A DNA stretch of 63,873 nt, the filler included, from Candidatus Hydrogenedentota bacterium (lineage in GTDB: Bacteria; JBFMHD01): NCBI GenBank assembly GCA_040752395.1. It is 3 parts of 3 records of this genome, joined end to end, with 100 filler letters (N's around TTAATTAATTAA, not from the genome) between each part and the next. Parts side by side here need not be neighbours in the genome. Positions count along the whole stretch, not along the records: positions 32,286 to 63,873 come from JBFMHD010000005.1; 2 more parts are not named here. One strand, given 5' to 3'. The notes beneath the pieces were generated by a model. It was given only the letters and a program-made list of their open reading frames with translations, made no database searches and was not told the DNA's origin. Positions 1 to 63,873 of the stretch are shown one piece after another. How positions within the stretch are numbered: the first letter of the stretch is position 1; every line of letters starts with the position of its first letter. The position numbers were made by a program, and so were the translations under genes.

Positions 1-106
1 GGGCATGGCCGACGTGGAGTATATCAAAGCAGCCGTTGGTAAAGACGATTCTTTTTCTTTCTTTTTTAAGGCGCACGATAAGCTCTTTGGCCGCATCCCG
101 GGACAT
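1..106 (-). CDS. rfaE2: D-glycero-beta-D-manno-heptose 1-phosphate adenylyltransferase, N-terminus (runs off window edge)
   Basis: Not in ORF track. Manual translation gives MSRDAAKELIVRLKKERKRIVFTNGCFDILHVGHA; FTNGCFDILHxGH is the HldE/RfaE domain II signature. Confidence 0.85.
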   Translation of the reverse strand, partial: MSRDAAKELIVRLKKERKRIVFTNGCFDILHVGHA

Positions 107-188
107 ATCAAATAGAAGCAAGAAGCAAGAGAACGCAATAACGCAAGAACGCAATAGTGTAGAGCGCAAAAGCGACGATGGTGATTTC

Positions 189-1064
189 TTAGACATTTTT
201 AGCTCTGGGTCTTGCTCTGGTGACCTCTTCTCTGAACAAAAACTGAAGGAATCGTTTGATGTCATCCTCTTTAAAGTTCTTATATTTTACAGCCAACTGC
301 CATTTGTATCGAGCAGATTCAGATGAGATCTCGCTCACACGTACAACAATTGCTTCAATCCTGTCTGTAAAACAGATATTTTTGAAAAGAGGAGAGATAA
401 GAAATATATCTTCTCCTTTAGATACAGCCAATTTTTTAGTGATAAGATACATGCCGCTGGCACTGATATCCCTTATCATTGCAGGAATAATTGTTTCATC
501 TATCTTGATTTTCATAGGATAAATTACTTTCAGACGGAAGAAAAGCCTTCGCTCTGGTCTTGCGCCGGCTGCTGAGATAGTCTCAAAATGTGTCAATGGT
601 TCTGTAGTATCAATCTCGTATTCTTCTATTGGTATGAATGAACTTTTTATTATATGTTCAAATTCTCTAAGGCTGATTTCAGCGAAAGCGAGACCGTTTA
701 ATACGTTTTTAACTTTTTCAAGAATACATTCTGAGATGAAAGGTTTTGCGATATAATCGCAGGCACCAGCGGAAACCGCTGATTTTACGTCCTCGCTTGA
801 CCTTTTTACAGATATCATAATTATTGGAGTATATTTTGTGGAATTGGTATCTTTAAGTCTCCGACATACCTCAAAACCATTGATATCAGGCATAAGGATG
901 TCAAGAAGTATGAGGTCAGGTCTTTTTTGAAATGCTAATCTTAAACCCTCTTTGCCACTTGATGCAGTAATAACATCATAACCCTCAGGTTCAAGGTTCA
1001 TTTTTATTATTTCCAGTATATCTTTTGAATCATCGATTACTAAAATTCTAATTTTTTTTCTCAT
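189..1064 (-). CDS. Response regulator, REC plus C-terminal PilZ domain
   Basis: N-terminal receiver (ILVIDD...LLDILMP...AKPF); C-terminal ERRLFFRL (RxxxR) and DISASG (DxSxxG) PilZ motifs. Confidence 0.85.
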   Translation of the reverse strand: MRKKIRILVIDDSKDILEIIKMNLEPEGYDVITASSGKEGLRLAFQKRPDLILLDILMPDINGFEVCRRLKDTNSTKYTPIIMISVKRSSEDVKSAVSAGACDYIAKPFISECILEKVKNVLNGLAFAEISLREFEHIIKSSFIPIEEYEIDTTEPLTHFETISAAGARPERRLFFRLKVIYPMKIKIDETIIPAMIRDISASGMYLITKKLAVSKGEDIFLISPLFKNICFTDRIEAIVVRVSEISSESARYKWQLAVKYKNFKEDDIKRFLQFLFREEVTRARPRAKNV

Positions 1065-1071
1065 ATTATTG

Positions 1072-3123
1072 TTATTGTGGTTCTATTTCTACAGGTAGTG
1101 TAAATGTAAATGATGCACCTTTGTCTTCCTCACTTGTTGCTGTAATATTACCTTTATGTGCTTCTATTATGCTTTTTGCTATAGCGAGTCCCAGACCAGC
1201 ACCTCCTGATTTTTTGGTATAGGAATTCTTTGCTCGATAAAATTTATCAAAAATGTATGGAAGGTCGTTTGACGGGATCCCCGGACCATTATCCTGTATT
1301 TTAAATACTATCTCTTTATCTTTTTTTATTGTAGTAATTATTATCTTACCTCTCTTTTGAATGAACTTAATACTATTTCCTATTATATTAATCAAAACCT
1401 GTTTCAGTCCATCAGGGTCTGCATAAATGGGTGGTAAGTCATCAGGTATAGTTGTTTTAATACTTATATTTTTCTTTTTAATACGTTGGTCAAGTATTTC
1501 TATCACTTCAGAAAGTATCTCTGAAAAAATAAAAGATTTTTTTTCTATTGTTAACTCCCCGGCTTCGATTTTCGAGAGATCAAGAAGTTCATTAACAAGT
1601 CTGACCAGACGATTGACATTATTTGAAGCTATATTTAACAATTTAATCTGTTCCTGATTAAGGGGTCCAAGCTTCTGTTTTAATATGAGGTCAGTAGAAC
1701 CTTTGATAGCAGCCATCGGTGTGCGCAGTTCGTGAGAGACAAGTGCTATAAAGTCTGATTTCATTCTGTCAACTTCTTTAAGTTTACTTATGTCCTGGAA
1801 AATTGTTACACATCCTATCTGGATGCTGGTGCTATCAAATAAAGGTGCAGCGTTTATGAGTAGTGGTGTGGGTGGCTTTCTTTTATTGACCATTTGGATT
1901 TCGTAGTTTATCATTGTCATTCCAGTTTCTAATACTTTACCAAAAATGCAACGAGATTTACAAACATCAAGGCCACAATGTTCATGAAAAAATACTTCTT
2001 TGCAACTTTTCTCTATCGCTTCTTCTTTACTGTATCCAGTGATCTTTTCAGCCATCTGATTAAAAGTAATAATCTTGTAATCATTGTTTATGACAACTAT
2101 ACCCTCTGCGATACTGCTGATAACAGCCTCGTGTTTGCTTGTGAGTTCACGAAGATTCTGTGTTGCGGTTTCTACTTCTCTTTTAAGTATCTCCTGAAAT
2201 TTTCTTCGCTCCATTATCAAGCCAATTTGTTCTGTAATCATTGTTGCTAATTTAAAATCATCTTCATTAAATGATTCCTCATTAATTTTATTTAATATCT
2301 CTATTACACCTATAACTTTGTTTTCAAGTTTTAGCGGAACACAGATAACGGATCTAGTGACGAAGCCGGTTATTTCATCGATGCGGCGGGCGAATCTCGG
2401 GTCGGATTGTGCATCGGCTACATATACAGATATATCATTTTTTGCTGAATCACCTACGATACCTTCGCCATCATTTAAGGAGATACCCAAAAGCTTGTCT
2501 CGCTTTGGCCCGGTTGCATATTTAAATACAAGCGTTTTATTCCCTTCTTTATATTCGTATAGCAAAAGAGAAGTTGCTTCACTTAAAACAGTATCTCGCA
2601 ATAACTCCATACCGAGTTCAAGCATTTTCTCCATATCAAATTCTATTTTTAGTATCTGATAGAGTTTATAGAGAGCTTCTAATTTTATTTTTCGTTCTCT
2701 CTCAATAGTATCTTTATAGATGATAATGCTTTTCATCAATTCTTTATGATTATTCAGTAATTCGATATGATTCAAGGCGCGGGTAATAACTATTTTTATA
2801 TTATCGATATCAAATGGCTTGACAATGTAATCATAAGCGCCAATCTTAATAGCTTCACGGCTTACAGCTGTATCTTTTACAGCTGTCACCATAATTACAG
2901 CTATCTGTGGGGCTATCCCTATAATTTTTTTTAATAATTCCATGCCATTCATACCAGGTAGCCTTATATCTAAAAGCATAATATCAGGGGCTTCTTTAAA
3001 CAATTCTTTAAGTGCATGATTTGCATCAGGGGAAGATTTTACTTTATATTCTTCCTTTAATAAAGTATCTAAAAATTCTCTTATGTGTGGTTCATCATCA
3101 ACAATATGGATTAGTTTTTTCAT
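1072..3123 (-). CDS. Hybrid sensor histidine kinase (REC-GAF-PAS-HisKA-HATPase), cytoplasmic
   Basis: REC (IVDDE, LDIRLPG, KPF), GAF (RSVICVPLK), PAS (FNQMAEKITGY), H-box VSHELRTP, N/G boxes (NIIGNSIKF, DNGPG, GAGLGL). Start trimmed to ATG 3123. Confidence 0.9.
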   Translation of the reverse strand: MKKLIHIVDDEPHIREFLDTLLKEEYKVKSSPDANHALKELFKEAPDIMLLDIRLPGMNGMELLKKIIGIAPQIAVIMVTAVKDTAVSREAIKIGAYDYIVKPFDIDNIKIVITRALNHIELLNNHKELMKSIIIYKDTIERERKIKLEALYKLYQILKIEFDMEKMLELGMELLRDTVLSEATSLLLYEYKEGNKTLVFKYATGPKRDKLLGISLNDGEGIVGDSAKNDISVYVADAQSDPRFARRIDEITGFVTRSVICVPLKLENKVIGVIEILNKINEESFNEDDFKLATMITEQIGLIMERRKFQEILKREVETATQNLRELTSKHEAVISSIAEGIVVINNDYKIITFNQMAEKITGYSKEEAIEKSCKEVFFHEHCGLDVCKSRCIFGKVLETGMTMINYEIQMVNKRKPPTPLLINAAPLFDSTSIQIGCVTIFQDISKLKEVDRMKSDFIALVSHELRTPMAAIKGSTDLILKQKLGPLNQEQIKLLNIASNNVNRLVRLVNELLDLSKIEAGELTIEKKSFIFSEILSEVIEILDQRIKKKNISIKTTIPDDLPPIYADPDGLKQVLINIIGNSIKFIQKRGKIIITTIKKDKEIVFKIQDNGPGIPSNDLPYIFDKFYRAKNSYTKKSGGAGLGLAIAKSIIEAHKGNITATSEEDKGASFTFTLPVEIEPQ

Positions 3124-3130
3124 AGTTTTA

Positions 3131-5650
3131 TTATGACGTAATATCAATTTTTGTCAAGAGAGTAACAGCCAGTAAAAGTATATAGTAACAAGTCCCGATT
3201 AGAAATAAAGCACAACCAGCTGTGAATGAGAGAGGCCTATATTTAAATGATACAATATGTTCACCTTTGTCTATTTCTACACCCCTTACTAAACCATTAA
3301 TACGAAATATCTCCTTCTCTTTGCCATCAACATACACTCGCCAGCCTCTGTAATAAGAATCAACTAAAACTAATATCCCATCAGAAGTTGTCTTCGCAAG
3401 TATCTCAACGTTGTCAGGCCCGTATTTTATAATCTCAGTTTTCCATTGAGGATTGGGTTCCACAATATTAAGATTAATATCTTTCTCTATAATTGCTATC
3501 TCTTTAAAATTAAAACTATTATCAAGTAATATTTGTTGGGCTTGTTTAAAATTGTCTGCTTTTAATGTTTTAAATACAATATATGTTCTGGGACGGAATT
3601 CCTTATTTTCAAAAATAGTTACATCACTGCCTTTATATACAACGGGTAATCCTAAATCAATTCTATTAGTACAGAAAATATATCTTACACCGAGAAAGGA
3701 ATATATCCTCAATTTTTCGATAAAGTCCTTATAAAAGGGGGTTTCAGAATCACTCACTCCGGCAAACCATAGTCTGTGATATCCCTTAAGAGGTTTTGTA
3801 AGTAACAAATTATTGATAAGATTATCTGTCTCTTCTGGTGTTAAAGAATTGATGTATCTAACATCGTATAAATTATAAACACCGGAATAATTAGGGAGAA
3901 ACATCCCATCTACACCGATAATTCTGAAAAGAGATTGTGAGTTTGTTACTTTTTTAATTGGGGGAGTAACAGGGAATGGGTTTCTACGTAATGGTAAGCC
4001 ATAATTGGATGAGAGTTCCAGTATAATGTATGATAATAAGGATATGATTATAAAAAATAAAGCTAAAAATTTTTTTCTAATAAATATTATACTTAACCAG
4101 CCAAACATAAGCGGGATAAATAATAGATAACTCCATAGAGTATCATATCCTTTTGGAATATAAAACCATAATTCAAGAATTATAAGGATGCATAATAATT
4201 TTGTCCTTTGAAAGCCATCAGTGTATTTATTGAAGATAAAGTATAATATTAAGAAGAAGCAGATAAGATGTAAGAAACTTAAGATATAAGAATAATTATA
4301 AAAGTTCGAGAGGGGATGCGGCATAGTAATACCAGCTAAAGATTTATCTAAAGAAAGTTTACTTAAGAGAATCAATAGTAAAATTACAATAAATGAGATA
4401 ATAATATTTTTCTTACTTATGTAAGATATATTCTGCAACCCGATAGCAGATGTTATAGCAAGACAGAGACAAAAGACAGGGCCAGACCATTTTTGAAACC
4501 ATATAATATTAAAAAAAGGCAGGTATCCGAGGTATTTAAATGGTGGGATACCAAATTTATGGAGTAATATTGAGAGACCGCAGACAGTAAAAAAAATAAA
4601 TTCTATTCTATGTTTAATCTCTCTTTTCAAAAACAACGAAAATATCGCTACCCACACAAATAAACTAACATAACCACCTACAATATCCTGATATCCTGAT
4701 TCAGGGAAAGATATAAAAAAATTAAATTTTAATATTACAGCTGGTAACAAGATAAGCACTATTTCTTTAAGACTTAAAAAAATAGAAAATGGGATTTTCA
4801 TTGTTTCTGTATGTATATGATAAGAATTAAAAACCAGTTCTAAAAATAACATTAATAAAGGTGAGGCAAACATAAAAGCTACTATCCACACTTGAATGTG
4901 TTTTAGCAATTCGTTCTTTAAAGCTATAACATCTCGTCGTCTCCATAAACCAAGTAACGTGTACAAAAACCCTAATGCTAAAGCATAGAAACAGACCTCA
5001 GGCTGACCAGCGTATAAAATCAGGGCTATGACTACTGATAAGAACAATTGATTAGATATTTTATTATTTTGTAAAAGAACCTCTATAGCATATAATAGAA
5101 GTGGTATCATCATACCGACATTTGTCATCTGTTCCAGATATACGAACCATACAAAAGAGCCTGAAAATTGATATATTATTCCGGCGATGAAAGAAGGCAA
5201 AATATCTAATTGTAATTTTCTACAGAATAGAAAAGTGAAAAAACCAGCTAACACAAACCTGAATAAAACAAAATAATCCCATAACCAGTAGGGAGAGATA
5301 TTTTCTAAGATTTGATAAGGGAAGAATGAGCGTGTGCTATATTGCGCTGCCAGAGGTGTACCAAGCCCTATATATGGATTCCATAATGGTAGCTTATTGT
5401 TTTTTAGCATATCGCCTGTGATTTTATTTATTGGTTCTTCATAATAGATGGGGGTGGATAAATCAATTGAGAGGGTATTGAGTTGAGGCCGTATTTTACT
5501 ATCATCCATTACAGGTGATGGATAGTAGAGAGAGGGTATGAAAGTTCTTTCAAGAAACGTAACAGGATAATAAATGATAAAGACCAGGGCAGCATAAACC
5601 AGAACGAATTTTACTTTCTCATTAAGCTTAAAGTTATTTGTTTTTATCAT
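3131..5650 (-). CDS. YfhO-family multipass membrane protein (GT-C-like glycosyltransferase)
   Basis: LPLWNPYIGLGTP motif, many TM helices, C-terminal DSYYRGWRVYVDG...GEHIVSFKYRP typical of YfhO. Confidence 0.8.
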   Translation of the reverse strand: MIKTNNFKLNEKVKFVLVYAALVFIIYYPVTFLERTFIPSLYYPSPVMDDSKIRPQLNTLSIDLSTPIYYEEPINKITGDMLKNNKLPLWNPYIGLGTPLAAQYSTRSFFPYQILENISPYWLWDYFVLFRFVLAGFFTFLFCRKLQLDILPSFIAGIIYQFSGSFVWFVYLEQMTNVGMMIPLLLYAIEVLLQNNKISNQLFLSVVIALILYAGQPEVCFYALALGFLYTLLGLWRRRDVIALKNELLKHIQVWIVAFMFASPLLMLFLELVFNSYHIHTETMKIPFSIFLSLKEIVLILLPAVILKFNFFISFPESGYQDIVGGYVSLFVWVAIFSLFLKREIKHRIEFIFFTVCGLSILLHKFGIPPFKYLGYLPFFNIIWFQKWSGPVFCLCLAITSAIGLQNISYISKKNIIISFIVILLLILLSKLSLDKSLAGITMPHPLSNFYNYSYILSFLHLICFFLILYFIFNKYTDGFQRTKLLCILIILELWFYIPKGYDTLWSYLLFIPLMFGWLSIIFIRKKFLALFFIIISLLSYIILELSSNYGLPLRRNPFPVTPPIKKVTNSQSLFRIIGVDGMFLPNYSGVYNLYDVRYINSLTPEETDNLINNLLLTKPLKGYHRLWFAGVSDSETPFYKDFIEKLRIYSFLGVRYIFCTNRIDLGLPVVYKGSDVTIFENKEFRPRTYIVFKTLKADNFKQAQQILLDNSFNFKEIAIIEKDINLNIVEPNPQWKTEIIKYGPDNVEILAKTTSDGILVLVDSYYRGWRVYVDGKEKEIFRINGLVRGVEIDKGEHIVSFKYRPLSFTAGCALFLIGTCYYILLLAVTLLTKIDITS

Positions 5651-5697
5651 CAGGTTGTAGGATTAAAAAGAAAACGCAAAAAGTCAATAAAAACAAA

Positions 5698-5733
5698 ACC
5701 CCGCACATCATCCAGGGATGAGTTGTGCGGGGT
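5698..5733 (-). terminator. Intrinsic terminator of flagellin gene
   Basis: ACCCCGCACA...TGTGCGGGGT stem followed on the minus strand by TTTTGTTTTT. Confidence 0.75.
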
Positions 5734-5773
5734 AAAATTTTCAAATTCTGGACCTACCCGGAATAAAGGATTT

Positions 5774-6604
5774 TTAACGCAATAGGTTCAACACGTTCTG
5801 ACTCGAGAGATTAGCCTGTGCTAGAGATGCGACGCCAGTCTGCTGTAAAATCTGGTTCACAGAAAGACCAACTATCTCAGTAGCTATATCAGCATCCTCA
5901 ATTCGAGACAGACCTGCACGCTGGTTTTCATTAGCGATATTCAGGAAATTGAATGCACCTTCAAGTCTGTTCTGAAATGCACCGATATCAGCTCGCTGTG
6001 ATGCTATATCCTCTATAGCGCTATCGAGATCAGCGATTGCATTTTGAGCATTTGCTTGGGTTGTTACATCGAGATCTGCTATACCGAGAATAGTAGCATT
6101 AGTAGTTTCGAGATTGAGTGTTACGGTTTCATTTCGATTTGCACCTGCCTGAATAGTTAGTCCGCCGTTTGCTTGACCAAAGTTGCCAGTTAACAAAGGC
6201 TGACCATTGAACTGAACAGCGCCAGCCTGACGGTCGATCTCATCAATAAGCTGGTCAATCTCGGTCTGGATAAGCTGTCGATCCTGGTCAGTTAAGGTGC
6301 CATTAGCAGCTTGTACAGACAACTCGCGTATTCGCTGTGTATTCTCCTGAATAACCTGTAGACCACCCTCAGCAGTCTGGACGAGTGAAATGCCATCCTG
6401 CACATTCCGGGCAGCTTGAGTAAGCCCATTTGTCTGGGTTCTGATACGTTCTGCGACTGCAAGGTTAGCAGCATCATCTGCAGCTCTGTTAATACGTTTA
6501 GCAGATGCTAATCGTGCTATACGTTCCTGCAGCTCCTGCTGATTAACCTGCATAAAACGACTTGCACTTAATGCTGGAATGTTATTGTTTACTCTGAAGC
6601 CCAC
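5774..6604 (-). CDS. fliC: Flagellin (minimal, D0/D1 only, 276 aa)
   Basis: RLASAKRINRAADDAA, NVQDGISLVQTAEG, RADIGAFQNRL, SRIEDAD, QANLSSQNVLNLLR. GTG start with GGGAGG SD. Confidence 0.95.
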   Translation of the reverse strand: MGFRVNNNIPALSASRFMQVNQQELQERIARLASAKRINRAADDAANLAVAERIRTQTNGLTQAARNVQDGISLVQTAEGGLQVIQENTQRIRELSVQAANGTLTDQDRQLIQTEIDQLIDEIDRQAGAVQFNGQPLLTGNFGQANGGLTIQAGANRNETVTLNLETTNATILGIADLDVTTQANAQNAIADLDSAIEDIASQRADIGAFQNRLEGAFNFLNIANENQRAGLSRIEDADIATEIVGLSVNQILQQTGVASLAQANLSSQNVLNLLR

Positions 6605-6683
6605 GGTAGGTCCCTCCCTTCCTTGGATAGAACACTATCCTTAATAAAGCCCCTGAGCAGAGGCTTTTTATTTATTTATATCT

Positions 6684-6711
6684 ATTATAATCATTTTCTG
6701 ATAAATGTCAA
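6684..6711 (-). promoter_or_regulatory. sigma70-type promoter of flagellin
   Basis: Minus strand TTGACA-N16-TATAAT, perfect hexamers, about 80 nt upstream of the GTG. Confidence 0.7.
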
Positions 6712-6831
6712 GATGTTTTTTCTTTTTATTTTGTATCCCATAAAGTTCTGAATTGCAGTTTTTATGGATTGACCTGTGAATAATCTTTTTGTAAAATAGC
6801 ATAATTTCAAAGGATTCATTACTGAAAATTT

Positions 6832-7428
6832 ATGATATTTCATCAGATACAATTAGGACCGATGGAGAACTGGGTATATATAATTGGGTGTCAGGAAGTA
6901 AAAGATGGAGCTGTAATTGATCCTGGCTGGGAATCAAATAGAATCCTTGAAATTATATATGATAATAAATTAAAGCTGAAATATATTCTTAATACCCATT
7001 CTCATTTTGACCATACCGCAGAAAATAGAATTATTAAAAACGCAACAGGTGCTTTGATCGCTATTGGAGAAAATGAGCCAGAGATATCTCCACCACCTGA
7101 TATCTTACTTAAAGACAATCAGGTTATATTATTAGGTAGCTTGAAGATTAAAACTATTTATACACCGGGTCATACGTCTGGTGGGGTATGTTATTATGTT
7201 GATAATAAGTTATTTACAGGAGATACAATATTTGCTGGTGGTGAAGTAGGGAGGACAGATTTACCGGGTGGTTCAGACGAAAAATTGATAACTAGTATTA
7301 GAAAGATTTCTAAACTTCCTGATGATACTTTAATTTATTCTGGTCATAATTATTCAGGTGTATCTTATACCACACTCAAGGATGAAAAAAATATAAATTC
7401 CTATTTTATGGAGGGTAGTTTTTACTAA
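6832..7428 (+). CDS. MBL-fold metallo-hydrolase (glyoxalase II-like)
   Basis: THSHFDH, TPGHT, FTGDT, GH motifs. Confidence 0.9.
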   Translation: MIFHQIQLGPMENWVYIIGCQEVKDGAVIDPGWESNRILEIIYDNKLKLKYILNTHSHFDHTAENRIIKNATGALIAIGENEPEISPPPDILLKDNQVILLGSLKIKTIYTPGHTSGGVCYYVDNKLFTGDTIFAGGEVGRTDLPGGSDEKLITSIRKISKLPDDTLIYSGHNYSGVSYTTLKDEKNINSYFMEGSFY

Positions 7429-8494
7429 TAATAGAGACGAGTTTATTGACGACCGCTTCAAACGAGGATTCGTCGATATAATCAAATGGGAAACTGCTAT
7501 TATATTTTCGGTTTCCTGCTGCCGATGCTGTCTCATGACCACCGCCGCCAAATATTTTTGCTATCAATCCTGCACTTATGCCTTTAGACTTCTGGTCTCG
7601 CCGAATACTTAAAAAGCCGTGCCTGTTTAATATAACTACAAAATCGGGTTTATATTTATCGAAGAGATAAATCGCAGCTGGTGTTGATTTTAAGCCGTTC
7701 TCTTTGGGTGTTAATGCAAAAACAAAATTTCGTTTTATTTTATTTCTGCTTTTATAAAAAGAGATTTCACGGGTTGTAGTTATAAGTTGTTGACAGAGTC
7801 TTTGAGTTTTTTTCATAGAATATTCATATCTCTCTTGAAGCTCGTCATTCCAGAAGATACCATCTGATAGATACTCGATCAATTTTTTGTTATTATAATC
7901 CGAACCTATAACTACAGAGATTCTTGTTGCTTCATTAAGTTTTCTGAAACCCAGATCCTGGTCTCTTGCAAAAGTTCTTAAGGTTTTTAAAATATTATCA
8001 TCCTTAATATTTTCATAATGAAACAGATATTTTTGTATCATTTCTGTGGCGCATTCTCTGGTATATGATTTTGAAGCTTTCGGGTCTATATTCTGCAGAT
8101 TTAAATAAAGAAAAAGGTTCTCTTCATAGAACTTATAAAAAATATTTCTTATAACATCTGAAACAGGATGATGGTCTACATAAATAAGCTCATTATTCTG
8201 AGATTTTAATCTAAGAAGCAAGTCTCTTACATATTCAACTGAGGAGTGTTTTGAACTGAAAAGTATTGATTCTGCTGGTATATCTGAAAGATATATTTTT
8301 TTATTATGATAAGTAAGCAAAGGCTCGATACTGTAATTATAATAATCGATCAGGGTATAATCATAGTTTTCATATTGGATAAGTTTTAATTTTTTGGCTT
8401 TACGGACGAGTGATGCTACAGAACCAACCGCATCAAAATCTGTTTTACTTCCTTTTATGTCTCCGTGGCTTACGTATAATTCCTTGATCTTCAT
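7406..8494 (-). CDS. DHH/DHHA1-family phosphoesterase
   Basis: N-terminal H..DFD, YVDHH, and C-terminal GGGGHETAS motif. Confidence 0.7.
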   Translation of the reverse strand: MKIKELYVSHGDIKGSKTDFDAVGSVASLVRKAKKLKLIQYENYDYTLIDYYNYSIEPLLTYHNKKIYLSDIPAESILFSSKHSSVEYVRDLLLRLKSQNNELIYVDHHPVSDVIRNIFYKFYEENLFLYLNLQNIDPKASKSYTRECATEMIQKYLFHYENIKDDNILKTLRTFARDQDLGFRKLNEATRISVVIGSDYNNKKLIEYLSDGIFWNDELQERYEYSMKKTQRLCQQLITTTREISFYKSRNKIKRNFVFALTPKENGLKSTPAAIYLFDKYKPDFVVILNRHGFLSIRRDQKSKGISAGLIAKIFGGGGHETASAAGNRKYNSSFPFDYIDESSFEAVVNKLVSIISKNYPP

Positions 8495-8648
8495 TAGATG
8501 TTTCTTTCTGTTATAGAAATAATCTTTATTTTACGTGGTTAGATTAAATTAGACAACAAATTTTTTCGTTATCTTTATCTTGCTTCACCTATAACCGAGG
8601 GAAAACTTTTTTATTGTATCATTATAATAATATGCTATAATATTATTT

Positions 8649-8852
8649 ATGAAAGTAAAGATAAATGGTAATATAGAAGAAGTAGCTAATTCTTTAACTA
8701 TATTTGAGCTTCTTAAAAGTAAAGAAATAAAAAATTTAGATGGTATCGTTTGCGAGTATAATGGTAGAATATTAAAAAAAGAATTGTGGGATAAAACTTT
8801 ACTAAATGGGAATGACAGGATAGAATTTATTCAATTTATCGGTGGCGGGTAA
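8649..8852 (+). CDS. thiS: Sulfur carrier protein ThiS
   Basis: 67-aa ubiquitin-like protein: MKVKING...DRIEFIQFIGGG C-terminus. Confidence 0.85.
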   Translation: MKVKINGNIEEVANSLTIFELLKSKEIKNLDGIVCEYNGRILKKELWDKTLLNGNDRIEFIQFIGGG

Positions 8853-9041
8853 TCGTGGTTCTACTCTGTTCTCTGATATTTCTTGGTCCCAACTTTTCAC
8901 AGGACTCGTTATGGCTGTGGTTTGCGATTTACACGCTGTTAAAGAAAGTTACTCTGTTAGTACTCTGGAGTTAAATTTCGTTCTCTAACAGGTTACACAA
9001 AAAATGAAAAAGTTAACTCCTGAACTCATCAACTTTTTCGA

Positions 9042-9201
9042 AGGAGTACTCATGAGCGCACTTTGCGCTCTACACAAAGGATGAAAAACTAAGGATGATA
9101 TGTTGGCTTCAGGCTCCGGGCTTCGGGCTCCAGCCGGCTGTAGTCCGTAGCCTGTAGCCTGTAGCCCAAATTATTAGGGTTGCGAAGTTTTTCAGAGGAG
9201 G
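9042..9201. repeat. Modular intergenic repeat element, short variant (reverse-complement match to 63765-63873)
   Basis: CATGAGCGC..GCGCTCTACAC end, CCAGCCGGCTGTAGTCCGTAGCCTGTAGCC core, TTTTTCAGAGGAGG end. Confidence 0.85.
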
Positions 9202-9216
9202 TATATAGGGGTATAT

Positions 9217-10035
9217 ATGAGACGACTGGCAGGAAAGATTATTGATAAAATATTAAGTAAATTAAATAGCCTTAAAAATATAAAAGACAATGCAATAAAA
9301 GACGAGATACTTGAAGAACTTGAGGACTTGTTTGATGAGCTGATTATATTTGAGGGTAAGACAGGTGCGAGTTTAAGCAAGACCGTTGATATCCTTGAGA
9401 AAGAGAGAAAACGAGTTAGTCACGAGATACACGATGGGCCAGCGCAGGTTATAGCAGCTGTTGTCAGACGAATAGAATATTGTGAGTCTCTTTTAGAGAG
9501 TGAAACAATTGATAAAACGAAGATTATTAATGAATTGAGAGACATTAAAAATGATTTAAGACGTGAAATAGCAGAGCTTAGAACACTGATATTCAGTTTA
9601 AGACCACCCGCGCTTGATGACCTTGGTTTGAAATCCGCTGTCTCGTCACTTGTAAATAATTTAAAACGTGAAAGAGAGATTAATATAGAATTTACAGGCG
9701 ATGATTGGGTTCAACTGACTAAAGAGGCTGAGTTAAATATATATAGAATAATTCAGGAAGCACTGAATAATATATGGAAATACTCTGATACCACATCTGT
9801 GAGAATTAATTTTCAAATAACCGAAGCCGTATATGAATGGATTATTGAAGATTTCGGCACAAAAGAGATTGAGGTTGAACCTGAGGAAAAACTCATAGAG
9901 AAAGGCAAAGCAGGACTTATTCATATGCTGGAACGCGCAGAACTTATGAATGCTGAACTCCTGATTCAACCCAAAAAGGAAGGAGGCTTGAGTATCATCA
10001 TAAGGTTACCTAAAACAAACAGTCTAAAAACCTAA
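9217..10035 (+). CDS. DegS/NarX-like (HisKA_3) cytoplasmic histidine kinase, orphan
   Basis: ERKRVSHEIHDGPAQ, LRPPALDDLGL, YRIIQEALNN. G-boxes are degenerate. Confidence 0.85.
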   Translation: MRRLAGKIIDKILSKLNSLKNIKDNAIKDEILEELEDLFDELIIFEGKTGASLSKTVDILEKERKRVSHEIHDGPAQVIAAVVRRIEYCESLLESETIDKTKIINELRDIKNDLRREIAELRTLIFSLRPPALDDLGLKSAVSSLVNNLKREREINIEFTGDDWVQLTKEAELNIYRIIQEALNNIWKYSDTTSVRINFQITEAVYEWIIEDFGTKEIEVEPEEKLIEKGKAGLIHMLERAELMNAELLIQPKKEGGLSIIIRLPKTNSLKT

Positions 10036-10046
10036 CACCTGTACCC

Positions 10047-10081
10047 CGAATTATTAGAGTTACAACGTTTTTCAGAGGAGG
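10047..10081. repeat. Isolated SD-bearing end module of the repeat family
   Basis: CGAATTATTAGAGTTACAACGTTTTTCAGAGGAGG matches the reverse complement of 63765-63799. Confidence 0.75.
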
Positions 10082-10115
10082 GTGATTAAATTTGCAATTT
10101 GCAATATAAATAGTT

Positions 10116-11087
10116 ATGAAGAATATTTTGATTACAGGTGGGGCAGGATATATCGGCTCCCATCTCGCTAAGTTTTTTAAAAATAAAGGATATAATATCA
10201 TAATAATTGATAATTTTGAAAGAAGCTCAAAAAAAGTGATTAATGTTCTAAAAGTGGATAAATACTTTGTGATGGATTTAAGAAGAGATGACTTAACAGA
10301 AATTCTTAAAGGGATTGATATCGTTTTTCATTGCGCAGCATATATAGATGTTTCTGAGTCTATAAGAAATCCTGATATTTATTTTGAAAATAATGTTCTG
10401 GGTACCCATAAATTATTAAGCCAGATGAAAAAAGCAGGTGTTTACAATTTAATCTTTTCCTCATCTGCTGCTGTTTACGGTGATCAGGGAGATAGAATGT
10501 TAACAGAAGAAGATATAAAAAAGCCGATACAGCCCTATGGCTTCAGTAAGAGCGTTATGGAAGACTGGATAGAATGGTTCTGCAAGATTTTTGGTTTTAA
10601 TGCGATGGTATTCAGATATTTCAATGCTTGCGGATGTGATGAAGATGGATTAATAGGTGAGGCACATCAACCAGAAACACATCTTATACCACGCGCATTA
10701 CACTCACTTTTTAATAAAGAAGAAGAATTTTATGTTTATGGTAATGATTATGATACTAAAGATGGGAGTTGTATAAGGGATTATATTCACATACTCGATA
10801 TAGTCGATGCTTATAGTAGAGGTATAAAATATTTACAGGAAAATAGGGGGTTTTTTGTATTTAATCTGGGAAATAACAGTGGTTATTCGGTTTTCGAAGT
10901 TTTGACTGAGATAGAAAAAGTAACAGAATTAAAACTGAAGTATAAAATAGTTCAAAGGAGGATAGGTGATCCGGCTATTTTAGTTGCATCTAATAGTAAA
11001 GCAAGAGAGGCTTTATGCTGGAAACCTGCAAGAAATCTGTTTGATATGATCTCTTCTCAGTATAAATACCTTAAAAGAGACCTGTAA
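10116..11087 (+). CDS. galE: UDP-glucose 4-epimerase
   Basis: TGGAGYIGSH, FSSSAAVYG, YxxSK, RYFNACG, DGSCIRDYIH. Confidence 0.9.
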   Translation: MKNILITGGAGYIGSHLAKFFKNKGYNIIIIDNFERSSKKVINVLKVDKYFVMDLRRDDLTEILKGIDIVFHCAAYIDVSESIRNPDIYFENNVLGTHKLLSQMKKAGVYNLIFSSSAAVYGDQGDRMLTEEDIKKPIQPYGFSKSVMEDWIEWFCKIFGFNAMVFRYFNACGCDEDGLIGEAHQPETHLIPRALHSLFNKEEEFYVYGNDYDTKDGSCIRDYIHILDIVDAYSRGIKYLQENRGFFVFNLGNNSGYSVFEVLTEIEKVTELKLKYKIVQRRIGDPAILVASNSKAREALCWKPARNLFDMISSQYKYLKRDL

Positions 11088-11185
11088 AAAAGTTATTGAC
11101 TAAAATTAAAAAAGTAAGATTATTATAAAAGAACCTGAAAATGAATATCCTCTATTTCAGGCAATTTTTCAGAGGAGATAGTATT

Positions 11186-11452
11186 ATGTTAACCAAGGAG
11201 AAAAAAAAGGAAGTTATAGAGAGGTTCGGGAGAGGGAAGAACGATACCGGCTCACCTGAAGTGCAGATAGCTTTATTAACAGAAAGAATAAATGAGCTAA
11301 CAGAACATCTTAAAAAACATGAAAAGGATTATCATTCAAGGCGTGGGTTATTAACGATGGTAAGCCGTAGAAGAAAACTTATTGCTTATCTTAAGACCAC
11401 GAACGCGGAGAAGTATAAAGAGCTTATCTCAAAACTTGGATTGAGAAAGTAA
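11186..11452 (+). CDS. rpsO: 30S ribosomal protein S15
   Basis: [29 protein letters not shown]. Start trimmed to ATG 11186 after the GAGGAG SD. Confidence 0.97.
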
Positions 11453-11470
11453 TGAGAGGTTAATGAAGAA

Positions 11471-13564
11471 ATGAATGAAAAGAAATTTTTAAGAAAAGAG
11501 GTAGTCGTAGAGGGTAAAAGTTATATTTTTGAGACAGGGAAAGTTGCAAGACAGGCTAATGGCAGTGTTATTGTACAATGTGAAGGAACGGTTGTTTTGG
11601 GAGCTGCGGTGGCTTCAAAAGAGCCGGTTGAGGGTGTGGATTTTTTTCCGCTAATTGTGGATTATCGTGAAAAATACTATGCTGCTGGTAAGATACCAGG
11701 TGGATTTTATAAAAGAGAGGGTAAGCCAGGTGATAGAGAGACCCTTATCTCAAGACTTGCTGATAGACCCCTGCGGCCTTTGTTCCCGGATGGTTTCAGG
11801 AATAATGTGATAATAACTCTTCAGACTTTATCAGCAGACCAGGTTAACCCGCCTGATATACTTGCTATACTCGCTGCTTCTTCATCGCTTGTGCTTTCTG
11901 ATATACCATTTGAAGGACCTATCGGAGTTGTGAGGATTAGCAGATTAAAGGATGAGTTTGTAATAAATCCAACCTACGATAAAATAGAAGATATCGATAT
12001 AGACCTTGTGGTAGCAGGAACAAAAGATGCTGTTGTTATGGTTGAGGGCGGAGCTAAAGAAGCTAAAGAAGAAGATATACTTGATGCAATATATTATGCT
12101 CACCAAAAGCTACAGCCTTTTATTGAGATTCAGAACCAGATGAGTAAAGAATTAGATATAAAGAAATCTGAGTTTCCCATAAAAACCGTAGCACCTGAAC
12201 TTGAATGCTTTATTGAGGATATGATTCTTGATGACCTGCAAAAGGTAAACAAAAATAAAGATAAAACTCTAAGAAATGAGGCGGTTTTGAATGTTTTTAA
12301 TAAAGTCCATGATTATTTTAAACAAAACAGAGAAGATTATGAGGACATTAAAATAGATATCCAGGAGATACTGAATAAACTTGAGCGTAATCTTGTAAGA
12401 CAGGAAACAATAGCTACCGGCATAAGGGTTGATGGTCGTGGCTATGATGAGATAAGGGAGATAAGTGTTGAGGTGGGGGTTTTGCCGCGGGCACATGGTT
12501 CAGCTCTTTTCAGGCGGGGACAGACACAGTCTCTTGGTAGTACCACACTTGGAACAACTGAGGATGAACAAAGATTTGACAATATTGAAGGTGAGGGTAG
12601 CAGCAGATTTATATTACATTATAATTTTCCTCCTTTTTCAGTAGGTGAAGCAGAGCCTATTAAAGCGCCAGGCCGTCGGGAGATAGGTCATGGTGCTTTA
12701 GCACAAAGGTCACTTGAGGCTATTATACCTGATGAAGAAGATTTCCCATATACTGTACGCGTAGTCTCTGAAATACTTGAATCAAACGGTTCATCATCTA
12801 TGGCATCGGTATGTTCAGGATGTTTATCGATGATGGATGCAGGGGTTCCGATTAAAACTCCGGTTGCTGGTATCGCTATGGGTTTAATTAAAGAGGATGA
12901 TAATATTGTGATTCTAACCGATATTCAGGGGATAGAGGACCATTGTGGAGATATGGATTTTAAGGTGGCTGGTTCAGCAAATGGTGTAACAGGGCTTCAG
13001 ATGGATATAAAAATTGCCGGTATTACAAAAGAGATACTCTCAAATGCACTTGAGAAAGCACGTGTAGCAAGATTAAAAATACTCGAAAAGATGCAAAGCA
13101 TTATACCTGCTCCAAGAGAAGAATTAAAACCATATGCTCCGAGAATTACATTTGTCAATCTACCAGCAGATAAAATTGGTGAAGTCATAGGACCCGGTGG
13201 TAAAGTTATAAGAAACATTCAGGAAAAAAGTGGGGCAAAGATTGAGATACAGGAGGATGGCAGAGCCCTGATTATTTCCACTGAAGAAGAAGCAAGTAAT
13301 AAAGCAAAGGAAATGATAGAGGCAATAATCAAAGAAATAGAGGTTGGGGATATCTATGAGGGAACCATTATAAGGATTATGCCGTATGGTGCATTTGTTA
13401 ATCTTTTACCAGGTAAAGATGGGTTACTTCATATTTCTGAAGTGGATTATAAAAGAATTAAAAGTATTGAGGATTATTTCAGGATAGGAGATAAAGTTAA
13501 AGTTAAAGTTATTGAGATTGATAGAGAAGGGAAGATTAGTCTTTCAAGAAAAGCTTTACTTTAA
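11471..13564 (+). CDS. pnp: Polyribonucleotide nucleotidyltransferase (PNPase)
   Basis: FFPLIVDYREK, RREIGHG, ESNGSSSMAS, GDMDFKVAG, KH and S1 domains; follows rpsO. Confidence 0.97.
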   Translation: MNEKKFLRKEVVVEGKSYIFETGKVARQANGSVIVQCEGTVVLGAAVASKEPVEGVDFFPLIVDYREKYYAAGKIPGGFYKREGKPGDRETLISRLADRPLRPLFPDGFRNNVIITLQTLSADQVNPPDILAILAASSSLVLSDIPFEGPIGVVRISRLKDEFVINPTYDKIEDIDIDLVVAGTKDAVVMVEGGAKEAKEEDILDAIYYAHQKLQPFIEIQNQMSKELDIKKSEFPIKTVAPELECFIEDMILDDLQKVNKNKDKTLRNEAVLNVFNKVHDYFKQNREDYEDIKIDIQEILNKLERNLVRQETIATGIRVDGRGYDEIREISVEVGVLPRAHGSALFRRGQTQSLGSTTLGTTEDEQRFDNIEGEGSSRFILHYNFPPFSVGEAEPIKAPGRREIGHGALAQRSLEAIIPDEEDFPYTVRVVSEILESNGSSSMASVCSGCLSMMDAGVPIKTPVAGIAMGLIKEDDNIVILTDIQGIEDHCGDMDFKVAGSANGVTGLQMDIKIAGITKEILSNALEKARVARLKILEKMQSIIPAPREELKPYAPRITFVNLPADKIGEVIGPGGKVIRNIQEKSGAKIEIQEDGRALIISTEEEASNKAKEMIEAIIKEIEVGDIYEGTIIRIMPYGAFVNLLPGKDGLLHISEVDYKRIKSIEDYFRIGDKVKVKVIEIDREGKISLSRKALL

Positions 13565-13607
13565 TTGACAAAGGCTTTGGTAGCGCTTTATTAGGGAGTA
13601 AAATAGC

Positions 13608-14864
13608 TTGCCTTTTAAAAATTATAGAAAATTAGTTCTTCCAAATGGCATACGAGTTGTAATGGAACCGGATAAAAATGTCTGCTCCATTGCGTTGGGA
13701 GTTTTAATTGCTGTCGGTTCTAAATATGAGAGAAAAGAAGATAATGGTATCTCACATTTTATTGAACATTTACTTTTTAAAGGTACAAAGAAACGGAGTA
13801 CATCAGAGATAGCTATAAGTATAGATCAGATAGGCGGTCAGATCGATGGCGGGACAAGCAGAGAATACACACATCTTGAGATAAAAGCGCTTTCTAATCA
13901 TCTTGAATTTGTTATTGATTTACTCTCTGATATGGTATTTAACCCGAGACTTGATATAAAAGATATAGTAAATGAAAAGAGCGTTATACTCGAAGAAATT
14001 AAGATGTATGAAGATACGCCAGATGAATTTATACAGGATATGATTGTAAATGAGATGTGGAAGGATTATCCACTCGGTCAACCGATAATTGGTACAAGAG
14101 AGACAGTCTCAGGTTTTAATAGAGAGAGAGTAGAAAATTTTATAAATTCTAAATATCTGCCTTCGAATATTATAATCTCCTGCTGCGGTAATTTTGAAAT
14201 ACAAAGATTTATTAAATTAGTATCTAAATATTTTAATACCAAAAAAGATAAAAGAGAGATGAGTAAATGGGAGATTAAACTAAAAAATCCACTCTATGGA
14301 GTTAAACACATTGAACGTGATTTAAACCAGGTGCATTGTTGTATGGGTTTTAACGGTTTATCGAGAGTGGATAATGATAGATATGTTCTTCAAATAATTA
14401 ATACGATATTAGGGAGCAGTATGTCATCTCGTCTGTTTCAGGAAGTAAGAGAAAAACAGGGTCTGGTTTATAGTATATATAGTTATCCTGTGCTTTGTAT
14501 GGAGACCGGATTATTTATTGTATATTTTGCTACTACAAAATCAAATCTCAACAAAGCATATAATACTGTTCTGCGAGAGATAAACAATCTAAAAACCTCT
14601 AAAATTTCTAAAGACGAGCTACAAAAAGCAAAAGAGCATCTAAAAGGAAACATTTTATTGTCATTTGAGGGAACAAAATCAAGGATGTCGATTCTTGGCA
14701 GATGGGAACTATATTATGGCAGATATTTTACAGTAAAAGAAATGACGAACGAAATAGATAAGATTACAGTTGAAGATGTCCTTCGGGTAGCAAGAAGATT
14801 ATTCAAAAAAGATAAATCTATGACTTTGACTCTTGGTGAGGCGGTTGTGAAGCCGGTGGTTTAG
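13608..14864 (+). CDS. M16 (pitrilysin-family) zinc peptidase
   Basis: HFIEHLLFKGT (HxxEH), SSRLFQEVREKQGLVY; usual position after pnp. Confidence 0.9.
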   Translation: MPFKNYRKLVLPNGIRVVMEPDKNVCSIALGVLIAVGSKYERKEDNGISHFIEHLLFKGTKKRSTSEIAISIDQIGGQIDGGTSREYTHLEIKALSNHLEFVIDLLSDMVFNPRLDIKDIVNEKSVILEEIKMYEDTPDEFIQDMIVNEMWKDYPLGQPIIGTRETVSGFNRERVENFINSKYLPSNIIISCCGNFEIQRFIKLVSKYFNTKKDKREMSKWEIKLKNPLYGVKHIERDLNQVHCCMGFNGLSRVDNDRYVLQIINTILGSSMSSRLFQEVREKQGLVYSIYSYPVLCMETGLFIVYFATTKSNLNKAYNTVLREINNLKTSKISKDELQKAKEHLKGNILLSFEGTKSRMSILGRWELYYGRYFTVKEMTNEIDKITVEDVLRVARRLFKKDKSMTLTLGEAVVKPVV

Positions 14865-14893
14865 TGTAGGATAAGTTAAATAATTTTCTCTCC

Positions 14894-14985
14894 CCTCCTC
14901 TGAAAAACATTGTAACTCTAATGATATCAAGTAGAGGCAAGAAGCAAGATAACGCAAGAACGCAATAGTGTAGAGCGCAAACCGC
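14894..14985. repeat. Modular intergenic repeat element (SD end + AGAAGCA heptamers + GTGTAGAGCGCAA end)
   Basis: Near-identical to 37037-37103; right part matches 139-170. Confidence 0.85.
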
Positions 14986-15258
14986 TGCCAAATCACAAAG
15001 AGATTAGAAAAGGAACTTTACAATCAATAATTTGAAGTTTAAAGGTAAAAAGAGAGAAGTATTATTTTTAGATGCCCACACCAGCAGATAATGTATAATA
15101 CAGTTGGACTAAGCCATAGAGATTGGGTTTTCGGTTCTATGGGAAGTTGTATGAAGATTGGATCCTATTTTTTGCTTTTTTTATTTCATTTGGGGAATTT
15201 ATATCTGACCCCCATTTTTAAATTTTCAGTTTCCAATTCGACATTCGCAGAATGTCGC

Positions 15259-16014
15259 CTAACGCGGGGGTTTGCCGTAAGTCTTGAAATGATGGACCCT
15301 GTGAAAGATACCACGGATAACCCGGATATCACGCTCCTTTAATTGAGCCCGTTCAAAGATATCACGTAATGCAAGCATCATACGCTGAGGGTTCTCTGGA
15401 TCAAGAAACCCGATCTCAAAAAGAACAGACTCTATATGATTAAACATAAGTTCAAGCGCCTCTCTTTTTGCTAACTCGGGTTTTATAGTTTCCTGTGCTT
15501 TTGGCTCCTCGTTAATCTGTGCGAATATCTCATATAAAATGATAGCAACTGATTGGGATAGATTAATTGAATGAAAAGAAGCCGTAGGAATAGTAATAAG
15601 GTTTTGAGATTTAGCTATAATTGAATTATCAAGACCCTTATCCTCCTGACCAAAGATAACCCCAACCTTAAGATTGGGTATTATCTCTATAATACGTTTA
15701 GCAGCAGATTGCGGTGTAAATTTAGAGATGCGTTTCCTGCCCGTTCGAGCTGAGGTTGCAAAGAGTATGTGCAAATCTTTAATAGCTTCGTCAATCTCAT
15801 CACATATAGTAGCATTAAGTAATATATCATAGCCATTCATTGCCATACGTTTGGCTTCAATATCAAGAATATTGCAGGGATTAACAGCGTAAAGCTCTGT
15901 TATTCCGAAGTTTTTCATTAATCTTGCAATGCTTCCCACATTACCGGGATAAATAGGATTTACCACTATGATTCTCAAGTTATTTTTTAAATACGAGAAG
16001 TATTTTTCGAGCAT
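15259..16014 (-). CDS. trmJ: SPOUT tRNA/rRNA methyltransferase, TrmJ/LasT family
   Basis: PGNVGSIARLMKNFG, ATSAR, FGQEDKGL, SINLSQSV. Start trimmed to a likely ATG at 16014. Confidence 0.85.
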   Translation of the reverse strand: MLEKYFSYLKNNLRIIVVNPIYPGNVGSIARLMKNFGITELYAVNPCNILDIEAKRMAMNGYDILLNATICDEIDEAIKDLHILFATSARTGRKRISKFTPQSAAKRIIEIIPNLKVGVIFGQEDKGLDNSIIAKSQNLITIPTASFHSINLSQSVAIILYEIFAQINEEPKAQETIKPELAKREALELMFNHIESVLFEIGFLDPENPQRMMLALRDIFERAQLKERDIRVIRGIFHRVHHFKTYGKPPR

Positions 16015-16184
16015 AGAGAAAGTATTTGACATTATGCAATGTTTTGTCAAAATAAATCTTAGAGGTCTCTGAAAAAAAACTGTTCGTAAGGCACAGAGAC
16101 ACAAAGGCAGATAGGAGACAGGAGACAGGAGGAGAAAGGCACAAAGGATATTAGGGGATGGGGTATATTAGGGGGCGGCGGGTA

Positions 16185-16284
16185 NNNNNNNNNNNNNNNN
16201 NNNNNNNNNNNNNNNNNNNNNNNNNNNNTTAATTAATTAANNNNNNNNNNNNNNNNNNNNNNNNNNNNNNNNNNNNNNNNNNNN
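16185..16284. other. Artificial contig linker / assembly gap
   Basis: N44-TTAATTAATTAA-N44 (stop codons in all six frames). Confidence 0.97.
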
Positions 16285-16510
16285 ACAAGAAGCAAGATAA
16301 CGGAAGAAGTGAGAGGTGTCAGGACAGGCTACGGGCTACGGACTACAGCCAGCTGGAGCCAAAAGCCCAGAGCCTGCTGAAAAGTCTTGAGTCTTGAGTC
16401 CTGTTTTGACTCACGACTTGCGACTTGTGACTCACGACTCTTTTTATATCATCTTTAGTTTTTCATATATTGTATTGTGTAGAGCGCAAACCGCGCTCAT
16501 GGGTACTCCT
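16285..16510. repeat. Modular intergenic repeat element (truncated at contig start)
   Basis: Collinear with 37089-37270 and with the reverse complement of 31475-31670. Confidence 0.9.
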
Positions 16511-16615
16511 TTAAGCGTTTACCACAATATGGATTTCGAGAGAGAATCGAAGATTGATATAATCTTTTACAGGTATAAGAACCATTGGTTTGTTAATAGT
16601 TATTGTTTTATTCAT
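16511..16615 (-). pseudogene. Probable eroded type II toxin-antitoxin remnant (antitoxin-like N-terminus plus RelE-like fragment)
   Basis: GAGGTG SD then MNKTITINKPMVLIPVKDY...; an overlapping frame reads LSRNPYCGKRLK, resembling the RelE NPxxGKxLK motif, and abuts the repeat. Confidence 0.4.
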
Positions 16616-16753
16616 AATATATATTCACCTCGAAAACAATTATAAGATATATTACAAAATTTGTAAAGAAATTGTTAAAAAGCAATTATTTTGTTGACTT
16701 TAATTGGAATACCTGATAGTATTCGAGCATAGACTGTCCAGGAATGCAAAATC

Positions 16754-17290
16754 TTGGCAAAAAGAATTACAATGGATTATTTTATAATCGGGAGGGTGGG
16801 TAGAAGTTTTGGGTTAAATGGTGAATTTAGAGTACACCTCTTTACGGATTTTTTTGAGCTTTTTGAAAATATAGAATTTGTCTATTTATCTCCACAAACT
16901 GAGAACATTAAACCAATGCGATATTTAATATTAGCCAGGAGATGGTTATCCGGGAAACTTTTATTAAAGTTACAAAACATAGAAACAAAGGAAAAAGTAA
17001 AAGATATTGTAAATCAGTTTATATATTTACCAGAGGAGGAGTTAAAGGTTTTGCCGGAAAACAAGCGATATCTTGTTAAGCTCAAAGGTATGAAAGTAGT
17101 TGATATTAAAAGCGGTGTGATAGGTGTGATAGATGATTATTATAATTTTAGCGGTAACACCTGTATTGAGATTAATCGTGGAACAAGAAAGAGTATATTT
17201 CCATATAACAAAGAGTTTATTGTTGGTTTAGATAAACAGAAAAGAATATTAAAAACAGATTATCCGCTGGAATTAATTGAGCAGTTGTGA
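16754..17290 (+). CDS. rimM: Ribosome maturation factor RimM
   Basis: IGRVGRSFGLNGE, PRC-barrel C-terminus, upstream of trmD. True start may be ATG 16772. Confidence 0.9.
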   Translation: MAKRITMDYFIIGRVGRSFGLNGEFRVHLFTDFFELFENIEFVYLSPQTENIKPMRYLILARRWLSGKLLLKLQNIETKEKVKDIVNQFIYLPEEELKVLPENKRYLVKLKGMKVVDIKSGVIGVIDDYYNFSGNTCIEINRGTRKSIFPYNKEFIVGLDKQKRILKTDYPLELIEQL

Positions 17291-17396
17291 AGTTTTTTGA
17301 CGGACTTCTCATCCTGAAGCCCGAGAAGCTGAGGGTTCCTCCTCCGGGCTCTGGCGCTTAACACAGTGGGAGTGAAGGCCGCGAAAGGATCTTGAG

Positions 17397-18062
17397 ATGA
17401 GATTTGATATTATAAGTATATTTCCTGAGCTTTTGAAAACATTTAAGGAGACAGGGCTTTTGAAGAAAGCCCGGGATAAAAATTTATTAAGTATAAATAT
17501 TTACAACCCGAGAGATTGTGCAAAACCGCCCCATTTTGTAGTTGATGATTATCCTTATGGTGGTGGACCAGGAATGGTTATGAAAGTTGAGCCTATTGTT
17601 GAATGTGTTGAAGCGATAGAATTTGCAAGTGATGAAAAGAAGCTTATTCTCATTACTTCACCACTGGGAAAAATTTTTAACCAGAAAATTGCACGGGAAT
17701 TTATTAATCTCGATAGGATTGTGATTATATGTGGACGGTATGAGGGGATAGATGAGAGGGTTAGAGAGATATTTAATGCAGAATATATTTCCTGTGGAGA
17801 GTATATACTTATGGGTGGCGAAGTCGCGGCTATGGTTATTATTGAGAGTGTTGCTCGATTAATACCCGGGGTTATAGGAAATGAAGAATCTTTAATTGAT
17901 GAGAGTTATAAAGAAAATTTTTTGGAATATCCTCAATATACAAGACCAAGAACATATAGGGGATATAATGTCCCAGAGGTTTTATTAACAGGAGATCACG
18001 AGCGGATAAAGGACTTTCGAGAAAAACAAAAAAGGAGGTATAGTTTCGATGAACAAACTTGA
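17397..18062 (+). CDS. trmD: tRNA (guanine37-N1)-methyltransferase
   Basis: [31 protein letters not shown]. Confidence 0.97.
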
Positions 18063-18387
18063 GAATGTTATAAAGGGCAGAATAAAGGAAACGCCGGATT
18101 TTAAAAGTGGAGACACGGTTAGAGTACATATGAAAGTGAGAGAAGGAGATAAAGAACGTGTGCAGGTATTTGAGGGTGTGGTTGTGAGAAGACGAGGGAT
18201 TGGTTTATCAGAGACTTTTTCTGTGAGAAAAGTATCATTTGGTGTGGGGGTAGAAAAAGTTATTCCCATACAATCGCCTGCCATAGATAAAATTGAAATA
18301 CTAAAACATGGTAAAGTACGAAAATCAAGGATATATTATATAAGAGAGCGCTATGGTAAATCTGCAAAACTAAAAGAACAAAGATAA
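18049..18387 (+). CDS. rplS: 50S ribosomal protein L19
   Basis: [36 protein letters not shown]. Confidence 0.97.
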
Positions 18388-18396
18388 AAATGAGTT

Positions 18397-19494
18397 ATGA
18401 CAAAAACAGGGAGAATACAAGACAGACAAGATGGGTTTGAAGTTAATGTTTCCCGAGTCCCGTTAAGCAGGGAAGTTGTTTTAAAAAGGTTTGCTTGTGG
18501 GAGTATAGTCTCTGCAAAGATTATACAACGTCTTAGCTCAGATACTTTTATAGCTAATTTTCAAGGATTAAATCTTATAACAAAAAGCGAAATACCATTC
18601 AAAGAAGGCCAATATATTTTTGGTAAAGTTCAAAATAACGAATCAGAGATTTATCTTAAATGGATTGATAACCCCTTGCAAGGGAGAGAGGATGAGAAAA
18701 TTAAAGAATTTTTATTAAATAATAATCTCAAAGTAGATAAATCGGTTATTGATTTTATTAAAATATTAATGAAGAAAAATATCCCATTAGATGAAGTATT
18801 ATTAAAGAAGGTTTTAACTTATTACGAACATAAATCTTCTAACGACCCTGTATTGATGTCGTTCAGATACCTTATGCTGTTAAAGAAAAAAGATTTTGCT
18901 AAAATAGATGATTATATAGAACAATTTATAAAAAACGGGAAGAAATTAAAATTAAAAAACAAAAATAGTCTTAAAAATCTTAAAAACACAGTTAATAACC
19001 TATCTGAAGAAAAAGATATAATTTTTTTATTTAAAAGTTTGAAGGAGTGTATAGAAGAAACTGAACTTTTAAGATTTATTGCAGGGAACAGATTAGCAGC
19101 TTCGCTTAACCACGAGATACCACTATACATACCTTTTATTTCACCGGATGGAGAATTAAATTTTATAAAAGTAAAATATCAAAAAGAGTTTAAAGAAAAA
19201 GATAAAGATAGAGTAGCTTGTGTTGATAAACTTTTCTTTACCATACCTTTTTATAATCTCGGCAGGGTTACCATTGAGATTTTCAGATTCGATGATGAGA
19301 TATTTATAAAACTTGTCTTTGAGAATAAAGATAAACTAAATTTATTAAAACAGACTGGAGACAGTCTGAAAGCTGAACTCATTTTTGAAAATAAGAAGAT
19401 AAAAGAAGTTATATTTACATACGAGGAAAAAGAACCAACAGAAGATATGATTTTTACCAGCGGGATTTTGGAGAACATAGATGTATGGATTTAA
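18397..19494 (+). CDS. Hypothetical protein, possibly FliK (hook-length control) C-domain-like
   Basis: C-terminal LGRVTIEI.../IDVWI pattern; overlaps the start of the FlhB-like gene, as in ylqG-ylqH-type pairs. Confidence 0.5.
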   Translation: MTKTGRIQDRQDGFEVNVSRVPLSREVVLKRFACGSIVSAKIIQRLSSDTFIANFQGLNLITKSEIPFKEGQYIFGKVQNNESEIYLKWIDNPLQGREDEKIKEFLLNNNLKVDKSVIDFIKILMKKNIPLDEVLLKKVLTYYEHKSSNDPVLMSFRYLMLLKKKDFAKIDDYIEQFIKNGKKLKLKNKNSLKNLKNTVNNLSEEKDIIFLFKSLKECIEETELLRFIAGNRLAASLNHEIPLYIPFISPDGELNFIKVKYQKEFKEKDKDRVACVDKLFFTIPFYNLGRVTIEIFRFDDEIFIKLVFENKDKLNLLKQTGDSLKAELIFENKKIKEVIFTYEEKEPTEDMIFTSGILENIDVWI

Positions 19495-19787
19495 ATAAAA
19501 AGAAAACCGTAGCACTTTCTTATGATAGTAATCAAGATAATGCACCGAAGGTAATAGCAAAAGGCAGAGGCTATATAGCAGAAGAAATATTAAGGATAGC
19601 AAAGGAATATGGTCTTTACATATATGAAGATTCAGCGCTTGCTGAGATACTTTTTCTACTTGAGTTATATCAAGAGATTCCTGAGGAATTATATAGCGTT
19701 GTGGCTTGTGTGTTCGCAAAATTGTATGAAATAGATAAGCGGGCCAGCGAGTCTTTTCAACCGACTGCTCATCCTGACACTGATTAA
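19485..19787 (+). CDS. FlhB C-terminal-like (EscU/YscU/HrcU family) protein
   Basis: VALSYD...APKVIAKGRGYIAEEILRIAKE, EIPEELYSVVA. Confidence 0.9.
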   Translation: MDLNKKKTVALSYDSNQDNAPKVIAKGRGYIAEEILRIAKEYGLYIYEDSALAEILFLLELYQEIPEELYSVVACVFAKLYEIDKRASESFQPTAHPDTD

Positions 19788-19819
19788 TTCTTACTTTTTT
19801 CGTTATCTTGCCTCTAAAT

Positions 19820-19993
19820 GTAGTGAGGGTCACAAGACCCTTTGTGGACTGTAATTTTTATTGACAATATAAATAGTATTTATATTGTATATCATAATGC
19901 TGCATAAATAAATGGACTGTATAAAGGAAAGGCATAAAGGCACGAAATTAAATTCAAAATTCAAAATTAGAAGTAGTAAGGGTCACAAGACCC
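19820..19993. repeat. Two GTAG-REP-like palindromes GTAGT(G/A)AGGGTCACAAGACCC (19820-19840, 19973-19993)
   Basis: GTAG tetranucleotide followed by a GGGTC-ACAA-GACCC hairpin; third copy at 51771-51791. Confidence 0.7.
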
Positions 19994-20099
19994 GTAGTAG
20001 AGGCGGGTTTACCCATCCATAGCCAGGCACAAAGGCACAAAGATTAAATGTAAATTGCAAAATTTGTCTCATTATTAATGCAGAGGTTAATAGAGAAAA

Positions 20100-21422
20100 A
20101 TGAGAACTATATTTGTGGATAAAGTTGTACCAGGCATGATTTTAGCTCAATCAGTTATAAGCAATGGTGGGAATATCTTACTTGAGGAGAAAACTATTTT
20201 AACCAATGAAATGATTGAGAGTTTAAAAAAATGGGATATTAATATAATACAGGTAGAAGAAAAAGTAGTGCGTTTAGATAAGCAAGAAAGAGAAAAAACA
20301 TTAAAAGATAATGATATATTACCGCTTGAAGAATTGATGCCTGAGACTCTGGGACTGGACTCAACTGTTACGCAACTTCCAAAGGTAAAGCTGGAACCCC
20401 AGGAAATTGATAAAGTTATCTCAGGAAGGGTGATAGGGGGTGGCATTAGACAGAGGAAACCACAAGCTTTTAAAAAATTTAAATATGAGATAAAACAGAT
20501 GGAACAGACAAAAAACATCATTGTTCAGGAATACCTAGCTACCCAAAAATCGACTATTAAAATAATGAAAGAACTAACAAATTATCGCAAAGTAGAAAAA
20601 GAAGAGATATTTAAAATTATAAATAAATTAGTGGAAGAAGCTATAACAAATAAAGATATTCTAACAAATTTGACCGCTGTGAAAAATTATGACAATTATC
20701 TTTTATCCCATTCGATAAATGTATGTATATTATCTGTTCTTCTAGGTTATGCAATGGGATTTGATAAAAATGAGTTAATTGGCCTTGGGGAAGGAGCGTT
20801 GCTTCACGATATAGGTATGGCTAAAATACCATGGGATATCTGGCATAAAAAAGGAGCTTTAACTGATGACGAATATTTACAGGTAAAGAAGCATACTATC
20901 TATGGAGCTGATATATTGCTTGATATAGGTGGGTTAACACCGATGGCTGAGGTTATAGCTTATCAGCATCATGAACGGCTTGATGGCTCAGGTTATCCTA
21001 AAGGTGTCGGTAGTGTTCGTATACATGATTTTTCAAAGATAGTTGCAGTTTGCGATGTATTCGAAGCAATGACCTCACCTCGAAGATATAGAAAGAGATT
21101 TCATGGGAATGAAGCTATATCGTTTATACTGCCAAGGTCAGGTATAAAATTCGATGCAAATGTTGTTAAAGATTTTATAAGACTTATGTCTTTATTTGCA
21201 GTTGGTTCTCTACTTAAATTGAACAATGGTTGTATAGGATTGGTTGTTTCTTCTAATCAGAATTATCCGCTTAGACCATTAGTAAAATTAGTTAGAGATG
21301 AAAACAATAAAGATATATCTTCTGATAATAGAATTATTGATCTTGTCAGAGAAAGGGAGCTGATTATAGAAAGAATAATTTTACCTGAAGAAGTTAATAT
21401 TAATATATTCAAAGCGTTATGA
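20100..21422 (+). CDS. HD-GYP domain c-di-GMP phosphodiesterase
   Basis: LLHDIGM, HHERLDGSGYPKG, VCDVFEAMTSPRRYR. Confidence 0.92.
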   Translation: MRTIFVDKVVPGMILAQSVISNGGNILLEEKTILTNEMIESLKKWDINIIQVEEKVVRLDKQEREKTLKDNDILPLEELMPETLGLDSTVTQLPKVKLEPQEIDKVISGRVIGGGIRQRKPQAFKKFKYEIKQMEQTKNIIVQEYLATQKSTIKIMKELTNYRKVEKEEIFKIINKLVEEAITNKDILTNLTAVKNYDNYLLSHSINVCILSVLLGYAMGFDKNELIGLGEGALLHDIGMAKIPWDIWHKKGALTDDEYLQVKKHTIYGADILLDIGGLTPMAEVIAYQHHERLDGSGYPKGVGSVRIHDFSKIVAVCDVFEAMTSPRRYRKRFHGNEAISFILPRSGIKFDANVVKDFIRLMSLFAVGSLLKLNNGCIGLVVSSNQNYPLRPLVKLVRDENNKDISSDNRIIDLVRERELIIERIILPEEVNINIFKAL

Positions 21423-21772
21423 AGATATCTACAAAAGACAAAGGAGATAGAGGGGAATTAATTGCAGTTGAATTTTTTAAAAATATAAATTACAACATAA
21501 TAAAAAGAAATTATAAAACACCATTTGGAGAGATTGATATAATAGCTGAAGACAATGATGAAATAGTATTTATCGAGGTGAAATCATCCTATGATGAGGA
21601 AAGAGAAAACCCTTTATATAACATTACACCAAAGAAATTAAGACATATATTTAAAGCTGGACAATGGTATATAAAGGAATATAAATGTAATAAGAATTAC
21701 AGATTTGATTTTGTATCTATAATTTTTCAAAAAGATGGTAAAAAAAAGATTGAACATATTAAAGGGATTTGA
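21419..21772 (+). CDS. yraN: YraN-family nuclease
   Basis: KGDRGE, GEIDIIA, VFIEVK, RFDFVSI. Confidence 0.9.
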   Translation: MKISTKDKGDRGELIAVEFFKNINYNIIKRNYKTPFGEIDIIAEDNDEIVFIEVKSSYDEERENPLYNITPKKLRHIFKAGQWYIKEYKCNKNYRFDFVSIIFQKDGKKKIEHIKGI

Positions 21773-21775
21773 GTT

Positions 21776-22048
21776 ATGGCTGTTGAAGATTTGATGATTA
21801 ATGTTTATTTAAAGCGAATACTTAATAAATATCATATTGATACAAAAGAACTTAAGTTCTGGTCAACGAAGAGAGTTGTAAATCTTGTTGGATTATTTCA
21901 GAATATTGATGGGAGACAGCTTGGAAAGATGGATTTAATAGCTGTTGAAAATGAGATACGCAGGGTACCCAATGTTAAAGATATAACTTTTAAACTGAAA
22001 CACTGGCAGAAAAAGAACAATGAGTGGGTAGAGATAAAGGAGGAATAA
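21776..22048 (+). CDS. Hypothetical protein (90 aa)
   Basis: Tightly packed in the yraN-comM operon with plausible composition. Confidence 0.65.
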   Translation: MAVEDLMINVYLKRILNKYHIDTKELKFWSTKRVVNLVGLFQNIDGRQLGKMDLIAVENEIRRVPNVKDITFKLKHWQKKNNEWVEIKEE

Positions 22049-22078
22049 AAAGGTAGTTGCCGGGAGAGAGAATTAATA

Positions 22079-23599
22079 ATGTTGGCTACTATAACATCTA
22101 CTGGAATTTTTGGGCTTGATACCTACAAAGTAGAAGTAGAGGTTCATATAGCAAGAGGGTTACCATCGTTTCAGATTGTGGGGCTTCCTGACCAACTATT
22201 AAAAGAGTCTCGAGAACGGGTAAGAGCAGCTATAATAAATTCCGGATTTGAGTTCCCTTCAAGAAGAATAACCGCCAACCTCGCGCCTGCCGGTATAAAA
22301 AAATCAGGTGCTTTATATGATTTACCCATAGCTTTAGGCATTATTTCTGCCTGTATGAAGATTAAAGTAGAACATTTAGCTGATACGGTCTTTATAGGTG
22401 AACTGGCGCTTGATGGAACCCTAAGAGGGATCAACGGTGTTTTGCCCATAGTTGAATTTGCATTAAAAAATGATATGAAAATTGTACTGCCGCAAGCAAA
22501 TCGTCAAGAAGCATTATTAATTAAAGGTGTTAAAGTAACTGGAGTTAAAACGTTATATGAAGCAGTAGAATATATACGAGGTGAATTTGCTGGATATACT
22601 GAGCCGATTGAGATTAAAACCAGCAAAACTAATGTTTATCCATCTGATACTGATTTTTCTATGATAACAGGTCATACACTTGCCAAGAGAGCACTCGAAA
22701 TAGCTGCTTCTGGGAGGCATAATATTTTACTTGTAGGTCCACCCGGTGTCGGGAAATCTTTACTCTCTCAGAGTATTTGTACGATTTTACCAGAGATAAG
22801 TATAACCGAGAGTTTACAGACAACAAAAATTTACAGTATCGCGGGTTTATTACCGCAAGATTCACCGCTTATTAATTACAGGGTTTTCAGAAATCCGCAT
22901 CATACAATCTCATTTGTCGGGATGATAGGTGGTGGTAAGGATGTTATACCTGGTGAAGTATCGCTTGCTCATAATGGGGTCTTATTTCTTGATGAATTAC
23001 CTGAATTTCAAAGAAAGACACTTGAGGTTTTGAGACAGCCTATGGAAAATGGCGAGGTACTTATATCACGTGCAGCAAAAACCGTGAAATATCCAGCTGA
23101 TTTTTTATTAATAGCTGCTATGAACCCGTGCCCCTGCGGATATTTTGGCGATGTTAATAAAAAATGTACCTGTAGCCCATCACAGATTGACAGATATATT
23201 GGCAGGATATCAGGGCCTTTACTTGAGAGAATAGATTTACAGATTGAGGTTACAAGAATACAGATAGATGTAGATATAGATACTGCATCTGAAACGAGTT
23301 CCGAGGTCAGGAAACGGGTTGAGAGAGCAAGAGAGATACAGATGAGAAGGAACCGGTCTCGCTGGAATTCAAGGATTTCGAGAAAGGAGGCATTAGAACT
23401 TTTCAAAGTCAATAAAAATGCTTTAAATTTGTTAAAAAAAATCACAACAGAGATGAATCTCTCAATGAGGTCATTCCTTAAAATCATTCGTATAGCAAGA
23501 ACTATAGCAGATTTAGAAACAAAAGAAGAAGTAAAAGATAGGGATATATTAGAAGCATCGGGTTACAGATTGCTTGATAGAAAACTATGGCGATTTTAA
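22079..23599 (+). CDS. comM: YifB/ComM Mg-chelatase-like AAA+ ATPase
   Basis: ESRERVRAA, GPPGVGKS, PGEVSLAHNGVLFLDE, MNPCPCG, RIARTIADL. Confidence 0.92.
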   Translation: MLATITSTGIFGLDTYKVEVEVHIARGLPSFQIVGLPDQLLKESRERVRAAIINSGFEFPSRRITANLAPAGIKKSGALYDLPIALGIISACMKIKVEHLADTVFIGELALDGTLRGINGVLPIVEFALKNDMKIVLPQANRQEALLIKGVKVTGVKTLYEAVEYIRGEFAGYTEPIEIKTSKTNVYPSDTDFSMITGHTLAKRALEIAASGRHNILLVGPPGVGKSLLSQSICTILPEISITESLQTTKIYSIAGLLPQDSPLINYRVFRNPHHTISFVGMIGGGKDVIPGEVSLAHNGVLFLDELPEFQRKTLEVLRQPMENGEVLISRAAKTVKYPADFLLIAAMNPCPCGYFGDVNKKCTCSPSQIDRYIGRISGPLLERIDLQIEVTRIQIDVDIDTASETSSEVRKRVERAREIQMRRNRSRWNSRISRKEALELFKVNKNALNLLKKITTEMNLSMRSFLKIIRIARTIADLETKEEVKDRDILEASGYRLLDRKLWRF

Positions 23600-23763
23600 T
23601 GAGGCAGTGCCTCAACCCCTTCTGCCATTTGATAACTGCTATGCCATATAGAAGCAGCAAATTATCTCTGTAAGAAGCGTAATTTTGTTGTCAGAGAGAT
23701 GGATGAGGCAGGGTTTGCAAACTATCTCTACTTTTAAAACGTTTCTAAAAGAGGAGGGGAAAG

Positions 23764-24168
23764 ATGAGCTATGTACGAACAAAAATTGAAATAAGTAATC
23801 CACAAAATCCAAAACTAGGGAAAATAGAGAAAGAGGCTCTTGTAGACACAGGGGCACTGATGCTTTGTATTCCCCAACATATTTGTGTTCAGATGGGTTT
23901 TGAAGAAATTGAAAAAAGAGAGGTTACGACAGCTGACGGTAAAAAGCAATTGGTTCCTTATGTTGGGCCAATTCTGGTTCATTTTGAGAATAGAAGCTGT
24001 TTTGTAGGAGCATTAGTATTAGGGGATGATATTTTGCTGGGTGCAATTCCTATGGAAGATATGGACCTCATAATATCTCCTGCTCATAAAAAAGTTATTG
24101 TTAACCCCGATAGTCCTAATTTTCCACGAGCTTTAGTTAAAGAGATTTCTGAGAAACCACCTTTTTGA
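23764..24168 (+). CDS. Clan AA (retropepsin-like) aspartic protease
   Basis: ALVDTGA, TADG flap, LLGAIPMEDMDL. Confidence 0.85.
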   Translation: MSYVRTKIEISNPQNPKLGKIEKEALVDTGALMLCIPQHICVQMGFEEIEKREVTTADGKKQLVPYVGPILVHFENRSCFVGALVLGDDILLGAIPMEDMDLIISPAHKKVIVNPDSPNFPRALVKEISEKPPF

Positions 24169-24181
24169 AAAAAGGTGGTTT
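24154..24181. terminator. Hairpin, likely bidirectional terminator between the protease and era
   Basis: AAACCACCTTTT-TGAA-AAAAGGTGGTTT perfect inverted repeat. Confidence 0.65.
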
Positions 24182-24248
24182 TAAAAGACTTCTTCCACTT
24201 AAAAATATAAAAGATCAAAATAAAAAAACGATGGCCAAAGGCCACATC

Positions 24249-25130
24249 TTATTTAGGTTCCAGGAAATTATTAACCTGAAATCTTTTCCGCCACTTCTTT
24301 ACTGTCTTTACGTGTAAGTCAAGGAATACGGGTCTGTTGATAAATCTTTCTATATCTTTTCTTGCGGATTCCCCGATTTTTTTTATCGCAGAGCCTTTCT
24401 CTCCTATAAGAATAGCCTTTTGAGAATCGCGCTCTACTATTATAGTTGCGCGTATATATGTTTTACCGCTCTCCCTCTCCTTCATATCCTCAATTCTAAC
24501 AGCAGTAGAATATGGCACCTCTTTATGAAATAAGAAGAATATTTTTTCTCTTATGATTTCTGATACAAAAAAGCGTTCCGGATGTTCTGTGATATAATCC
24601 TCGGGATATAAAAATGGTGCCTGTGGGAGATATTTTAAAATACATTCTTTAACACAAGCTACTCCATCGTTTTTGAGCGCAGATATTGGAAAGATATTTT
24701 CTATCCCAAGATTTTTGTATGAATCAATCACAGGTAATAATAAATCTTTATTTTTTAGAAGGTCTATTTTATTGATACACATTATTATTTTTTTATTTTT
24801 GAAAGAATTATATAATCTTTTCTCAGATAATGCTGCAAGGTCATTAGATTCTACCATCCATAAAACGATATCAGCCTCAGCTACGGCGTTCCTTCTTTGT
24901 CTCTCCATCACTTCCTGTAATTTGTATGCTGGCTTTTCAATAACACCCGGGGTATCACTAAAGATTATTTGATATGGCGGTTCTGTAAGGATGCCGATAA
25001 TAGAATGCCGTGTTGTCTGTGGTTTTGGGGATACTATATACAATTTTTCTTTTAATAGAAGATTTAACAGAGTAGATTTTCCAACATTCGTTTTACCGCA
25101 AACAGTCACTCTACCGCAATAAGTAGTCAT
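24249..25130 (-). CDS. era: GTPase Era
   Basis: GKTNVGKST, PQTTR, DTPG, NKID, KH domain (EVPYS, QKAILIG). Confidence 0.96.
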   Translation of the reverse strand: MTTYCGRVTVCGKTNVGKSTLLNLLLKEKLYIVSPKPQTTRHSIIGILTEPPYQIIFSDTPGVIEKPAYKLQEVMERQRRNAVAEADIVLWMVESNDLAALSEKRLYNSFKNKKIIMCINKIDLLKNKDLLLPVIDSYKNLGIENIFPISALKNDGVACVKECILKYLPQAPFLYPEDYITEHPERFFVSEIIREKIFFLFHKEVPYSTAVRIEDMKERESGKTYIRATIIVERDSQKAILIGEKGSAIKKIGESARKDIERFINRPVFLDLHVKTVKKWRKRFQVNNFLEPK

Positions 25131-25242
25131 TGAATAGACTCCGATTCACAATATCGTAGATAAAATATAATTAGATGTAAAGATATAGTTTACAGATTCT
25201 AATTTCCTGTTATAATTATAAATAATAATAAGGCTTAATGTT

Positions 25243-27060
25243 ATGTCTGATTATTTTATCACTTGTTTAACCATTATCATTGTTTTATTTTCAAGTTTTA
25301 GAATAGGTTCAAGATTTTTAACAGGGTTTATTGATTCAATATTTTTAGGACTTGGCATATTATCACTTTCATTTTTTCTTGTATTTACTGTAGCAGGTGT
25401 AAATATTTTTAGCAGTCTTTTTGTGATTATTCTTGCTATTTTATGTGGTGAGAATCAGCCTGTTGAGAAAATAGAAATAGACTGCAAGAATCACATAATG
25501 ATAGTTATTATTATAATAATATCTATTGGTTTTCTTCTGGGTTTTTTATTAAGTAGTACACCTGCAATATTCTATGATAACCTAAAAACTCATACAGGTA
25601 TTCCGTGGCAATATGTCATCGAGAAAAAAATTGTAAATAATCCTCATGATTTTGTATCAGGATATCCTCAAAATAACGAGATGATATTAACAGCCATATT
25701 AGCCTTTATTAAAGAGCCAAGGGTTGCAAAAATACTTAATATATTTTTCTTACTTTTATTTTTTGCAGGTATTATAAATTCACTCAAAATATTTTCTAAA
25801 GATAAATCTGAAAATCTTTTATTTGCTGTTATTGTGTCAGGACTTACTGTATTTACCTGTGGAATATTTGAGAGTGGGGTTGCGGGAAAGAATGAGGTGC
25901 TTCTTATTATCTGGATATTTTATACTGTTAAATATATTGTCTGTTTTCTAAAATCAAATGATATCAAAAAGCTAATATTTGCCAGTGTCTTTATGGGATT
26001 AGCACTCGGAACGAAATATACCTCATTTATTATACTCCCTGGCATAATAATTTCTATGTTTATGTATAATTTTAAATCACATCGATTATATTACAGATTT
26101 TTTTATATTATATTATTTTTAGGTATAGTAGGATTCGTGTTTATGCCATGGCTGATAAAGAATGCGATTTATTATAGTAATCCTTTTTATCCTTTTTTTA
26201 CATCAGTGTTTGATAGCTCTCCTGTAGATTATTCTACAAATTATACGATAATACAATTTGGTTTCAAAAAATATTTGTTACTAATTCCCGGGATATTACT
26301 TAATTTAAAGGGGTTTGGTAGTTTCGATGATATTGGATACCATTATCTATTTAGTTTGATTATTATATTTTGGCAGAGAAAAATGTTTAAAGAGACATGG
26401 TATCTATGGATTATTATTTTTATAACTTTTATGTGTTGGTCAATCTTCGAGCAGATAAAACGTCATATTTTTTCAATATTGCCTTTATGGAACATTATAA
26501 TTTTTATTTACGTAAGCGCTCTTTTACCAACAAAACCCTTTTTTAAGATTGCCACATTTATTTTTATGTTATTTATTGTTCTTAATATTGGTAAAATTAT
26601 TTACTTTGAGCAAAGTATATTTAATAGGTTAGACCCATTATCAGGAAAAATTAGTTATAGAAATTATTTAAAACTTTATGTTGATTATGAAAACATTGCC
26701 AAGTATATTTCTTCAAGAAAAGATAATAAAACTATTCTTCTTATAGGGGAGCTTAGAAGAGTTTATTTTAAAAATCCTATAATTGTAGGTAGTGAAATAG
26801 AAACACCAATCATTAAAAAAATTATACAAAGCGATGATTATTTAAATGAGCTGGTCAAATATTTTAAAAATAACAATATCGGCTACATTTATGTTAATAA
26901 ATGGTGGGTGGACAGACTTAACAGATGTCTTGATTATTTTAAACTCACTTCCGAGGAACAAGAACATTTTTCAAAATTTTTGATTGACTACTTTGATTTA
27001 ATATTTCAAGATAACAATCGATACCTTTATGTAATCAAAACCGATATTAGCAGGAGGTAA
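25243..27060 (+). CDS. Multipass membrane protein, GT-C/ArnT-PMT-like
   Basis: Many TM segments; YD...H, GLALGTKY, PWLIKN..YSNPFYPF motifs. Confidence 0.65.
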   Translation: MSDYFITCLTIIIVLFSSFRIGSRFLTGFIDSIFLGLGILSLSFFLVFTVAGVNIFSSLFVIILAILCGENQPVEKIEIDCKNHIMIVIIIIISIGFLLGFLLSSTPAIFYDNLKTHTGIPWQYVIEKKIVNNPHDFVSGYPQNNEMILTAILAFIKEPRVAKILNIFFLLLFFAGIINSLKIFSKDKSENLLFAVIVSGLTVFTCGIFESGVAGKNEVLLIIWIFYTVKYIVCFLKSNDIKKLIFASVFMGLALGTKYTSFIILPGIIISMFMYNFKSHRLYYRFFYIILFLGIVGFVFMPWLIKNAIYYSNPFYPFFTSVFDSSPVDYSTNYTIIQFGFKKYLLLIPGILLNLKGFGSFDDIGYHYLFSLIIIFWQRKMFKETWYLWIIIFITFMCWSIFEQIKRHIFSILPLWNIIIFIYVSALLPTKPFFKIATFIFMLFIVLNIGKIIYFEQSIFNRLDPLSGKISYRNYLKLYVDYENIAKYISSRKDNKTILLIGELRRVYFKNPIIVGSEIETPIIKKIIQSDDYLNELVKYFKNNNIGYIYVNKWWVDRLNRCLDYFKLTSEEQEHFSKFLIDYFDLIFQDNNRYLYVIKTDISRR

Positions 27061-27063
27061 TTT

Positions 27064-27630
27064 ATGGTAAGTTTATTAGGGATTATTATTGGGGTAATTT
27101 TACTTGGTATCATTTTATTCGTAATTATTGTAATCGTTATTTACAACGCTCTTGTGGTATTAAAGAAGCAGGCTGAAAATGCGTTCAGTCAGATAGACGT
27201 TCAGTTAAAACGAAGACACGACCTGATACCAAACCTTGTTGAAACGGTTAAAGGTTATGCAGCACACGAAAAAGATACACTTGAACGTGTAACAAAAGCA
27301 AGGGGAGCTGCTGTATCTGCCCAGGGGATAAATGACAAGATTAAAGCAGAGGGTGAATTATCCGCAGCTTTGAGACAATTGATGCTCCTTGTGGAGAATT
27401 ATCCTGACTTAAAAGCTAATCAGAATTTTTTAGCGTTGCAGGAAGAATTAGCATCGACTGAAAACCGTATCGGGTTCGCAAGACAACATTTTAATGATAG
27501 TGTTATGTTGTATAATACCAAAAGAGAGGTATTCCCATCAAATATTGTGGCTAATATGTTTAATTTTCAAAGCATAGACTTTTTCAAAGCTGATGAAAAG
27601 GACAGAGAAGCACCACAGGTAAAGTTCTAA
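27064..27630 (+). CDS. lemA: LemA family protein
   Basis: IDVQLKRRHDLIPNLVETVKGYA, ENYPDLKANQNF, TENRIGFARQ. Confidence 0.95.
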   Translation: MVSLLGIIIGVILLGIILFVIIVIVIYNALVVLKKQAENAFSQIDVQLKRRHDLIPNLVETVKGYAAHEKDTLERVTKARGAAVSAQGINDKIKAEGELSAALRQLMLLVENYPDLKANQNFLALQEELASTENRIGFARQHFNDSVMLYNTKREVFPSNIVANMFNFQSIDFFKADEKDREAPQVKF

Positions 27631-27783
27631 AAACAAGAACAACACCCACATACACTTTCTTATTTCGAATTGCAAATTGGAGATTGGAGATTGGAAATAG
27701 GAAATTTAAAGATGGATGTAGCAGGGCAAAAGGAGAGCAAAGAAATTTGCAATTTGCAATGGAGCTGAGCGACAAGGAGAGAT

Positions 27784-29397
27784 ATGAATTTTGGGGATGC
27801 TCTAAATGGTGGGGGGCTCAAACAGACCTTCTGGCAGGAAAAAGAAAAAAATAATAAAAAGATAATATTGCTTTTCTTTGTTTTACTTCTCTTTTATGTT
27901 TTATTTTCAAGCGGTATCGGCTTTATCATTTATGTATTCTTTGAGCATAGCTTAAAATCATTATGCGGATTAAATGATTTTATCAGAATATGTGCCTTTA
28001 TCGGAGTTTTTATCGGAATCATACATTATTTTTATTCAAAATATTATGGTGTTAATAAAATAATAAAGAGTTTAAATGCTGTTCATCCATCCTTAAAGGA
28101 TACATACCATAAACGGCTTATCAATATTGTTGAAGAACTCTCCATAGCCGCGGGTATAGAGATACCAGAGGTTTATGTTATAAAATCATTTGGTGTGAAT
28201 TGTCTGACAATAGCTGATGATAAGAAAGGTAGAATATTTATTACTGAGGGAGCTGTTTCTGTACTTAAACGAGATGAGCTCCAGGCGGTTATTGCACATT
28301 CTATAAGCCATATCTCCACAGGCGATGCACGGATCGGGACAATAGCTGTAAGTATCGCAGGTGCTATCGGTTTAATTTTAAATATAAATTTGTTTGATGA
28401 TAATACTTTAAAACCGCAGTTTATACCCAGAGATTTCAGAGTGATCTTTCTTCTGGTCATAATTTCAGCTTTTTCTATGATGGCTTCTTTTATATGCGGT
28501 GTTATCTGTTCTATGATTTCTGTGAACAGGAAATATTTAGCTGATGCAATAAGTGTCCAGCTTACAAGAAATCCAGAAGCATTAGCATCTGCCTTGATAA
28601 GAATGAGTGAGATAAAAAAATCAAAACTCTGGCTACCCAATAATTCCATAGCCCCGGTATGTGTTGTACCACCCGGCTATAATATATTTGGTGAAGGCAA
28701 TATATTTTCTGATATTTTTTCGGTTCATCCACCTGTTTCAGAAAGGATAAAAAGGGTAACAGGAAAATCAAAAGAAGAATTCACAAGATATATTATGAAT
28801 AAAGAAACAAAAGTTGATGTTATTGAAGAACCGGCTTATTATGCATATAAAAATTATAGATGGGAGGGCCCTTTTACTTTATCTGAACTTGAGAATCTAG
28901 GGTGGGTTGGTGAAAACACATATCTATGTAAAGAAGGCTCCCAGGATGTCAATTTAATGCAAGCGATGCCCTGGTTTTACCGCATGCTGATTAAAAAGCA
29001 GGATAAAGAAATATTAAGATATAAATGTCCCATGTGTAATAGCAACTTTGTTTCTTGCTATTATGAAGGAATAACTATAGCGATGTGTTCTTGCTGCGCT
29101 GGTGTGTTACTTGAGAGATATGATTTACAGAAGATAATATTACGTGAAGAAATGAGGATATCTTCAAAATATAGAGATGACTATTTGAGATTTATAGAAT
29201 CTATAAAACCGACGTGGGAATTACAACGGGCATCTCATCAAGAAGGTATTTATAAGTGTCTATCCTGTGGCAAAAATATGCATAAAGGGTATTATTCAGC
29301 AGCAAGACAGATAATCATCGATGAATGTAAGTATTGTGGTAAAATATTTCTTCATCGTGGCGAACTTGAAAAATTGCAGATCGAGGTAAAATATTAA
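27784..29397 (+). CDS. HtpX/M48-like membrane protein (catalytic motifs degenerate) fused to a GYF_2-like domain and Zn-ribbon domains
   Basis: M48 scaffold (NIVEELSIAAG, ELQAVIAH, LTRNPEALASAL, HPPVSERI); EGPFTLSEL segment; four CxxC pairs at the C-terminus. Confidence 0.8.
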   Translation: MNFGDALNGGGLKQTFWQEKEKNNKKIILLFFVLLLFYVLFSSGIGFIIYVFFEHSLKSLCGLNDFIRICAFIGVFIGIIHYFYSKYYGVNKIIKSLNAVHPSLKDTYHKRLINIVEELSIAAGIEIPEVYVIKSFGVNCLTIADDKKGRIFITEGAVSVLKRDELQAVIAHSISHISTGDARIGTIAVSIAGAIGLILNINLFDDNTLKPQFIPRDFRVIFLLVIISAFSMMASFICGVICSMISVNRKYLADAISVQLTRNPEALASALIRMSEIKKSKLWLPNNSIAPVCVVPPGYNIFGEGNIFSDIFSVHPPVSERIKRVTGKSKEEFTRYIMNKETKVDVIEEPAYYAYKNYRWEGPFTLSELENLGWVGENTYLCKEGSQDVNLMQAMPWFYRMLIKKQDKEILRYKCPMCNSNFVSCYYEGITIAMCSCCAGVLLERYDLQKIILREEMRISSKYRDDYLRFIESIKPTWELQRASHQEGIYKCLSCGKNMHKGYYSAARQIIIDECKYCGKIFLHRGELEKLQIEVKY

Positions 29398-29566
29398 ATT
29401 TTTAGTTCCAAAATGTTTTGTTGGACAATTATAATTATTTGTGCTATTTATAAACTTTAGTAATCCGTCAGTTATTGGTGCGGTAGAATTTACTTTAGAA
29501 GCAAGAAGCAAGATTAAGGAAACTCCACCGAAGATTGAGGGGATACTCTTATATGAGGTTATTATT

Positions 29567-29983
29567 ATGAGCAATTTATGTAGGTTTGGCGTCTCGCTTG
29601 ATAAAGAATTGATTAAAAAATTCGATGCTTTAATTAAAGCAAAAAATTATAATAACAGGTCTGAAGCCATACGTGACCTTATTCGTCAGGAACTTGTAAA
29701 AAAAGAGTGGAACGAAAACGAAGAGATCGCAGGTGCTATCACTCTTGTTTATGACCATCATAAACGGGAACTGGTGAATAAGATTATAGATATACAGCAC
29801 GATTTCCAGAAAATAATTATATCCACTCAACACATACATTTAGACCATAATAACTGTCTTGAGATAATAGCAGTAAAGGGTAAAGCAAAGGAAGTGTTAA
29901 AAGTTGCAGATATTTTAAAATCATTAAAAGGTGTGAAGTATGGGACATTAAGTATGGCTACTACAGGTAAAGACCTTTTTTAA
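29567..29983 (+). CDS. nikR: Nickel-responsive regulator NikR
   Basis: RFGVSL, NRSEAIRDLIR, YDHH, HIHLDHNNCLE. Start trimmed to ATG 29567. Confidence 0.95.
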   Translation: MSNLCRFGVSLDKELIKKFDALIKAKNYNNRSEAIRDLIRQELVKKEWNENEEIAGAITLVYDHHKRELVNKIIDIQHDFQKIIISTQHIHLDHNNCLEIIAVKGKAKEVLKVADILKSLKGVKYGTLSMATTGKDLF

Positions 29984-29998
29984 AAGCTATGATAACTT

Positions 29999-30688
29999 AT
30001 GTTAAAAGAGAATTATTTAAAAATACTGGAACGGGTAAAGAAGGCATGTGATAAAATCAATAAAGATTATCGAAATATCACTATTGTTTCTGTAAGCAAA
30101 ACTTTCAAAGCAGAATTGATTAAAGAGATTTATGATGCAGGACACAGAGACTTTGGTGAAAACTACATTCAGGAAGCATTGAAAAAAATTGAAAAGCTAC
30201 CAGATGATATTCGATGGCATTATGTAGGTAGATTACAAACGAATAAATGCAAGGATGCGGTTGGTAGATTCTCTTTGATACATTCTGTTGATTCATTAAA
30301 ACTTTTAAATGAAATTAGTAAACGCGCTGAACTTAAAAATATTAAACAAAATATACTTTTACAGATAAATTTTCATAAAGAAGAGACTAAAGCAGGATTC
30401 CAGAATATCGATGAACTCATCGGTGTAATTGAAGCAGGTATAAAATTAAAGAATATAAATATCAGAGGGTTAATGACCATACCGCCATTTACTGATAATC
30501 CGGAAAATACAAGACCCCACTTCGCTAAATTGAGAGAGACTTTTGAATTGATTAAAACTAAATATTCTATTGACAGATTCGATATTTTATCTATGGGTAT
30601 GACTGATGACTTTGAGGTCGCTATAGAAGAAGGCGCTAATTATATTAGAATAGGTAGAGCGATTTTTGGAGAGAGAAAGTATGATTAA
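29999..30688 (+). CDS. yggS: PLP homeostasis protein YggS
   Basis: VSKT, FGENYIQE, LSMGMTDDFE, IRIGRAIFG. Confidence 0.95.
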   Translation: MLKENYLKILERVKKACDKINKDYRNITIVSVSKTFKAELIKEIYDAGHRDFGENYIQEALKKIEKLPDDIRWHYVGRLQTNKCKDAVGRFSLIHSVDSLKLLNEISKRAELKNIKQNILLQINFHKEETKAGFQNIDELIGVIEAGIKLKNINIRGLMTIPPFTDNPENTRPHFAKLRETFELIKTKYSIDRFDILSMGMTDDFEVAIEEGANYIRIGRAIFGERKYD

Positions 30689-31478
30689 GATAGGTTTTAT
30701 TGGCGGTGGGAATATGGCTGGCGCAATGATAAAAGGGTTGTGTAAGACTAAAGAATACAGAGTTTTTATAAGTGAAAAAAAAGATGAGAGACGGAAAATA
30801 TTAAGAAAATTATTTAAAGGTATAGAGGTCTATAATGATAATAAGAGATTGGTAAGAGAGAATGACTTGATAATTTTAGCCTGTAAACCTCAGGACATTA
30901 AAGATGTCTGTACACAAATAAAAAATGTGAATAAAAAAGATAAACTATTTCTCTCAATATTAGCAGGTGTTACTACAGCGAGTATTTATAATATGATGGG
31001 AGATGGCTGCAGGATTGTGAGGGCTATGCCAAACTCACCCGCATTAATAGGAAAGGGGATAACGGCTTTAGCCAAAGGTGTAAATGCAACTCATAGAGAT
31101 TTAAATATTTCAAGAAAACTTATGAGTTCAGTTGGTGAGGTGGTTATAGTTGGCGAAGAAGATATTAACTGGGTGACAGCTATCTCTGGCAGCGGACCTG
31201 CTTATTGTTTTTATTTAATGGAGAGTATGATTGAAGCAGGAAAAGACTCCGGAATAAGTCAGGAAATAATTAGAAAACTTGTTTTGAATACTCTATCAGG
31301 TGCTTCGGAACTCGCATTAAGGAGTGACAAAGATATTATAGAGTTAAGGCAGATGGTTACATCTAAACGCGGAACCACAGAATCAGCTATAAAATATTTC
31401 CAAAGAAAAAGATTGAAAAATATTATAAAACAAGGTATTAAAAGAGCTAAAAAGAGGGCAGATGAGTTGGGTACATGA
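30681..31478 (+). CDS. proC: Pyrroline-5-carboxylate reductase
   Basis: GFIGGGNMA, RAMPNSP, TAISGSGPAY, VTSKRGTT. Confidence 0.95.
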   Translation: MIKIGFIGGGNMAGAMIKGLCKTKEYRVFISEKKDERRKILRKLFKGIEVYNDNKRLVRENDLIILACKPQDIKDVCTQIKNVNKKDKLFLSILAGVTTASIYNMMGDGCRIVRAMPNSPALIGKGITALAKGVNATHRDLNISRKLMSSVGEVVIVGEEDINWVTAISGSGPAYCFYLMESMIEAGKDSGISQEIIRKLVLNTLSGASELALRSDKDIIELRQMVTSKRGTTESAIKYFQRKRLKNIIKQGIKRAKKRADELGT

Positions 31479-31713
31479 AAAACTAAAGATGATATGAAAA
31501 GAGTCGTGAGTCACAAGTCGCAAGTCGTGAGTCAAAACAGGACTCGAGACTCAAGACTCAAGACTCAAGACTTTTCAGCAGGCTTTTGGCTTTTGGCTCC
31601 AGCCGGCTGTAGTCCGTAGCCTGTAGCCTGTCCTGATACCTCTCACTTCTTCCGTTATCTTGCTTCTTGCTTCTACTTGATATTATTATAATTACAATGT
31701 TTTTCAGAGGAGG
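31475..31713. repeat. Modular intergenic repeat element filling the proC-hfq spacer
   Basis: Reverse complement of 37037-37261; overlaps the proC stop codon and provides the hfq SD. Confidence 0.9.
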
Positions 31714-31717
31714 GGAT

Positions 31718-31987
31718 ATGCAACAAAAAATACAGGATTTGCTTCTTAACGAAGCGAGAAAGAAAAAAATTCCGCTCACCATTTATTTGATGAATGGTGT
31801 CCCTGTAAAAGGTAGAATCATTGCGTTTGATAATTTTACGATTCTTATGAATGTTGAAGGTAAGCAGAGTCTGATATATAAACATGCTGTCTCTACCATT
31901 ATACCTTCTAAAGAGCTGATTGATTATCACGCTATGCTCGAGAGTGAAAAACAAGAAGAAGAAAAAGAAGAAGAGCAGGATGCCTGA
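31718..31987 (+). CDS. hfq: RNA chaperone Hfq (acidic C-terminal tail)
   Basis: [31 protein letters not shown]; precedes hflX. Confidence 0.95.
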
Positions 31988-32185
31988 AACGTATCTTCTG
32001 ACTGAGAAAATACCCAAACGAGTTTTCCTTGTTGGGTGCAGACTTCCAAAATCTAATCTAAATGATTTATCTATTTCAATAGTAGAATTAGAAAGTTTAG
32101 CTAAATCTGTGGGTAATATTGTTGTGGGGTCTAAGTTATTTAATTTAAAAGAGATAAATCCCGCTACCTTTATAGGTTATGGTAA
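31980..32185 (+). CDS. hflX: GTPase HflX, N-terminus (cut by gap)
   Basis: [10 protein letters not shown]...PATFIGYG, directly after hfq. Confidence 0.85.
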
Positions 32186-32285
32186 NNNNNNNNNNNNNNN
32201 NNNNNNNNNNNNNNNNNNNNNNNNNNNNNTTAATTAATTAANNNNNNNNNNNNNNNNNNNNNNNNNNNNNNNNNNNNNNNNNNNN
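32186..32285. other. Artificial contig linker / assembly gap
   Basis: N44-TTAATTAATTAA-N44. Confidence 0.97.
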
Positions 32286-32388
32286 AACCATTTGGTCCAA
32301 CAATCATAGTTATCCCATCGTTAAAAGATATATTTGTTTTGTCTGCAAAAGATTTAAATCCAAAAAGTTCAATCTCTTTAAGAAACAT
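32286..32388 (-). CDS. smc: Chromosome segregation protein SMC, N-terminus (cut by gap)
   Basis: Not in ORF track. Manual translation gives [34 protein letters not shown]. Confidence 0.92.
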
Positions 32389-32398
32389 AGCGTGTCTC

Positions 32399-34516
32399 CT
32401 ATCTTACCTCTACGATCTCTTTCTGCGATTCCCTGAACCTTATATCCTCGTCAAGCGGGAACAAAGTGCCATACAAAAATACTTCGTCATTTAATTGCAT
32501 TTTTTCTCTGGTTTCATACCAGGGTATCATCTCACCGATTGAATAATTTTCAAGCGCACCTGTAACTTTTACATAACCAAGAAATCTTAATCTTGTATGT
32601 TTTTCACCTGTGGATCTTATATCAATATGTGGGATGCCTTTATCAATATCACGAAAAACATATAAGATATCCCCCTTTTTAACATTGTGAAGACGACCTA
32701 AATTAACAAGCGCAAAGTTTTTCTCTATTTTGTAAATTTTGCCTGGGGGTGACAATGTCTCTCTCAGGGTCTTAATAATACTATCAAGCACTTTGTCAAT
32801 TCTACCCTCGCCCTGGCTTGCTGCGACTTCGTACTCTATCTTTTTCCTCGATGTTATATCCATAATATTATAAACTGCAGAGGCTCTCTTCTCATCTTCT
32901 CTGAAATTGCCCCAGATAACAAGTCTCGCACCTAATTTGAGTGTTAGCTCCTCAATAATCGCTTCTAATTCTATCTGTGATTCTTTTATCTGCTGATCAA
33001 TCTGTAAAGAACTCACATCAATAACTTTATAACCGTCTAAAAATGATATCCGATTTCTTAACATCAGGGATAATATTTCACCTCCATCCCAGTGATTAAC
33101 AGAAGGATTTTCTGTATAGAAATTAAGGACAAGGATAGGTAATTGAGGCTGTTCGATTGGTTCAGGCTCAGTGATGAGTCCGCTTCGCTCCCTTAATAAT
33201 TGCTCGTCTCTTTTTAGAAACTCCTCAAGGTCTTTTGCATCTCTATTAAATGGGTCTAACTCTAAAAGTTTGTTAACATGAAAATTTGCCTGTTTAAATA
33301 TCTGATTTTTATAGTAATAAGTTGCTAATTCTTTTCTTGCGTTTGGGTTCTGCGGCGTAAGTTTTACTGCTTTTCTAAAATGAACCAAACTGAGCATACC
33401 CTCTTTAGCATTAAAATATCCTTTGGCTTTTTCAATATGTTCACCTGATAAAGTTATTCTCTCTCTATCATCCACAGGTCTGTTTTTTATAAGCAGCTTT
33501 TCTACACTAAAAAGACTGATCTCGTCTTCAGGGTCTATTTTTTTCAATTCTAAAAGATTATTTATTGCGAGTGCTATATCTCCTTTTTTATGTAAAATCA
33601 GACTCTTATTATATAACGCTATGGTATGTGTAGGATTTAGACTTAATACTTTATCAATAGTGGCTAATGCATTGGTATCATCACCCTCCTCATTTTCAAG
33701 ATAACTGATTAATAATAAAACATTAATATTATCAGTCTTGTCTTTTACCAGCGAGAGCTTGTTCAATGCCTCTTTTTTTAATGATTTTGAGATTGAAACC
33801 ATGGCCTGTGATAAGTTTTCCTCGGCAAGCTCATTTAAAAATAATCCGTATTTTATAGAAGGATATGAGGGATCCCTGGAAAATTTTATAGCACTCTCGT
33901 AATACTCTCTTATTTTAGATTCCATTTTCTTAAGACTCAACTCAAGCCTTGGCTTGTCAACCCATTCCTTTTTTAAAGATTGTAACCATATATCCCTTCT
34001 ATCCTCACTTATAATCTCAGCTAAATAAGAATACGGTTCTCCAAATTGAGGATGCTCTTTTATTATGTCTTCTAATAATACTTTTGCTTCTCTCTTTTTA
34101 TTATTCTTTAGAAGTATAAAAGAATTATTAATAAGAGCTGCTGGATTAGTTGGTTGCCGAGTTAAAACCTCTTTTATATAAGCTAAACTTGTATCGTACT
34201 CTTCTCTTTCAATATATAACCAGGCAATGTTATTAAGACATTCTATATAATTAGGGTCAATTTTGATTGCTTTGTTAAATTCAAGTAATGCTTCGTCATC
34301 TCTATTTAAAGCAGCATATATTCTGCCCAGACCATTATATGCTTCTTTTGTAAAAGGTCGTATCTCAAGAATGCGTTTATAATATTCTATAGCAAGACTA
34401 TATTCCTTGTTTGTAAAAGCTTCTTCTGCTTTATTTAAATATAATAAAATGTTATTATTAGCATTTAAACTTGAAATGGCAATAAACATAATAATTAATA
34501 AGAGGTATCTTTTCAT
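32399..34516 (-). CDS. Exported TPR-repeat protein with CsgG/TolB_N-like and FlgT_C-like C-terminal domains
   Basis: Signal peptide, multiple TPRs ([18 protein letters not shown]), C-terminal [25 protein letters not shown]. Confidence 0.7.
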
Positions 34517-34604
34517 AGATATTTCTATATAGTTAAAAGTATTAATATTATCGGAATTATAAATGTAAAGTTTTAAGGTTTGTTTTCCAATATTTATTTC
34601 TTTT

Positions 34605-35735
34605 CTACTCTGTGCCTCTGTAAAAAGAAACTAAGAATTTTTTAAGAAATTGGTATGCTAAATTAAAATCTGTTATATCCAGTTTCTCTTTATAAGAATG
34701 CGGGTTATATATACCACAACTCATATTTAAACAAGGTATATTATTCTCAAAAAGAATATTCGCATCGCTACCACCACAGGTTATTGTCTTTTTAAGTTTT
34801 ATACCCATTTTTTTCATAACAGATTTAACCTGTTTTAAATATTTATTTCTATTACTAATTATATAACCTGAATATTCTTTTTTAATCTCTCTTTTATACT
34901 CTCCCTTAAATAAACGAGCTATCTTTTTAGACTTTTTATCAATCCTATTTATAAGTCTATCTACCTTGTCTTTATCAATACTCCTTGCCTCATAATCTAC
35001 CTTAACTAAGTCAGGTACAACATTTGTTGCGATACCACCATTGATTTTACCAACATTCCAGACTGTCTGATGGTCTATCCTTCCGAACTTGAAACTATTT
35101 ATAACTTTTGAAGCTATAGAGATAGCATTGACCCCTTTTTCAGGTTCAACGCCTGCGTGTGTCCGTTTACCAATATATTCAGCAAAAATACGTTTATGAT
35201 ATGGAGTTTTTACTACTACCTCGCCAAAAGCTCCGCAATGGTCAAAAAGAATGGCAAAATCAGCCTTGATATTATTAAAATTAAAAGCTTTTGTCCCGCA
35301 AAGACCTGCTTCTTCTCCAAAGGTAAATAATAAAGATACCTCTGGAATCTCTAATCTCCTGGTGTAATATTCCTCAACTAATCGCAAAAATAATGATATC
35401 CCGGCACGATTATCAGCACCAAGTATAGTCTCCCCTTTTGATTTTATAAAATTATCCTTTCTAACAGGAACTATTCTACCAGAAGTAGCAACAGTATCAG
35501 TATGTGCTAATAAAAGAACTCTTTTAATATTTTTCTTTTTTGAAGGATTAATAGTACAAAATAGATTAGTTGTTTTGCTATTATATTTTTTACCTTGATA
35601 ATCAAGTGTAGATTCTATTTTATATTTTGAGAGAAAAGATTTTATATACTTTATAACCTCTTCTTCCTTGAACGATTCACCTGGTATAACACATAATTGT
35701 TTAAATATCTCTAAAAGCCGTTTATCTTCACTCAT
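34605..35735 (-). CDS. M20 family peptidase (peptidase T-like)
   Basis: AHTDTV, LGADNRAG, EEAGL, HAGVEPEKG, GGSDAN. Confidence 0.9.
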   Translation of the reverse strand: MSEDKRLLEIFKQLCVIPGESFKEEEVIKYIKSFLSKYKIESTLDYQGKKYNSKTTNLFCTINPSKKKNIKRVLLLAHTDTVATSGRIVPVRKDNFIKSKGETILGADNRAGISLFLRLVEEYYTRRLEIPEVSLLFTFGEEAGLCGTKAFNFNNIKADFAILFDHCGAFGEVVVKTPYHKRIFAEYIGKRTHAGVEPEKGVNAISIASKVINSFKFGRIDHQTVWNVGKINGGIATNVVPDLVKVDYEARSIDKDKVDRLINRIDKKSKKIARLFKGEYKREIKKEYSGYIISNRNKYLKQVKSVMKKMGIKLKKTITCGGSDANILFENNIPCLNMSCGIYNPHSYKEKLDITDFNLAYQFLKKFLVSFYRGTE

Positions 35736-35747
35736 GAGTATCTCGCT

Positions 35748-37379
<1,632 letters not shown>

Positions 37380-37476
37380 ATGAAAAGTTAAAAGTTAAAA
37401 CTAAGAATGTAGTTGTAAAGATTATTAATATCTCAAAAGTGGTCAAGAGAAATTATTTGACAGCTGGAACATCTTT

Positions 37477-37514
37477 AAAAAGTAAGTCCCGCTGGTGTTA
37501 ACAGCGGGACTTAC
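37477..37514 (-). terminator. Intrinsic terminator (13-bp perfect stem)
   Basis: GTAAGTCCCGCTG-N7-CAGCGGGACTTAC with a T5 tract on the minus strand. Confidence 0.85.
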
Positions 37515-37603
37515 ACCCACAAAAGTGACTACAAAGGAACTTTTGGGACCTATACACTTAAGCCAAGGGAGGGACGCTTAAATGTTGTTACAGGTTCTGG
37601 TCT
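37477..37603 (-). ncRNA. Candidate sigma28-dependent small RNA (~125 nt)
   Basis: Bounded by a consensus sigma28 promoter and a strong terminator; no SD-ATG ORF; carries an anti-SD stretch GUCCCUCCCUU. Confidence 0.6.
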
Positions 37604-37609
37604 ATTTAC

Positions 37610-37636
37610 TTATCGGCTATTTTTTTAGTAGCTTTA
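37610..37636 (-). promoter_or_regulatory. sigma28 (FliA/SigD) promoter
   Basis: Minus strand TAAA-N15-GCCGATAA, exact consensus. Confidence 0.8.
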
Positions 37637-37877
37637 AATTATTTTTAGTTTTTCACCGAGGCAAAGTCCTGTTTTATCTACAAATCCTGACCTTGTTTCA
37701 AGAGCAGTGTTCTTTCGGTAAGCGTGTGTGGGGCGTAAATACTAAACCATATTTACACCACTATCACTTCAAGCACTATTGCCGAAAGGACACGAATTGC
37801 AGTGAGAGTTTCTGATTCAAAGATACATAAATTTAATACAAGCTGCTCTGTCGCAAAGGAGACTAAGCTGATAAAAA

Positions 37878-40800
37878 TTATTCAAGTGACCAGGCAGGTG
37901 ACCAGTCACTCTGCGGAGGAGCTTCTATTAGTTTTGTTATTTTATCGACATATTTCTTTGTTGGACCATCAGCCGGGTTTTTCTCAAGTATCTTTTTGAA
38001 AAACTCTATTGATTTATCAAACTCTCTCTTTTGATATAAACTACGTGCCTCGTTGAACATAGCTCGTAGAGTTCTGGTTGTATCTTGTATTGTACAATAA
38101 TCCGACACCATTTTATGATATCCATCCGGGTTTGCAACGATATAATCAGTAAGTTTTGCTAACCCGTTTCTTATTTTAACTGAGATTAAGATTATCTGAT
38201 TATTTATTTTATTAGTATCAACAACAGCTGTCTGAATATTTTCTATCAGTTGTTTAAGGTGTTTGCCTATTTCGATTGCTATATTATCTCCAGGTGGCGT
38301 AAACAAACAGCGTTTGTAAAAACACTCAACACGTTTATCAAGTGTATCGAGTGTTTTCAAGAGTTCTTCATATAATTGCGGGTTCTGCGTATTTGTGGAC
38401 TGATAATCCGACTTCAGGATTTCAAGCATATGTTTTATTATATATTTCCATTCAAAGATCTGTTTTTCCCATGTTGTTTTAGCTGTTTCTTTTTTTGTTT
38501 TTAAATTTATAATTTCAGGATTATTTTTAATTTTGTCATCAGAGATATTCTGATAAATTGTATTAAATCTCAAAACAAGTGCTTCTATCTCATTTTTTAC
38601 TTCAATAGTTGCAATTATATCATTATTCTTCATAAATTCTATTACCAGGGGAGACAAATCTGAAAAATACTTTTTTATTTCTTTAACGAACTCTGTTTCT
38701 TCTATTTTTTTAGTAGAATAATAATGGTGGTATCCGAGTATCTTTTCAGGTGGCATATTTTTTAAACCTTCAATTATCAAAGCCGGGATAGGTTTACCAA
38801 CCCAGTATTCGAGAAACTTCTCTTTTTTCCAGCCTATAAGTTCATAAACAGGCAGAGGTGGTTCATCTTCGTGTAATTTCAGGTAATTTAGTAATCTTTC
38901 TTCGATATAATTTTTACTTTTTTCATAGGTAAAAGGGCCGAGAGCGATCCAGGAGTCAAATACTTTGTTAACAGGTTCGAGTTCTTCAGCGAGAGATACA
39001 GCTTCACCCATAACTGAATACTGTCTCTTTTTTTCAGAACCCATATTACCAGCAGAAACGACGCCGGTATTAATGCCCATACGTGCAGAGATTTTAACTC
39101 CGAATTTGAGCTGAATCATACGTTGAATTACTTGTAGTTCTTCCTGTTGTTCAAGCGCGGCATAGCAGCATTTCCATGCATTGTCTTTATCATTCATCGG
39201 CACACCCATCTGTGCCTTAATAGCATCGCCCTCGTATTTATCAATATTCCCACTGTATTTCATAATAATATTACTCATAGGTGTAAGATAAATATTCAAA
39301 ATATTAGCAAGTTCCTGAGCTGTCACACCTTCAGAAATTGTAGTAAAACCTGATACATCCGAAGAGAACATAGTCGCTTCAAGTCTATCCCCGGAGATAT
39401 TGAATTTATCAGGATTATCCTCCATAATTTTTAAAATCTCTGGTGAGACCATAGTAGAGAACATATCACGGACTTTTTTTCGTTCCCGCTGGATTTCAAG
39501 ATATTTATAAGCCAGTGTCAAAACCCATGTTGCGATGGCCGTTGTTTCAATAGAAATAATTGGTAATATAAAACCTTTGCTAAATAGATACCAGGAAATG
39601 ACAGGATAACCTGAGAATACAACAAAAGTTGCAAGTGTCCCTCTCAGAGTCAAGTTCAATGTTGTATAAGTTAATAAAAAAGAGATAAGAATTATTATAA
39701 GATATTCTATATATGGGCTGATATTTTTAAGGAATTGTCGGGTAATTATAGTATTCAAAGCATTTGCTGGATAACCTATCATCATATACCTGTTTTCAAG
39801 TGGTGATGGGTTTTGTGAAGAGAGCCCCGTGGCAGTAAGACCGGTGAATATAATTTTGTTATGTAACTCCATTAGCGAAACAGTAAATTTCTTAAGACCC
39901 ATTCTTACTTCTGATGGTTCTGGAAAAAACAAGGGTTGCACCTTACCAATCATATTTTTCTTAAAGAAAAATTTTGTCTGGTTGTATCCTTCCTTTAATA
40001 AAATCGAGTCCTGCATTTTACATTTTTTTAAAATATCTTCGTATTTGGGGTCTTTATCTCTATTTAATTCAGTTAACAAGGTTTTGTTAAAAACCATTTG
40101 ATGCCAGATATTCGTATCAGCAAGTGTTTGGCCAAGTCCTACACCACAAAGAAAAATATTATAATCAGCATCCATCTCAATAAAATATTCCATTAACCAT
40201 GAAATAAAAAGAGACCATGCAATCTGTTTTGCTTTTTTTTCAGGAACAAGGCCGGAATGAATTAATCCTGTATTTAGATAATCTAATACTGTCATCGGGT
40301 CGCTCGTTCCTATGGGATGATTCTGCAAGATTTTTTTACCAAGTATAAAAGTGTAATAATAAGCGATAAGATTATAAGGCAGATGAGTAAAACTTTCTTT
40401 ATAAGCGCCGGTCCAGTTAATAGTTAAAAAACCTTGTTCATCGATGGGTATTCTGAAAGGAGATTGAGTTTGGAATTGAATATATTTCCCTGGATATACC
40501 AATATTTTATTAAGTGGGGTATTGAAATAATCAGCTGCGATTAAAGTTACAAGTGAAGGATAGACCGCACCTTCATATTTAACAGCCATAGAATAATGTC
40601 TTGCGATACCATCATTATCAAGAAATATTCTATTATAGCCCACGCCTTTAACTATCTCATTTAATTTTTTTATTGGCGGGATGAAATCAACAGCTGTTTT
40701 CAAATCATCAATGTTTTTATAATTTTCTAACGTGAATTTACTCATTGATAAAATATTTTCTTTACGGTCAGGAAGGATCTGGTTCTTTTTTAATTCTGTT

Positions 40801-41345
40801 AATTCCTTGAGTTCTTTTTTTGATATGCTTATTTCAGGTAGATAAAAATTACTGCATAGAAATACATTTTTATAGTTTGTGATAGTTTCTATCATTTCTT
40901 TATTAAAATCCGGAACAGCGCTTAAGATTACCTCAGTATTTGAATTATTATTTATGTGATGATTTAACTGAGTATTAATATTTTTCGCGGTATTTTCCTG
41001 GAAATAAATAGTACTTTCTTTATTAAAAGTAATATCAACAAAACTACAGGATGCAGCAGAATATAAATCACAAACATCAACAATAATTTTCAGTTTATCC
41101 CATGGCCAGGGCCATCTTCCAATACTTTCAATGGCATTATCATCAATATCAATGGTAACGATTTTATCAGAGATGATAGGTTTTTGGAAGTATCTACGCT
41201 TATGTCGGCTATCGATTGTAAAGTTTTCTAATTGGTCAAATGATTTAAATAAATCGAGTAATATTATAATTAAAGCTATTACTGAGCTAATGATTAAAGT
41301 CCTTAATAAGAGATTTTTTAGTTCAATCTGTTTTTTAGTTCCCAT
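37878..41345 (-). CDS. CHASE2-domain class III adenylate cyclase, C1-like half (metal-binding Asps kept, Asn/Arg lost)
   Basis: CHASE2 (IDIDD..IGRWPWP, DNDGIAR), TMs, cyclase SSDVSGFT / IDKYEGDA / RMGINTG / GEAVSLAEELE, TPR-like tail. Confidence 0.9.
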   Translation of the reverse strand: MGTKKQIELKNLLLRTLIISSVIALIIILLDLFKSFDQLENFTIDSRHKRRYFQKPIISDKIVTIDIDDNAIESIGRWPWPWDKLKIIVDVCDLYSAASCSFVDITFNKESTIYFQENTAKNINTQLNHHINNNSNTEVILSAVPDFNKEMIETITNYKNVFLCSNFYLPEISISKKELKELTELKKNQILPDRKENILSMSKFTLENYKNIDDLKTAVDFIPPIKKLNEIVKGVGYNRIFLDNDGIARHYSMAVKYEGAVYPSLVTLIAADYFNTPLNKILVYPGKYIQFQTQSPFRIPIDEQGFLTINWTGAYKESFTHLPYNLIAYYYTFILGKKILQNHPIGTSDPMTVLDYLNTGLIHSGLVPEKKAKQIAWSLFISWLMEYFIEMDADYNIFLCGVGLGQTLADTNIWHQMVFNKTLLTELNRDKDPKYEDILKKCKMQDSILLKEGYNQTKFFFKKNMIGKVQPLFFPEPSEVRMGLKKFTVSLMELHNKIIFTGLTATGLSSQNPSPLENRYMMIGYPANALNTIITRQFLKNISPYIEYLIIILISFLLTYTTLNLTLRGTLATFVVFSGYPVISWYLFSKGFILPIISIETTAIATWVLTLAYKYLEIQRERKKVRDMFSTMVSPEILKIMEDNPDKFNISGDRLEATMFSSDVSGFTTISEGVTAQELANILNIYLTPMSNIIMKYSGNIDKYEGDAIKAQMGVPMNDKDNAWKCCYAALEQQEELQVIQRMIQLKFGVKISARMGINTGVVSAGNMGSEKKRQYSVMGEAVSLAEELEPVNKVFDSWIALGPFTYEKSKNYIEERLLNYLKLHEDEPPLPVYELIGWKKEKFLEYWVGKPIPALIIEGLKNMPPEKILGYHHYYSTKKIEETEFVKEIKKYFSDLSPLVIEFMKNNDIIATIEVKNEIEALVLRFNTIYQNISDDKIKNNPEIINLKTKKETAKTTWEKQIFEWKYIIKHMLEILKSDYQSTNTQNPQLYEELLKTLDTLDKRVECFYKRCLFTPPGDNIAIEIGKHLKQLIENIQTAVVDTNKINNQIILISVKIRNGLAKLTDYIVANPDGYHKMVSDYCTIQDTTRTLRAMFNEARSLYQKREFDKSIEFFKKILEKNPADGPTKKYVDKITKLIEAPPQSDWSPAWSLE

Positions 41346-41382
41346 AATCGTGGAGGCCCTTTGTCGTTAAAGTCACTGGTGC

Positions 41383-44300
41383 TCATTTTTTGGTCTGGAC
41401 AAATTCACCCTGCCAGTTGGGATGCGGCGGATTCTCTTTATACATTTTTATTCTATCTATCAAACATAAAGATGGTGAATCAACAGGATCTATTTCAACA
41501 CATTTTTTAAAACCAGCGAGCGCTTCATCCCATTTCCGTTCCCAGTATTTCTCAAGTGAATCTTCATATATATTTATAACATCTCTTTTATTATCACTTA
41601 TAGCACCGATCTCTGCCATCATATCTCTGTAGATCTTATTATCTGTTTTTATTAAATCATAGAAATCTGCTACGTTTTTCTTATATTTTTCCATAATAAC
41701 ACTGAGATTTTTATTTAGTGTTTCTATGTTTTCTTTATTTTTATTTTGTATAAATTCTTTTATATGCTGGTTTGAGGATAAAATCAGTTCATGGATATCA
41801 TCTGTTAGTTCTAATTTGTTTCTAAACATTTTAATCTTATTCCCAAGTAGCATTATATTCTGCAACTCCGCCATCCTGCTCACATCTGTTTTTAGCTCTT
41901 CAATAATAGGTTTAACCACCTTTCCTTCGCAATTATTTAAAAGTTCTAAATAATCGCCGCCGTTATTAACAACAGAGTTATCAATATTATACATTTTACA
42001 AACGTTATTTAGTTCATCAATAAGGTCTAAGAAGAAAATTTTATTACCCACTTCTGTAATATTAGAAGCCAGAGGTAATTGACTTCCAAAAAATTCTTTT
42101 ATCTTTTTAGCGAGTGGATTATTTGTTTCTTCATATTTTTGTTTCATAAATCTATAATAAGCGAAAACTTTTGTGCCTGGTGCGATTTGCCAGCGGATAA
42201 GTAATGAATTTGGTACAGGTTTTGACCCTAATAATTCGATGTATTTATCTTTTTTCCATCCAAGAACTTCATATATAGTTGTTGGGATTGTTTTTCCTTT
42301 TAATAAAAGTTTATCAAGTTTGCGAATTTCTACAAAATTTTTAATTTTATCATAAGTTTCACCCCCTGTTATAATTCTGCTATTATATATGAGATTAGCG
42401 GGCATAAATCGCGCTGCAACATTGACTGCATCACCCATTACTGTGTATTGCATCTTTTTTTCAGAACCCATATTCCCTGCTGATACATATCCCCAGTTAA
42501 ACCCTATTGTCGTGAAAACGCTGACAGCATAATTAACATAGACGTAATATTGAAAAGCCTGGATATCAAGCTGTTGTTCAATGGATGAAAAGGCGCATTT
42601 CCATGCATTATTCGGGTCATCAATCGGTACACCAAAATCAGACATTATAATATGGCCCTCGTATTTATCAATATAACCTTCATAATCCAGAATAATCTCG
42701 CTCGTTGGAGTAAGATAAATACTTAAAATTCTGCTTAAATAATCAGGTGCAACAGATTGCGTAACCTTATTAAAACCCTGAATCATTGAGAATGAAGTAG
42801 TTACAGGTTTTCGTTCACCTCTTAACGTAAATTTATCTGGATTTTCTTCCATAAGTTTTAATACAGCAGGTGATACCATCGTAGAAAAGATATTACGTAT
42901 CTTTCGTCTATCAATAAGAGAGTGAATGTATTTATTAACTGCGATAGAAAGATAAGAAAGATAGATCGAAAGTAAAGGGATTACGAGTGTTAACCAATAC
43001 CCAAATCCTGTCCACAAAAACCAAATAATAGCTATATACACCAAACTTATTAAAATAGTGATAATTATACCTATCTTAGCACTCAAAAGAGCAGTAATAA
43101 CCCCGGTTATTAGTGCGAGAAATAAAGATATAAAATATTTATACCATGTTGGTGGGAAACGTAAAAATTGTCTTGTTAACATCATATTGAGAAAGTTAGT
43201 ATGCATTGCGACCATAGGGCAACTCTCTTCAAATGGCATTGGGTTTAAATCTATTGTACCGATGCCTGTAAGCCCTATCATTAGAATTCTGTTTTCAAGG
43301 AACAATGGAGATACAGGGGTTAATTTATTATTTATCAAAATATTTTGTTTTTTAGGGAAATAAAACGGGGCTACATCATCTATCCGATTTTTGTTATGAA
43401 ACCACTTAATATTATCAAATACTTCTTTAGCATATTCATCATCGCAAAAATATTTATAATTCTGTTTGAAATTAATAAAACCAATATCTTTATTCTTCTT
43501 TAATTCTTTGAATAAATTATGACTGATCTTTACAGACCAGTAAACATCATCAACGTATTTTAAATAGATATCATTTTTAATTTTTTCTTTGATTGATTGT
43601 GGGTTTTCAGCGGATAAAATCTCATTCTGGAAACATCTGCTTAAAGCAATTGATGCTGATATTTCCGAAATCAAATGAGGTTCCACAAGATTTTCTTGTT
43701 CTATATAGTTATAAAGTTCCAAGTAAAGCGTTTGTAAGTTTTCCTGTATGGGAGAGAACTTTCTTGCTATTTCTTTTGCTTTAATAATTGCATAATAATA
43801 AGAGATAGTTTTAAAGGAGTAATGAAAAAATGTAGTATTAAAACCGCCTGCCCAATTTACAAGTGTCTGAGAGTTATTATCTATGGGTATTATTATGTCC
43901 CTACGCTTATGAGTTTTGTCATTATAAATAAGCACATTTTTAAATTGTATAAATTTACCTGGTTTTATCTCGATTTCATTGATGTTAAAATCAAGTATAT
44001 CAGAAGCCATTTTCAAGGTGAGAGCTGGATAAATGTAATTATCATAAAAGATAAAAATAGGGAATAATCTCACAGTAGAATCCATATCTTTGACGATCTG
44101 AGCGAATCCAGTGCCTCTTGATGCCTGCGTAAACTTGTAAAGTGGGGCGACTATATCTATTGATTTAAAAATATGTCTTCTGTAAATGTCCTTGAATGCG
44201 GGATTGGTTATCGGGATTGCATTTTTTTCAATCTCAAGAATAGCAAGTTTTTTATCTTCCGGATAATTTTCTCTTCGTTTCTTACTTTCTTCGAGTAATT

Positions 44301-44865
44301 CTTCAAACGGTTTTGTAGCTATATCTTCGCTCGGGAATTGCATATATTGGGCGAGATAAATTATTTTTGCGTGTTCTAACGATTTTTCAAATTCTAAATC
44401 ATAATCTTTAAACGAATTGTCGAGCTGTTTTAGCACCATTTTTTTATCATCATAAGCCCCGGGTTTTTGAATCAGCTTAATCAATGGTTCTGGATAAAAG
44501 ACTATATTACTTTTTTCAGCGAAAAATACGTCATAACCACAGGCACGGCTATTATAAAATTTTAAGGTATCTATGAGTGCGACCTGTCTATTTCGTGCCC
44601 ATGGCCAGAACCCGAATAAATCTATTGACGGGTCATCATAATCAATATACCCGAGGTCTTCACAGATTTTTATTTGTGGTCTTAATCGATACCGTAAATC
44701 AAGTGATTTTAATTCGGTTCGTTTAAACAAATCGAGACGGTCCAACAATAAAGCAAGTATGCCAACTGTTAACCCGAAAATAAAACCATTGATTATTCTT
44801 TCGTATACCTTTTTATGTTTAGATATTAGCGCCTTGAATCGTTGCATCTCTGCTCCTTTGCCCAT
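41383..44865 (-). CDS. CHASE2-domain class III adenylate cyclase, C2-like half (Asn/Arg/KGK kept, Asps lost)
   Basis: CHASE2 (IDYDD..FGFWPWAR, DMDSTVR), TMs, cyclase FSMIQGF / IDKYEGHI / YTVMGDAVNVAAR / LKGK, TPR-like tail. Confidence 0.9.
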   Translation of the reverse strand: MGKGAEMQRFKALISKHKKVYERIINGFIFGLTVGILALLLDRLDLFKRTELKSLDLRYRLRPQIKICEDLGYIDYDDPSIDLFGFWPWARNRQVALIDTLKFYNSRACGYDVFFAEKSNIVFYPEPLIKLIQKPGAYDDKKMVLKQLDNSFKDYDLEFEKSLEHAKIIYLAQYMQFPSEDIATKPFEELLEESKKRRENYPEDKKLAILEIEKNAIPITNPAFKDIYRRHIFKSIDIVAPLYKFTQASRGTGFAQIVKDMDSTVRLFPIFIFYDNYIYPALTLKMASDILDFNINEIEIKPGKFIQFKNVLIYNDKTHKRRDIIIPIDNNSQTLVNWAGGFNTTFFHYSFKTISYYYAIIKAKEIARKFSPIQENLQTLYLELYNYIEQENLVEPHLISEISASIALSRCFQNEILSAENPQSIKEKIKNDIYLKYVDDVYWSVKISHNLFKELKKNKDIGFINFKQNYKYFCDDEYAKEVFDNIKWFHNKNRIDDVAPFYFPKKQNILINNKLTPVSPLFLENRILMIGLTGIGTIDLNPMPFEESCPMVAMHTNFLNMMLTRQFLRFPPTWYKYFISLFLALITGVITALLSAKIGIIITILISLVYIAIIWFLWTGFGYWLTLVIPLLSIYLSYLSIAVNKYIHSLIDRRKIRNIFSTMVSPAVLKLMEENPDKFTLRGERKPVTTSFSMIQGFNKVTQSVAPDYLSRILSIYLTPTSEIILDYEGYIDKYEGHIIMSDFGVPIDDPNNAWKCAFSSIEQQLDIQAFQYYVYVNYAVSVFTTIGFNWGYVSAGNMGSEKKMQYTVMGDAVNVAARFMPANLIYNSRIITGGETYDKIKNFVEIRKLDKLLLKGKTIPTTIYEVLGWKKDKYIELLGSKPVPNSLLIRWQIAPGTKVFAYYRFMKQKYEETNNPLAKKIKEFFGSQLPLASNITEVGNKIFFLDLIDELNNVCKMYNIDNSVVNNGGDYLELLNNCEGKVVKPIIEELKTDVSRMAELQNIMLLGNKIKMFRNKLELTDDIHELILSSNQHIKEFIQNKNKENIETLNKNLSVIMEKYKKNVADFYDLIKTDNKIYRDMMAEIGAISDNKRDVINIYEDSLEKYWERKWDEALAGFKKCVEIDPVDSPSLCLIDRIKMYKENPPHPNWQGEFVQTKK

Positions 44866-44921
44866 TATTATCTGTAATTACTCAGTTATAGTTAGAAGCA
44901 AGAAGCAAGATAAAAAAACAC

Positions 44922-45887
44922 TTATATAATAATAGATTTCAGAATGGTATCCTGAGTAATACCATCAGCACTGGCATGATAGTTCAAAACGATCCTGTGT
45001 CTTAACACATCACAAAACATATATTTAACATCCTCCATACCTATACTGACCCTAGCCTCAAGTAAAGCCCTTACTTTAGCTGACTTTACAAGGTGCTGAG
45101 AGGCACGCGGGCCACAGCCCCATCTAACGTATTTCTTAACAATTTCTGAATCTGTAATTTCGGGTCTTGTTCTTCTGACAAGGTTTACCGTATCTTTTAT
45201 TATTTCTTCAGATACTGGTAAATCTTTGAATAATTGCTGTATCTGGATTATTTTATTTTTATCAATAATTGTGTTCAGACAGGAAAGATTATCAGCCCAT
45301 TCTTTTGATGCTATCTTCATCTCTTCTTCAAAAGAGGGGTACCCAATCTTAATATATAAAAGAAATCTATCAAGTTGAGCTTCTGGTAATGGGTATGTTC
45401 CTTCAAGTTCGATAGGATTTTGTGTAGCAAGAACAAGATAGGGTCTATCAAGTGAAATAGTTTTTTCGCCTATACTTACCTCACGTTCCTGCATAGCTTG
45501 AAGCAAAGCTGCTTGTGTTTTGGGTGGGGTTCGATTTATTTCATCGGCAAGAATAATGTTGCCAAATAAGGGCCCTTTTAAAAGTTTGAAATACCTCTGT
45601 TGTGAGGTTTTGTCTACCTCAAGTATATCTGTTCCCGTGATATCAGTGGGCATTAAATCAGGCGTAAATTGAATCCTTGAAAATTTTAAATCAAGAATTT
45701 TACTAACAGCTGTAACAGTTAGAGTTTTTGCAAGCCCGGGAACACCCTCAAGCAGTATATGACCATCAGCAAACAAAGAAATTATAATAGACTCAATCAA
45801 TTTATCCTGGCCAATTATAACTTTATGAACCTCTGATATTAAATTATTTTTTATGTCTTTTAACTCATCGATTAATTTTTCACTCAT
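44922..45887 (-). CDS. MoxR-family AAA+ ATPase
   Basis: GVPGLAKT, RIQFTPDLMP, ADEINRTPPKTQAALL, GTYPLPEAQLDRF. Confidence 0.95.
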   Translation of the reverse strand: MSEKLIDELKDIKNNLISEVHKVIIGQDKLIESIIISLFADGHILLEGVPGLAKTLTVTAVSKILDLKFSRIQFTPDLMPTDITGTDILEVDKTSQQRYFKLLKGPLFGNIILADEINRTPPKTQAALLQAMQEREVSIGEKTISLDRPYLVLATQNPIELEGTYPLPEAQLDRFLLYIKIGYPSFEEEMKIASKEWADNLSCLNTIIDKNKIIQIQQLFKDLPVSEEIIKDTVNLVRRTRPEITDSEIVKKYVRWGCGPRASQHLVKSAKVRALLEARVSIGMEDVKYMFCDVLRHRIVLNYHASADGITQDTILKSIII

Positions 45888-47200
45888 AATAAATTTTCTC
45901 CATCTAATTGTTTGATAATCTCTTTATCAAAAAAACCAGCAATCGTTGCTGTTACATCAAGTATATGTGGTCTTTGTTTTTGATATTTTTCTGATAAAAA
46001 TAGAAATGCATCATCGTGGGTATGCATACCTGTGAAATGTGTATCATTAAAGATGTTTTCCTTGTTTAATGAACCCTTTATATCAAACCCATATTCAGAA
46101 ACTAAAACTAAATCAGGGGCATTAACAATGTATTCACCTTTGTATATAACCTCTGGTCTGTAAATATCTTTTATAACTTTTTTATCATCAAATTTCAAAT
46201 CTTTAAAAATATCGGTTAATTCATCAATTATTTTAAAACCACCATTTCTTGAGACCGAACCATCTCTAAACTTATCAGCATAATGGATGTAAATTCTTCC
46301 TGGCGTAAGACAGAATGCTTTTGTATCAGATAAGATATCTGTAAATTCTTTGCCTTTTACTTTAAGAAACCCTTTTTCAATCAAAATCCTATTAACATTA
46401 ATCTCTTTTTGAAGTCTTGTGAAGCCGTGATCTGAGATGATTCCAAATAATACATCATCTGTCTTTTCAGAAAAGACCTCACCAAGAAATTTGTCTACTT
46501 CTTTATAAAAATTTATAAATTCAGTATGATATCTATGTTTTTCATCAAAAAAAGCATCTATTAAAAAATGCTGGAGTCTGTCAGTAGCTGTAATAACTCC
46601 TATGAATAAATCCCACTCCTCATTTTTTAATAAATCTAAAAGAAGATTTTTATGAATACTAAAAGTATTATAAACATCTTCAATAAACTTATTTTTATTA
46701 TCCTTACCTAACGATGAATCAACGTCTGTTCTATAATTTATTTTTTTAAGCTGCATAAGTAATTCTTCGGGATAAACGCTCTTGTCTAATTCGCAAGCAA
46801 CAAACCCTGAAACCATTATCCCATTAATCGGCTGTGCAGGATAAGTTGATGGGATATTAAAAGCAATCGTTCTTTTCCCAAGTATGTCCCAGATTAATTT
46901 AGACTTTAAATCAGATAGTTGAGGAAAGATGTATCTATAAGATTTTGGATGAATCTCAAAGAAACCATAGAGATTATGTTTTCCCGGGTTAACACCTGTT
47001 ATAAAACTCGACCAGGCAACCGATGATACATCCGGTATAGTTGTATCCATCTGTGATAATCTGCCTGTTTTACAGATAGAATTTAAATTTGGCATAATTC
47101 CTTTATCAAGCAATGTCGTAATCAGGGTATAAGGTACGCCATCAAGCCCGATAATTATTACTCTGCTTTTTTCCTTTTTTTTAAATAGAGAAATCACCAT
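45884..47200 (-). CDS. Alkaline phosphatase superfamily protein (type I phosphodiesterase / nucleotide pyrophosphatase)
   Basis: IIGLDG, TGVNPGKH, DRLQH, ISDHGF, GMH. Confidence 0.85.
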   Translation of the reverse strand: MVISLFKKKEKSRVIIIGLDGVPYTLITTLLDKGIMPNLNSICKTGRLSQMDTTIPDVSSVAWSSFITGVNPGKHNLYGFFEIHPKSYRYIFPQLSDLKSKLIWDILGKRTIAFNIPSTYPAQPINGIMVSGFVACELDKSVYPEELLMQLKKINYRTDVDSSLGKDNKNKFIEDVYNTFSIHKNLLLDLLKNEEWDLFIGVITATDRLQHFLIDAFFDEKHRYHTEFINFYKEVDKFLGEVFSEKTDDVLFGIISDHGFTRLQKEINVNRILIEKGFLKVKGKEFTDILSDTKAFCLTPGRIYIHYADKFRDGSVSRNGGFKIIDELTDIFKDLKFDDKKVIKDIYRPEVIYKGEYIVNAPDLVLVSEYGFDIKGSLNKENIFNDTHFTGMHTHDDAFLFLSEKYQKQRPHILDVTATIAGFFDKEIIKQLDGENLL

Positions 47201-47201
47201 C

Positions 47202-47663
47202 TTATTCTATATACCCAAGGCCTCGTAATCGTTCCTGAACCTTAATATCTTCCTCGTTAGAATAACTACTGCCTTCTAATCTCTTGATAAAATTTAAATG
47301 TTCGAGTGTTTTAATAATATTAATAACTGAATCTTTAATATCAGAGGATACCAGAACCTCTGCATAAGGTATATCTCTTCTATCAGTTATCAATATTTTT
47401 TTCTTAATATCAATTATGTCTTTAATCTTTATATCGTCAGACTTTAATATCAGAGAGATATTGTTTCTTACAAATAGTTTACAAAAATGTATAACAATTT
47501 CCAATTTTTTTTCTTTAGTTAAATCTAATAATATTTCTTCTTTATCAATATCAATAAATTCTACAGCGATATCTCTTTCTAATAGTTGTCCTTCAAGTTC
47601 TTTAGCTATTTTGGAAAGTAAACTACTGTTTTGCCCACTAATAAAAAGACATACGCCGCTCAT
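47202..47663 (-). CDS. Degenerate adenylyl-sulfate kinase (CysC)-like protein
   Basis: CysC-like N-terminus with eroded P-loop (ISGQNSSLLSKIAKELE..L.ERD..VEFID); C-terminal YS.EE..KVQERLRGLGYIE. Confidence 0.5.
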   Translation of the reverse strand: MSGVCLFISGQNSSLLSKIAKELEGQLLERDIAVEFIDIDKEEILLDLTKEKKLEIVIHFCKLFVRNNISLILKSDDIKIKDIIDIKKKILITDRRDIPYAEVLVSSDIKDSVINIIKTLEHLNFIKRLEGSSYSNEEDIKVQERLRGLGYIE

Positions 47664-48001
47664 AATGAAGACCTCTCCTCTTGCCTCTTGCCTCTAAAGG
47701 TAGGAAATGCTTGCTTGCGCATACGATATGCCAAACTTGAGAAGAAGCCATATATTCCCTCTATTAATTTTACTATTATTATTTTAACACTTTTTCTGTT
47801 TTCTGTTAACATCTTTTTCAAAATTTTTTAAATATATTCTTTTGCTCCATACCCCAATCCATGGGATTTTGTCGTTGATGATGTTCCAGTAAATTTAATT
47901 CTTTCTTGCATTAAAATTGATTCTTAAATATAATTTATGGTGTATATAGTTTAATAGATTTTAGTTTTATAGAGGAAATTCAATATATATAAGTAACAAA
48001 A

Positions 48002-49084
48002 ATGAAGAGAAAAAAGATAATTTTGTTTTTAGCAATTATTCTGATTTTTATTTTTGTTGGTATACCAACAATCAAACGGGAGACAAAAGAATTCCAAAAA
48101 CGTGTCTATAAGAAGAAGTTATTAGAATCGTCTAATTTTAATAGTAAAAATCAGATTGGATTTGAAAATTTACCATATTTTAGTTCTGAACCTATTCCAG
48201 GACCTAAAACTGATATTACTTTCTTCAAAGGTAGTTATATTATTCTTCAGTATCCTATAGATATACCTTTAAAAAAGGCAAAGGAGATAGGTGCAAACAG
48301 TGTAAGTATTGTTGTGGATTTCGACCTGCTCAAAAGAGGACGAGAATACTGGTCGGAACGCAAATATGAAATCATAAATGCTATCAATCTAGCACATAAG
48401 TTAGGTTTGATAGTTCAGCTTTCTGGTGGATTTTATATAGTAGAAAAAAATATTACTCATTACATAAAAAGCTATGAAGAGTATAAAGAGGCGTATATTG
48501 TTTCTGTAGTAGAACTAGCTAAGATAGCTAACGAATATTTAGTTGAACGTTTCGAGGTTTCACGTGAGATAGATGTGGTGACAAGCCGTTTTGTAGAATA
48601 TGAAGGATGGGTAGAGCACTGGGATTGCTGGGAACATAAAAAGTTTGTTAAACTCATAGAAGAGTTCGCTCATAAACTATTTATCGAGGTAAAAAAATAT
48701 TATAATGGTAAGATCGGGATAGGATTCTGCGAGCCGAAAAAGTATGTAAAACTTCCAGACTATGATTTCATTGGTATTACAGTTTATAGTGGTGGTGAGC
48801 CATATAATATGGCACGTAATGCAATAAAATATATCTATAATGCAAGAAAACATACAGGTGATTTCAACAGAATAAAAGAGTTAGTTCTTGGAGAGGTGGC
48901 AATTGGATGGTTGGATGAAGGTATCGAATTAAATTCAGAACAAAAGAAAAAAATCTATAATGAATTTTTTTATGCTACTAATCATCTTATTGATGGTTAT
49001 TTTGTTTTTATCGATTTCCCTCATCCAGATGAAGAACTTAAGGTTATTGCAAAAGAGCGGTATTATTGCAATGTTGTAATATAA
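48002..49084 (+). CDS. Hypothetical membrane-anchored protein, possibly glycoside-hydrolase-like TIM barrel
   Basis: N-terminal TM; KAKEIGANSVSIV, DFIGITVY and LVLGEVAIG resemble clan GH-A strands. Confidence 0.5.
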   Translation: MKRKKIILFLAIILIFIFVGIPTIKRETKEFQKRVYKKKLLESSNFNSKNQIGFENLPYFSSEPIPGPKTDITFFKGSYIILQYPIDIPLKKAKEIGANSVSIVVDFDLLKRGREYWSERKYEIINAINLAHKLGLIVQLSGGFYIVEKNITHYIKSYEEYKEAYIVSVVELAKIANEYLVERFEVSREIDVVTSRFVEYEGWVEHWDCWEHKKFVKLIEEFAHKLFIEVKKYYNGKIGIGFCEPKKYVKLPDYDFIGITVYSGGEPYNMARNAIKYIYNARKHTGDFNRIKELVLGEVAIGWLDEGIELNSEQKKKIYNEFFYATNHLIDGYFVFIDFPHPDEELKVIAKERYYCNVVI

Positions 49085-49288
49085 ACATCCGTAGCTTTTG
49101 CCAGTTACACAGAGACTGCGGTCATTAACCGCATCTTTGATTAATATCGTCTGAAAGTATTCGTCCATATTATAGACTGACAGCAGCCTTGCGTTTTCAG
49201 AGTTTGACAGAACCAGCAATAACCCTGCCCAGCAGAAATAAGCCGCAGCTATTAATGAGAAGATGATCAGCTCAGATTGTCGTTTCAT
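49085..49288 (-). pseudogene. Possible N-terminal remnant of a membrane glycosyltransferase
   Basis: TM helix followed by a DE motif and YG.LYY; the frame then runs into the convergent 48002-49084 gene. Confidence 0.3.
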
Positions 49289-49395
49289 GTTTGTCTATTC
49301 ATTCGGGATGTAAGGTAGTAAACCATCAAGTCATCATATATAATAACAAAAGCAATAGTAATTTTGATTTGTGGATAACCAGTCATTCATAAGCA

Positions 49396-50766
49396 TCATA
49401 TTCCTTGGCGGCCCGCTGAAGGAGCAGTATAATCACCTCTAACAGAACGATTCCAATCAAATAATACAATACTGAAAATTAAGAAACCTGTAAAAAGTAA
49501 TAATAGAAACAGTCCTGCGTCAGGAAAGAGTTTCAAAATTAAATTCGGTGAGATAGAAGGATCAGCAATAGTATAAACTAATTCTTTAAATATATCATAA
49601 AGATAATTGTAAGTCATACTGAACGAATGCCCGGTACCATATCTGCCTGATTTTAAATAAGCATTATATACATTTGTAATACTCGCTGTAAAATTAATGA
49701 TAAAACCAATAGAAGATAAACCAACAAATAGGATTTTAAATATTTTTTTATAAGTTATATCTTTTAAATATATAAAGCCAGCTGATAAAATCGGGACTAT
49801 AATCAGAAGAAAACGTGGACCATAACATAAACCACCTTCCCATGGTGCCCAGCCAGCGTACAAAAAAATTGTTTGTAAAAATAGTATAAAAATCATAACA
49901 GCTAAAATCTGTTTTTCAATTATTCCCTTTATAATCCCTGCAAGAGCCAGAAGGAGCAGCGGGTTATATATAAAAAAACTTTTACCGGGAGAAAAGAGAT
50001 AGCCAGCAAGCCCTCTTAATATAGAATGCGAGAATCCCTGATGAACCCAGACTTTAGTTAGTGTATCATAATATCGAGGTTGATATCCGAAATTATAAAA
50101 ATCTCCTCTGTAAAAAGAATTATATGCAAAATGAAGTATTACCGGCAGTAGTATTGAGATCGCTAAAAATTCTATATTTTTTAATAAATTTCTATTTTTA
50201 AGAAGAAAAAAAATATAAAAAACCGGGGTATATATAATGTTAACTGGTTTTAATATTACAAGAAAAGCAATAAACATAGATGATAATAAATATCTTTGTT
50301 TATAAAGAAACATAACAGACAAAAACATAAAAAGAGAAAGTACAGGCTCGATAAACAAAGTTTTACTATAAAAAAGTAGTATACATGAAGTGACAAAAAT
50401 AAAAGACATATTGTAGCTACTATTGATAAAAAGCCTGATAAGATAAAAAATAACAAGAGTGATTATTCCGTTAAATAAAGGAATTAAAGCCCAGTTAAGC
50501 ATATTTGAGGTTTGTTCATTAAATACAAAATAAAATATTTTACCAAGATATTTAGCACAAAGAATATAAGGCGTCAAAAGAAGTGGATAAAATCCTTGAA
50601 ACCTCGGATAGATTATATTATTATTTTTTATTAAACAGGGTTTACCTATGGTGATAATATTTTTCCCCATCTCAAAATAGACCAGTTCGTCTGTTATTGA
50701 TAAACTTGAAGGAATTAATATAACAAGGAATAAGATAAATAAAAAAGAAAGAGAAGTGGTCTTCAC
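49396..50766 (-). CDS. Multipass membrane protein, GT-C/PMT-like
   Basis: TDE after first TM, FSPGKSFFIYNP, WEGGLCYGPRFL. Confidence 0.7.
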   Translation of the reverse strand: MKTTSLSFLFILFLVILIPSSLSITDELVYFEMGKNIITIGKPCLIKNNNIIYPRFQGFYPLLLTPYILCAKYLGKIFYFVFNEQTSNMLNWALIPLFNGIITLVIFYLIRLFINSSYNMSFIFVTSCILLFYSKTLFIEPVLSLFMFLSVMFLYKQRYLLSSMFIAFLVILKPVNIIYTPVFYIFFLLKNRNLLKNIEFLAISILLPVILHFAYNSFYRGDFYNFGYQPRYYDTLTKVWVHQGFSHSILRGLAGYLFSPGKSFFIYNPLLLLALAGIIKGIIEKQILAVMIFILFLQTIFLYAGWAPWEGGLCYGPRFLLIIVPILSAGFIYLKDITYKKIFKILFVGLSSIGFIINFTASITNVYNAYLKSGRYGTGHSFSMTYNYLYDIFKELVYTIADPSISPNLILKLFPDAGLFLLLLFTGFLIFSIVLFDWNRSVRGDYTAPSAGRQGI

Positions 50767-51635
50767 GTTACTCTTTTTAATATCTCAGGGATATACTCTT
50801 CAGCGTTGATGGCCATAATATGGACGCCATCTGCAAACATTTTTATTTCTTCAATAAGATTTGCGACGATAGTGATGCCCTCATTAATCGGGTCTTTTGT
50901 ATCTTTTAACCTCTCAATAAGTTCCTGGGGAATATTTATTCCTGGCATTTTGTTTAAATTCTCAGCCATCTGATAAGATTTTAATAATAATACGCCAAAA
51001 AGAACACGAATACCGTAATCCTTAACCTTCTCGTAAAAATTTTTAAATATGTTAATATCAAATGTTATCTGGGTTTGAAAAAAAGATGCACCTGATTCAA
51101 TCTTTTTTTTCATCATAATAAGCTGTAAATCAAGTGGTTCAACCGAAGGATTAACAACAGCTCCAAGTAAAAAGGTAGGTTTCCCATTAAGTAGAGTTCC
51201 GTTCATATCCCTGCCGTTTCTTAATGAGTCAGCAACCCTAAGAAGCGTAACCGGATCAAGATCATAAACAGGTTTAGCATCTTTATGATCACCATTAAAA
51301 GGATGGTCGCCAGAAAGTATTAAGATGTTTTCAATCCCAAGCAGGCTCGCTTGTAGTAAGTCTGATTGCAAAGCGATCCTGTTTCTATCCCTGCATGTTA
51401 ATTGGTATATCGGCTCGTATCCTGCTACTTTTAATTTATGACAGATAGCAAGTGGTCCGAGTCGCATAATAGCTCTTTGAGAGTCAGTAACATTAAATGC
51501 ATCAACATAATCTGATAAAAACTTTGCTCTATTCATCAATTGGGTAATATCAATACCTTTAGGTGGGAATAATTCTGCTGTTACTATAAATTTTTTTTCT
51601 TTTAATACTTCTTTAAAAGGTTTCATCTGTATCAT
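50763..51635 (-). CDS. metF: 5,10-methylenetetrahydrofolate reductase MetF
   Basis: ELFPPKG, QLTCRDRNRIALQSDLL, LSGDH, GASFFQTQ. Confidence 0.92.
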   Translation of the reverse strand: MIQMKPFKEVLKEKKFIVTAELFPPKGIDITQLMNRAKFLSDYVDAFNVTDSQRAIMRLGPLAICHKLKVAGYEPIYQLTCRDRNRIALQSDLLQASLLGIENILILSGDHPFNGDHKDAKPVYDLDPVTLLRVADSLRNGRDMNGTLLNGKPTFLLGAVVNPSVEPLDLQLIMMKKKIESGASFFQTQITFDINIFKNFYEKVKDYGIRVLFGVLLLKSYQMAENLNKMPGINIPQELIERLKDTKDPINEGITIVANLIEEIKMFADGVHIMAINAEEYIPEILKRVT

Positions 51636-51770
51636 ACAGCTGGCCGGATAAATCCACCCCTACTTGCATCTATCGGCCGCAAGGAACTGCCCTCCACCGT
51701 TCTCCGTTATCTTGCCTCTTACTCCTAAATACGCCACCTATAACTAAGAACGTGTGAAAAAATATATTAT

Positions 51771-51791
51771 GTAGTAAGGGTCACAAGACCC
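51771..51791. repeat. GTAG-REP-like palindrome (third copy)
   Basis: GTAGTAAGGGTCACAAGACCC, identical to 19973-19993. Confidence 0.7.
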
Positions 51792-51863
51792 GTTTTAATA
51801 ATTTTTGTTAAAAATAATATAAATACCTTTTCTTAAAGACGCACTACAATTTTTTCAGACGTT

Positions 51864-52499
51864 CTAATGGGATACCATTACTTTATTTTTACTATGATGT
51901 AGCGGTTCTCGAATATAGGATAACAGATGAATCATATCTTTTTCTTTTAAATAATTATATATCAATACCCATACACAGTCTCTATCTCGATCAGCTTCAC
52001 ATTTACCGAGAACTGCGCCACCACAGGGACCATTGTTCAAGGCTTTTGAGCATCGTGTTCTGGGACAAAATCCGCCAGTAAATCCCAGGATACATTCACC
52101 ACAAAGCGAACAATAACTACTGAATTCTGTTAATCGTTTTATAGTTCCTACAAATAAAGAATTAAGGCCTGGTATAAGTATTTTATCAGTAACTTCCCGT
52201 AAAGCCTGGACCCCTGCCCCGCAGCAAAGAACAACTATAGCATCTGCTTTATCCCACTCTTTTTTCTTATTCCTTATCATCAATCTGTCAAACCGAATAT
52301 CACAGGCAACCTCTACAACAGAGGTTCCTGTAATATTAAACCCTTTTTCTAAGAGATAAGTTTTTAGTTCATTAACCTCTTTTTCGCCGCCTGTTGCGCA
52401 TGCTGTAGCACATGCTCCGCAACCAACAATAAAAATATTTCTGTTTTTTTCAAGTAAACTGATTAATTCTTGTAAACTCTTTTTTTCTGTAACTATCAT
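51864..52499 (-). CDS. metV: MTHFR C-terminal-domain Fe-S/Zn protein MetV
   Basis: GCGACATAC, CCGAGVQ, CSLCGEC, CPRTRCSK.LNNGPCGG..GKCE; upstream of metF. Confidence 0.88.
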   Translation of the reverse strand: MIVTEKKSLQELISLLEKNRNIFIVGCGACATACATGGEKEVNELKTYLLEKGFNITGTSVVEVACDIRFDRLMIRNKKKEWDKADAIVVLCCGAGVQALREVTDKILIPGLNSLFVGTIKRLTEFSSYCSLCGECILGFTGGFCPRTRCSKALNNGPCGGAVLGKCEADRDRDCVWVLIYNYLKEKDMIHLLSYIREPLHHSKNKVMVSH

Positions 52500-52619
52500 T
52501 TTTTTATACCGTATTCACGATAACCGAATATCTTGCTTCTTGCATCTTGCTTCTGGAAGACACACGGGTCTGCTCCTTCACTTTTAACTTTTTACCAACC
52601 TCTAACTTAGGGATTACTT

Positions 52620-53780
52620 TTATCCCTTCCAGTAAGGTGAGATTTTTCGTAGTTTTTCAATGATTCCTGGTAACACAGAAAGAGTATAATCAATTTCTTC
52701 TTCTGTATTGTAACGTGATAGACTGAACCGTATAACTCCAAATGCTAACATTTCAGAGATTTTCATTGTTTTAAGAACATGTGATGGTTCCAAAGAACCT
52801 GAGGTACATGCAGAACCGGTCGAGGCACAGATACCGTCTTCACTCAAAAGTAAAAGCACCGATTCACCTTCTACACCCTCAAAACTAACATTTAATGTAT
52901 TGGGTAATCTTTTATCAAGCGCACCATTAATTCTTACTTTTGGTATTTTCTGTAATATACCTTGCTGTAATCTATCCCTGAGTTTAGTAATATATATTAT
53001 TTCTTCATTCATATTTTGTTTTGCGAGTTTGCAAGCCTCACCTATGCCAACTATACCGGTTAGATTTTCTGTCCCTGCTCTACGGCCACGTTCCTGATGT
53101 CCGCCTATAAGAAGGTTCCTTATTTTTGTGTCTTTTCTAATATAGAGTACTCCTATACCTTTTGGCGCATGAAATTTGTGACCCGATATAGATAATAAAT
53201 CTATAGAATTACTACTCATATCAATAGTGATTTTAGAAGCTGCCTGAATAGCGTCAGTATGAAAAATTGTACCTCTTTTCTTTGCGATATCTGCTAATTC
53301 TTTGACAGGGAATATCACACCTGTTTCATTATTAGCCCACATTATAGAGACTATGGCTGTATCATCTCTTATCGAATTTTTATATTCTTCAATATCAAGC
53401 AACCCATTTTCATCAACACCAAGGAAAGTAACATTGTATCCGAGTCGTTTAAGTTCTTTACACTGTTCTAAAACAGCTGGATGTTCAACCTTAGTAGTAA
53501 CAATGTGTCTTTTTTGAGGGTAGGCTTTAAGGATACCCTGGATAGCAAAATTATCACTCTCGGTTCCACAACCTGTAAAAACAATCTCAAGGGGGTCTGC
53601 ATTGATTAATGAAGCCACCTGTTCTCTTGCATTTTCAACGGCCGAGGCTGCCTCGGCTCCTATATAATGCATTGATGATGGATTACCATATTTATCATTA
53701 AGAAATGGTAAGATAGCATCTCTTACTTCTTCAGCAACTTTAGTAGTAGCATTATTATCTAAATAAATAACTCTATCCAT
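52620..53780 (-). CDS. nifS: Cysteine desulfurase NifS/IscS
   Basis: [35 protein letters not shown]. Confidence 0.95.
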
Positions 53781-54351
53781 TTTTAGAAAGCTCTTGTTTT
53801 AAGATGTCTTCTATTTCAGGTAAACAACTTCCGCAACCACCGCCAGCTTTGGTATAATTAGTTACATCCATAACAGTCTCTAAGTTATTCTGACGTATAA
53901 CCCTTCTTATCTTTTTTTCAGATACAGCAAAGCATTTGCATATAATAGCGGTATGGTCATCCTCCTCTTCTTTATATGGTATTCCTTTATACTTATGTAT
54001 TGCTTTATGGAGAGCATCCTCACCCATTACAGAACAATGTATTTTTTCCTGTGGTAGCCCCCCCAGATATTCAATAATATCTTTATTAGTAACTTTTATA
54101 GCTTCATCAATTGTTTTACCAATGACCATCTCAGTAAGAGCAGAAGCAGAAGCGATAGCAGATCCGCAACCAAATGTTTGAAATCTGGCATCAATAATTT
54201 TTTGTGTTTGCGGGTCGATTTTAAGCTGTAATCTCAAAGCATCTCCACAAACTAAAGAACCGACCTCAACGTCTACAGTTGGATTATCCATAACACCAAC
54301 ATTTCTCGGGTTAAGGAAATGGTCTTTAACTTTTTCAGAGTACTGCCACAT
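53773..54351 (-). CDS. nifU: Fe-S scaffold NifU (IscU domain + BFD-like [2Fe-2S] domain; no C-terminal Nfu domain)
   Basis: [30 protein letters not shown]. Confidence 0.92.
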
Positions 54352-54439
54352 AGTAAATCGCCGTGTCCTGTGCTTAACCCCTATACCCTATCTACCAATG
54401 TCTTGGCGTCTGGGTACAAGTCTCTGTGAAGCACTCATT

Positions 54440-54733
54440 TTATGGTCTTGTAAACTCTTTTTTAAGTAAAGAAAATAATTCTTTTTTAGTCAATCTATTA
54501 TTTATATAGGTAAGTATAAGAGACAATTTATCAGATTTTTTATAATCAAAAATTGTTTCAGTAAGAATTCTTATTTCGGAAAAAGTCAATCTTGCTGAAA
54601 TATAATAATCAATCAAGGAATCTCTTATCTCTTTATTAAGAAATGATAATAGATATAAAGTTTTCATATTTATTTTTTTCTGTAAGTATAATTTAAAAAG
54701 GTTGTCTTTTAATAAGACTAATGGATTATCCAA
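54440..54733 (-). CDS. Hypothetical protein (97 aa)
   Basis: TTG start lies within the 67-bp repeat; open for 97 codons. Confidence 0.5.
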   Translation of the reverse strand: MDNPLVLLKDNLFKLYLQKKINMKTLYLLSFLNKEIRDSLIDYYISARLTFSEIRILTETIFDYKKSDKLSLILTYINNRLTKKELFSLLKKEFTRP

Positions 54734-54749
54734 TATCTATCACCAAAAA
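54683..54749. repeat. 67-bp direct repeat, copy 1
   Basis: Identical to 55450-55516. Confidence 0.95.
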
Positions 54750-54846
54750 CAGCGATTTAGTGATTCGTAAACATATAGTCATTATGCTTTAATGTCCCGG
54801 TAAATTTAAATCTCCAATTTCCAATCTTTCCCCTCTTAGATAGGCT

Positions 54847-55107
54847 CTAAGTATATACAAGTGGATACTTTTCTGGTGATTCAATAGATTCTATCTCTAA
54901 ATCTATATCTAAATCTGGCCAGTAAAGATGATGTGGTTGTGGTAAACCAACGTTTAAAATAGATGATATATTGGCATCTTTGAACCAGGGAAAAGCTGAA
55001 AATGGTAGAAAGTATTCATTCTGACGCACCAGTAGCCAAAATCCATGTTTAGAGATATTCAGCACTTCAACCATGGAAGTGCTTTTTCCAGCTATCTTTG
55101 ATTTCAT
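54847..55107 (-). CDS. DUF2442 protein (putative antitoxin)
   Basis: GFWLL...EYFLPF..FPWF..A...LYWPDLDIDL..ESIE.PEKYPL. Confidence 0.85.
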   Translation of the reverse strand: MKSKIAGKSTSMVEVLNISKHGFWLLVRQNEYFLPFSAFPWFKDANISSILNVGLPQPHHLYWPDLDIDLEIESIESPEKYPLVYT

Positions 55108-55306
55108 CTTTTCTCTCCTTGATAATTTTCTGGATGTATCGAAGATCTTTTGGGGATAATTTATAATTCTGAACTAATGAAACAGAAGGCTCTAACCAAA
55201 ACTTTGCCTCCCCCTTACCAGATGAAACATGAATGTGTATTCTTTTCTCTTCACGAGAAAAGAAAAAGAATCGGTAACCTTTATAACGAAACACCGTTGG
55301 ACTCAT
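55067..55306 (-). CDS. DUF4160 protein (putative HicA-like toxin)
   Basis: MSPTVFRYKGYRFFFFSREE..HIHV....EAKFWL...WKKHF. Start trimmed to ATG 55306. Confidence 0.88.
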   Translation of the reverse strand: MSPTVFRYKGYRFFFFSREEKRIHIHVSSGKGEAKFWLEPSVSLVQNYKLSPKDLRYIQKIIKERKDEIKDSWKKHFHG

Positions 55307-55449
55307 AATAATATTTATCACTTTGCGACTAATGAACATTCGTAATGATGTTTTATATATACCATTTACACCGAGTTTGTCAAGCTTTTTCACCCCCACA
55401 CACCAAATCATTTAACTTAGCCTTGTGCTTACAGCAAAAAAAAGGCAGA

Positions 55450-55516
55450 TAAGTATAATTTAAAAAGGTTGTCTTTTAATAAGACTAATGGATTATCCAA
55501 TATCTATCACCAAAAA
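55450..55516. repeat. 67-bp direct repeat, copy 2
   Basis: Identical to 54683-54749; includes the 3' end of the prepilin peptidase gene. Confidence 0.95.
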
Positions 55517-56024
55517 TTATAATTATTATTATACCTATTAAGAAATTTATTTCATAAGGGTAGACACTTTTTTTATCAGCAGTATCAATCCTGCCAAAAG
55601 ATAAATTCATTATATATAATGAAGTGGCGATATCCTTAATCTTTTGCCAGAATATTCGTCTATGTAACATAACAACTATTGAACCAAAAAATCCACAAGC
55701 AAAAGAATATATCAATGCATTTATACAAAATATATAACCCATTAAGCTACCAACAGCACACATAAGTTTTACATCCCCTCCCCCAAACCAACCTTTACGA
55801 TAAGGTATCCAGAAAATAACTAAAGGTATCATAAAACCAGCTAAGGAATACATTACAGATTGAGGCCGTGATAGAGCAAAGTCATAGGGTTGTATTATTG
55901 ACATTATTATACCAAAAACACAAACAGGTATAGTAAGTATATTATATATCTTTCCTTTAGCGATGTCTGTTATGGTTGCTATAATTAAAGTAATGAATAA
56001 AATTATAATTCTTAAAGTATCCAT
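55485..56024 (-). CDS. cpaA: A24 prepilin peptidase (CpaA/TadV type)
   Basis: TDIAKGKIYN and GGGDVKL aspartate motifs; follows Flp pilin. Start trimmed to ATG 56024. Confidence 0.88.
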   Translation of the reverse strand: MDTLRIIILFITLIIATITDIAKGKIYNILTIPVCVFGIIMSIIQPYDFALSRPQSVMYSLAGFMIPLVIFWIPYRKGWFGGGDVKLMCAVGSLMGYIFCINALIYSFACGFFGSIVVMLHRRIFWQKIKDIATSLYIMNLSFGRIDTADKKSVYPYEINFLIGIIIIIIFGDRYWIIH

Positions 56025-56059
56025 AAAAACCCTAATTCGGCACCACTTTGGTAAATTAA

Positions 56060-56093
56060 AAAGCCCTGCGTGGGTTTCCCCATGCAGGGCTTT
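56060..56093 (-). terminator. Hairpin between flp and the prepilin peptidase
   Basis: AAAGCCCTGCGTGGG-TTTC-CCCATGCAGGGCTTT with a T-tract on the minus strand. Confidence 0.7.
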
Positions 56094-56130
56094 GCGGTTT
56101 TCAAAAGTCAATTTTAAACGTCTTTTAGAA

Positions 56131-56322
56131 TTAATAAATCGCTGCGCTAAGTGCGCCTTGACCTTCACCAACATTGTTCTCATTAACAGTTCTCTTGAAC
56201 ATGTTGCTGATCTGAGGACCAAGAGCTACAAAAACTGCGATAACAATAATCGCGATCAAGCCGACAATTAACCCATATTCCACCATACCCTGACCCGCTT
56301 CATCCCTATAGAATTTTCTCAT
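56131..56322 (-). CDS. flp: Flp family type IVb pilin
   Basis: RDEAG|QGMVEYGLI motif, hydrophobic helix, AAGGAGGT SD. Confidence 0.92.
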   Translation of the reverse strand: MRKFYRDEAGQGMVEYGLIVGLIAIIVIAVFVALGPQISNMFKRTVNENNVGEGQGALSAAIY

Positions 56323-56638
56323 TTTTTATAACACCTCCTTTCTTTTTAAGATTTTAATATATCGAAAATATATTACTTATACTAAATACAATTTTACTCC
56401 TTTTTTAAAGATCTGTCAAGTAAATTTTTCACTTTTTTTTACGCCATTATTAAGAGGCACCGCGAGTCGTGCTTCTTAATTTACTAAATAATATTATACA
56501 TAATTTACAAAAAAAGTCAATGTGTATTTTATCACTGGTACTTTAGTACTATTTTATGCGGCATCGTTTTCGAAGAGGTGCTGTACTTGATAAATAGTTG
56601 ACATTTAATAAAATATAAAATAATAGTAAATAACAAGT

Positions 56639-56724
56639 GCCGGAGTGGCGGAACTGGGAGACGCAGTGGACTCAAAATCCACCGGGGCCTCGGCTCTGTG
56701 CCGGTTCAATTCCGGCCTCCGGCA
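56639..56724 (+). tRNA. tRNA-Leu (CAA)
   Basis: GCCGGAG acceptor stem pairs with CTCCGGC; anticodon arm GTGGA-CTCAAAA-TCCAC; long variable arm; GGTTCAATTCC T-loop; CCA not encoded. Confidence 0.95.
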
Positions 56725-56873
56725 ACTGATTAAACCACCAAGGAATTGAACGGACATTTTGCGCCGAGCGGATAGCGAGGAAAAGCGAACAAATCAATTT
56801 TTCGCTTGACTAAAATTAAAAAATATGCCATAAAAAACAACAAAGTAGAATAATTTTAACTCTGGAGATAAAA

Positions 56874-57035
56874 ATGAGTAGTAAATTTGATATCTTAAAA
56901 GAGTTTTTTGAATTTTTGAAAAAAGAGAAGCTCTGGTGGATGACACCTATAGTTATTGTGCTTGTGTTATTCGGTATCCTGATTGTTTTTGCTAAAACAT
57001 CGGCGGTGGCACCATTTATCTACGCTTTGTTTTAA
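56874..57035 (+). CDS. Small membrane protein, DUF5989-like (53 aa)
   Basis: Not in ORF track. MSSKFDILKEFFEFLKKEKLWWMTPIVIVLVLFGILIVFAKTSAVAPFIYALF, with GGAG SD. Confidence 0.85.
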   Translation: MSSKFDILKEFFEFLKKEKLWWMTPIVIVLVLFGILIVFAKTSAVAPFIYALF

Positions 57036-57070
57036 GCTATCCATATTTTTTTATTTTTCTATAATTTTCA

Positions 57071-58693
57071 TTATAAATTCTGTTCGAGAGGCAGTAAAAT
57101 TTTGAATTTGGTTCCTTTGGCTATGATTGAGCTTAACTCTATGCGTCCATTGTGACTTCTTATTATTTTGTCTACGATAGCCAACCCCAACCCTGTGCCG
57201 GTCTTCTTTTTTGTAAAATATGGTAGAAAAATATTGTTCAAAGTATCTTCATCCATCCCCTGGCCGTTATCTTCGATATACAAATATACCCAATCCGCAT
57301 CCCTTTGAACTTTTATAATCATAATTTTTTCATCTTTGTCAAATGATTCAATTGAATTTTTTATAACATTATAAACACTTCTTTTAATCTGAGACTTATC
57401 ACAATCTATTAGCAATCTATCATCTGGATATTCTTTTATTATTTTTATATTGTTATCATCAAACATTGATAAAGTTTCTTCAACTATATTAACGATATCA
57501 TTTTTTGCAAATGTAGGGGATGGCATTTTAGCAAACTCACTAAAACTTTCTATCATTTTTGAGATGTCATAACTTGATTCTTCTACTATTTTTAAACTCT
57601 TTTCTATTATTTCCTCTTTGTTATCAATATTGTATTCTTTATTTAGAATTTTTTTTAATTTACCTATTTCGATTTCGATTGGGCTTAACAAATTTTTTAT
57701 TTCATGAGCGATTCCCCGTGCGACATCGCGCCAGGCAGCCATACGTTCAGAATTTTTTAATGTTTCCTCAAAATGAACAATATCGTCCATCATCTTACGC
57801 ATTGCGTAGGCTAATCTACTTATCTCATCTCTGCCTTTAACCCTTATATTAACATTTCTGTTTCCTTTCCCTATTTCAAAAGCCACTTCTGAAAGCTGTT
57901 TAATTCTTCGAGATAACCTGCCACTAAAATAATAGATCAGTGGTAAAGTTATAAGGAATGCGAATGCACCTGTTTTTATAAGAGTCGATTTTATTATTCC
58001 CAGCTCTTTTTCTAACTCGCCATAATCCTTTTCTACACCTATTCTCAAACCCTGGATCTCAGTCTCAATAATTGAAATATTTGGTTTTATCAAACCTTCT
58101 TCAGTTATTATCTGACATTTCACTCCCCAATTTCGTTCAAGCAAAGTAAGCGAACCCTGTAAATTTATGCCTCCGCTTAAGAATCCCGCAAACCTATCAC
58201 CAATACTAACAGGGGCTGTTAAAACAATAAACAAATCCTCGCTCTTATTATTTGCTATATATTTAGTTACATTTCTACCTGTCCTTGATTTTCTTTGTAA
58301 ACCAGATACATTACCACTTGAATATAATAATTTATCGTATTCGTCATAGAAGGCAATAAAATCAAGTCCTGATACGGGTAATATATTTTTAATAAATTCG
58401 GAAAGGAGCCGACCCTTATACAAATCATTACGTTCTATTGAGATAAGATATTCCATTACACTTCTTCTAAAATCATCACTTTTTGTAATACTATTCATCT
58501 TATCGTTCAATGAATTAATGGTATTACTTAAATCAAAACTTATCCACTCTTTCAATAATCTAAACTGGTTTTCATAATTAAGCTCCCATCTTTTTGTGTA
58601 ATTTTTCTGGAAATAAATTATACCTGCAACTACAACCAGGCCGATTACAAAAATAAAGGTTAGTATCAATTGAGCACGTATAGGAAATCTCAT
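57071..58693 (-). CDS. Membrane HAMP sensor histidine kinase (NtrY-like)
   Basis: Two TMs, HAMP (GRDEISRL), AWRDVARGIAHEIKN, DNGQG, GTGLGL. Confidence 0.9.
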   Translation of the reverse strand: MRFPIRAQLILTFIFVIGLVVVAGIIYFQKNYTKRWELNYENQFRLLKEWISFDLSNTINSLNDKMNSITKSDDFRRSVMEYLISIERNDLYKGRLLSEFIKNILPVSGLDFIAFYDEYDKLLYSSGNVSGLQRKSRTGRNVTKYIANNKSEDLFIVLTAPVSIGDRFAGFLSGGINLQGSLTLLERNWGVKCQIITEEGLIKPNISIIETEIQGLRIGVEKDYGELEKELGIIKSTLIKTGAFAFLITLPLIYYFSGRLSRRIKQLSEVAFEIGKGNRNVNIRVKGRDEISRLAYAMRKMMDDIVHFEETLKNSERMAAWRDVARGIAHEIKNLLSPIEIEIGKLKKILNKEYNIDNKEEIIEKSLKIVEESSYDISKMIESFSEFAKMPSPTFAKNDIVNIVEETLSMFDDNNIKIIKEYPDDRLLIDCDKSQIKRSVYNVIKNSIESFDKDEKIMIIKVQRDADWVYLYIEDNGQGMDEDTLNNIFLPYFTKKKTGTGLGLAIVDKIIRSHNGRIELSSIIAKGTKFKILLPLEQNL

Positions 58694-58695
58694 AA

Positions 58696-60225
58696 TTATT
58701 TTCTACCTTTTAAAATCCAGACGCTCTCAAACGAAAAACCTTCAAAGGGTTTAAAATAAAAGTTTTCTATATATGGTTGTCTTACCCAGAAATTCTGCAA
58801 TTTAAAAAGCGGTAGAATAATATATTGATTCAGGATATACTTTTCAACTTCAACATAGCCGCTGTTACTTATCCCCTGACGTTCTGAATTCAGTATCTCG
58901 TCCACTCTCTTATCACAAAACCCAAAAAGATTAAAACCAGTGTTTATACAGGAGGAATGAAACAAAGGGAATAGAACAGCATCAGAATGAGGTAAAAAAG
59001 TATCAAACGAAAATATAAATATGTCACCTTTTCCATCATTAAGAGATTGGATAAATTCTTCTGTATAACATTCTTTTACTGTTATGGAGATATCTATTGA
59101 TTTCAATTGAGTTCTGATAATCTCAGCTATATTCTTTAAATGTAAATTATCAGAAACTACCATCAGGGTCAATTCCGGCTTCAAGCCCTCACGGTAAATA
59201 ATATCTCTCGCGCTTAATAGATTATAATCTACTCCTGTTTTATCTGGGTGATTTAAAATCATATCAGGTATAATCCAGTCAATTATTTCGCCTCTGGTCT
59301 GCGTTACTTTTTTTAATATATCAGCTTTATCTATAGCCATAAAAACAGCTTTTCTTAATGACAAATTTTGTATTTTTTTACTTCTCAAATTCATACCTAT
59401 AAAAATAAAACCCAATCTGTCTTCCTCTATAATATTTTGAGACCATAGAGCATCGTTTTTTAATCTCTGTAATTCGGAGTATGGAATTTTATATAAATCT
59501 AAATCTCCAAGTTCAAATTTTAATAAACCGTCGAAAACATCTTTCACAAAGCTGAAAGTTATTTTTTCTATGAAAGGGACACCTCTGAAATAATAGGGGT
59601 TTCTTGTCAGTTTTATATTTTTCTCATCCAATCCCTCTATCATAAACGGTCCACAGCCAATAATCTGAGCCGGGTCATTCAGGTTTTCAGTTTTATCAGG
59701 TATAACATAACCAAATTCAGTTGATAAAACCTGTAAAAAACAGGTGTATGGTTGTATAAGTTCGAAAATAACTTTATCATTTGAAATAATTTTTATGCCT
59801 GAGATATCAGAACTTTTACCCTGACTGAATTCTTTAAATCCCTTTAGCATAGAAAACGCCCACTTCTTATCCGAATCTATAGCCGGGCTCGCAAATCTTT
59901 CGATTGAGAATTTAACATCTTTTGAGTCAAGTTTTTTACCGTTATGAAACCGCACATCTTCTCTAAAAGAAACAAGAATAGTAATTCCAGTATCATTTAT
60001 CTCCCAATCAGTAATGATATTAGGTAATGGGTTTCCCTTTTCATCTATCCTTAACAATGGTTCAAAAATCTGTTTGGTAATAATTTTCTCATCATCATTT
60101 AGATATTTTATCGGGTCTAAATTTTTTATCTTAGAGTTGATGGAGATACGAATCTCTCCCCCTTTCTGTGGATATCTGAAGCCCGAAATAATTATTAATA
60201 AAATTAAAAAAAATACTCTCTTCAT
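58696..60225 (-). CDS. ABC transporter substrate-binding protein, family 5 (Opp/Dpp-like)
   Basis: LDP, VRFHNGKKLDSKDVKFSIER, IGCGPF. Start trimmed to ATG 60225 (ATGA overlap with upstream gene). Confidence 0.88.
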   Translation of the reverse strand: MKRVFFLILLIIISGFRYPQKGGEIRISINSKIKNLDPIKYLNDDEKIITKQIFEPLLRIDEKGNPLPNIITDWEINDTGITILVSFREDVRFHNGKKLDSKDVKFSIERFASPAIDSDKKWAFSMLKGFKEFSQGKSSDISGIKIISNDKVIFELIQPYTCFLQVLSTEFGYVIPDKTENLNDPAQIIGCGPFMIEGLDEKNIKLTRNPYYFRGVPFIEKITFSFVKDVFDGLLKFELGDLDLYKIPYSELQRLKNDALWSQNIIEEDRLGFIFIGMNLRSKKIQNLSLRKAVFMAIDKADILKKVTQTRGEIIDWIIPDMILNHPDKTGVDYNLLSARDIIYREGLKPELTLMVVSDNLHLKNIAEIIRTQLKSIDISITVKECYTEEFIQSLNDGKGDIFIFSFDTFLPHSDAVLFPLFHSSCINTGFNLFGFCDKRVDEILNSERQGISNSGYVEVEKYILNQYIILPLFKLQNFWVRQPYIENFYFKPFEGFSFESVWILKGRK

Positions 60226-61787
60226 TTTTTCACTATCCATAGTTCGATTCTATCTCCGCCCATTCTATTTCCTTTAAGCAAAAGAAGATAATCTTCATTT
60301 TTATCTTTTTTAAATACTGATAAATCCCATATAGTATCCTTAGATTTAATTTTATTTATACATTCAAACTTATTATCTTTAATTTCATATTGATAAAGTA
60401 TATCATCTCCTCCAACAGGATAATTAGACGTGAAATAAAGATATTTTTCTTTATCGTATTCAAATTTTGGTCCCACAATCAGATTTTCAATAAGAGTTAT
60501 AACACGATTATTATCTAATAATCCCTTAACATAGCCTTCCCTATCAATATAAACAATCTTTATAGCGGTATCTAAAATATCTAAATCAGAGTAATCTTCA
60601 TTTATTTTCAAATTATCTATAATAAAACCACCTGAGGTTTTATCTAAAGTTATGATATATGTAGTATCAGAAGAATAATAAAAATCTTTAAAGTGTGATG
60701 AGACAATCTTATCTTCTTTAACTTTTGAGACGACTGTTTCTAATTTTCTCGAAAATTCAATACTCTCTTTTTGTATTTTGTAAATCAGACTACCATCAGG
60801 AGAAGTATTTGTCGTAATAACCATATTTTCTCTGCCACAACCTTCAAAATCATAAAAGAATATATCACAAATTTCAAAAAGCACGGATTGATAAGGCACA
60901 GGAATTTTAAATCTTGATGATATCAATATTGGTTCTATATCATTTTTTATTCTATAAATTATTATCTCTTCATCTGTAATTACCACACATTCGGGTATGT
61001 CGTCTTTATCAATATCATACAATTTTACAGCCCTTGCATTTTCTCTCGGTAAATCATAATTTAACAACCATTTCATTGCGCCCAGCTGATGACTGCTAAT
61101 ATAAATAAATTCGATTTCTTTATCTCTCTTTATAGAAACAACTTTAGATTCTATTATAAATTTATCTTTCAAATTATATATTTCCACACCAATATCCATT
61201 GATTCACCTTTACAAGCCACACCTAAAACAACCAATCTATCATATTGTTTTGTATATTTTGTAACAACTTTATTAACATCCACTATCTCTTCTTTTTTAT
61301 ACTCAGCTTCGATACCATCTACTTTTATTATTCCTTTTAAGTATAATAGAACTCTGTTTAGAAAAACATCTTTCTCAAAATCTTCTGAAAATAAAAACAA
61401 ATTTTTTATTTTATTTTTTCTTACAGCAACGTTACCAACTTCAAAAACACCTTCTCCCTGTATTCGTATTCCTGATGATGTAAGCTCTTTTATTTCTCTT
61501 ATACCGATAACTCCCTGAGGTATTAAATGTTCTTCTTCTTTATCAGTAATCCTTATCTTAATCTTCTTATAGACGTTCATCTCATCACCTATAAATACAG
61601 CATGGTTCATTCCTGCATCAATAACACAGAAATTTCCATCTGTAAAAATCACTTTGTGTTCAGTGTTTTTCAAATAAAAACCAATGTCCTTAAAAAGTTT
61701 TTTAATCTCGTCTTTATAATTTGTTTCTGCATGGACCTGATATTTAGAGAACAGAAGGATTAAAATAAAAATGATTACGCGTTTCAT
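60222..61787 (-). CDS. Hypothetical exported protein (FlgT_C-like N-region, FG-GAP-like motif)
   Basis: Signal peptide; DIDKDDIPECVV motif; translationally coupled to the SBP gene. Confidence 0.55.
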   Translation of the reverse strand: MKRVIIFILILLFSKYQVHAETNYKDEIKKLFKDIGFYLKNTEHKVIFTDGNFCVIDAGMNHAVFIGDEMNVYKKIKIRITDKEEEHLIPQGVIGIREIKELTSSGIRIQGEGVFEVGNVAVRKNKIKNLFLFSEDFEKDVFLNRVLLYLKGIIKVDGIEAEYKKEEIVDVNKVVTKYTKQYDRLVVLGVACKGESMDIGVEIYNLKDKFIIESKVVSIKRDKEIEFIYISSHQLGAMKWLLNYDLPRENARAVKLYDIDKDDIPECVVITDEEIIIYRIKNDIEPILISSRFKIPVPYQSVLFEICDIFFYDFEGCGRENMVITTNTSPDGSLIYKIQKESIEFSRKLETVVSKVKEDKIVSSHFKDFYYSSDTTYIITLDKTSGGFIIDNLKINEDYSDLDILDTAIKIVYIDREGYVKGLLDNNRVITLIENLIVGPKFEYDKEKYLYFTSNYPVGGDDILYQYEIKDNKFECINKIKSKDTIWDLSVFKKDKNEDYLLLLKGNRMGGDRIELWIVKK

Positions 61788-62231
61788 AGTATCCTATAAT
61801 TTATATATTTATAACAATTTTGCAAGCAACTTCTGAAAAACTTTGTAGCTATAATAACCTGTTCTGATACTTATTACTTCTCACTTCTTACTTTCAAAGG
61901 CACAAAGGCACAAAGTATGAAAAAGTTAGGAGTTAGGAGCTCGGAACTCTGAACTCATATTTATAGTACTTTTTTCCTATGATAAAATAAAACTTATATA
62001 CTATTTATTTTTTTTACAGAAATGACTTATAATAGTGAGAAAGAAGATGGCTAAAGCCAGCCCTGAGTAGACAAGATAGGAGGTATTAAGGATGTCGAAC
62101 ATTGAGAGATTAAAAGGGTTTCTGAAAAACAATCAAAATAACCGTTCTTTAGAAAAAAATAGACCTCAAACAGATAATAATAAAAAAATCTTATTTCGTC
62201 GCAAAGTTGGTCTGCGATGATGCATACCGTA

Positions 62232-63236
62232 TTATCTTGCAAGAAGTTGGCCACAGGCAGCGTTTATGTCACGTCCCCGTGATTTACGTACCGAAACCCA
62301 GACACCTTCTCTATATAAATAATCTGCTATACTTTTAATTAATTTTTCATCGGGTTCTTCTCTGTCCTTATATATTGTATTATATGGGATCAAATTAACC
62401 CTTACCCGGGGTAAATCTTTGCAAAATTTTATTAAAGCATCTAAATCATCTTTCCCGCTATTAAATCGCGGTATAACTATATATTGTAAAGTTATTGAAG
62501 ACTTTAGATGATTCTTTTGTATCCACTTCTTTATTTTAACAAGGGTATATTTTTTAGCTATTGGTACTATCTTTTCTCTTTTTTCCTGTATTGCGCTGTG
62601 TAAACTGATTGCGATCTTAATTTTAGTATAATTTTTAGTCAATTTTTCCAACTCAGATATAAGTCCTACAGTTGAGATAGTTATTTTTCTTGTACCAAAC
62701 CCAAAAAATGAAGGGTCTTTTAATAATTCATAAGCAGAAACAACATTGTCATAATTATCAAGCGGTTCGCCAACACCCATCATAACAACATTCGTTATAT
62801 TAAATCCTTTCCTTTTCCATAAATTCACCTGCTCAACTATCTCAAGGGTGGTAAGATTTCTAACAAATTTTATTTTACCTGAAGCACAAAACTCACATCC
62901 AAATTTGCAACCCACCTGTGTAGATACACAGACCGTAACCCTGTCAATATCAGGTATAAGAGCTGTTTCTATAATAGAATTATCATAAAGTTTGACAACA
63001 CCTTTACCTGTGCCATCTTTTGAAAAATAAGTTTCTTCAAAAAAGGGGCGTTGAAGAATAAAACTATCACTCAGTTTTTTTCTCAGTAGTTTATTGAGGT
63101 TGGTCATCTCATTAAAATCGTTAATATTTTGTTTCAAAATCCATTGAAGTAACTGACTCAATCTAAACGGTTTTTCTCCCTGTCTATCAAACCATTCTTT
63201 AAGTTCTTTTATATTTAATGAATATAGTGGGATCAT
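62232..63236 (-). CDS. rlmN: 23S rRNA m2A2503 methyltransferase RlmN
   Basis: CVSTQVGCKFGCEFCASG, MGVGEP, DINAACGQL. Confidence 0.95.
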   Translation of the reverse strand: MIPLYSLNIKELKEWFDRQGEKPFRLSQLLQWILKQNINDFNEMTNLNKLLRKKLSDSFILQRPFFEETYFSKDGTGKGVVKLYDNSIIETALIPDIDRVTVCVSTQVGCKFGCEFCASGKIKFVRNLTTLEIVEQVNLWKRKGFNITNVVMMGVGEPLDNYDNVVSAYELLKDPSFFGFGTRKITISTVGLISELEKLTKNYTKIKIAISLHSAIQEKREKIVPIAKKYTLVKIKKWIQKNHLKSSITLQYIVIPRFNSGKDDLDALIKFCKDLPRVRVNLIPYNTIYKDREEPDEKLIKSIADYLYREGVWVSVRKSRGRDINAACGQLLAR

Positions 63237-63271
63237 ATTAAGAAGCAAGAAGCGAGGGGCAAGAGAGATTG

Positions 63272-63754
63272 TTAAGCTTTCAAAAAATTATCAGTGTCGA
63301 AATCTAAATCAGTGGTTATTTTTTCAAAAGTAGGCAGTTCGTTATCGGTTGATGTTGCGTCTTTATCTTTAGCAGGAGATATACCAGAATCAAACTCAAA
63401 AGGTTTACCAACTTCCAGCATTCCATTAAAATAACGCGTAATAGTAAGAGTATTTATGAACGTTGCACTATTTTTGTCCATTTTGATTTTTAGAGAGAGG
63501 TAATCTGGATCATCCTCGTCATTTTTAATTTCGAGCTGATTTTTTGATAAATTGGATTTTCTGGTAACATTTTTCAATTCTCCGTTTTTGTCATCAAACA
63601 TACCGAGTATCTGATTTACTTTAGGCGCATCATCACCCCTTGTAATGAAAATATTACCGATAGAGATGCTTCGGCCTGGCTGGGGTTTAAATATTTTTAA
63701 TTCCACAGCGTCAGAATGTACCACCACACTAAACTTTTTTTTATCAATAGCCAT
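63272..63754 (-). CDS. Hypothetical protein (160 aa)
   Basis: ORF with ATG preceded by an element-derived GGAGG SD. Confidence 0.6.
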   Translation of the reverse strand: MAIDKKKFSVVVHSDAVELKIFKPQPGRSISIGNIFITRGDDAPKVNQILGMFDDKNGELKNVTRKSNLSKNQLEIKNDEDDPDYLSLKIKMDKNSATFINTLTITRYFNGMLEVGKPFEFDSGISPAKDKDATSTDNELPTFEKITTDLDFDTDNFLKA

Positions 63755-63764
63755 AAAATTAACC

Positions 63765-63873
63765 CCTCCTCTGAAAAACGCTGTAACTCTAATAATTCGG
63801 GCTACAGGCTACGGGCTACGGACTACAGCCGGCTGGAGCCCGAAGCCCGGAGCCTGAAGCCAACATATCATCT
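63765..63873. repeat. Modular intergenic repeat element (runs off window end)
   Basis: Reverse complement of 9093-9201. Confidence 0.88.

Follow-up and report, generated by a model that had tools for sequence, protein, structure and literature searches.

What can a perfect flagellar-type promoter be for when no gene follows it? One such promoter lies on the minus strand of a contig (C295) of a Candidatus Hydrogenedentota bacterium, in a window of 63,873 nt (the whole stretch of DNA analysed, joined from parts of three records). An earlier, sequence-only reading of this DNA had proposed that it drives a late-class small RNA (sRNA) that represses translation of a flagellin. To our knowledge, sigma28-dependent sRNA feedback on flagellar assembly has so far been described in E. 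coli and Campylobacter. The best explanation that we can offer, to which we give a probability of roughly 55%, is that a trans-acting sRNA has a gene of its own here, driven by FliA (sigma28), and that the loop of this RNA would pair with the ribosome-binding site (RBS) of one flagellin mRNA and repress its translation. The computed part of this explanation comprises the sequence elements, the fold, the accessibility of the loop, a genome-wide ranking of targets and an enrichment of flagellar genes among them.

The promoter TAAAGCTACTAAAAAAATAGCCGATAA, at 37610..37636 (-), is an exact copy of the sigma28 (FliA)-type motif TAAA-N15-GCCGATAA, as had been claimed for it. It is the sole match in the 63.9-kb window, where 0.04 would be expected; among 100 shuffled windows, 4 held at least one exact motif. 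Five exact copies are found in the genome (2.84 Mb, 349 contigs, 34.8% G+C), and three of these fall between predicted genes. The first is 91 nt upstream of the start picked by our ORF caller for fliS and the second 50 nt upstream of a DUF5610 gene; the third, studied here, unlike those two has no gene downstream. (The frame of fliS opens further upstream than the start that was picked.) With one mismatch, the motif is also found before fliD, motA, flgN and one flagellin. The promoter of the locus shares its motif with bona fide late flagellar genes. Gene calls, which underlie both these promoter contexts and the target ranking below, come from a crude ORF caller of our own (2449 genes, 83% coding). 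The sequence-only reading had named absence of fliA/sigD from the genome as grounds for abandoning the proposal; fliA is encoded, with a score of 290 bits where the curated cut-off is 189.6. The promoter scan reported no sigma70-like site at 37610..37636 (-). Weaker hits of the form TTTACATAAT..CGATAA were set aside, being part of an intergenic repeat and resembling sigma70 promoters more.

If transcription starts near 37603, which is 7–9 nt past the −10 element, and ends at the U-tract, the predicted sRNA is about 122–127 nt long (37477..37603, minus strand). No minus-strand ORF of at least 30 aa lies between promoter and terminator; at a threshold of at least 20 aa the sole frame is one of 25 aa with a GTG start (37443-37520, minus strand) that reads through the terminator. 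The earlier description of some 125 nt lacking a credible ORF therefore holds. The 127-nt RNA has a minimum free energy of −49 kcal/mol, compared with a shuffle mean of −26.6 (z −7.29; equalled by 0 of 200 shuffles), and folds into three hairpins, each of which beats its own shuffles. Stem-loop 1 (37548..37595, minus strand; −15.5 kcal/mol, z −4.43) has a stem of 6 + 10 bp that holds the proposed seed, a C/U-rich apical loop of 12 nt, GUCCCUCCCUUG (37564..37575, minus strand; RNA nt 29–40). This loop is wholly unpaired in the fold and costs 0.03 kcal/mol to open. Stem-loop 2 (37517..37547, minus strand; −7.4 kcal/mol, z −3.0) presents UCCUUUG in its loop. The third hairpin is an intrinsic terminator with a 13-bp stem plus U5 (37477..37514, minus strand; −23.9 kcal/mol, z −7.8), again as previously described; the hairpin proper, 37514-37482, has 13 pairs, 8 of them G-C, around a 7-nt loop and is followed by UUUUU.

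With its own promoter and intrinsic terminator, short and non-coding, the locus is a plausible candidate for a trans-encoded sRNA gene. It belongs to no catalogued family: the Rfam search that had been suggested as a check detected tRNA alone when the whole window was scored at the gathering threshold, and the sRNA matched no curated covariance model. At E up to 10 no Rfam family covered the seed hairpin; the best local hits scored 13–20 bits against cut-offs of 42–113, and the weak matches that overlap the sRNA (rteR, rli22, mir-1305) fell far under their gathering cut-offs.

Could the feature be a coding one instead? The plus strand opposite the loop reads AAGGGAGGGAC, 6 nt before the ATG of a 77-aa frame (37582-37815, plus strand) whose RBS it might be, and the RNA itself contains a 19-codon Cys-rich GTG frame that might yield a tiny peptide. 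For the 77-aa ORF a Pfam search with E up to 1 brought up no family, and its best protein-atlas score, 0.78, is within the range of shuffled sequences; on these two grounds it was rejected. It moreover has no plus-strand promoter-like site nearby, runs antisense through the promoter and through a remnant of a DUF192 gene, and has a start that is absent from a second copy of this region on contig C150 (below). The 19-codon frame is without a Shine-Dalgarno (SD) sequence. A coding role for the locus, on either strand, is thus very improbable.

What would an sRNA with such a loop bind? Its first 11 nt, GUCCCUCCCUU at 37575-37565 (-), had been reported as a seed complementary to positions −16..−6 of a flagellin mRNA, and they are: the predicted target site, AAGGGAGGGAC at 6610..6620 (-), is the reverse complement of RNA nt 29–39 and covers the SD of a flagellin gene at 5774..6604 (-) (GTG start at 6604, Flagellin_N hit). 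Searched on both strands of the 2.84 Mb, this 11-mer has two occurrences, one at the flagellin RBS and one opposite the sRNA itself. The observation from which the proposal began is confirmed. A second proposed seed, UAGGUCCC, is indeed present at 37552-37545, but its bases are taken up by the lower stem of the first stem-loop and the foot of the second, with an opening cost of 8.8 kcal/mol set against a duplex of −14.0. Its 8-mer target, GGGACCTA, has 19 genomic copies, and the two seeds compete for the same target bases. We discounted the second seed as buried in a stem, and its match is probably coincidental.

The target gene has a sigma70-type promoter, TTGACA-N16-TATAAT, with 12 of 12 matches (6684..6711, minus strand). 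Six flagellins, plus flgL, are found in the genome; among those other than the target, a sigma28-like promoter precedes one gene and a sigma54-like GG/GC element another. An hfq gene is in the window, as the sequence-only reading had noted, at about 31730..31915 (+) (C294:15446-15631; 98.8 bits, cut-off 27). That reading had also cautioned, rightly, that the two loci are on different contigs: the flagellin is on C293 and the sRNA on C295. Tetranucleotide use of C293 and C295 correlates with that of the rest of the genome (r 0.992 and 0.996), and an SD-bearing intergenic repeat, GTTTTTCRRRGGAG, with 340 copies on 191 contigs, occurs on both, so we take the two contigs to be from one organism.

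The flagellin leader, of ∼73 nt with a 5′ hairpin, has two AAGGA motifs, and csrA and fliW lie inside the main flagellin cluster. These features would suit an RNA that titrates a protein, a CsrA or FliW sponge acting on the FliW-CsrA-flagellin switch with no base pairing to mRNA. A CsrA-sequestering sRNA of the CsrB/RsmZ type needs multiple GGA in loops; the RNA has a single such motif, at nt 115, where the terminator stem hides it, and this candidate was rejected. The loops are C/U-rich, which is the opposite of CsrA sites, and Rfam gave no CsrB/Rsm-type match. We consider a sponge of this sort scarcely credible.

The base-pairing explanation requires that the flagellin stand out among all start regions. 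In a loop-only duplex scan it ranked first of 2401, at −22.7 kcal/mol (mean of all start regions −7.5, sd 3.5). A second scheme computed the opening energy of every RNA interval and allowed 29 accessible intervals, such that the loop was not preselected. With target opening charged as well, the same flagellin again ranked first, at −16.8 kcal/mol, and the interacting region was the seed loop in 49 of the 50 best predicted targets. In this accessibility-aware scan, a genome-wide ranking of the kind that had been proposed as a check, the flagellin stands at 1 of 2401; its lead is a small one of 0.3 kcal/mol, the runner-up, at −16.5 kcal/mol, lying within the beginning of the coding sequence for a cNMP-binding protein. 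Two other scorings placed the flagellin lower. Unrestricted full-length duplexfold left it outside the top 40 while producing unrealistic duplexes of 50–100 nt. Scoring in 24-nt sliding windows gave rank 21 of 2284 before target opening, and rank 152 among the 400 regions re-scored with target opening charged, a drop that comes from duplexes being pushed into the stem. When the loop was shuffled, 6 of 150 shuffles matched or beat −22.7 kcal/mol in some start region, and the best partner averaged −19.9 kcal/mol. By these predictions the loop seed is accessible and has a significant complementary target in a start region.

The ranking can also be read for the company that the flagellin keeps. 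Our flagellar set has 36 genes, identified with Pfam among the top 20 and among 147 predicted proteins of 13 flagellar contigs, with the C293 flagellin added; it is without hook, distal-rod and chemotaxis genes, and DUF5610, SLT and MgtE_N-like genes were also excluded. Seven of the 36 fall in the loop-only top 25: the C293 flagellin (rank 1), fliG (6), flgB (10), fliP (15), a flagellin at C301:10658 (18), flgM (20) and a flagellin on C26 (24). The sigma28-driven DUF5610 gene, at rank 16, was kept out of this count. At flgM the site is GGAGGGAC, at −15..−8, with −13.1 kcal/mol in the all-interval scheme. Five flagellar genes stay in the top 25 once target opening is charged. Composition-preserving shuffles of the loop (150) brought in a mean of 1.25 flagellar genes and a maximum of 5, none reaching 7; a flagellar gene took rank 1 in 8 of them.

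Two designed controls bear on what the loop recognizes. A generic anti-SD 12-mer brought one flagellar gene into the top 25; the 16S rRNA gene is absent from the assembly, and this control is therefore a consensus 12-mer. The reversed loop, in which the CCCUCCC core is retained, brought in five. Much of the enrichment is therefore due to a shared G-rich type of SD and not to the full 11-mer. As far as these comparisons go, the loop appears tuned to the G-rich SD type of a subset of flagellar genes, with the full 11-bp match singling out one flagellin. The earlier claim of a single flagellin target survives in part: the flagellin does rank first, while the likely target set is wider, with flgM, fliG, flgB, fliP and two more flagellins in the top 25.

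How much wider might the set be? The RNA could be a real sigma28-dependent sRNA and yet a general anti-SD regulator of G-rich SDs (GGGAGGG, GGAGGGAC), for which the flagellin match would be incidental. The retention of five flagellar genes by the reversed loop and the narrow 0.3 kcal/mol lead of the flagellin fit this alternative, as do the non-flagellar genes among the best targets, at −13 to −16.5 kcal/mol (those with an annotation include alanyl-tRNA synthetase, a hybrid histidine kinase, the cNMP-binding protein and an AIR-synthase-like protein). Five genes preceded by the SD repeat module are in the top 25 too. The module itself, however, pairs poorly with the loop, its dominant forms averaging −9.5 kcal/mol (339 copies of the dominant module), and of the 36 flagellar genes it stands before 1; the idea that the sRNA regulates this genome-wide module was rejected for the poor pairing. 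General anti-SD action would also leave unaccounted for an 11-mer that, the sRNA itself apart, is unique in the genome to the flagellin RBS, a flagellar enrichment that 0 of 150 shuffles reached, and a sigma28 promoter that links the RNA to the flagellar programme. We regard it as unlikely, while giving it more weight than the coding or sponge alternatives.

The origin of the locus raises a further doubt, and some support. A block of 128 nt (37580..37707, minus strand), in which the final codons of a DUF192 gene are found together with the promoter and the first ∼24 nt of the RNA, has a recent duplicate on C150. Contig C150 has the DUF192 gene complete, within a tad-type locus, whereas on C295 it is a remnant of the last codons. 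The copies have 5 differences, 3 of which are in or beside the C150 promoter. That promoter copy is degenerate, with a 14-nt spacer and GCCAATAA, and the sequence after it is unstructured (z −0.8); C150 as the site of a sibling sRNA was rejected on both counts. On C295, both 5′ arms of stem-loop 1 are in the block and their 3′ partners are in unique sequence, such that a nested 16-bp hairpin (z −4.4) forms across the duplication junction and exposes exactly the seed.

From this arrangement one could argue that the whole unit is a by-product: a duplicated fragment, with the 3′ end of DUF192 and a sigma28-like promoter, that landed in the 3′ UTR of the upstream gene for a CHASE2 adenylate cyclase, the hairpin being the terminator of the cyclase gene and the SD complementarity a matter of chance. 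The cyclase gene ends at 37878 and its own hairpin is weak (4 G-C pairs, poor U-tract). C/U-rich 12-mers, moreover, often find good partners in start regions, as the shuffled-loop average shows. Yet it is the C295 promoter that is perfect and the C150 one that is not; a stem-loop that pairs across the junction over 16 bp and exposes the seed is unexpected for a random junction; and the flagellar enrichment is above that of all 150 shuffles. A by-product with no regulatory role is, in our judgement, quite improbable. We read the duplication as one maintained copy (C295) and one decaying copy (C150), a pattern that mildly favours function, although it leaves room for the unit to have arisen by accident downstream of the cyclase gene, in its 3′ region.

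Comparison with other genomes added little, the source genome being the sole member of its phylum among those compared. A search for the sRNA in 60 other genomes returned short chance matches alone, with E above 0.006, and enolase-anchored synteny over 80 loci yielded a best identity of 74% and no close relative. Sought together in a metagenome scan, promoter and loop turned up once (L147), in visibly G+C-rich sequence where the motif belongs to the leader of a gene for a response regulator; it was judged an unrelated chance match.

Returning to the FliA-driven trans-acting sRNA, the preferred explanation, we envisage the following course of events. FliA polymerase would start at ∼37603 and stop at the intrinsic terminator at 37477. 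In the textbook sigma28/FlgM circuit, sigma28 becomes active upon FlgM export, and the sRNA would accordingly be made late in flagellar assembly. Of its three hairpins, the first would show a 12-nt C/U-rich loop resembling the 16S anti-SD. This loop would pair with 11 consecutive bases (−16..−6) of the mRNA of the sigma70-driven flagellin paralogue, occlude its RBS, block 30S binding and so repress translation. Secondary targets are probable, namely the shorter G-rich SDs (GGAGGGAC, GGGAGGG) of flgM, fliG, flgB, fliP and two flagellins. The result would be a late-stage switch that turns down the sigma70-driven flagellin and early components, and repression of flgM would exert positive feedback on sigma28. 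That the sRNA is transcribed, that it pairs in vivo, that it acts as a repressor and that Hfq might take part is what we infer from the computed features. The late-class flagellin repressor of the sequence-only reading thus retains fliA, the promoter, the open loop and the first rank of its target; it loses the second seed and the restriction to a single target.

Known systems offer several points of comparison. In Campylobacter jejuni, CJnc170 (FlmR) and the paralogous CJnc10 (CjNC4/CjNC1) are free-standing sigma28-dependent sRNAs whose predicted pairing sites overlap the RBS in flagellar mRNAs of the sigma54 class, flaB and flgE among them (PMC4626219), and overexpression shortens Campylobacter flagella (PMC11187230). 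The candidate described here is likewise predicted to be stand-alone and non-coding, with a sigma28 (FliA)-type promoter and its own terminator. As with CJnc170/FlmR, its predicted pairing overlaps the RBS in 5′ UTRs of flagellar genes under other sigma factors, including an alternative flagellin (FlaB in Campylobacter), and like the CJnc170/CJnc10 pair it has a paralogous copy in the genome. It is ∼125 nt with three hairpins, unlike the 47 nt of CJnc170/FlmR, and has no apparent sequence relation to it, the comparison being one of functional logic. There the target class is sigma54-driven and here sigma70-driven; the seed here, unlike that of CJnc170/FlmR, is a 12-nt hairpin loop; and the present host has hfq, whereas the Campylobacter effect was Hfq-independent in an E. 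coli reporter. That the RNA is a sigma28-dependent anti-SD sRNA, a functional analogue of CJnc170/FlmR, is plausible though unproven.

In E. coli, the sRNAs that depend on sigma28 derive from UTRs and modulate how much flagellin and how many flagella are made; MotR and FliX pair within coding sequences, the fliC sites being internal to the CDS (PMC10578931). Our candidate has in common with these sRNAs the sigma28 timing, a modulation of flagellin (here predicted) and a host with hfq. It differs in being a free-standing intergenic unit with the SD, not the CDS, as its site. Post-transcriptional control of flagellin mRNA translation at the SD is also the business of the FliW-CsrA partner switch (PMC4894983). 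Control at the flagellin SD (predicted here), csrA, fliW and AAGGA motifs are shared with that system; FliW-CsrA uses a protein repressor, whereas the sRNA here is without CsrA-type motifs and would act alongside it.

For flgM there are sRNA regulators elsewhere. E. coli OmrA/B reportedly repress it, with no dependence on a flagellar sigma factor. In C. jejuni it is repressed by CJnc230/FlmE, which is sigma54-dependent and processed from flgE (PMC11187230). Like FlmE and OmrA/B, the candidate here has flgM as a target, in this case a predicted one, and repression of flgM would raise sigma28 activity; unlike in those cases the regulator would depend on sigma28 in its turn, so that the feedback would be positive. 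Pairing between G-rich ribosome-binding regions and unpaired C- or C/U-rich loops is familiar from RsaE/RoxS and RepG, of Firmicutes and Epsilonproteobacteria. The apposition of an unpaired C/U-rich loop and a G-rich RBS is the same here; the promoter class and regulon are different, and no Rfam family covers the seed hairpin. From its sequence features, then, the candidate shares known logic without detectable homology, and is not surprising in kind.

A bolder extension is tentative and, on balance, doubtful. Some of the flagellar mRNAs of this phylum, those of three flagellins, flgM, fliG, flgB and fliP, might bear an extended G-rich SD ‘address’, GGGAGGG(AC), read by a sigma28-timed RNA that mimics the anti-SD. 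One loop would then gate a stage of assembly together with FliW-CsrA, with the sigma70-driven flagellin and early parts turned off and FlgM removed to lock sigma28 on, and the locus would record the birth of a regulator, in which a promoter plus 5′ arm was duplicated onto a new 3′ arm. The GGGAGGG(AC) sequence is distinct from the SD module that is copied before hundreds of housekeeping genes.

If the preferred explanation is true, sigma28-sRNA feedback extends to a deeply branching, uncultured phylum, which would suggest that the device of a late-sigma RNA shutting earlier-class flagellar mRNAs at the RBS arose repeatedly. The locus would also provide an example of an sRNA assembled via segmental duplication, and a concrete, cheaply testable seed-target pair in the form of the 11-bp loop-SD duplex.

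A Shine-Dalgarno-bearing intergenic repeat, the module GTTTTTCRRRGGAG, occurs in 340 copies on 191 of the 349 contigs of the whole genome (assembly G000). It is present in 222 of the 2401 start regions predicted from our ORF-based gene calls, and among the 36 flagellar genes defined by Pfam only one carries it.

The promoter region of the predicted small RNA (sRNA; window 37603-37477, minus strand) has a second copy in the genome. This 128-nt duplicate, with five differences, is found at G000:C150:2530-2649 (L125:1446-1565 in the numbering of its locus) and contains the 3′ end of DUF192, the sigma28 promoter and the 5′ end of the RNA. The sigma28 promoter of the copy is degenerate (N14 spacer, GCCAATAA), and the sequence 3′ of it is unstructured.

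Among the 199,900 species of the genome collection, G000 is the sole member of its phylum; its enolase shares at most 74% identity with that of any other genome. Scanning metagenomes for the promoter and loop pattern gave a single match, L147:3001-3100, where the leader region of a gene for a CheY-like response regulator contains the same GGTCCCTCCCTTG together with a sigma28-type promoter. The contig is unrelated and visibly G+C-rich, and we judged the match to be due to chance.

The stretch that separates enolase from the sRNA terminator (window 37029-37420) is one copy of the mosaic repeat that this genome carries in its intergenic regions. It contains a sigma70-like promoter of its own as well as short tandem arrays, with a period of 8 at 37277-37345 and of 7 at 37185-37216 and elsewhere. 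Upstream of the sRNA lies a gene (window 37878-41345, minus strand) whose 1155-aa product we take, by eye, to be a CHASE2-type adenylate/guanylate cyclase. Because the hairpin at its stop is only weak, transcripts of this gene may run on into the sRNA region.

Other sigma28-type promoters were found in the genome. At G000:C113:10058-10190 (plus strand) a one-mismatch promoter, TAAAGTTTTTTACTAAAGGGTCGATAA, stands ~60 nt ahead of a strong G-C hairpin plus U-tract, and no gene follows. This segment, which includes a 16-codon ATG frame lacking a Shine-Dalgarno sequence, is a candidate second sigma28-dependent small transcript. At G000:C291:5632-6410 (plus strand), a DUF5610 gene (233 aa; Shine-Dalgarno sequence AAGGAGGGAC) has an exact sigma28 promoter 50 nt ahead of it and may be a so far unrecognised late flagellar gene.

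Among the promoters of the six flagellin paralogues (window 5774-6711; G000:C301:7443-11572; contigs C26 and C84), at least three types can be told apart: one is a perfect sigma70 promoter, another is sigma28-like and lies 360 nt upstream, and a third is a sigma54-like GG/GC element. These differing promoters suggest that filament composition is staged.

Follow-up and report, generated by a model that had tools for sequence, protein, structure and literature searches.

Do two adjacent genes, each encoding a membrane receptor whose cyclase domain lacks part of its catalytic set, together specify one adenylyl cyclase? The question arises from the window, the whole stretch of 63,873 nucleotides (filler included) analyzed here from Candidatus Hydrogenedentota bacterium (assembly GCA_040752395.1). 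In the C1/C2 arrangement, one domain gives two Asp residues and an Arg, and the other gives the base-reading pair, an Asn/Arg pair, and a loop Lys. The initial annotation proposed that the products of two genes in the window, here called A and B, divide the work in this way, with one competent Lys/Thr site formed by A and B together.

Results

The gene pair and its surroundings

Features of the locus are listed in Table 1. Both open reading frames exist where the initial annotation placed them, with B upstream of A, and related loci show a likewise small spacing between the two genes. The start codon given there for B is likely not the true one. AAGGAG precedes an ATG at 44847, and a database copy of the protein, P0123, equals the product of gene B minus its first 6 residues, exactly. 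These two observations make ATG 44847 the probable true start, for a protein of 1154 aa, and residue numbers for B, counted here from ATG 44865, are likely 6 too high.

Upstream of the pair in the window are a MoxR gene and a phosphodiesterase gene. The CTTGCTT-type heptamer found ahead of B has 11 copies in the window, where 0.05 would be expected, and its repeat is a possible regulatory element. On the downstream side, a terminator-like hairpin lies about 360 nt past the stop codon of A, and the 850-nt gap after A gave no matches with Rfam or ARAGORN. We do not claim MoxR or the phosphodiesterase as partners of A and B, since any single gene family lies beside the pair in at most 9 of the 46 pair loci covered (duplicate contigs merged in the count). 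The conserved unit is the A/B pair itself.

Table 1. Features of the A/B locus, in window coordinates
Feature	Coordinates	Strand	Details
Terminator-like hairpin	37482..37514	-	13-bp stem, 8 GC pairs, T run; consensus scan only
Gene A, C1-like subunit	37878..41345	-	ORF; 1155 aa
A C-terminal helical domain (~230 aa), TPR-like hairpin, diverged acidic tail	37881..38810	-	AF2 pLDDT 94.7
A cyclase domain, residues 620-845	38811..39488	-	Alignments to B and solved cyclases
A extracytoplasmic CHASE2 sensor, ~residues 31-541	39723..41255	-	Pfam; hydropathy
Spacer, B stop to A start	41346..41382	-	37 nt; same strand
Gene B, C2-like subunit	41383..44865	-	ORF; 1160 aa from ATG at 44865
B C-terminal helical domain, TPR-like hairpin, tail WQGEFVQTKK-COOH	41386..42237	-	AF2 model
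B cyclase domain, residues 651-876	42238..42915	-	Alignments to A and solved cyclases
B extracytoplasmic CHASE2 sensor, ~residues 47-597	43075..44727	-	Pfam, two stretches; hydropathy
Heptamer repeat, CTTGCTT-type	44894..44910	-	Within 56-nt gap, MoxR stop to B start

Domain architecture

Both proteins score above the Pfam cut-offs for CHASE2 (PF05226; A 92.5 bits, 4.3e-26; B 114.2 bits, 1e-32; cut-off 26.3) and for Guanylate_cyc (PF00211; A 50.6 bits, 2.2e-13; B 38.7 bits, 1e-09; cut-off 21.9). Hydropathy peaks at residues 12-39 and 542-611 of A mark an N-terminal transmembrane (TM) helix and a TM cluster ahead of the cyclase domain, and peaks at 24-46 and 598-643 likewise flank the CHASE2 region of B. 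The two proteins are 28% identical over their full length by BLASTP. Their cyclase domains give a gap-free alignment with an offset of 31, as first noted in the initial annotation, with 106 of 226 positions identical.

The C-terminal domain of A has no Foldseek match in PDB at E <= 0.001. VIA relates only its last ~60 residues to TPR proteins, with Z of 7.3-8.8, in the noise range for helical repeats, and the Pfam TPR_2 match of A, at 21 bits, is weak and under the cut-off of 27. The cytosolic part of B was modeled by AF2 with pLDDT 87.4 and pTM 0.86. Its tail is conserved as the final 10 residues of all 40 B-type ORFs, with W1151, G1153, Q1157, and K1160 invariant.

Reciprocal half-sites

Every catalytic residue and codon named for A and B in the initial annotation was verified one by one by indexing. 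A keeps D663 (39357-39359), K703, D707 (39225-39227), and R755. It has S784 where the Asn is lost, E788 where the Arg is lost, and H825-E826-D827 where the KGK loop is lost, with S777 at the base-reading position. B keeps K734, T808, N815, R819, and K856-G857-K858, and it has M694 and H738 where the metal Asps are lost and T786 where the beta4 Arg is lost. In alignments to the class IIIb enzymes CyaB (3R5G) and Cya2 (2W01), these residues fall on the canonical motifs FxxDxxGFT, KxxGD, RxGxxxG, TxxGxxVNxAxR, and KGK. The changed positions comprise three in A, all C2-side, and three in B, all C1-side. Neither chain alone holds the complete set of two metal Asps, phosphate Arg, base-reading pair, Asn/Arg, and loop Lys; the set is complete only across A and B.

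Class IIIb was reportedly defined by Linder and Schultz (2003) by Thr in place of the base-reading Asp. Its Lys and Thr pair is present in B as K734/T808, and both residues occur in 79 of 79 B-type proteins. Lys with Asp or Thr is the rule for ATP as substrate in the accessible text of PMC6005667.

Conservation of the partition

The partition is fixed across the family. The 218 homologs sort into 80 A-type, 79 B-type, and 59 full proteins, the last having all eight residues, and none shows a mixed or other pattern. Seven of the eight positions are invariant among the 59 full-site homologs, and the eighth is K in 58. A-type proteins keep the D, K, D, and R in 80 of 80, never have the Asn or the loop Lys (0/80 each), and have Glu at the Arg position in 79 of 80; at the base-reading position 55 have Thr, 18 have Cys, and 7 have Ser. 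B-type proteins keep the K, T, N, R, and loop K in 79 of 79, with the first Asp and the beta4 Arg absent throughout (0/79 each), and at the second Asp position they have His in 68 and never Asp. Relaxation is regional and reciprocal, and takes in whole motifs beyond single residues: the beta1-alpha1 metal motif as a whole stays invariant in A but has relaxed in B, and the reverse holds for the alpha4 Asn/Gln and the KGK..P loop, which B keeps invariant and A has relaxed.

Synteny, phylogeny, and distribution

Adjacent pairs with the same reciprocal losses recur in other genomes. B lies directly upstream of A on the same strand in 13 of 13 A-anchored loci, and a classified A-type gene lies directly downstream of B in 35 of 39 distinct B-type contigs. 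The remaining 4 are accounted for by contig ends or by an unlinked A-type gene in the same genome. On contig L099 an A-like ORF begins and then runs into Ns and the contig end; L088 ends 25 nt past B, and another contig of its MAG, L117, begins with an A-type gene. L097 and L101 have no A nearby, and each of these genomes has one A-type gene elsewhere. Adjacency is thus not absolute, the genes being unlinked in two genomes. Random residue loss in unpaired genes would have refuted the initial annotation; this check was run and did not refute it. Loci of full cyclases have a single cyclase each, except L140, with two full copies. The related loci were gathered through alignments, and a single-protein scan of genome contigs gave one distant locus only. 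All relatives come from metagenome-assembled genomes, in which assembly errors are possible at single loci; L004 and L113 have broken frames.

In a tree of 101 cyclase domains, A-type (37/37) and B-type (40/40) sequences each form a clade with SH-aLRT of 99. Together they make one clade (SH-aLRT 97) nested inside the full CHASE2 cyclases, with mirrored subclades on the A and B sides. By this tree, A and B are sister clades: a single duplication among ordinary CHASE2 cyclases gave rise to both, and they diverged in parallel. The pair occurs in Nitrospirota, Lindowbacteria, Hydrogenedentota, Planctomycetota, and Syntrophales-labelled and other uncultured genomes. A search for a fused A-B form among proteins of 2023-5000 aa gave none, as the one of 4631 candidates that passed is an unrelated multi-kinase; this negative result is weak evidence. 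Five related genomes that carry the pair have 14-33 matches each to cNMP-binding domains, so that receptors for cyclic nucleotides are present in them.

Model of the complex

A complex of A 612-850 with B 643-881 was modeled and passed its controls, with a median ipSAE of 0.71 against 0.31 for the best of three controls. This pass may reflect likeness to solved class III dimers and does not discriminate A:B from A:A or B:B. The mark for such models is one that 58 of 80 solved complexes reach, as do 2 of 110 mismatched pairs. At least 67% of contacts are common to the runs, partner pLDDT is at least 80, and the modeled interface is the symmetric, canonical head-to-tail dimer.

Alternative explanations

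The rival that survives best is a non-obligate partnership, in which A would form a homodimer with low basal activity, and B, an inert regulatory paralog, would boost or gate A on heterodimerizing. We consider this improbable, although A keeps the metal Asps, the phosphate Arg, the Lys, and a Ser, Thr, or Cys at the base-reading position in 80 of 80 sequences, and 2 of 39 genomes have the two genes unlinked. In class III enzymes, moreover, turnover is usually lowered rather than abolished when the Asn/Arg pair is lost, as mutagenesis of Rv1625c reportedly showed. B is the obstacle, as the invariance of its Asn, Arg, Lys/Thr, and KGK in 79 of 79 sequences makes sense only if these residues are catalytic, and they then need the Asps of A across the interface. 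The fixed Glu at the Arg position of A (79/80) is moreover a charge reversal at the transition-state position.

A double pseudo-enzyme has slimmer prospects still. The cyclase domains would then serve as dimerization or scaffold modules, with signaling through the C-terminal helical and TPR-like domains and no cyclic nucleotide made. Each protein alone does lack essential catalytic residues, and both have a large, well-conserved C-terminal domain without a matched fold, but exactly complementary catalytic residues would not stay invariant across some 80 orthologs each, nor would reciprocal relaxation of one half-site be expected with the other half conserved to the degree seen in active relatives.

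Chance or recent decay, with duplicated cyclases degenerating independently and their complementarity coincidental, could cite the 28% overall identity of the paralogs but is hardly credible, given the partition shared by all 80 A-type and all 79 B-type proteins across several phyla, the age of the sister clades with their mirrored subclades, and full-length open frames for both A and B with 42-45% mean column identity among orthologs; the complementary losses are more than chance decay.

Discussion

Taken together, sequence, conservation, synteny, phylogeny, and a model-level dimer make it quite probable that A and B are obligate partners in a heterodimeric adenylyl cyclase of C1/C2-like design, which has a single Lys/Thr active site beside one degenerate pocket. 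The central proposal of the initial annotation is supported by conservation, synteny, the tree, reciprocal relaxation, and the model. Given the reciprocal half losses and the same split in several uncultured phyla, cAMP is most likely made only by the mixed pair.

The proposed mechanism is as follows. A and B would be the two subunits of a class IIIb adenylyl cyclase receptor, presumably co-transcribed with B first, each with an N-terminal TM helix, an extracytoplasmic CHASE2 domain, three TM helices, a cytosolic cyclase domain, and a helical C-terminal domain. In the cell A would dimerize with B, the cyclase domains meeting in the head-to-tail arrangement common to all class III enzymes. A would supply the Mg-binding Asps D663 and D707 and the phosphate-binding Arg R755, and B would supply the adenine-reading pair K734/T808, the transition-state pair N815/R819, and K856/K858 of the KGK loop, to give one competent ATP site. 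The second pocket, predicted to be without catalysis, would consist of M694, H738, and T786 of B with K703, S777, S784, E788, and the HED loop of A. The product would be cAMP by the Lys/Thr rule, the one guide to specificity used here. Both homodimers should be inactive, but A:A, which keeps the metals, the Lys, and the Thr/Ser, might retain trace activity. The pair would have originated when the gene for an ordinary homodimeric CHASE2 cyclase duplicated once and the two copies then underwent reciprocal loss.

The degenerate pocket is itself under constraint, with Lys703 of A kept in 80 of 80, Glu788 in 79 of 80, and His at position 738 of B in 68 of 79; A has also gained the invariant residues S661, K710, and E787. 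Since these residues are not free to drift, the pocket probably has a structural or allosteric role and may bind an adenine nucleotide or other small ligand. Two sites that do bind ligands serve as the comparison, that of forskolin in tmACs and the pseudosymmetric one in soluble guanylyl cyclase (sGC), and by analogy the degenerate pocket could act like the former. The two CHASE2 sensors, for their part, could form a coincidence detector. That the pair is a two-input receptor whose degenerate pocket became a dedicated allosteric site we put forward tentatively. If true, cAMP synthesis would require, or weigh, two different outside signals received through divergent CHASE2 ectodomains, and the family would be a natural bacterial model for asymmetric, allosterically tunable cyclases evolving from symmetric homodimers.

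Earlier surveys raised the possibility that bacterial cyclases lacking some residues might heterodimerize, and Kobayashi (2004) reportedly described bacterial sAC-like proteins with two cyclase domains in one chain. A natural bacterial class III pair with complementary half-sites was not found in our literature search, most subscription journals being outside its scope, and the available portion of PMC2447327 does not contain the word "heterodimer". The gcyB and gcyC genes of Rhodospirillum centenum were considered as a precedent and set aside, as their products are described, in the accessible part of PMC4681086, as non-catalytic subunits annotated as hypothetical proteins. For annotators, the A/B pair is a warning that a cyclase called "inactive" because residues are missing may be one half of a working enzyme. 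Few ligands of the CHASE2 sensor domain are known, and the pair also places this domain in a two-sensor context.

Comparison with known systems

The best PDB sequence matches are 2W01 (E 1.7e-25) and 3R5G (E 3.8e-24) for A and 3R5G (E 1.5e-22) for B; many class III cyclases are matched, the mammalian structures 1AZS, 1CJK, and 8SL3 among them. Like the mammalian class IIIa enzymes AC1-9, A and B would have one active site between diverged domains and a degenerate, symmetry-related pocket. They differ in being two genes and polypeptides rather than a single chain TM1(6)-C1-TM2(6)-C2, in having 1+3 TM helices and a CHASE2 ectodomain each rather than 2 x 6 TM helices, and in belonging to class IIIb (Thr, not Asp). 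We know of no Gs-alpha or forskolin determinants in A or B. The nesting of the A+B clade within bacterial CHASE2 class IIIb cyclases indicates that the split arose there independently of mammalian C1/C2. Bacterial class III cyclases are homodimers with two equivalent sites in the accessible part of the 2022 Schultz review (PMC9552081), as the initial annotation had also taken to be typical, and the asymmetric one-site design is attributed there to gene duplication and fusion in early eukaryotes. In the A/B pair, the step of duplication and reciprocal loss would appear as a bacterial state that is stable and widespread and involves no fusion. Occurring in nature and separable by genetics, the pair also lends itself to asking why asymmetry is selected, with half-of-sites regulation, an allosteric pseudo-site, and two-sensor integration as candidate benefits.

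Also close are homodimeric CHASE2 class IIIb cyclases such as Synechocystis Cya2, which homodimerizes according to the text available of PMC6005667, and those of Sinorhizobium named in the abstract of PMC13001267. They share the domain order and catalytic subfamily of A and B, and P. aeruginosa CyaB (3R5G) shares the catalytic domain; the full relatives also share a C-terminal TPR-like hairpin and a W-x-G-E...K tail. In these symmetric enzymes one chain has all the catalytic residues and there are two sites, whereas A and B have half each, together with an enlarged ectodomain and an insert of ~230 aa, helical, after the cyclase domain.

The alpha/beta heterodimer of sGC likewise combines two gene products with one catalytic and one pseudosymmetric site, the latter binding nucleotides allosterically according to titles cited in PMC6005667. 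It differs in being eukaryotic and cytosolic, with H-NOX, PAS, and coiled-coil regions and GTP as substrate, and its matches to the window proteins are weak (E about 1e-4 to 3e-3). Chytrid rhodopsin-guanylyl cyclases combine two different sensor-cyclase subunits that are active only as a heterodimer, as described in the accessible parts of PMC10622942 and PMC8815786. They differ from A and B in being eukaryotic and in having rhodopsin sensors and GTP as substrate.

Guo et al. (2001, EMBO J 20:3667) are said to have mixed complementary point mutants of Mycobacterium tuberculosis Rv1625c, crippled in opposite half-sites, and so to have reconstituted one active site, a proof of principle for such a split. 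Natural Rv1625c has two productive centers made from identical monomers, as outlined in the portion available of PMC9552081. The mutant pair is artificial, and A and B would be its natural, evolutionarily fixed version.

The tandem gene pair and its catalytic residues

The genes for protein A (C1-like) and protein B (C2-like) lie in tandem on the minus strand, separated by a spacer of 37 nt. Both proteins score above Pfam's cut-offs for the CHASE2 and class III cyclase domains, and they share 28% identity over their full length. Hydropathy gives each a single N-terminal transmembrane helix, followed by a large extracytoplasmic region, a cluster of transmembrane helices and the cyclase domain; the ectodomain is larger than in the relatives of about 700 residues that keep all eight catalytic residues, here called full cyclases. 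The true start of B is most likely the second ATG, at 44847 and six codons past 44865, because AAGGAG lies upstream of it and the public copy of the protein, P0123, which lacks the first six residues of B, uses the same start.

The initial annotation had proposed, from reciprocal losses of catalytic residues, that A and B form an obligate heterodimeric adenylyl cyclase of the C1/C2 type. The gap-free alignment of the two cyclase domains at an offset of 31 was borne out, with 106 of 226 positions identical, and direct indexing verified every residue and codon assigned in either protein. Alignment to the class IIIb cyclases CyaB (3R5G) and Cya2 (2W01) places these residues on the canonical catalytic motifs, and the observation as a whole is confirmed.

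Features of the window and of related loci
Feature	Position	Strand	Length or note
Gene A ORF	37878..41345	minus	1155 aa
Tail of A	37881-37910		
Gene B ORF	41383..44865	minus	1160 aa
Tail of B	41386-41415		last ten residues
153-aa ORF, type I phosphodiesterase/nucleotide pyrophosphatase, MoxR AAA+ ATPase	44922-47663	as B	upstream of B
A-enolase gap	37029-37877		850 nt
Terminator-like hairpin	37482-37514		
Heptamer-repeat copies	114-129, 14933-14948, 29497-29512, 31659-31674, 37076-37098, 44894-44909, 47680-47695, 52532-52554, 63241-63256		
Second adjacent cyclase-ORF pair, L160	G002:C73:197571-201263		
Tandem-cyclase-domain frames	G005:C62:21513-22931; G003:C511:1118-2374; G007:C30:106812-107876		
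Large Pro/Gly/Met-rich protein, locus L004	1-4557		precedes the pair

Three classes of homologues

Homologues were gathered using the cytosolic half of each protein, and the eight catalytic columns were scored in all 218 proteins. Every one of them falls, with zero exceptions, into one of three classes: 80 have the half-site of A (A-type), 79 have that of B (B-type), and 59, mostly 699-844 aa long, are full.

Catalytic columns in the three classes of homologues
Column	A-type (n=80)	B-type (n=79)	Full (n=59)
First C1-side Asp	present 80/80	absent in all 79	kept
Second C1-side Asp	present 80/80	His 68/79; Asp 0/79	kept
beta4 Arg	present 80/80	absent in all 79	kept
C2-side Asn	Asn 0/80; T 37, A 29, H 7, S 3, K 2, E 1, R 1	present 79/79	kept
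C2-side Arg	Glu 79/80	present 79/79	kept
Loop Lys	0/80	present 79/79	kept
C2-side Thr		present 79/79	kept
Base-reading Lys	80/80	79/79	kept

Comparison of conservation across the classes shows losses that are regional rather than confined to single residues. The entire beta1-alpha1 metal motif is invariant in A and relaxed in B. In A the relaxed parts are the alpha4 Asn/Gln and the KGK..P loop, both invariant in B; A has moreover acquired new invariant residues (S661, K710, E787, E788 and L789). Averaged over the cyclase domain, conservation differs little between the classes (0.76, 0.72 and 0.77), and neither paralogue is decaying.

Co-occurrence and gene order

A first synteny scan, with the A-type alignment against one genome per species, returned 80 loci. 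Thirteen contain an A-type gene, and in 13/13 the gene immediately upstream, in the same orientation, is B-type; each of the remaining 67 has a single full cyclase. The reverse scan with the B-type alignment returned 76 loci, and the two scans combined gave 39 distinct B-type contigs, and in 35 of these B is immediately followed by a gene classified as A-type. Adjacent pairs with the same reciprocal losses, for which the initial annotation had proposed a genome search, were found in 35/39 B-type contigs and 13/13 A-type loci.

The four other contigs can be accounted for individually. In L099 the beginning of an A-like ORF follows B before a run of Ns and the contig end. In L088 the contig stops 25 nt past B, and an A-type gene opens another contig (L117) of the same MAG. 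L097 and L101 show no A-type gene within 9 kb downstream of B; a search of the whole genome located exactly one such gene elsewhere in each case (L152 and L153, respectively). Among the 39 B-type contigs we thus found no B-bearing genome that lacks an A-type gene, L099 being counted on its A-like ORF start. Five related genomes carry exactly one A/B pair each, alongside other cyclases; matches to the cNMP-binding domain number 14-33 per related genome.

Other arrangements of cyclase domains were seen as well. The Nitrospirota genome of L101, labelled Candidatus Magnetocorallium, encodes a second adjacent pair of cyclase ORFs (L160) with unusual, incomplete catalytic patterns, DKDRTKYN and DKTR----. 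In three related genomes, tandem cyclase domains occur within one protein: single open frames, 1300-1414 aa long, each match the cyclase domain twice.

Phylogeny

IQ-TREE, run in quick mode, gave a tree of 101 cyclase domains from 37 A-type, 40 B-type and 24 full sequences, the full ones drawn at random; ten loci that duplicated others on the same contigs were left out. A-type sequences (37/37) and B-type sequences (40/40) are each monophyletic, both with SH-aLRT 99. Together they form a joint clade (SH-aLRT 97) nested inside the full CHASE2 cyclases, and it is on this nesting that the direction of change rests, the tree being midpoint-rooted with no outgroup set. Subclade membership is identical in the A and B halves, as in L107/L109, the Lindowbacteria group and the Hydrogenedentota group; the window sequences group with L082, L083 and L098 in both. 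Long branches were flagged only in outgroup rows and in the B-type sequence of L101. We read this history as one old duplication, which would have been followed by reciprocal loss and then by co-divergence across several phyla.

Model of the A:B dimer

Residues 612-850 of A and 643-881 of B, which span the cyclase domains, were co-folded, each with its own alignment. The A:B model reached a median ipSAE of 0.71 (runs 0.74, 0.71 and 0.52) versus 0.31 for the best of three controls, a pass that, since many class III dimers are already solved, reflects likeness and cannot tell A:B from A:A or B:B. In calibration, 58 of 80 solved complexes reached the ipSAE mark, as against 2 of 110 mismatched pairs. 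Runs share at least 67% of contacts, partner pLDDT is at least 80, and the modelled interface (A 631-784, B 662-815) is of the symmetric head-to-tail class III type. The model supports binding; it does not show it.

C-terminal region

Beyond the cyclase domain, A and B each carry a helical insertion (about 230 aa) compared with the full cyclases of about 700 aa. It was modelled with pLDDT 94.7 and gave no convincing structural match in the PDB. The final 60 or so residues are TPR-like in structure comparison (Z at most 8.8). CHASE2 class IIIb cyclases generally (database proteins P0083-P0118) have a TPR-like hairpin and then a conserved C-terminal peptide, W-Q-G-E-F-V-x-T-x-K-COOH; the consensus of the full relatives is PPxxxWQGE(F/Y)(V/I)xTxK-COOH. 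This tail forms the last ten residues of B-type proteins in 40/40 ORFs, and the tail of A is a diverged, acidic form, so the ancestral tail stays with the subunit holding the Asn/Arg/Lys half-site. Such a distribution hints at a functional link between the two. The cytosolic model of B has pTM 0.86, with the tail itself at low confidence.

Genomic neighbourhood

The genes upstream of B are tightly packed, two overlapping by 4 nt and two lying 1 nt apart; the 153-aa ORF has no Pfam match. These neighbours, the MoxR, phosphodiesterase and 153-aa genes, are not retained around the A/B pair in other loci. In some Nitrospirota loci (L004 and four or five alike), a very large Pro/Gly/Met-rich protein (six loci) and a 171-aa ORF (five loci) precede the pair.

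The 56 nt between the MoxR gene and B contain a heptamer repeat (CTTGCTTCTTGCTTCT), present in the window in 11 copies at no more than 2 mismatches versus 0.05 expected. Copies sit just upstream of B and just upstream of enolase, and the repeat may act as a common regulatory or promoter-associated element. Several distinct 7-8-nt tandem repeats lie between A and enolase, as does a strong terminator-like hairpin about 360 nt downstream of A; no Rfam family, tRNA or tmRNA was found in this gap.

Comparison with known cyclases

Early speculation held that incomplete bacterial cyclases may heterodimerise, and bacterial sAC-like proteins carry two cyclase domains. Complementary mutants of Rv1625c were reportedly engineered by Guo in 2001. 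We found no description of a natural bacterial cyclase pair with complementary half-sites in the full-text literature, whose coverage excludes most subscription journals. The 2022 Schultz review (PMC9552081) describes bacterial class III cyclases as homodimerising, both monomers building two productive centres.

A and B are a predicted, obligately heterodimeric, C1/C2-like cyclase, a reading supported at the level of computation; the pseudo-site may have a role of its own, and the pair may sense two signals. Functionally, the predicted pair would correspond to C1/C2 in mammalian membrane cyclases and to alpha/beta in sGC. It stands outside both families as a two-gene, class IIIb system with CHASE2 sensors and an independent split, given the nesting of the A+B clade within the full CHASE2 cyclases.
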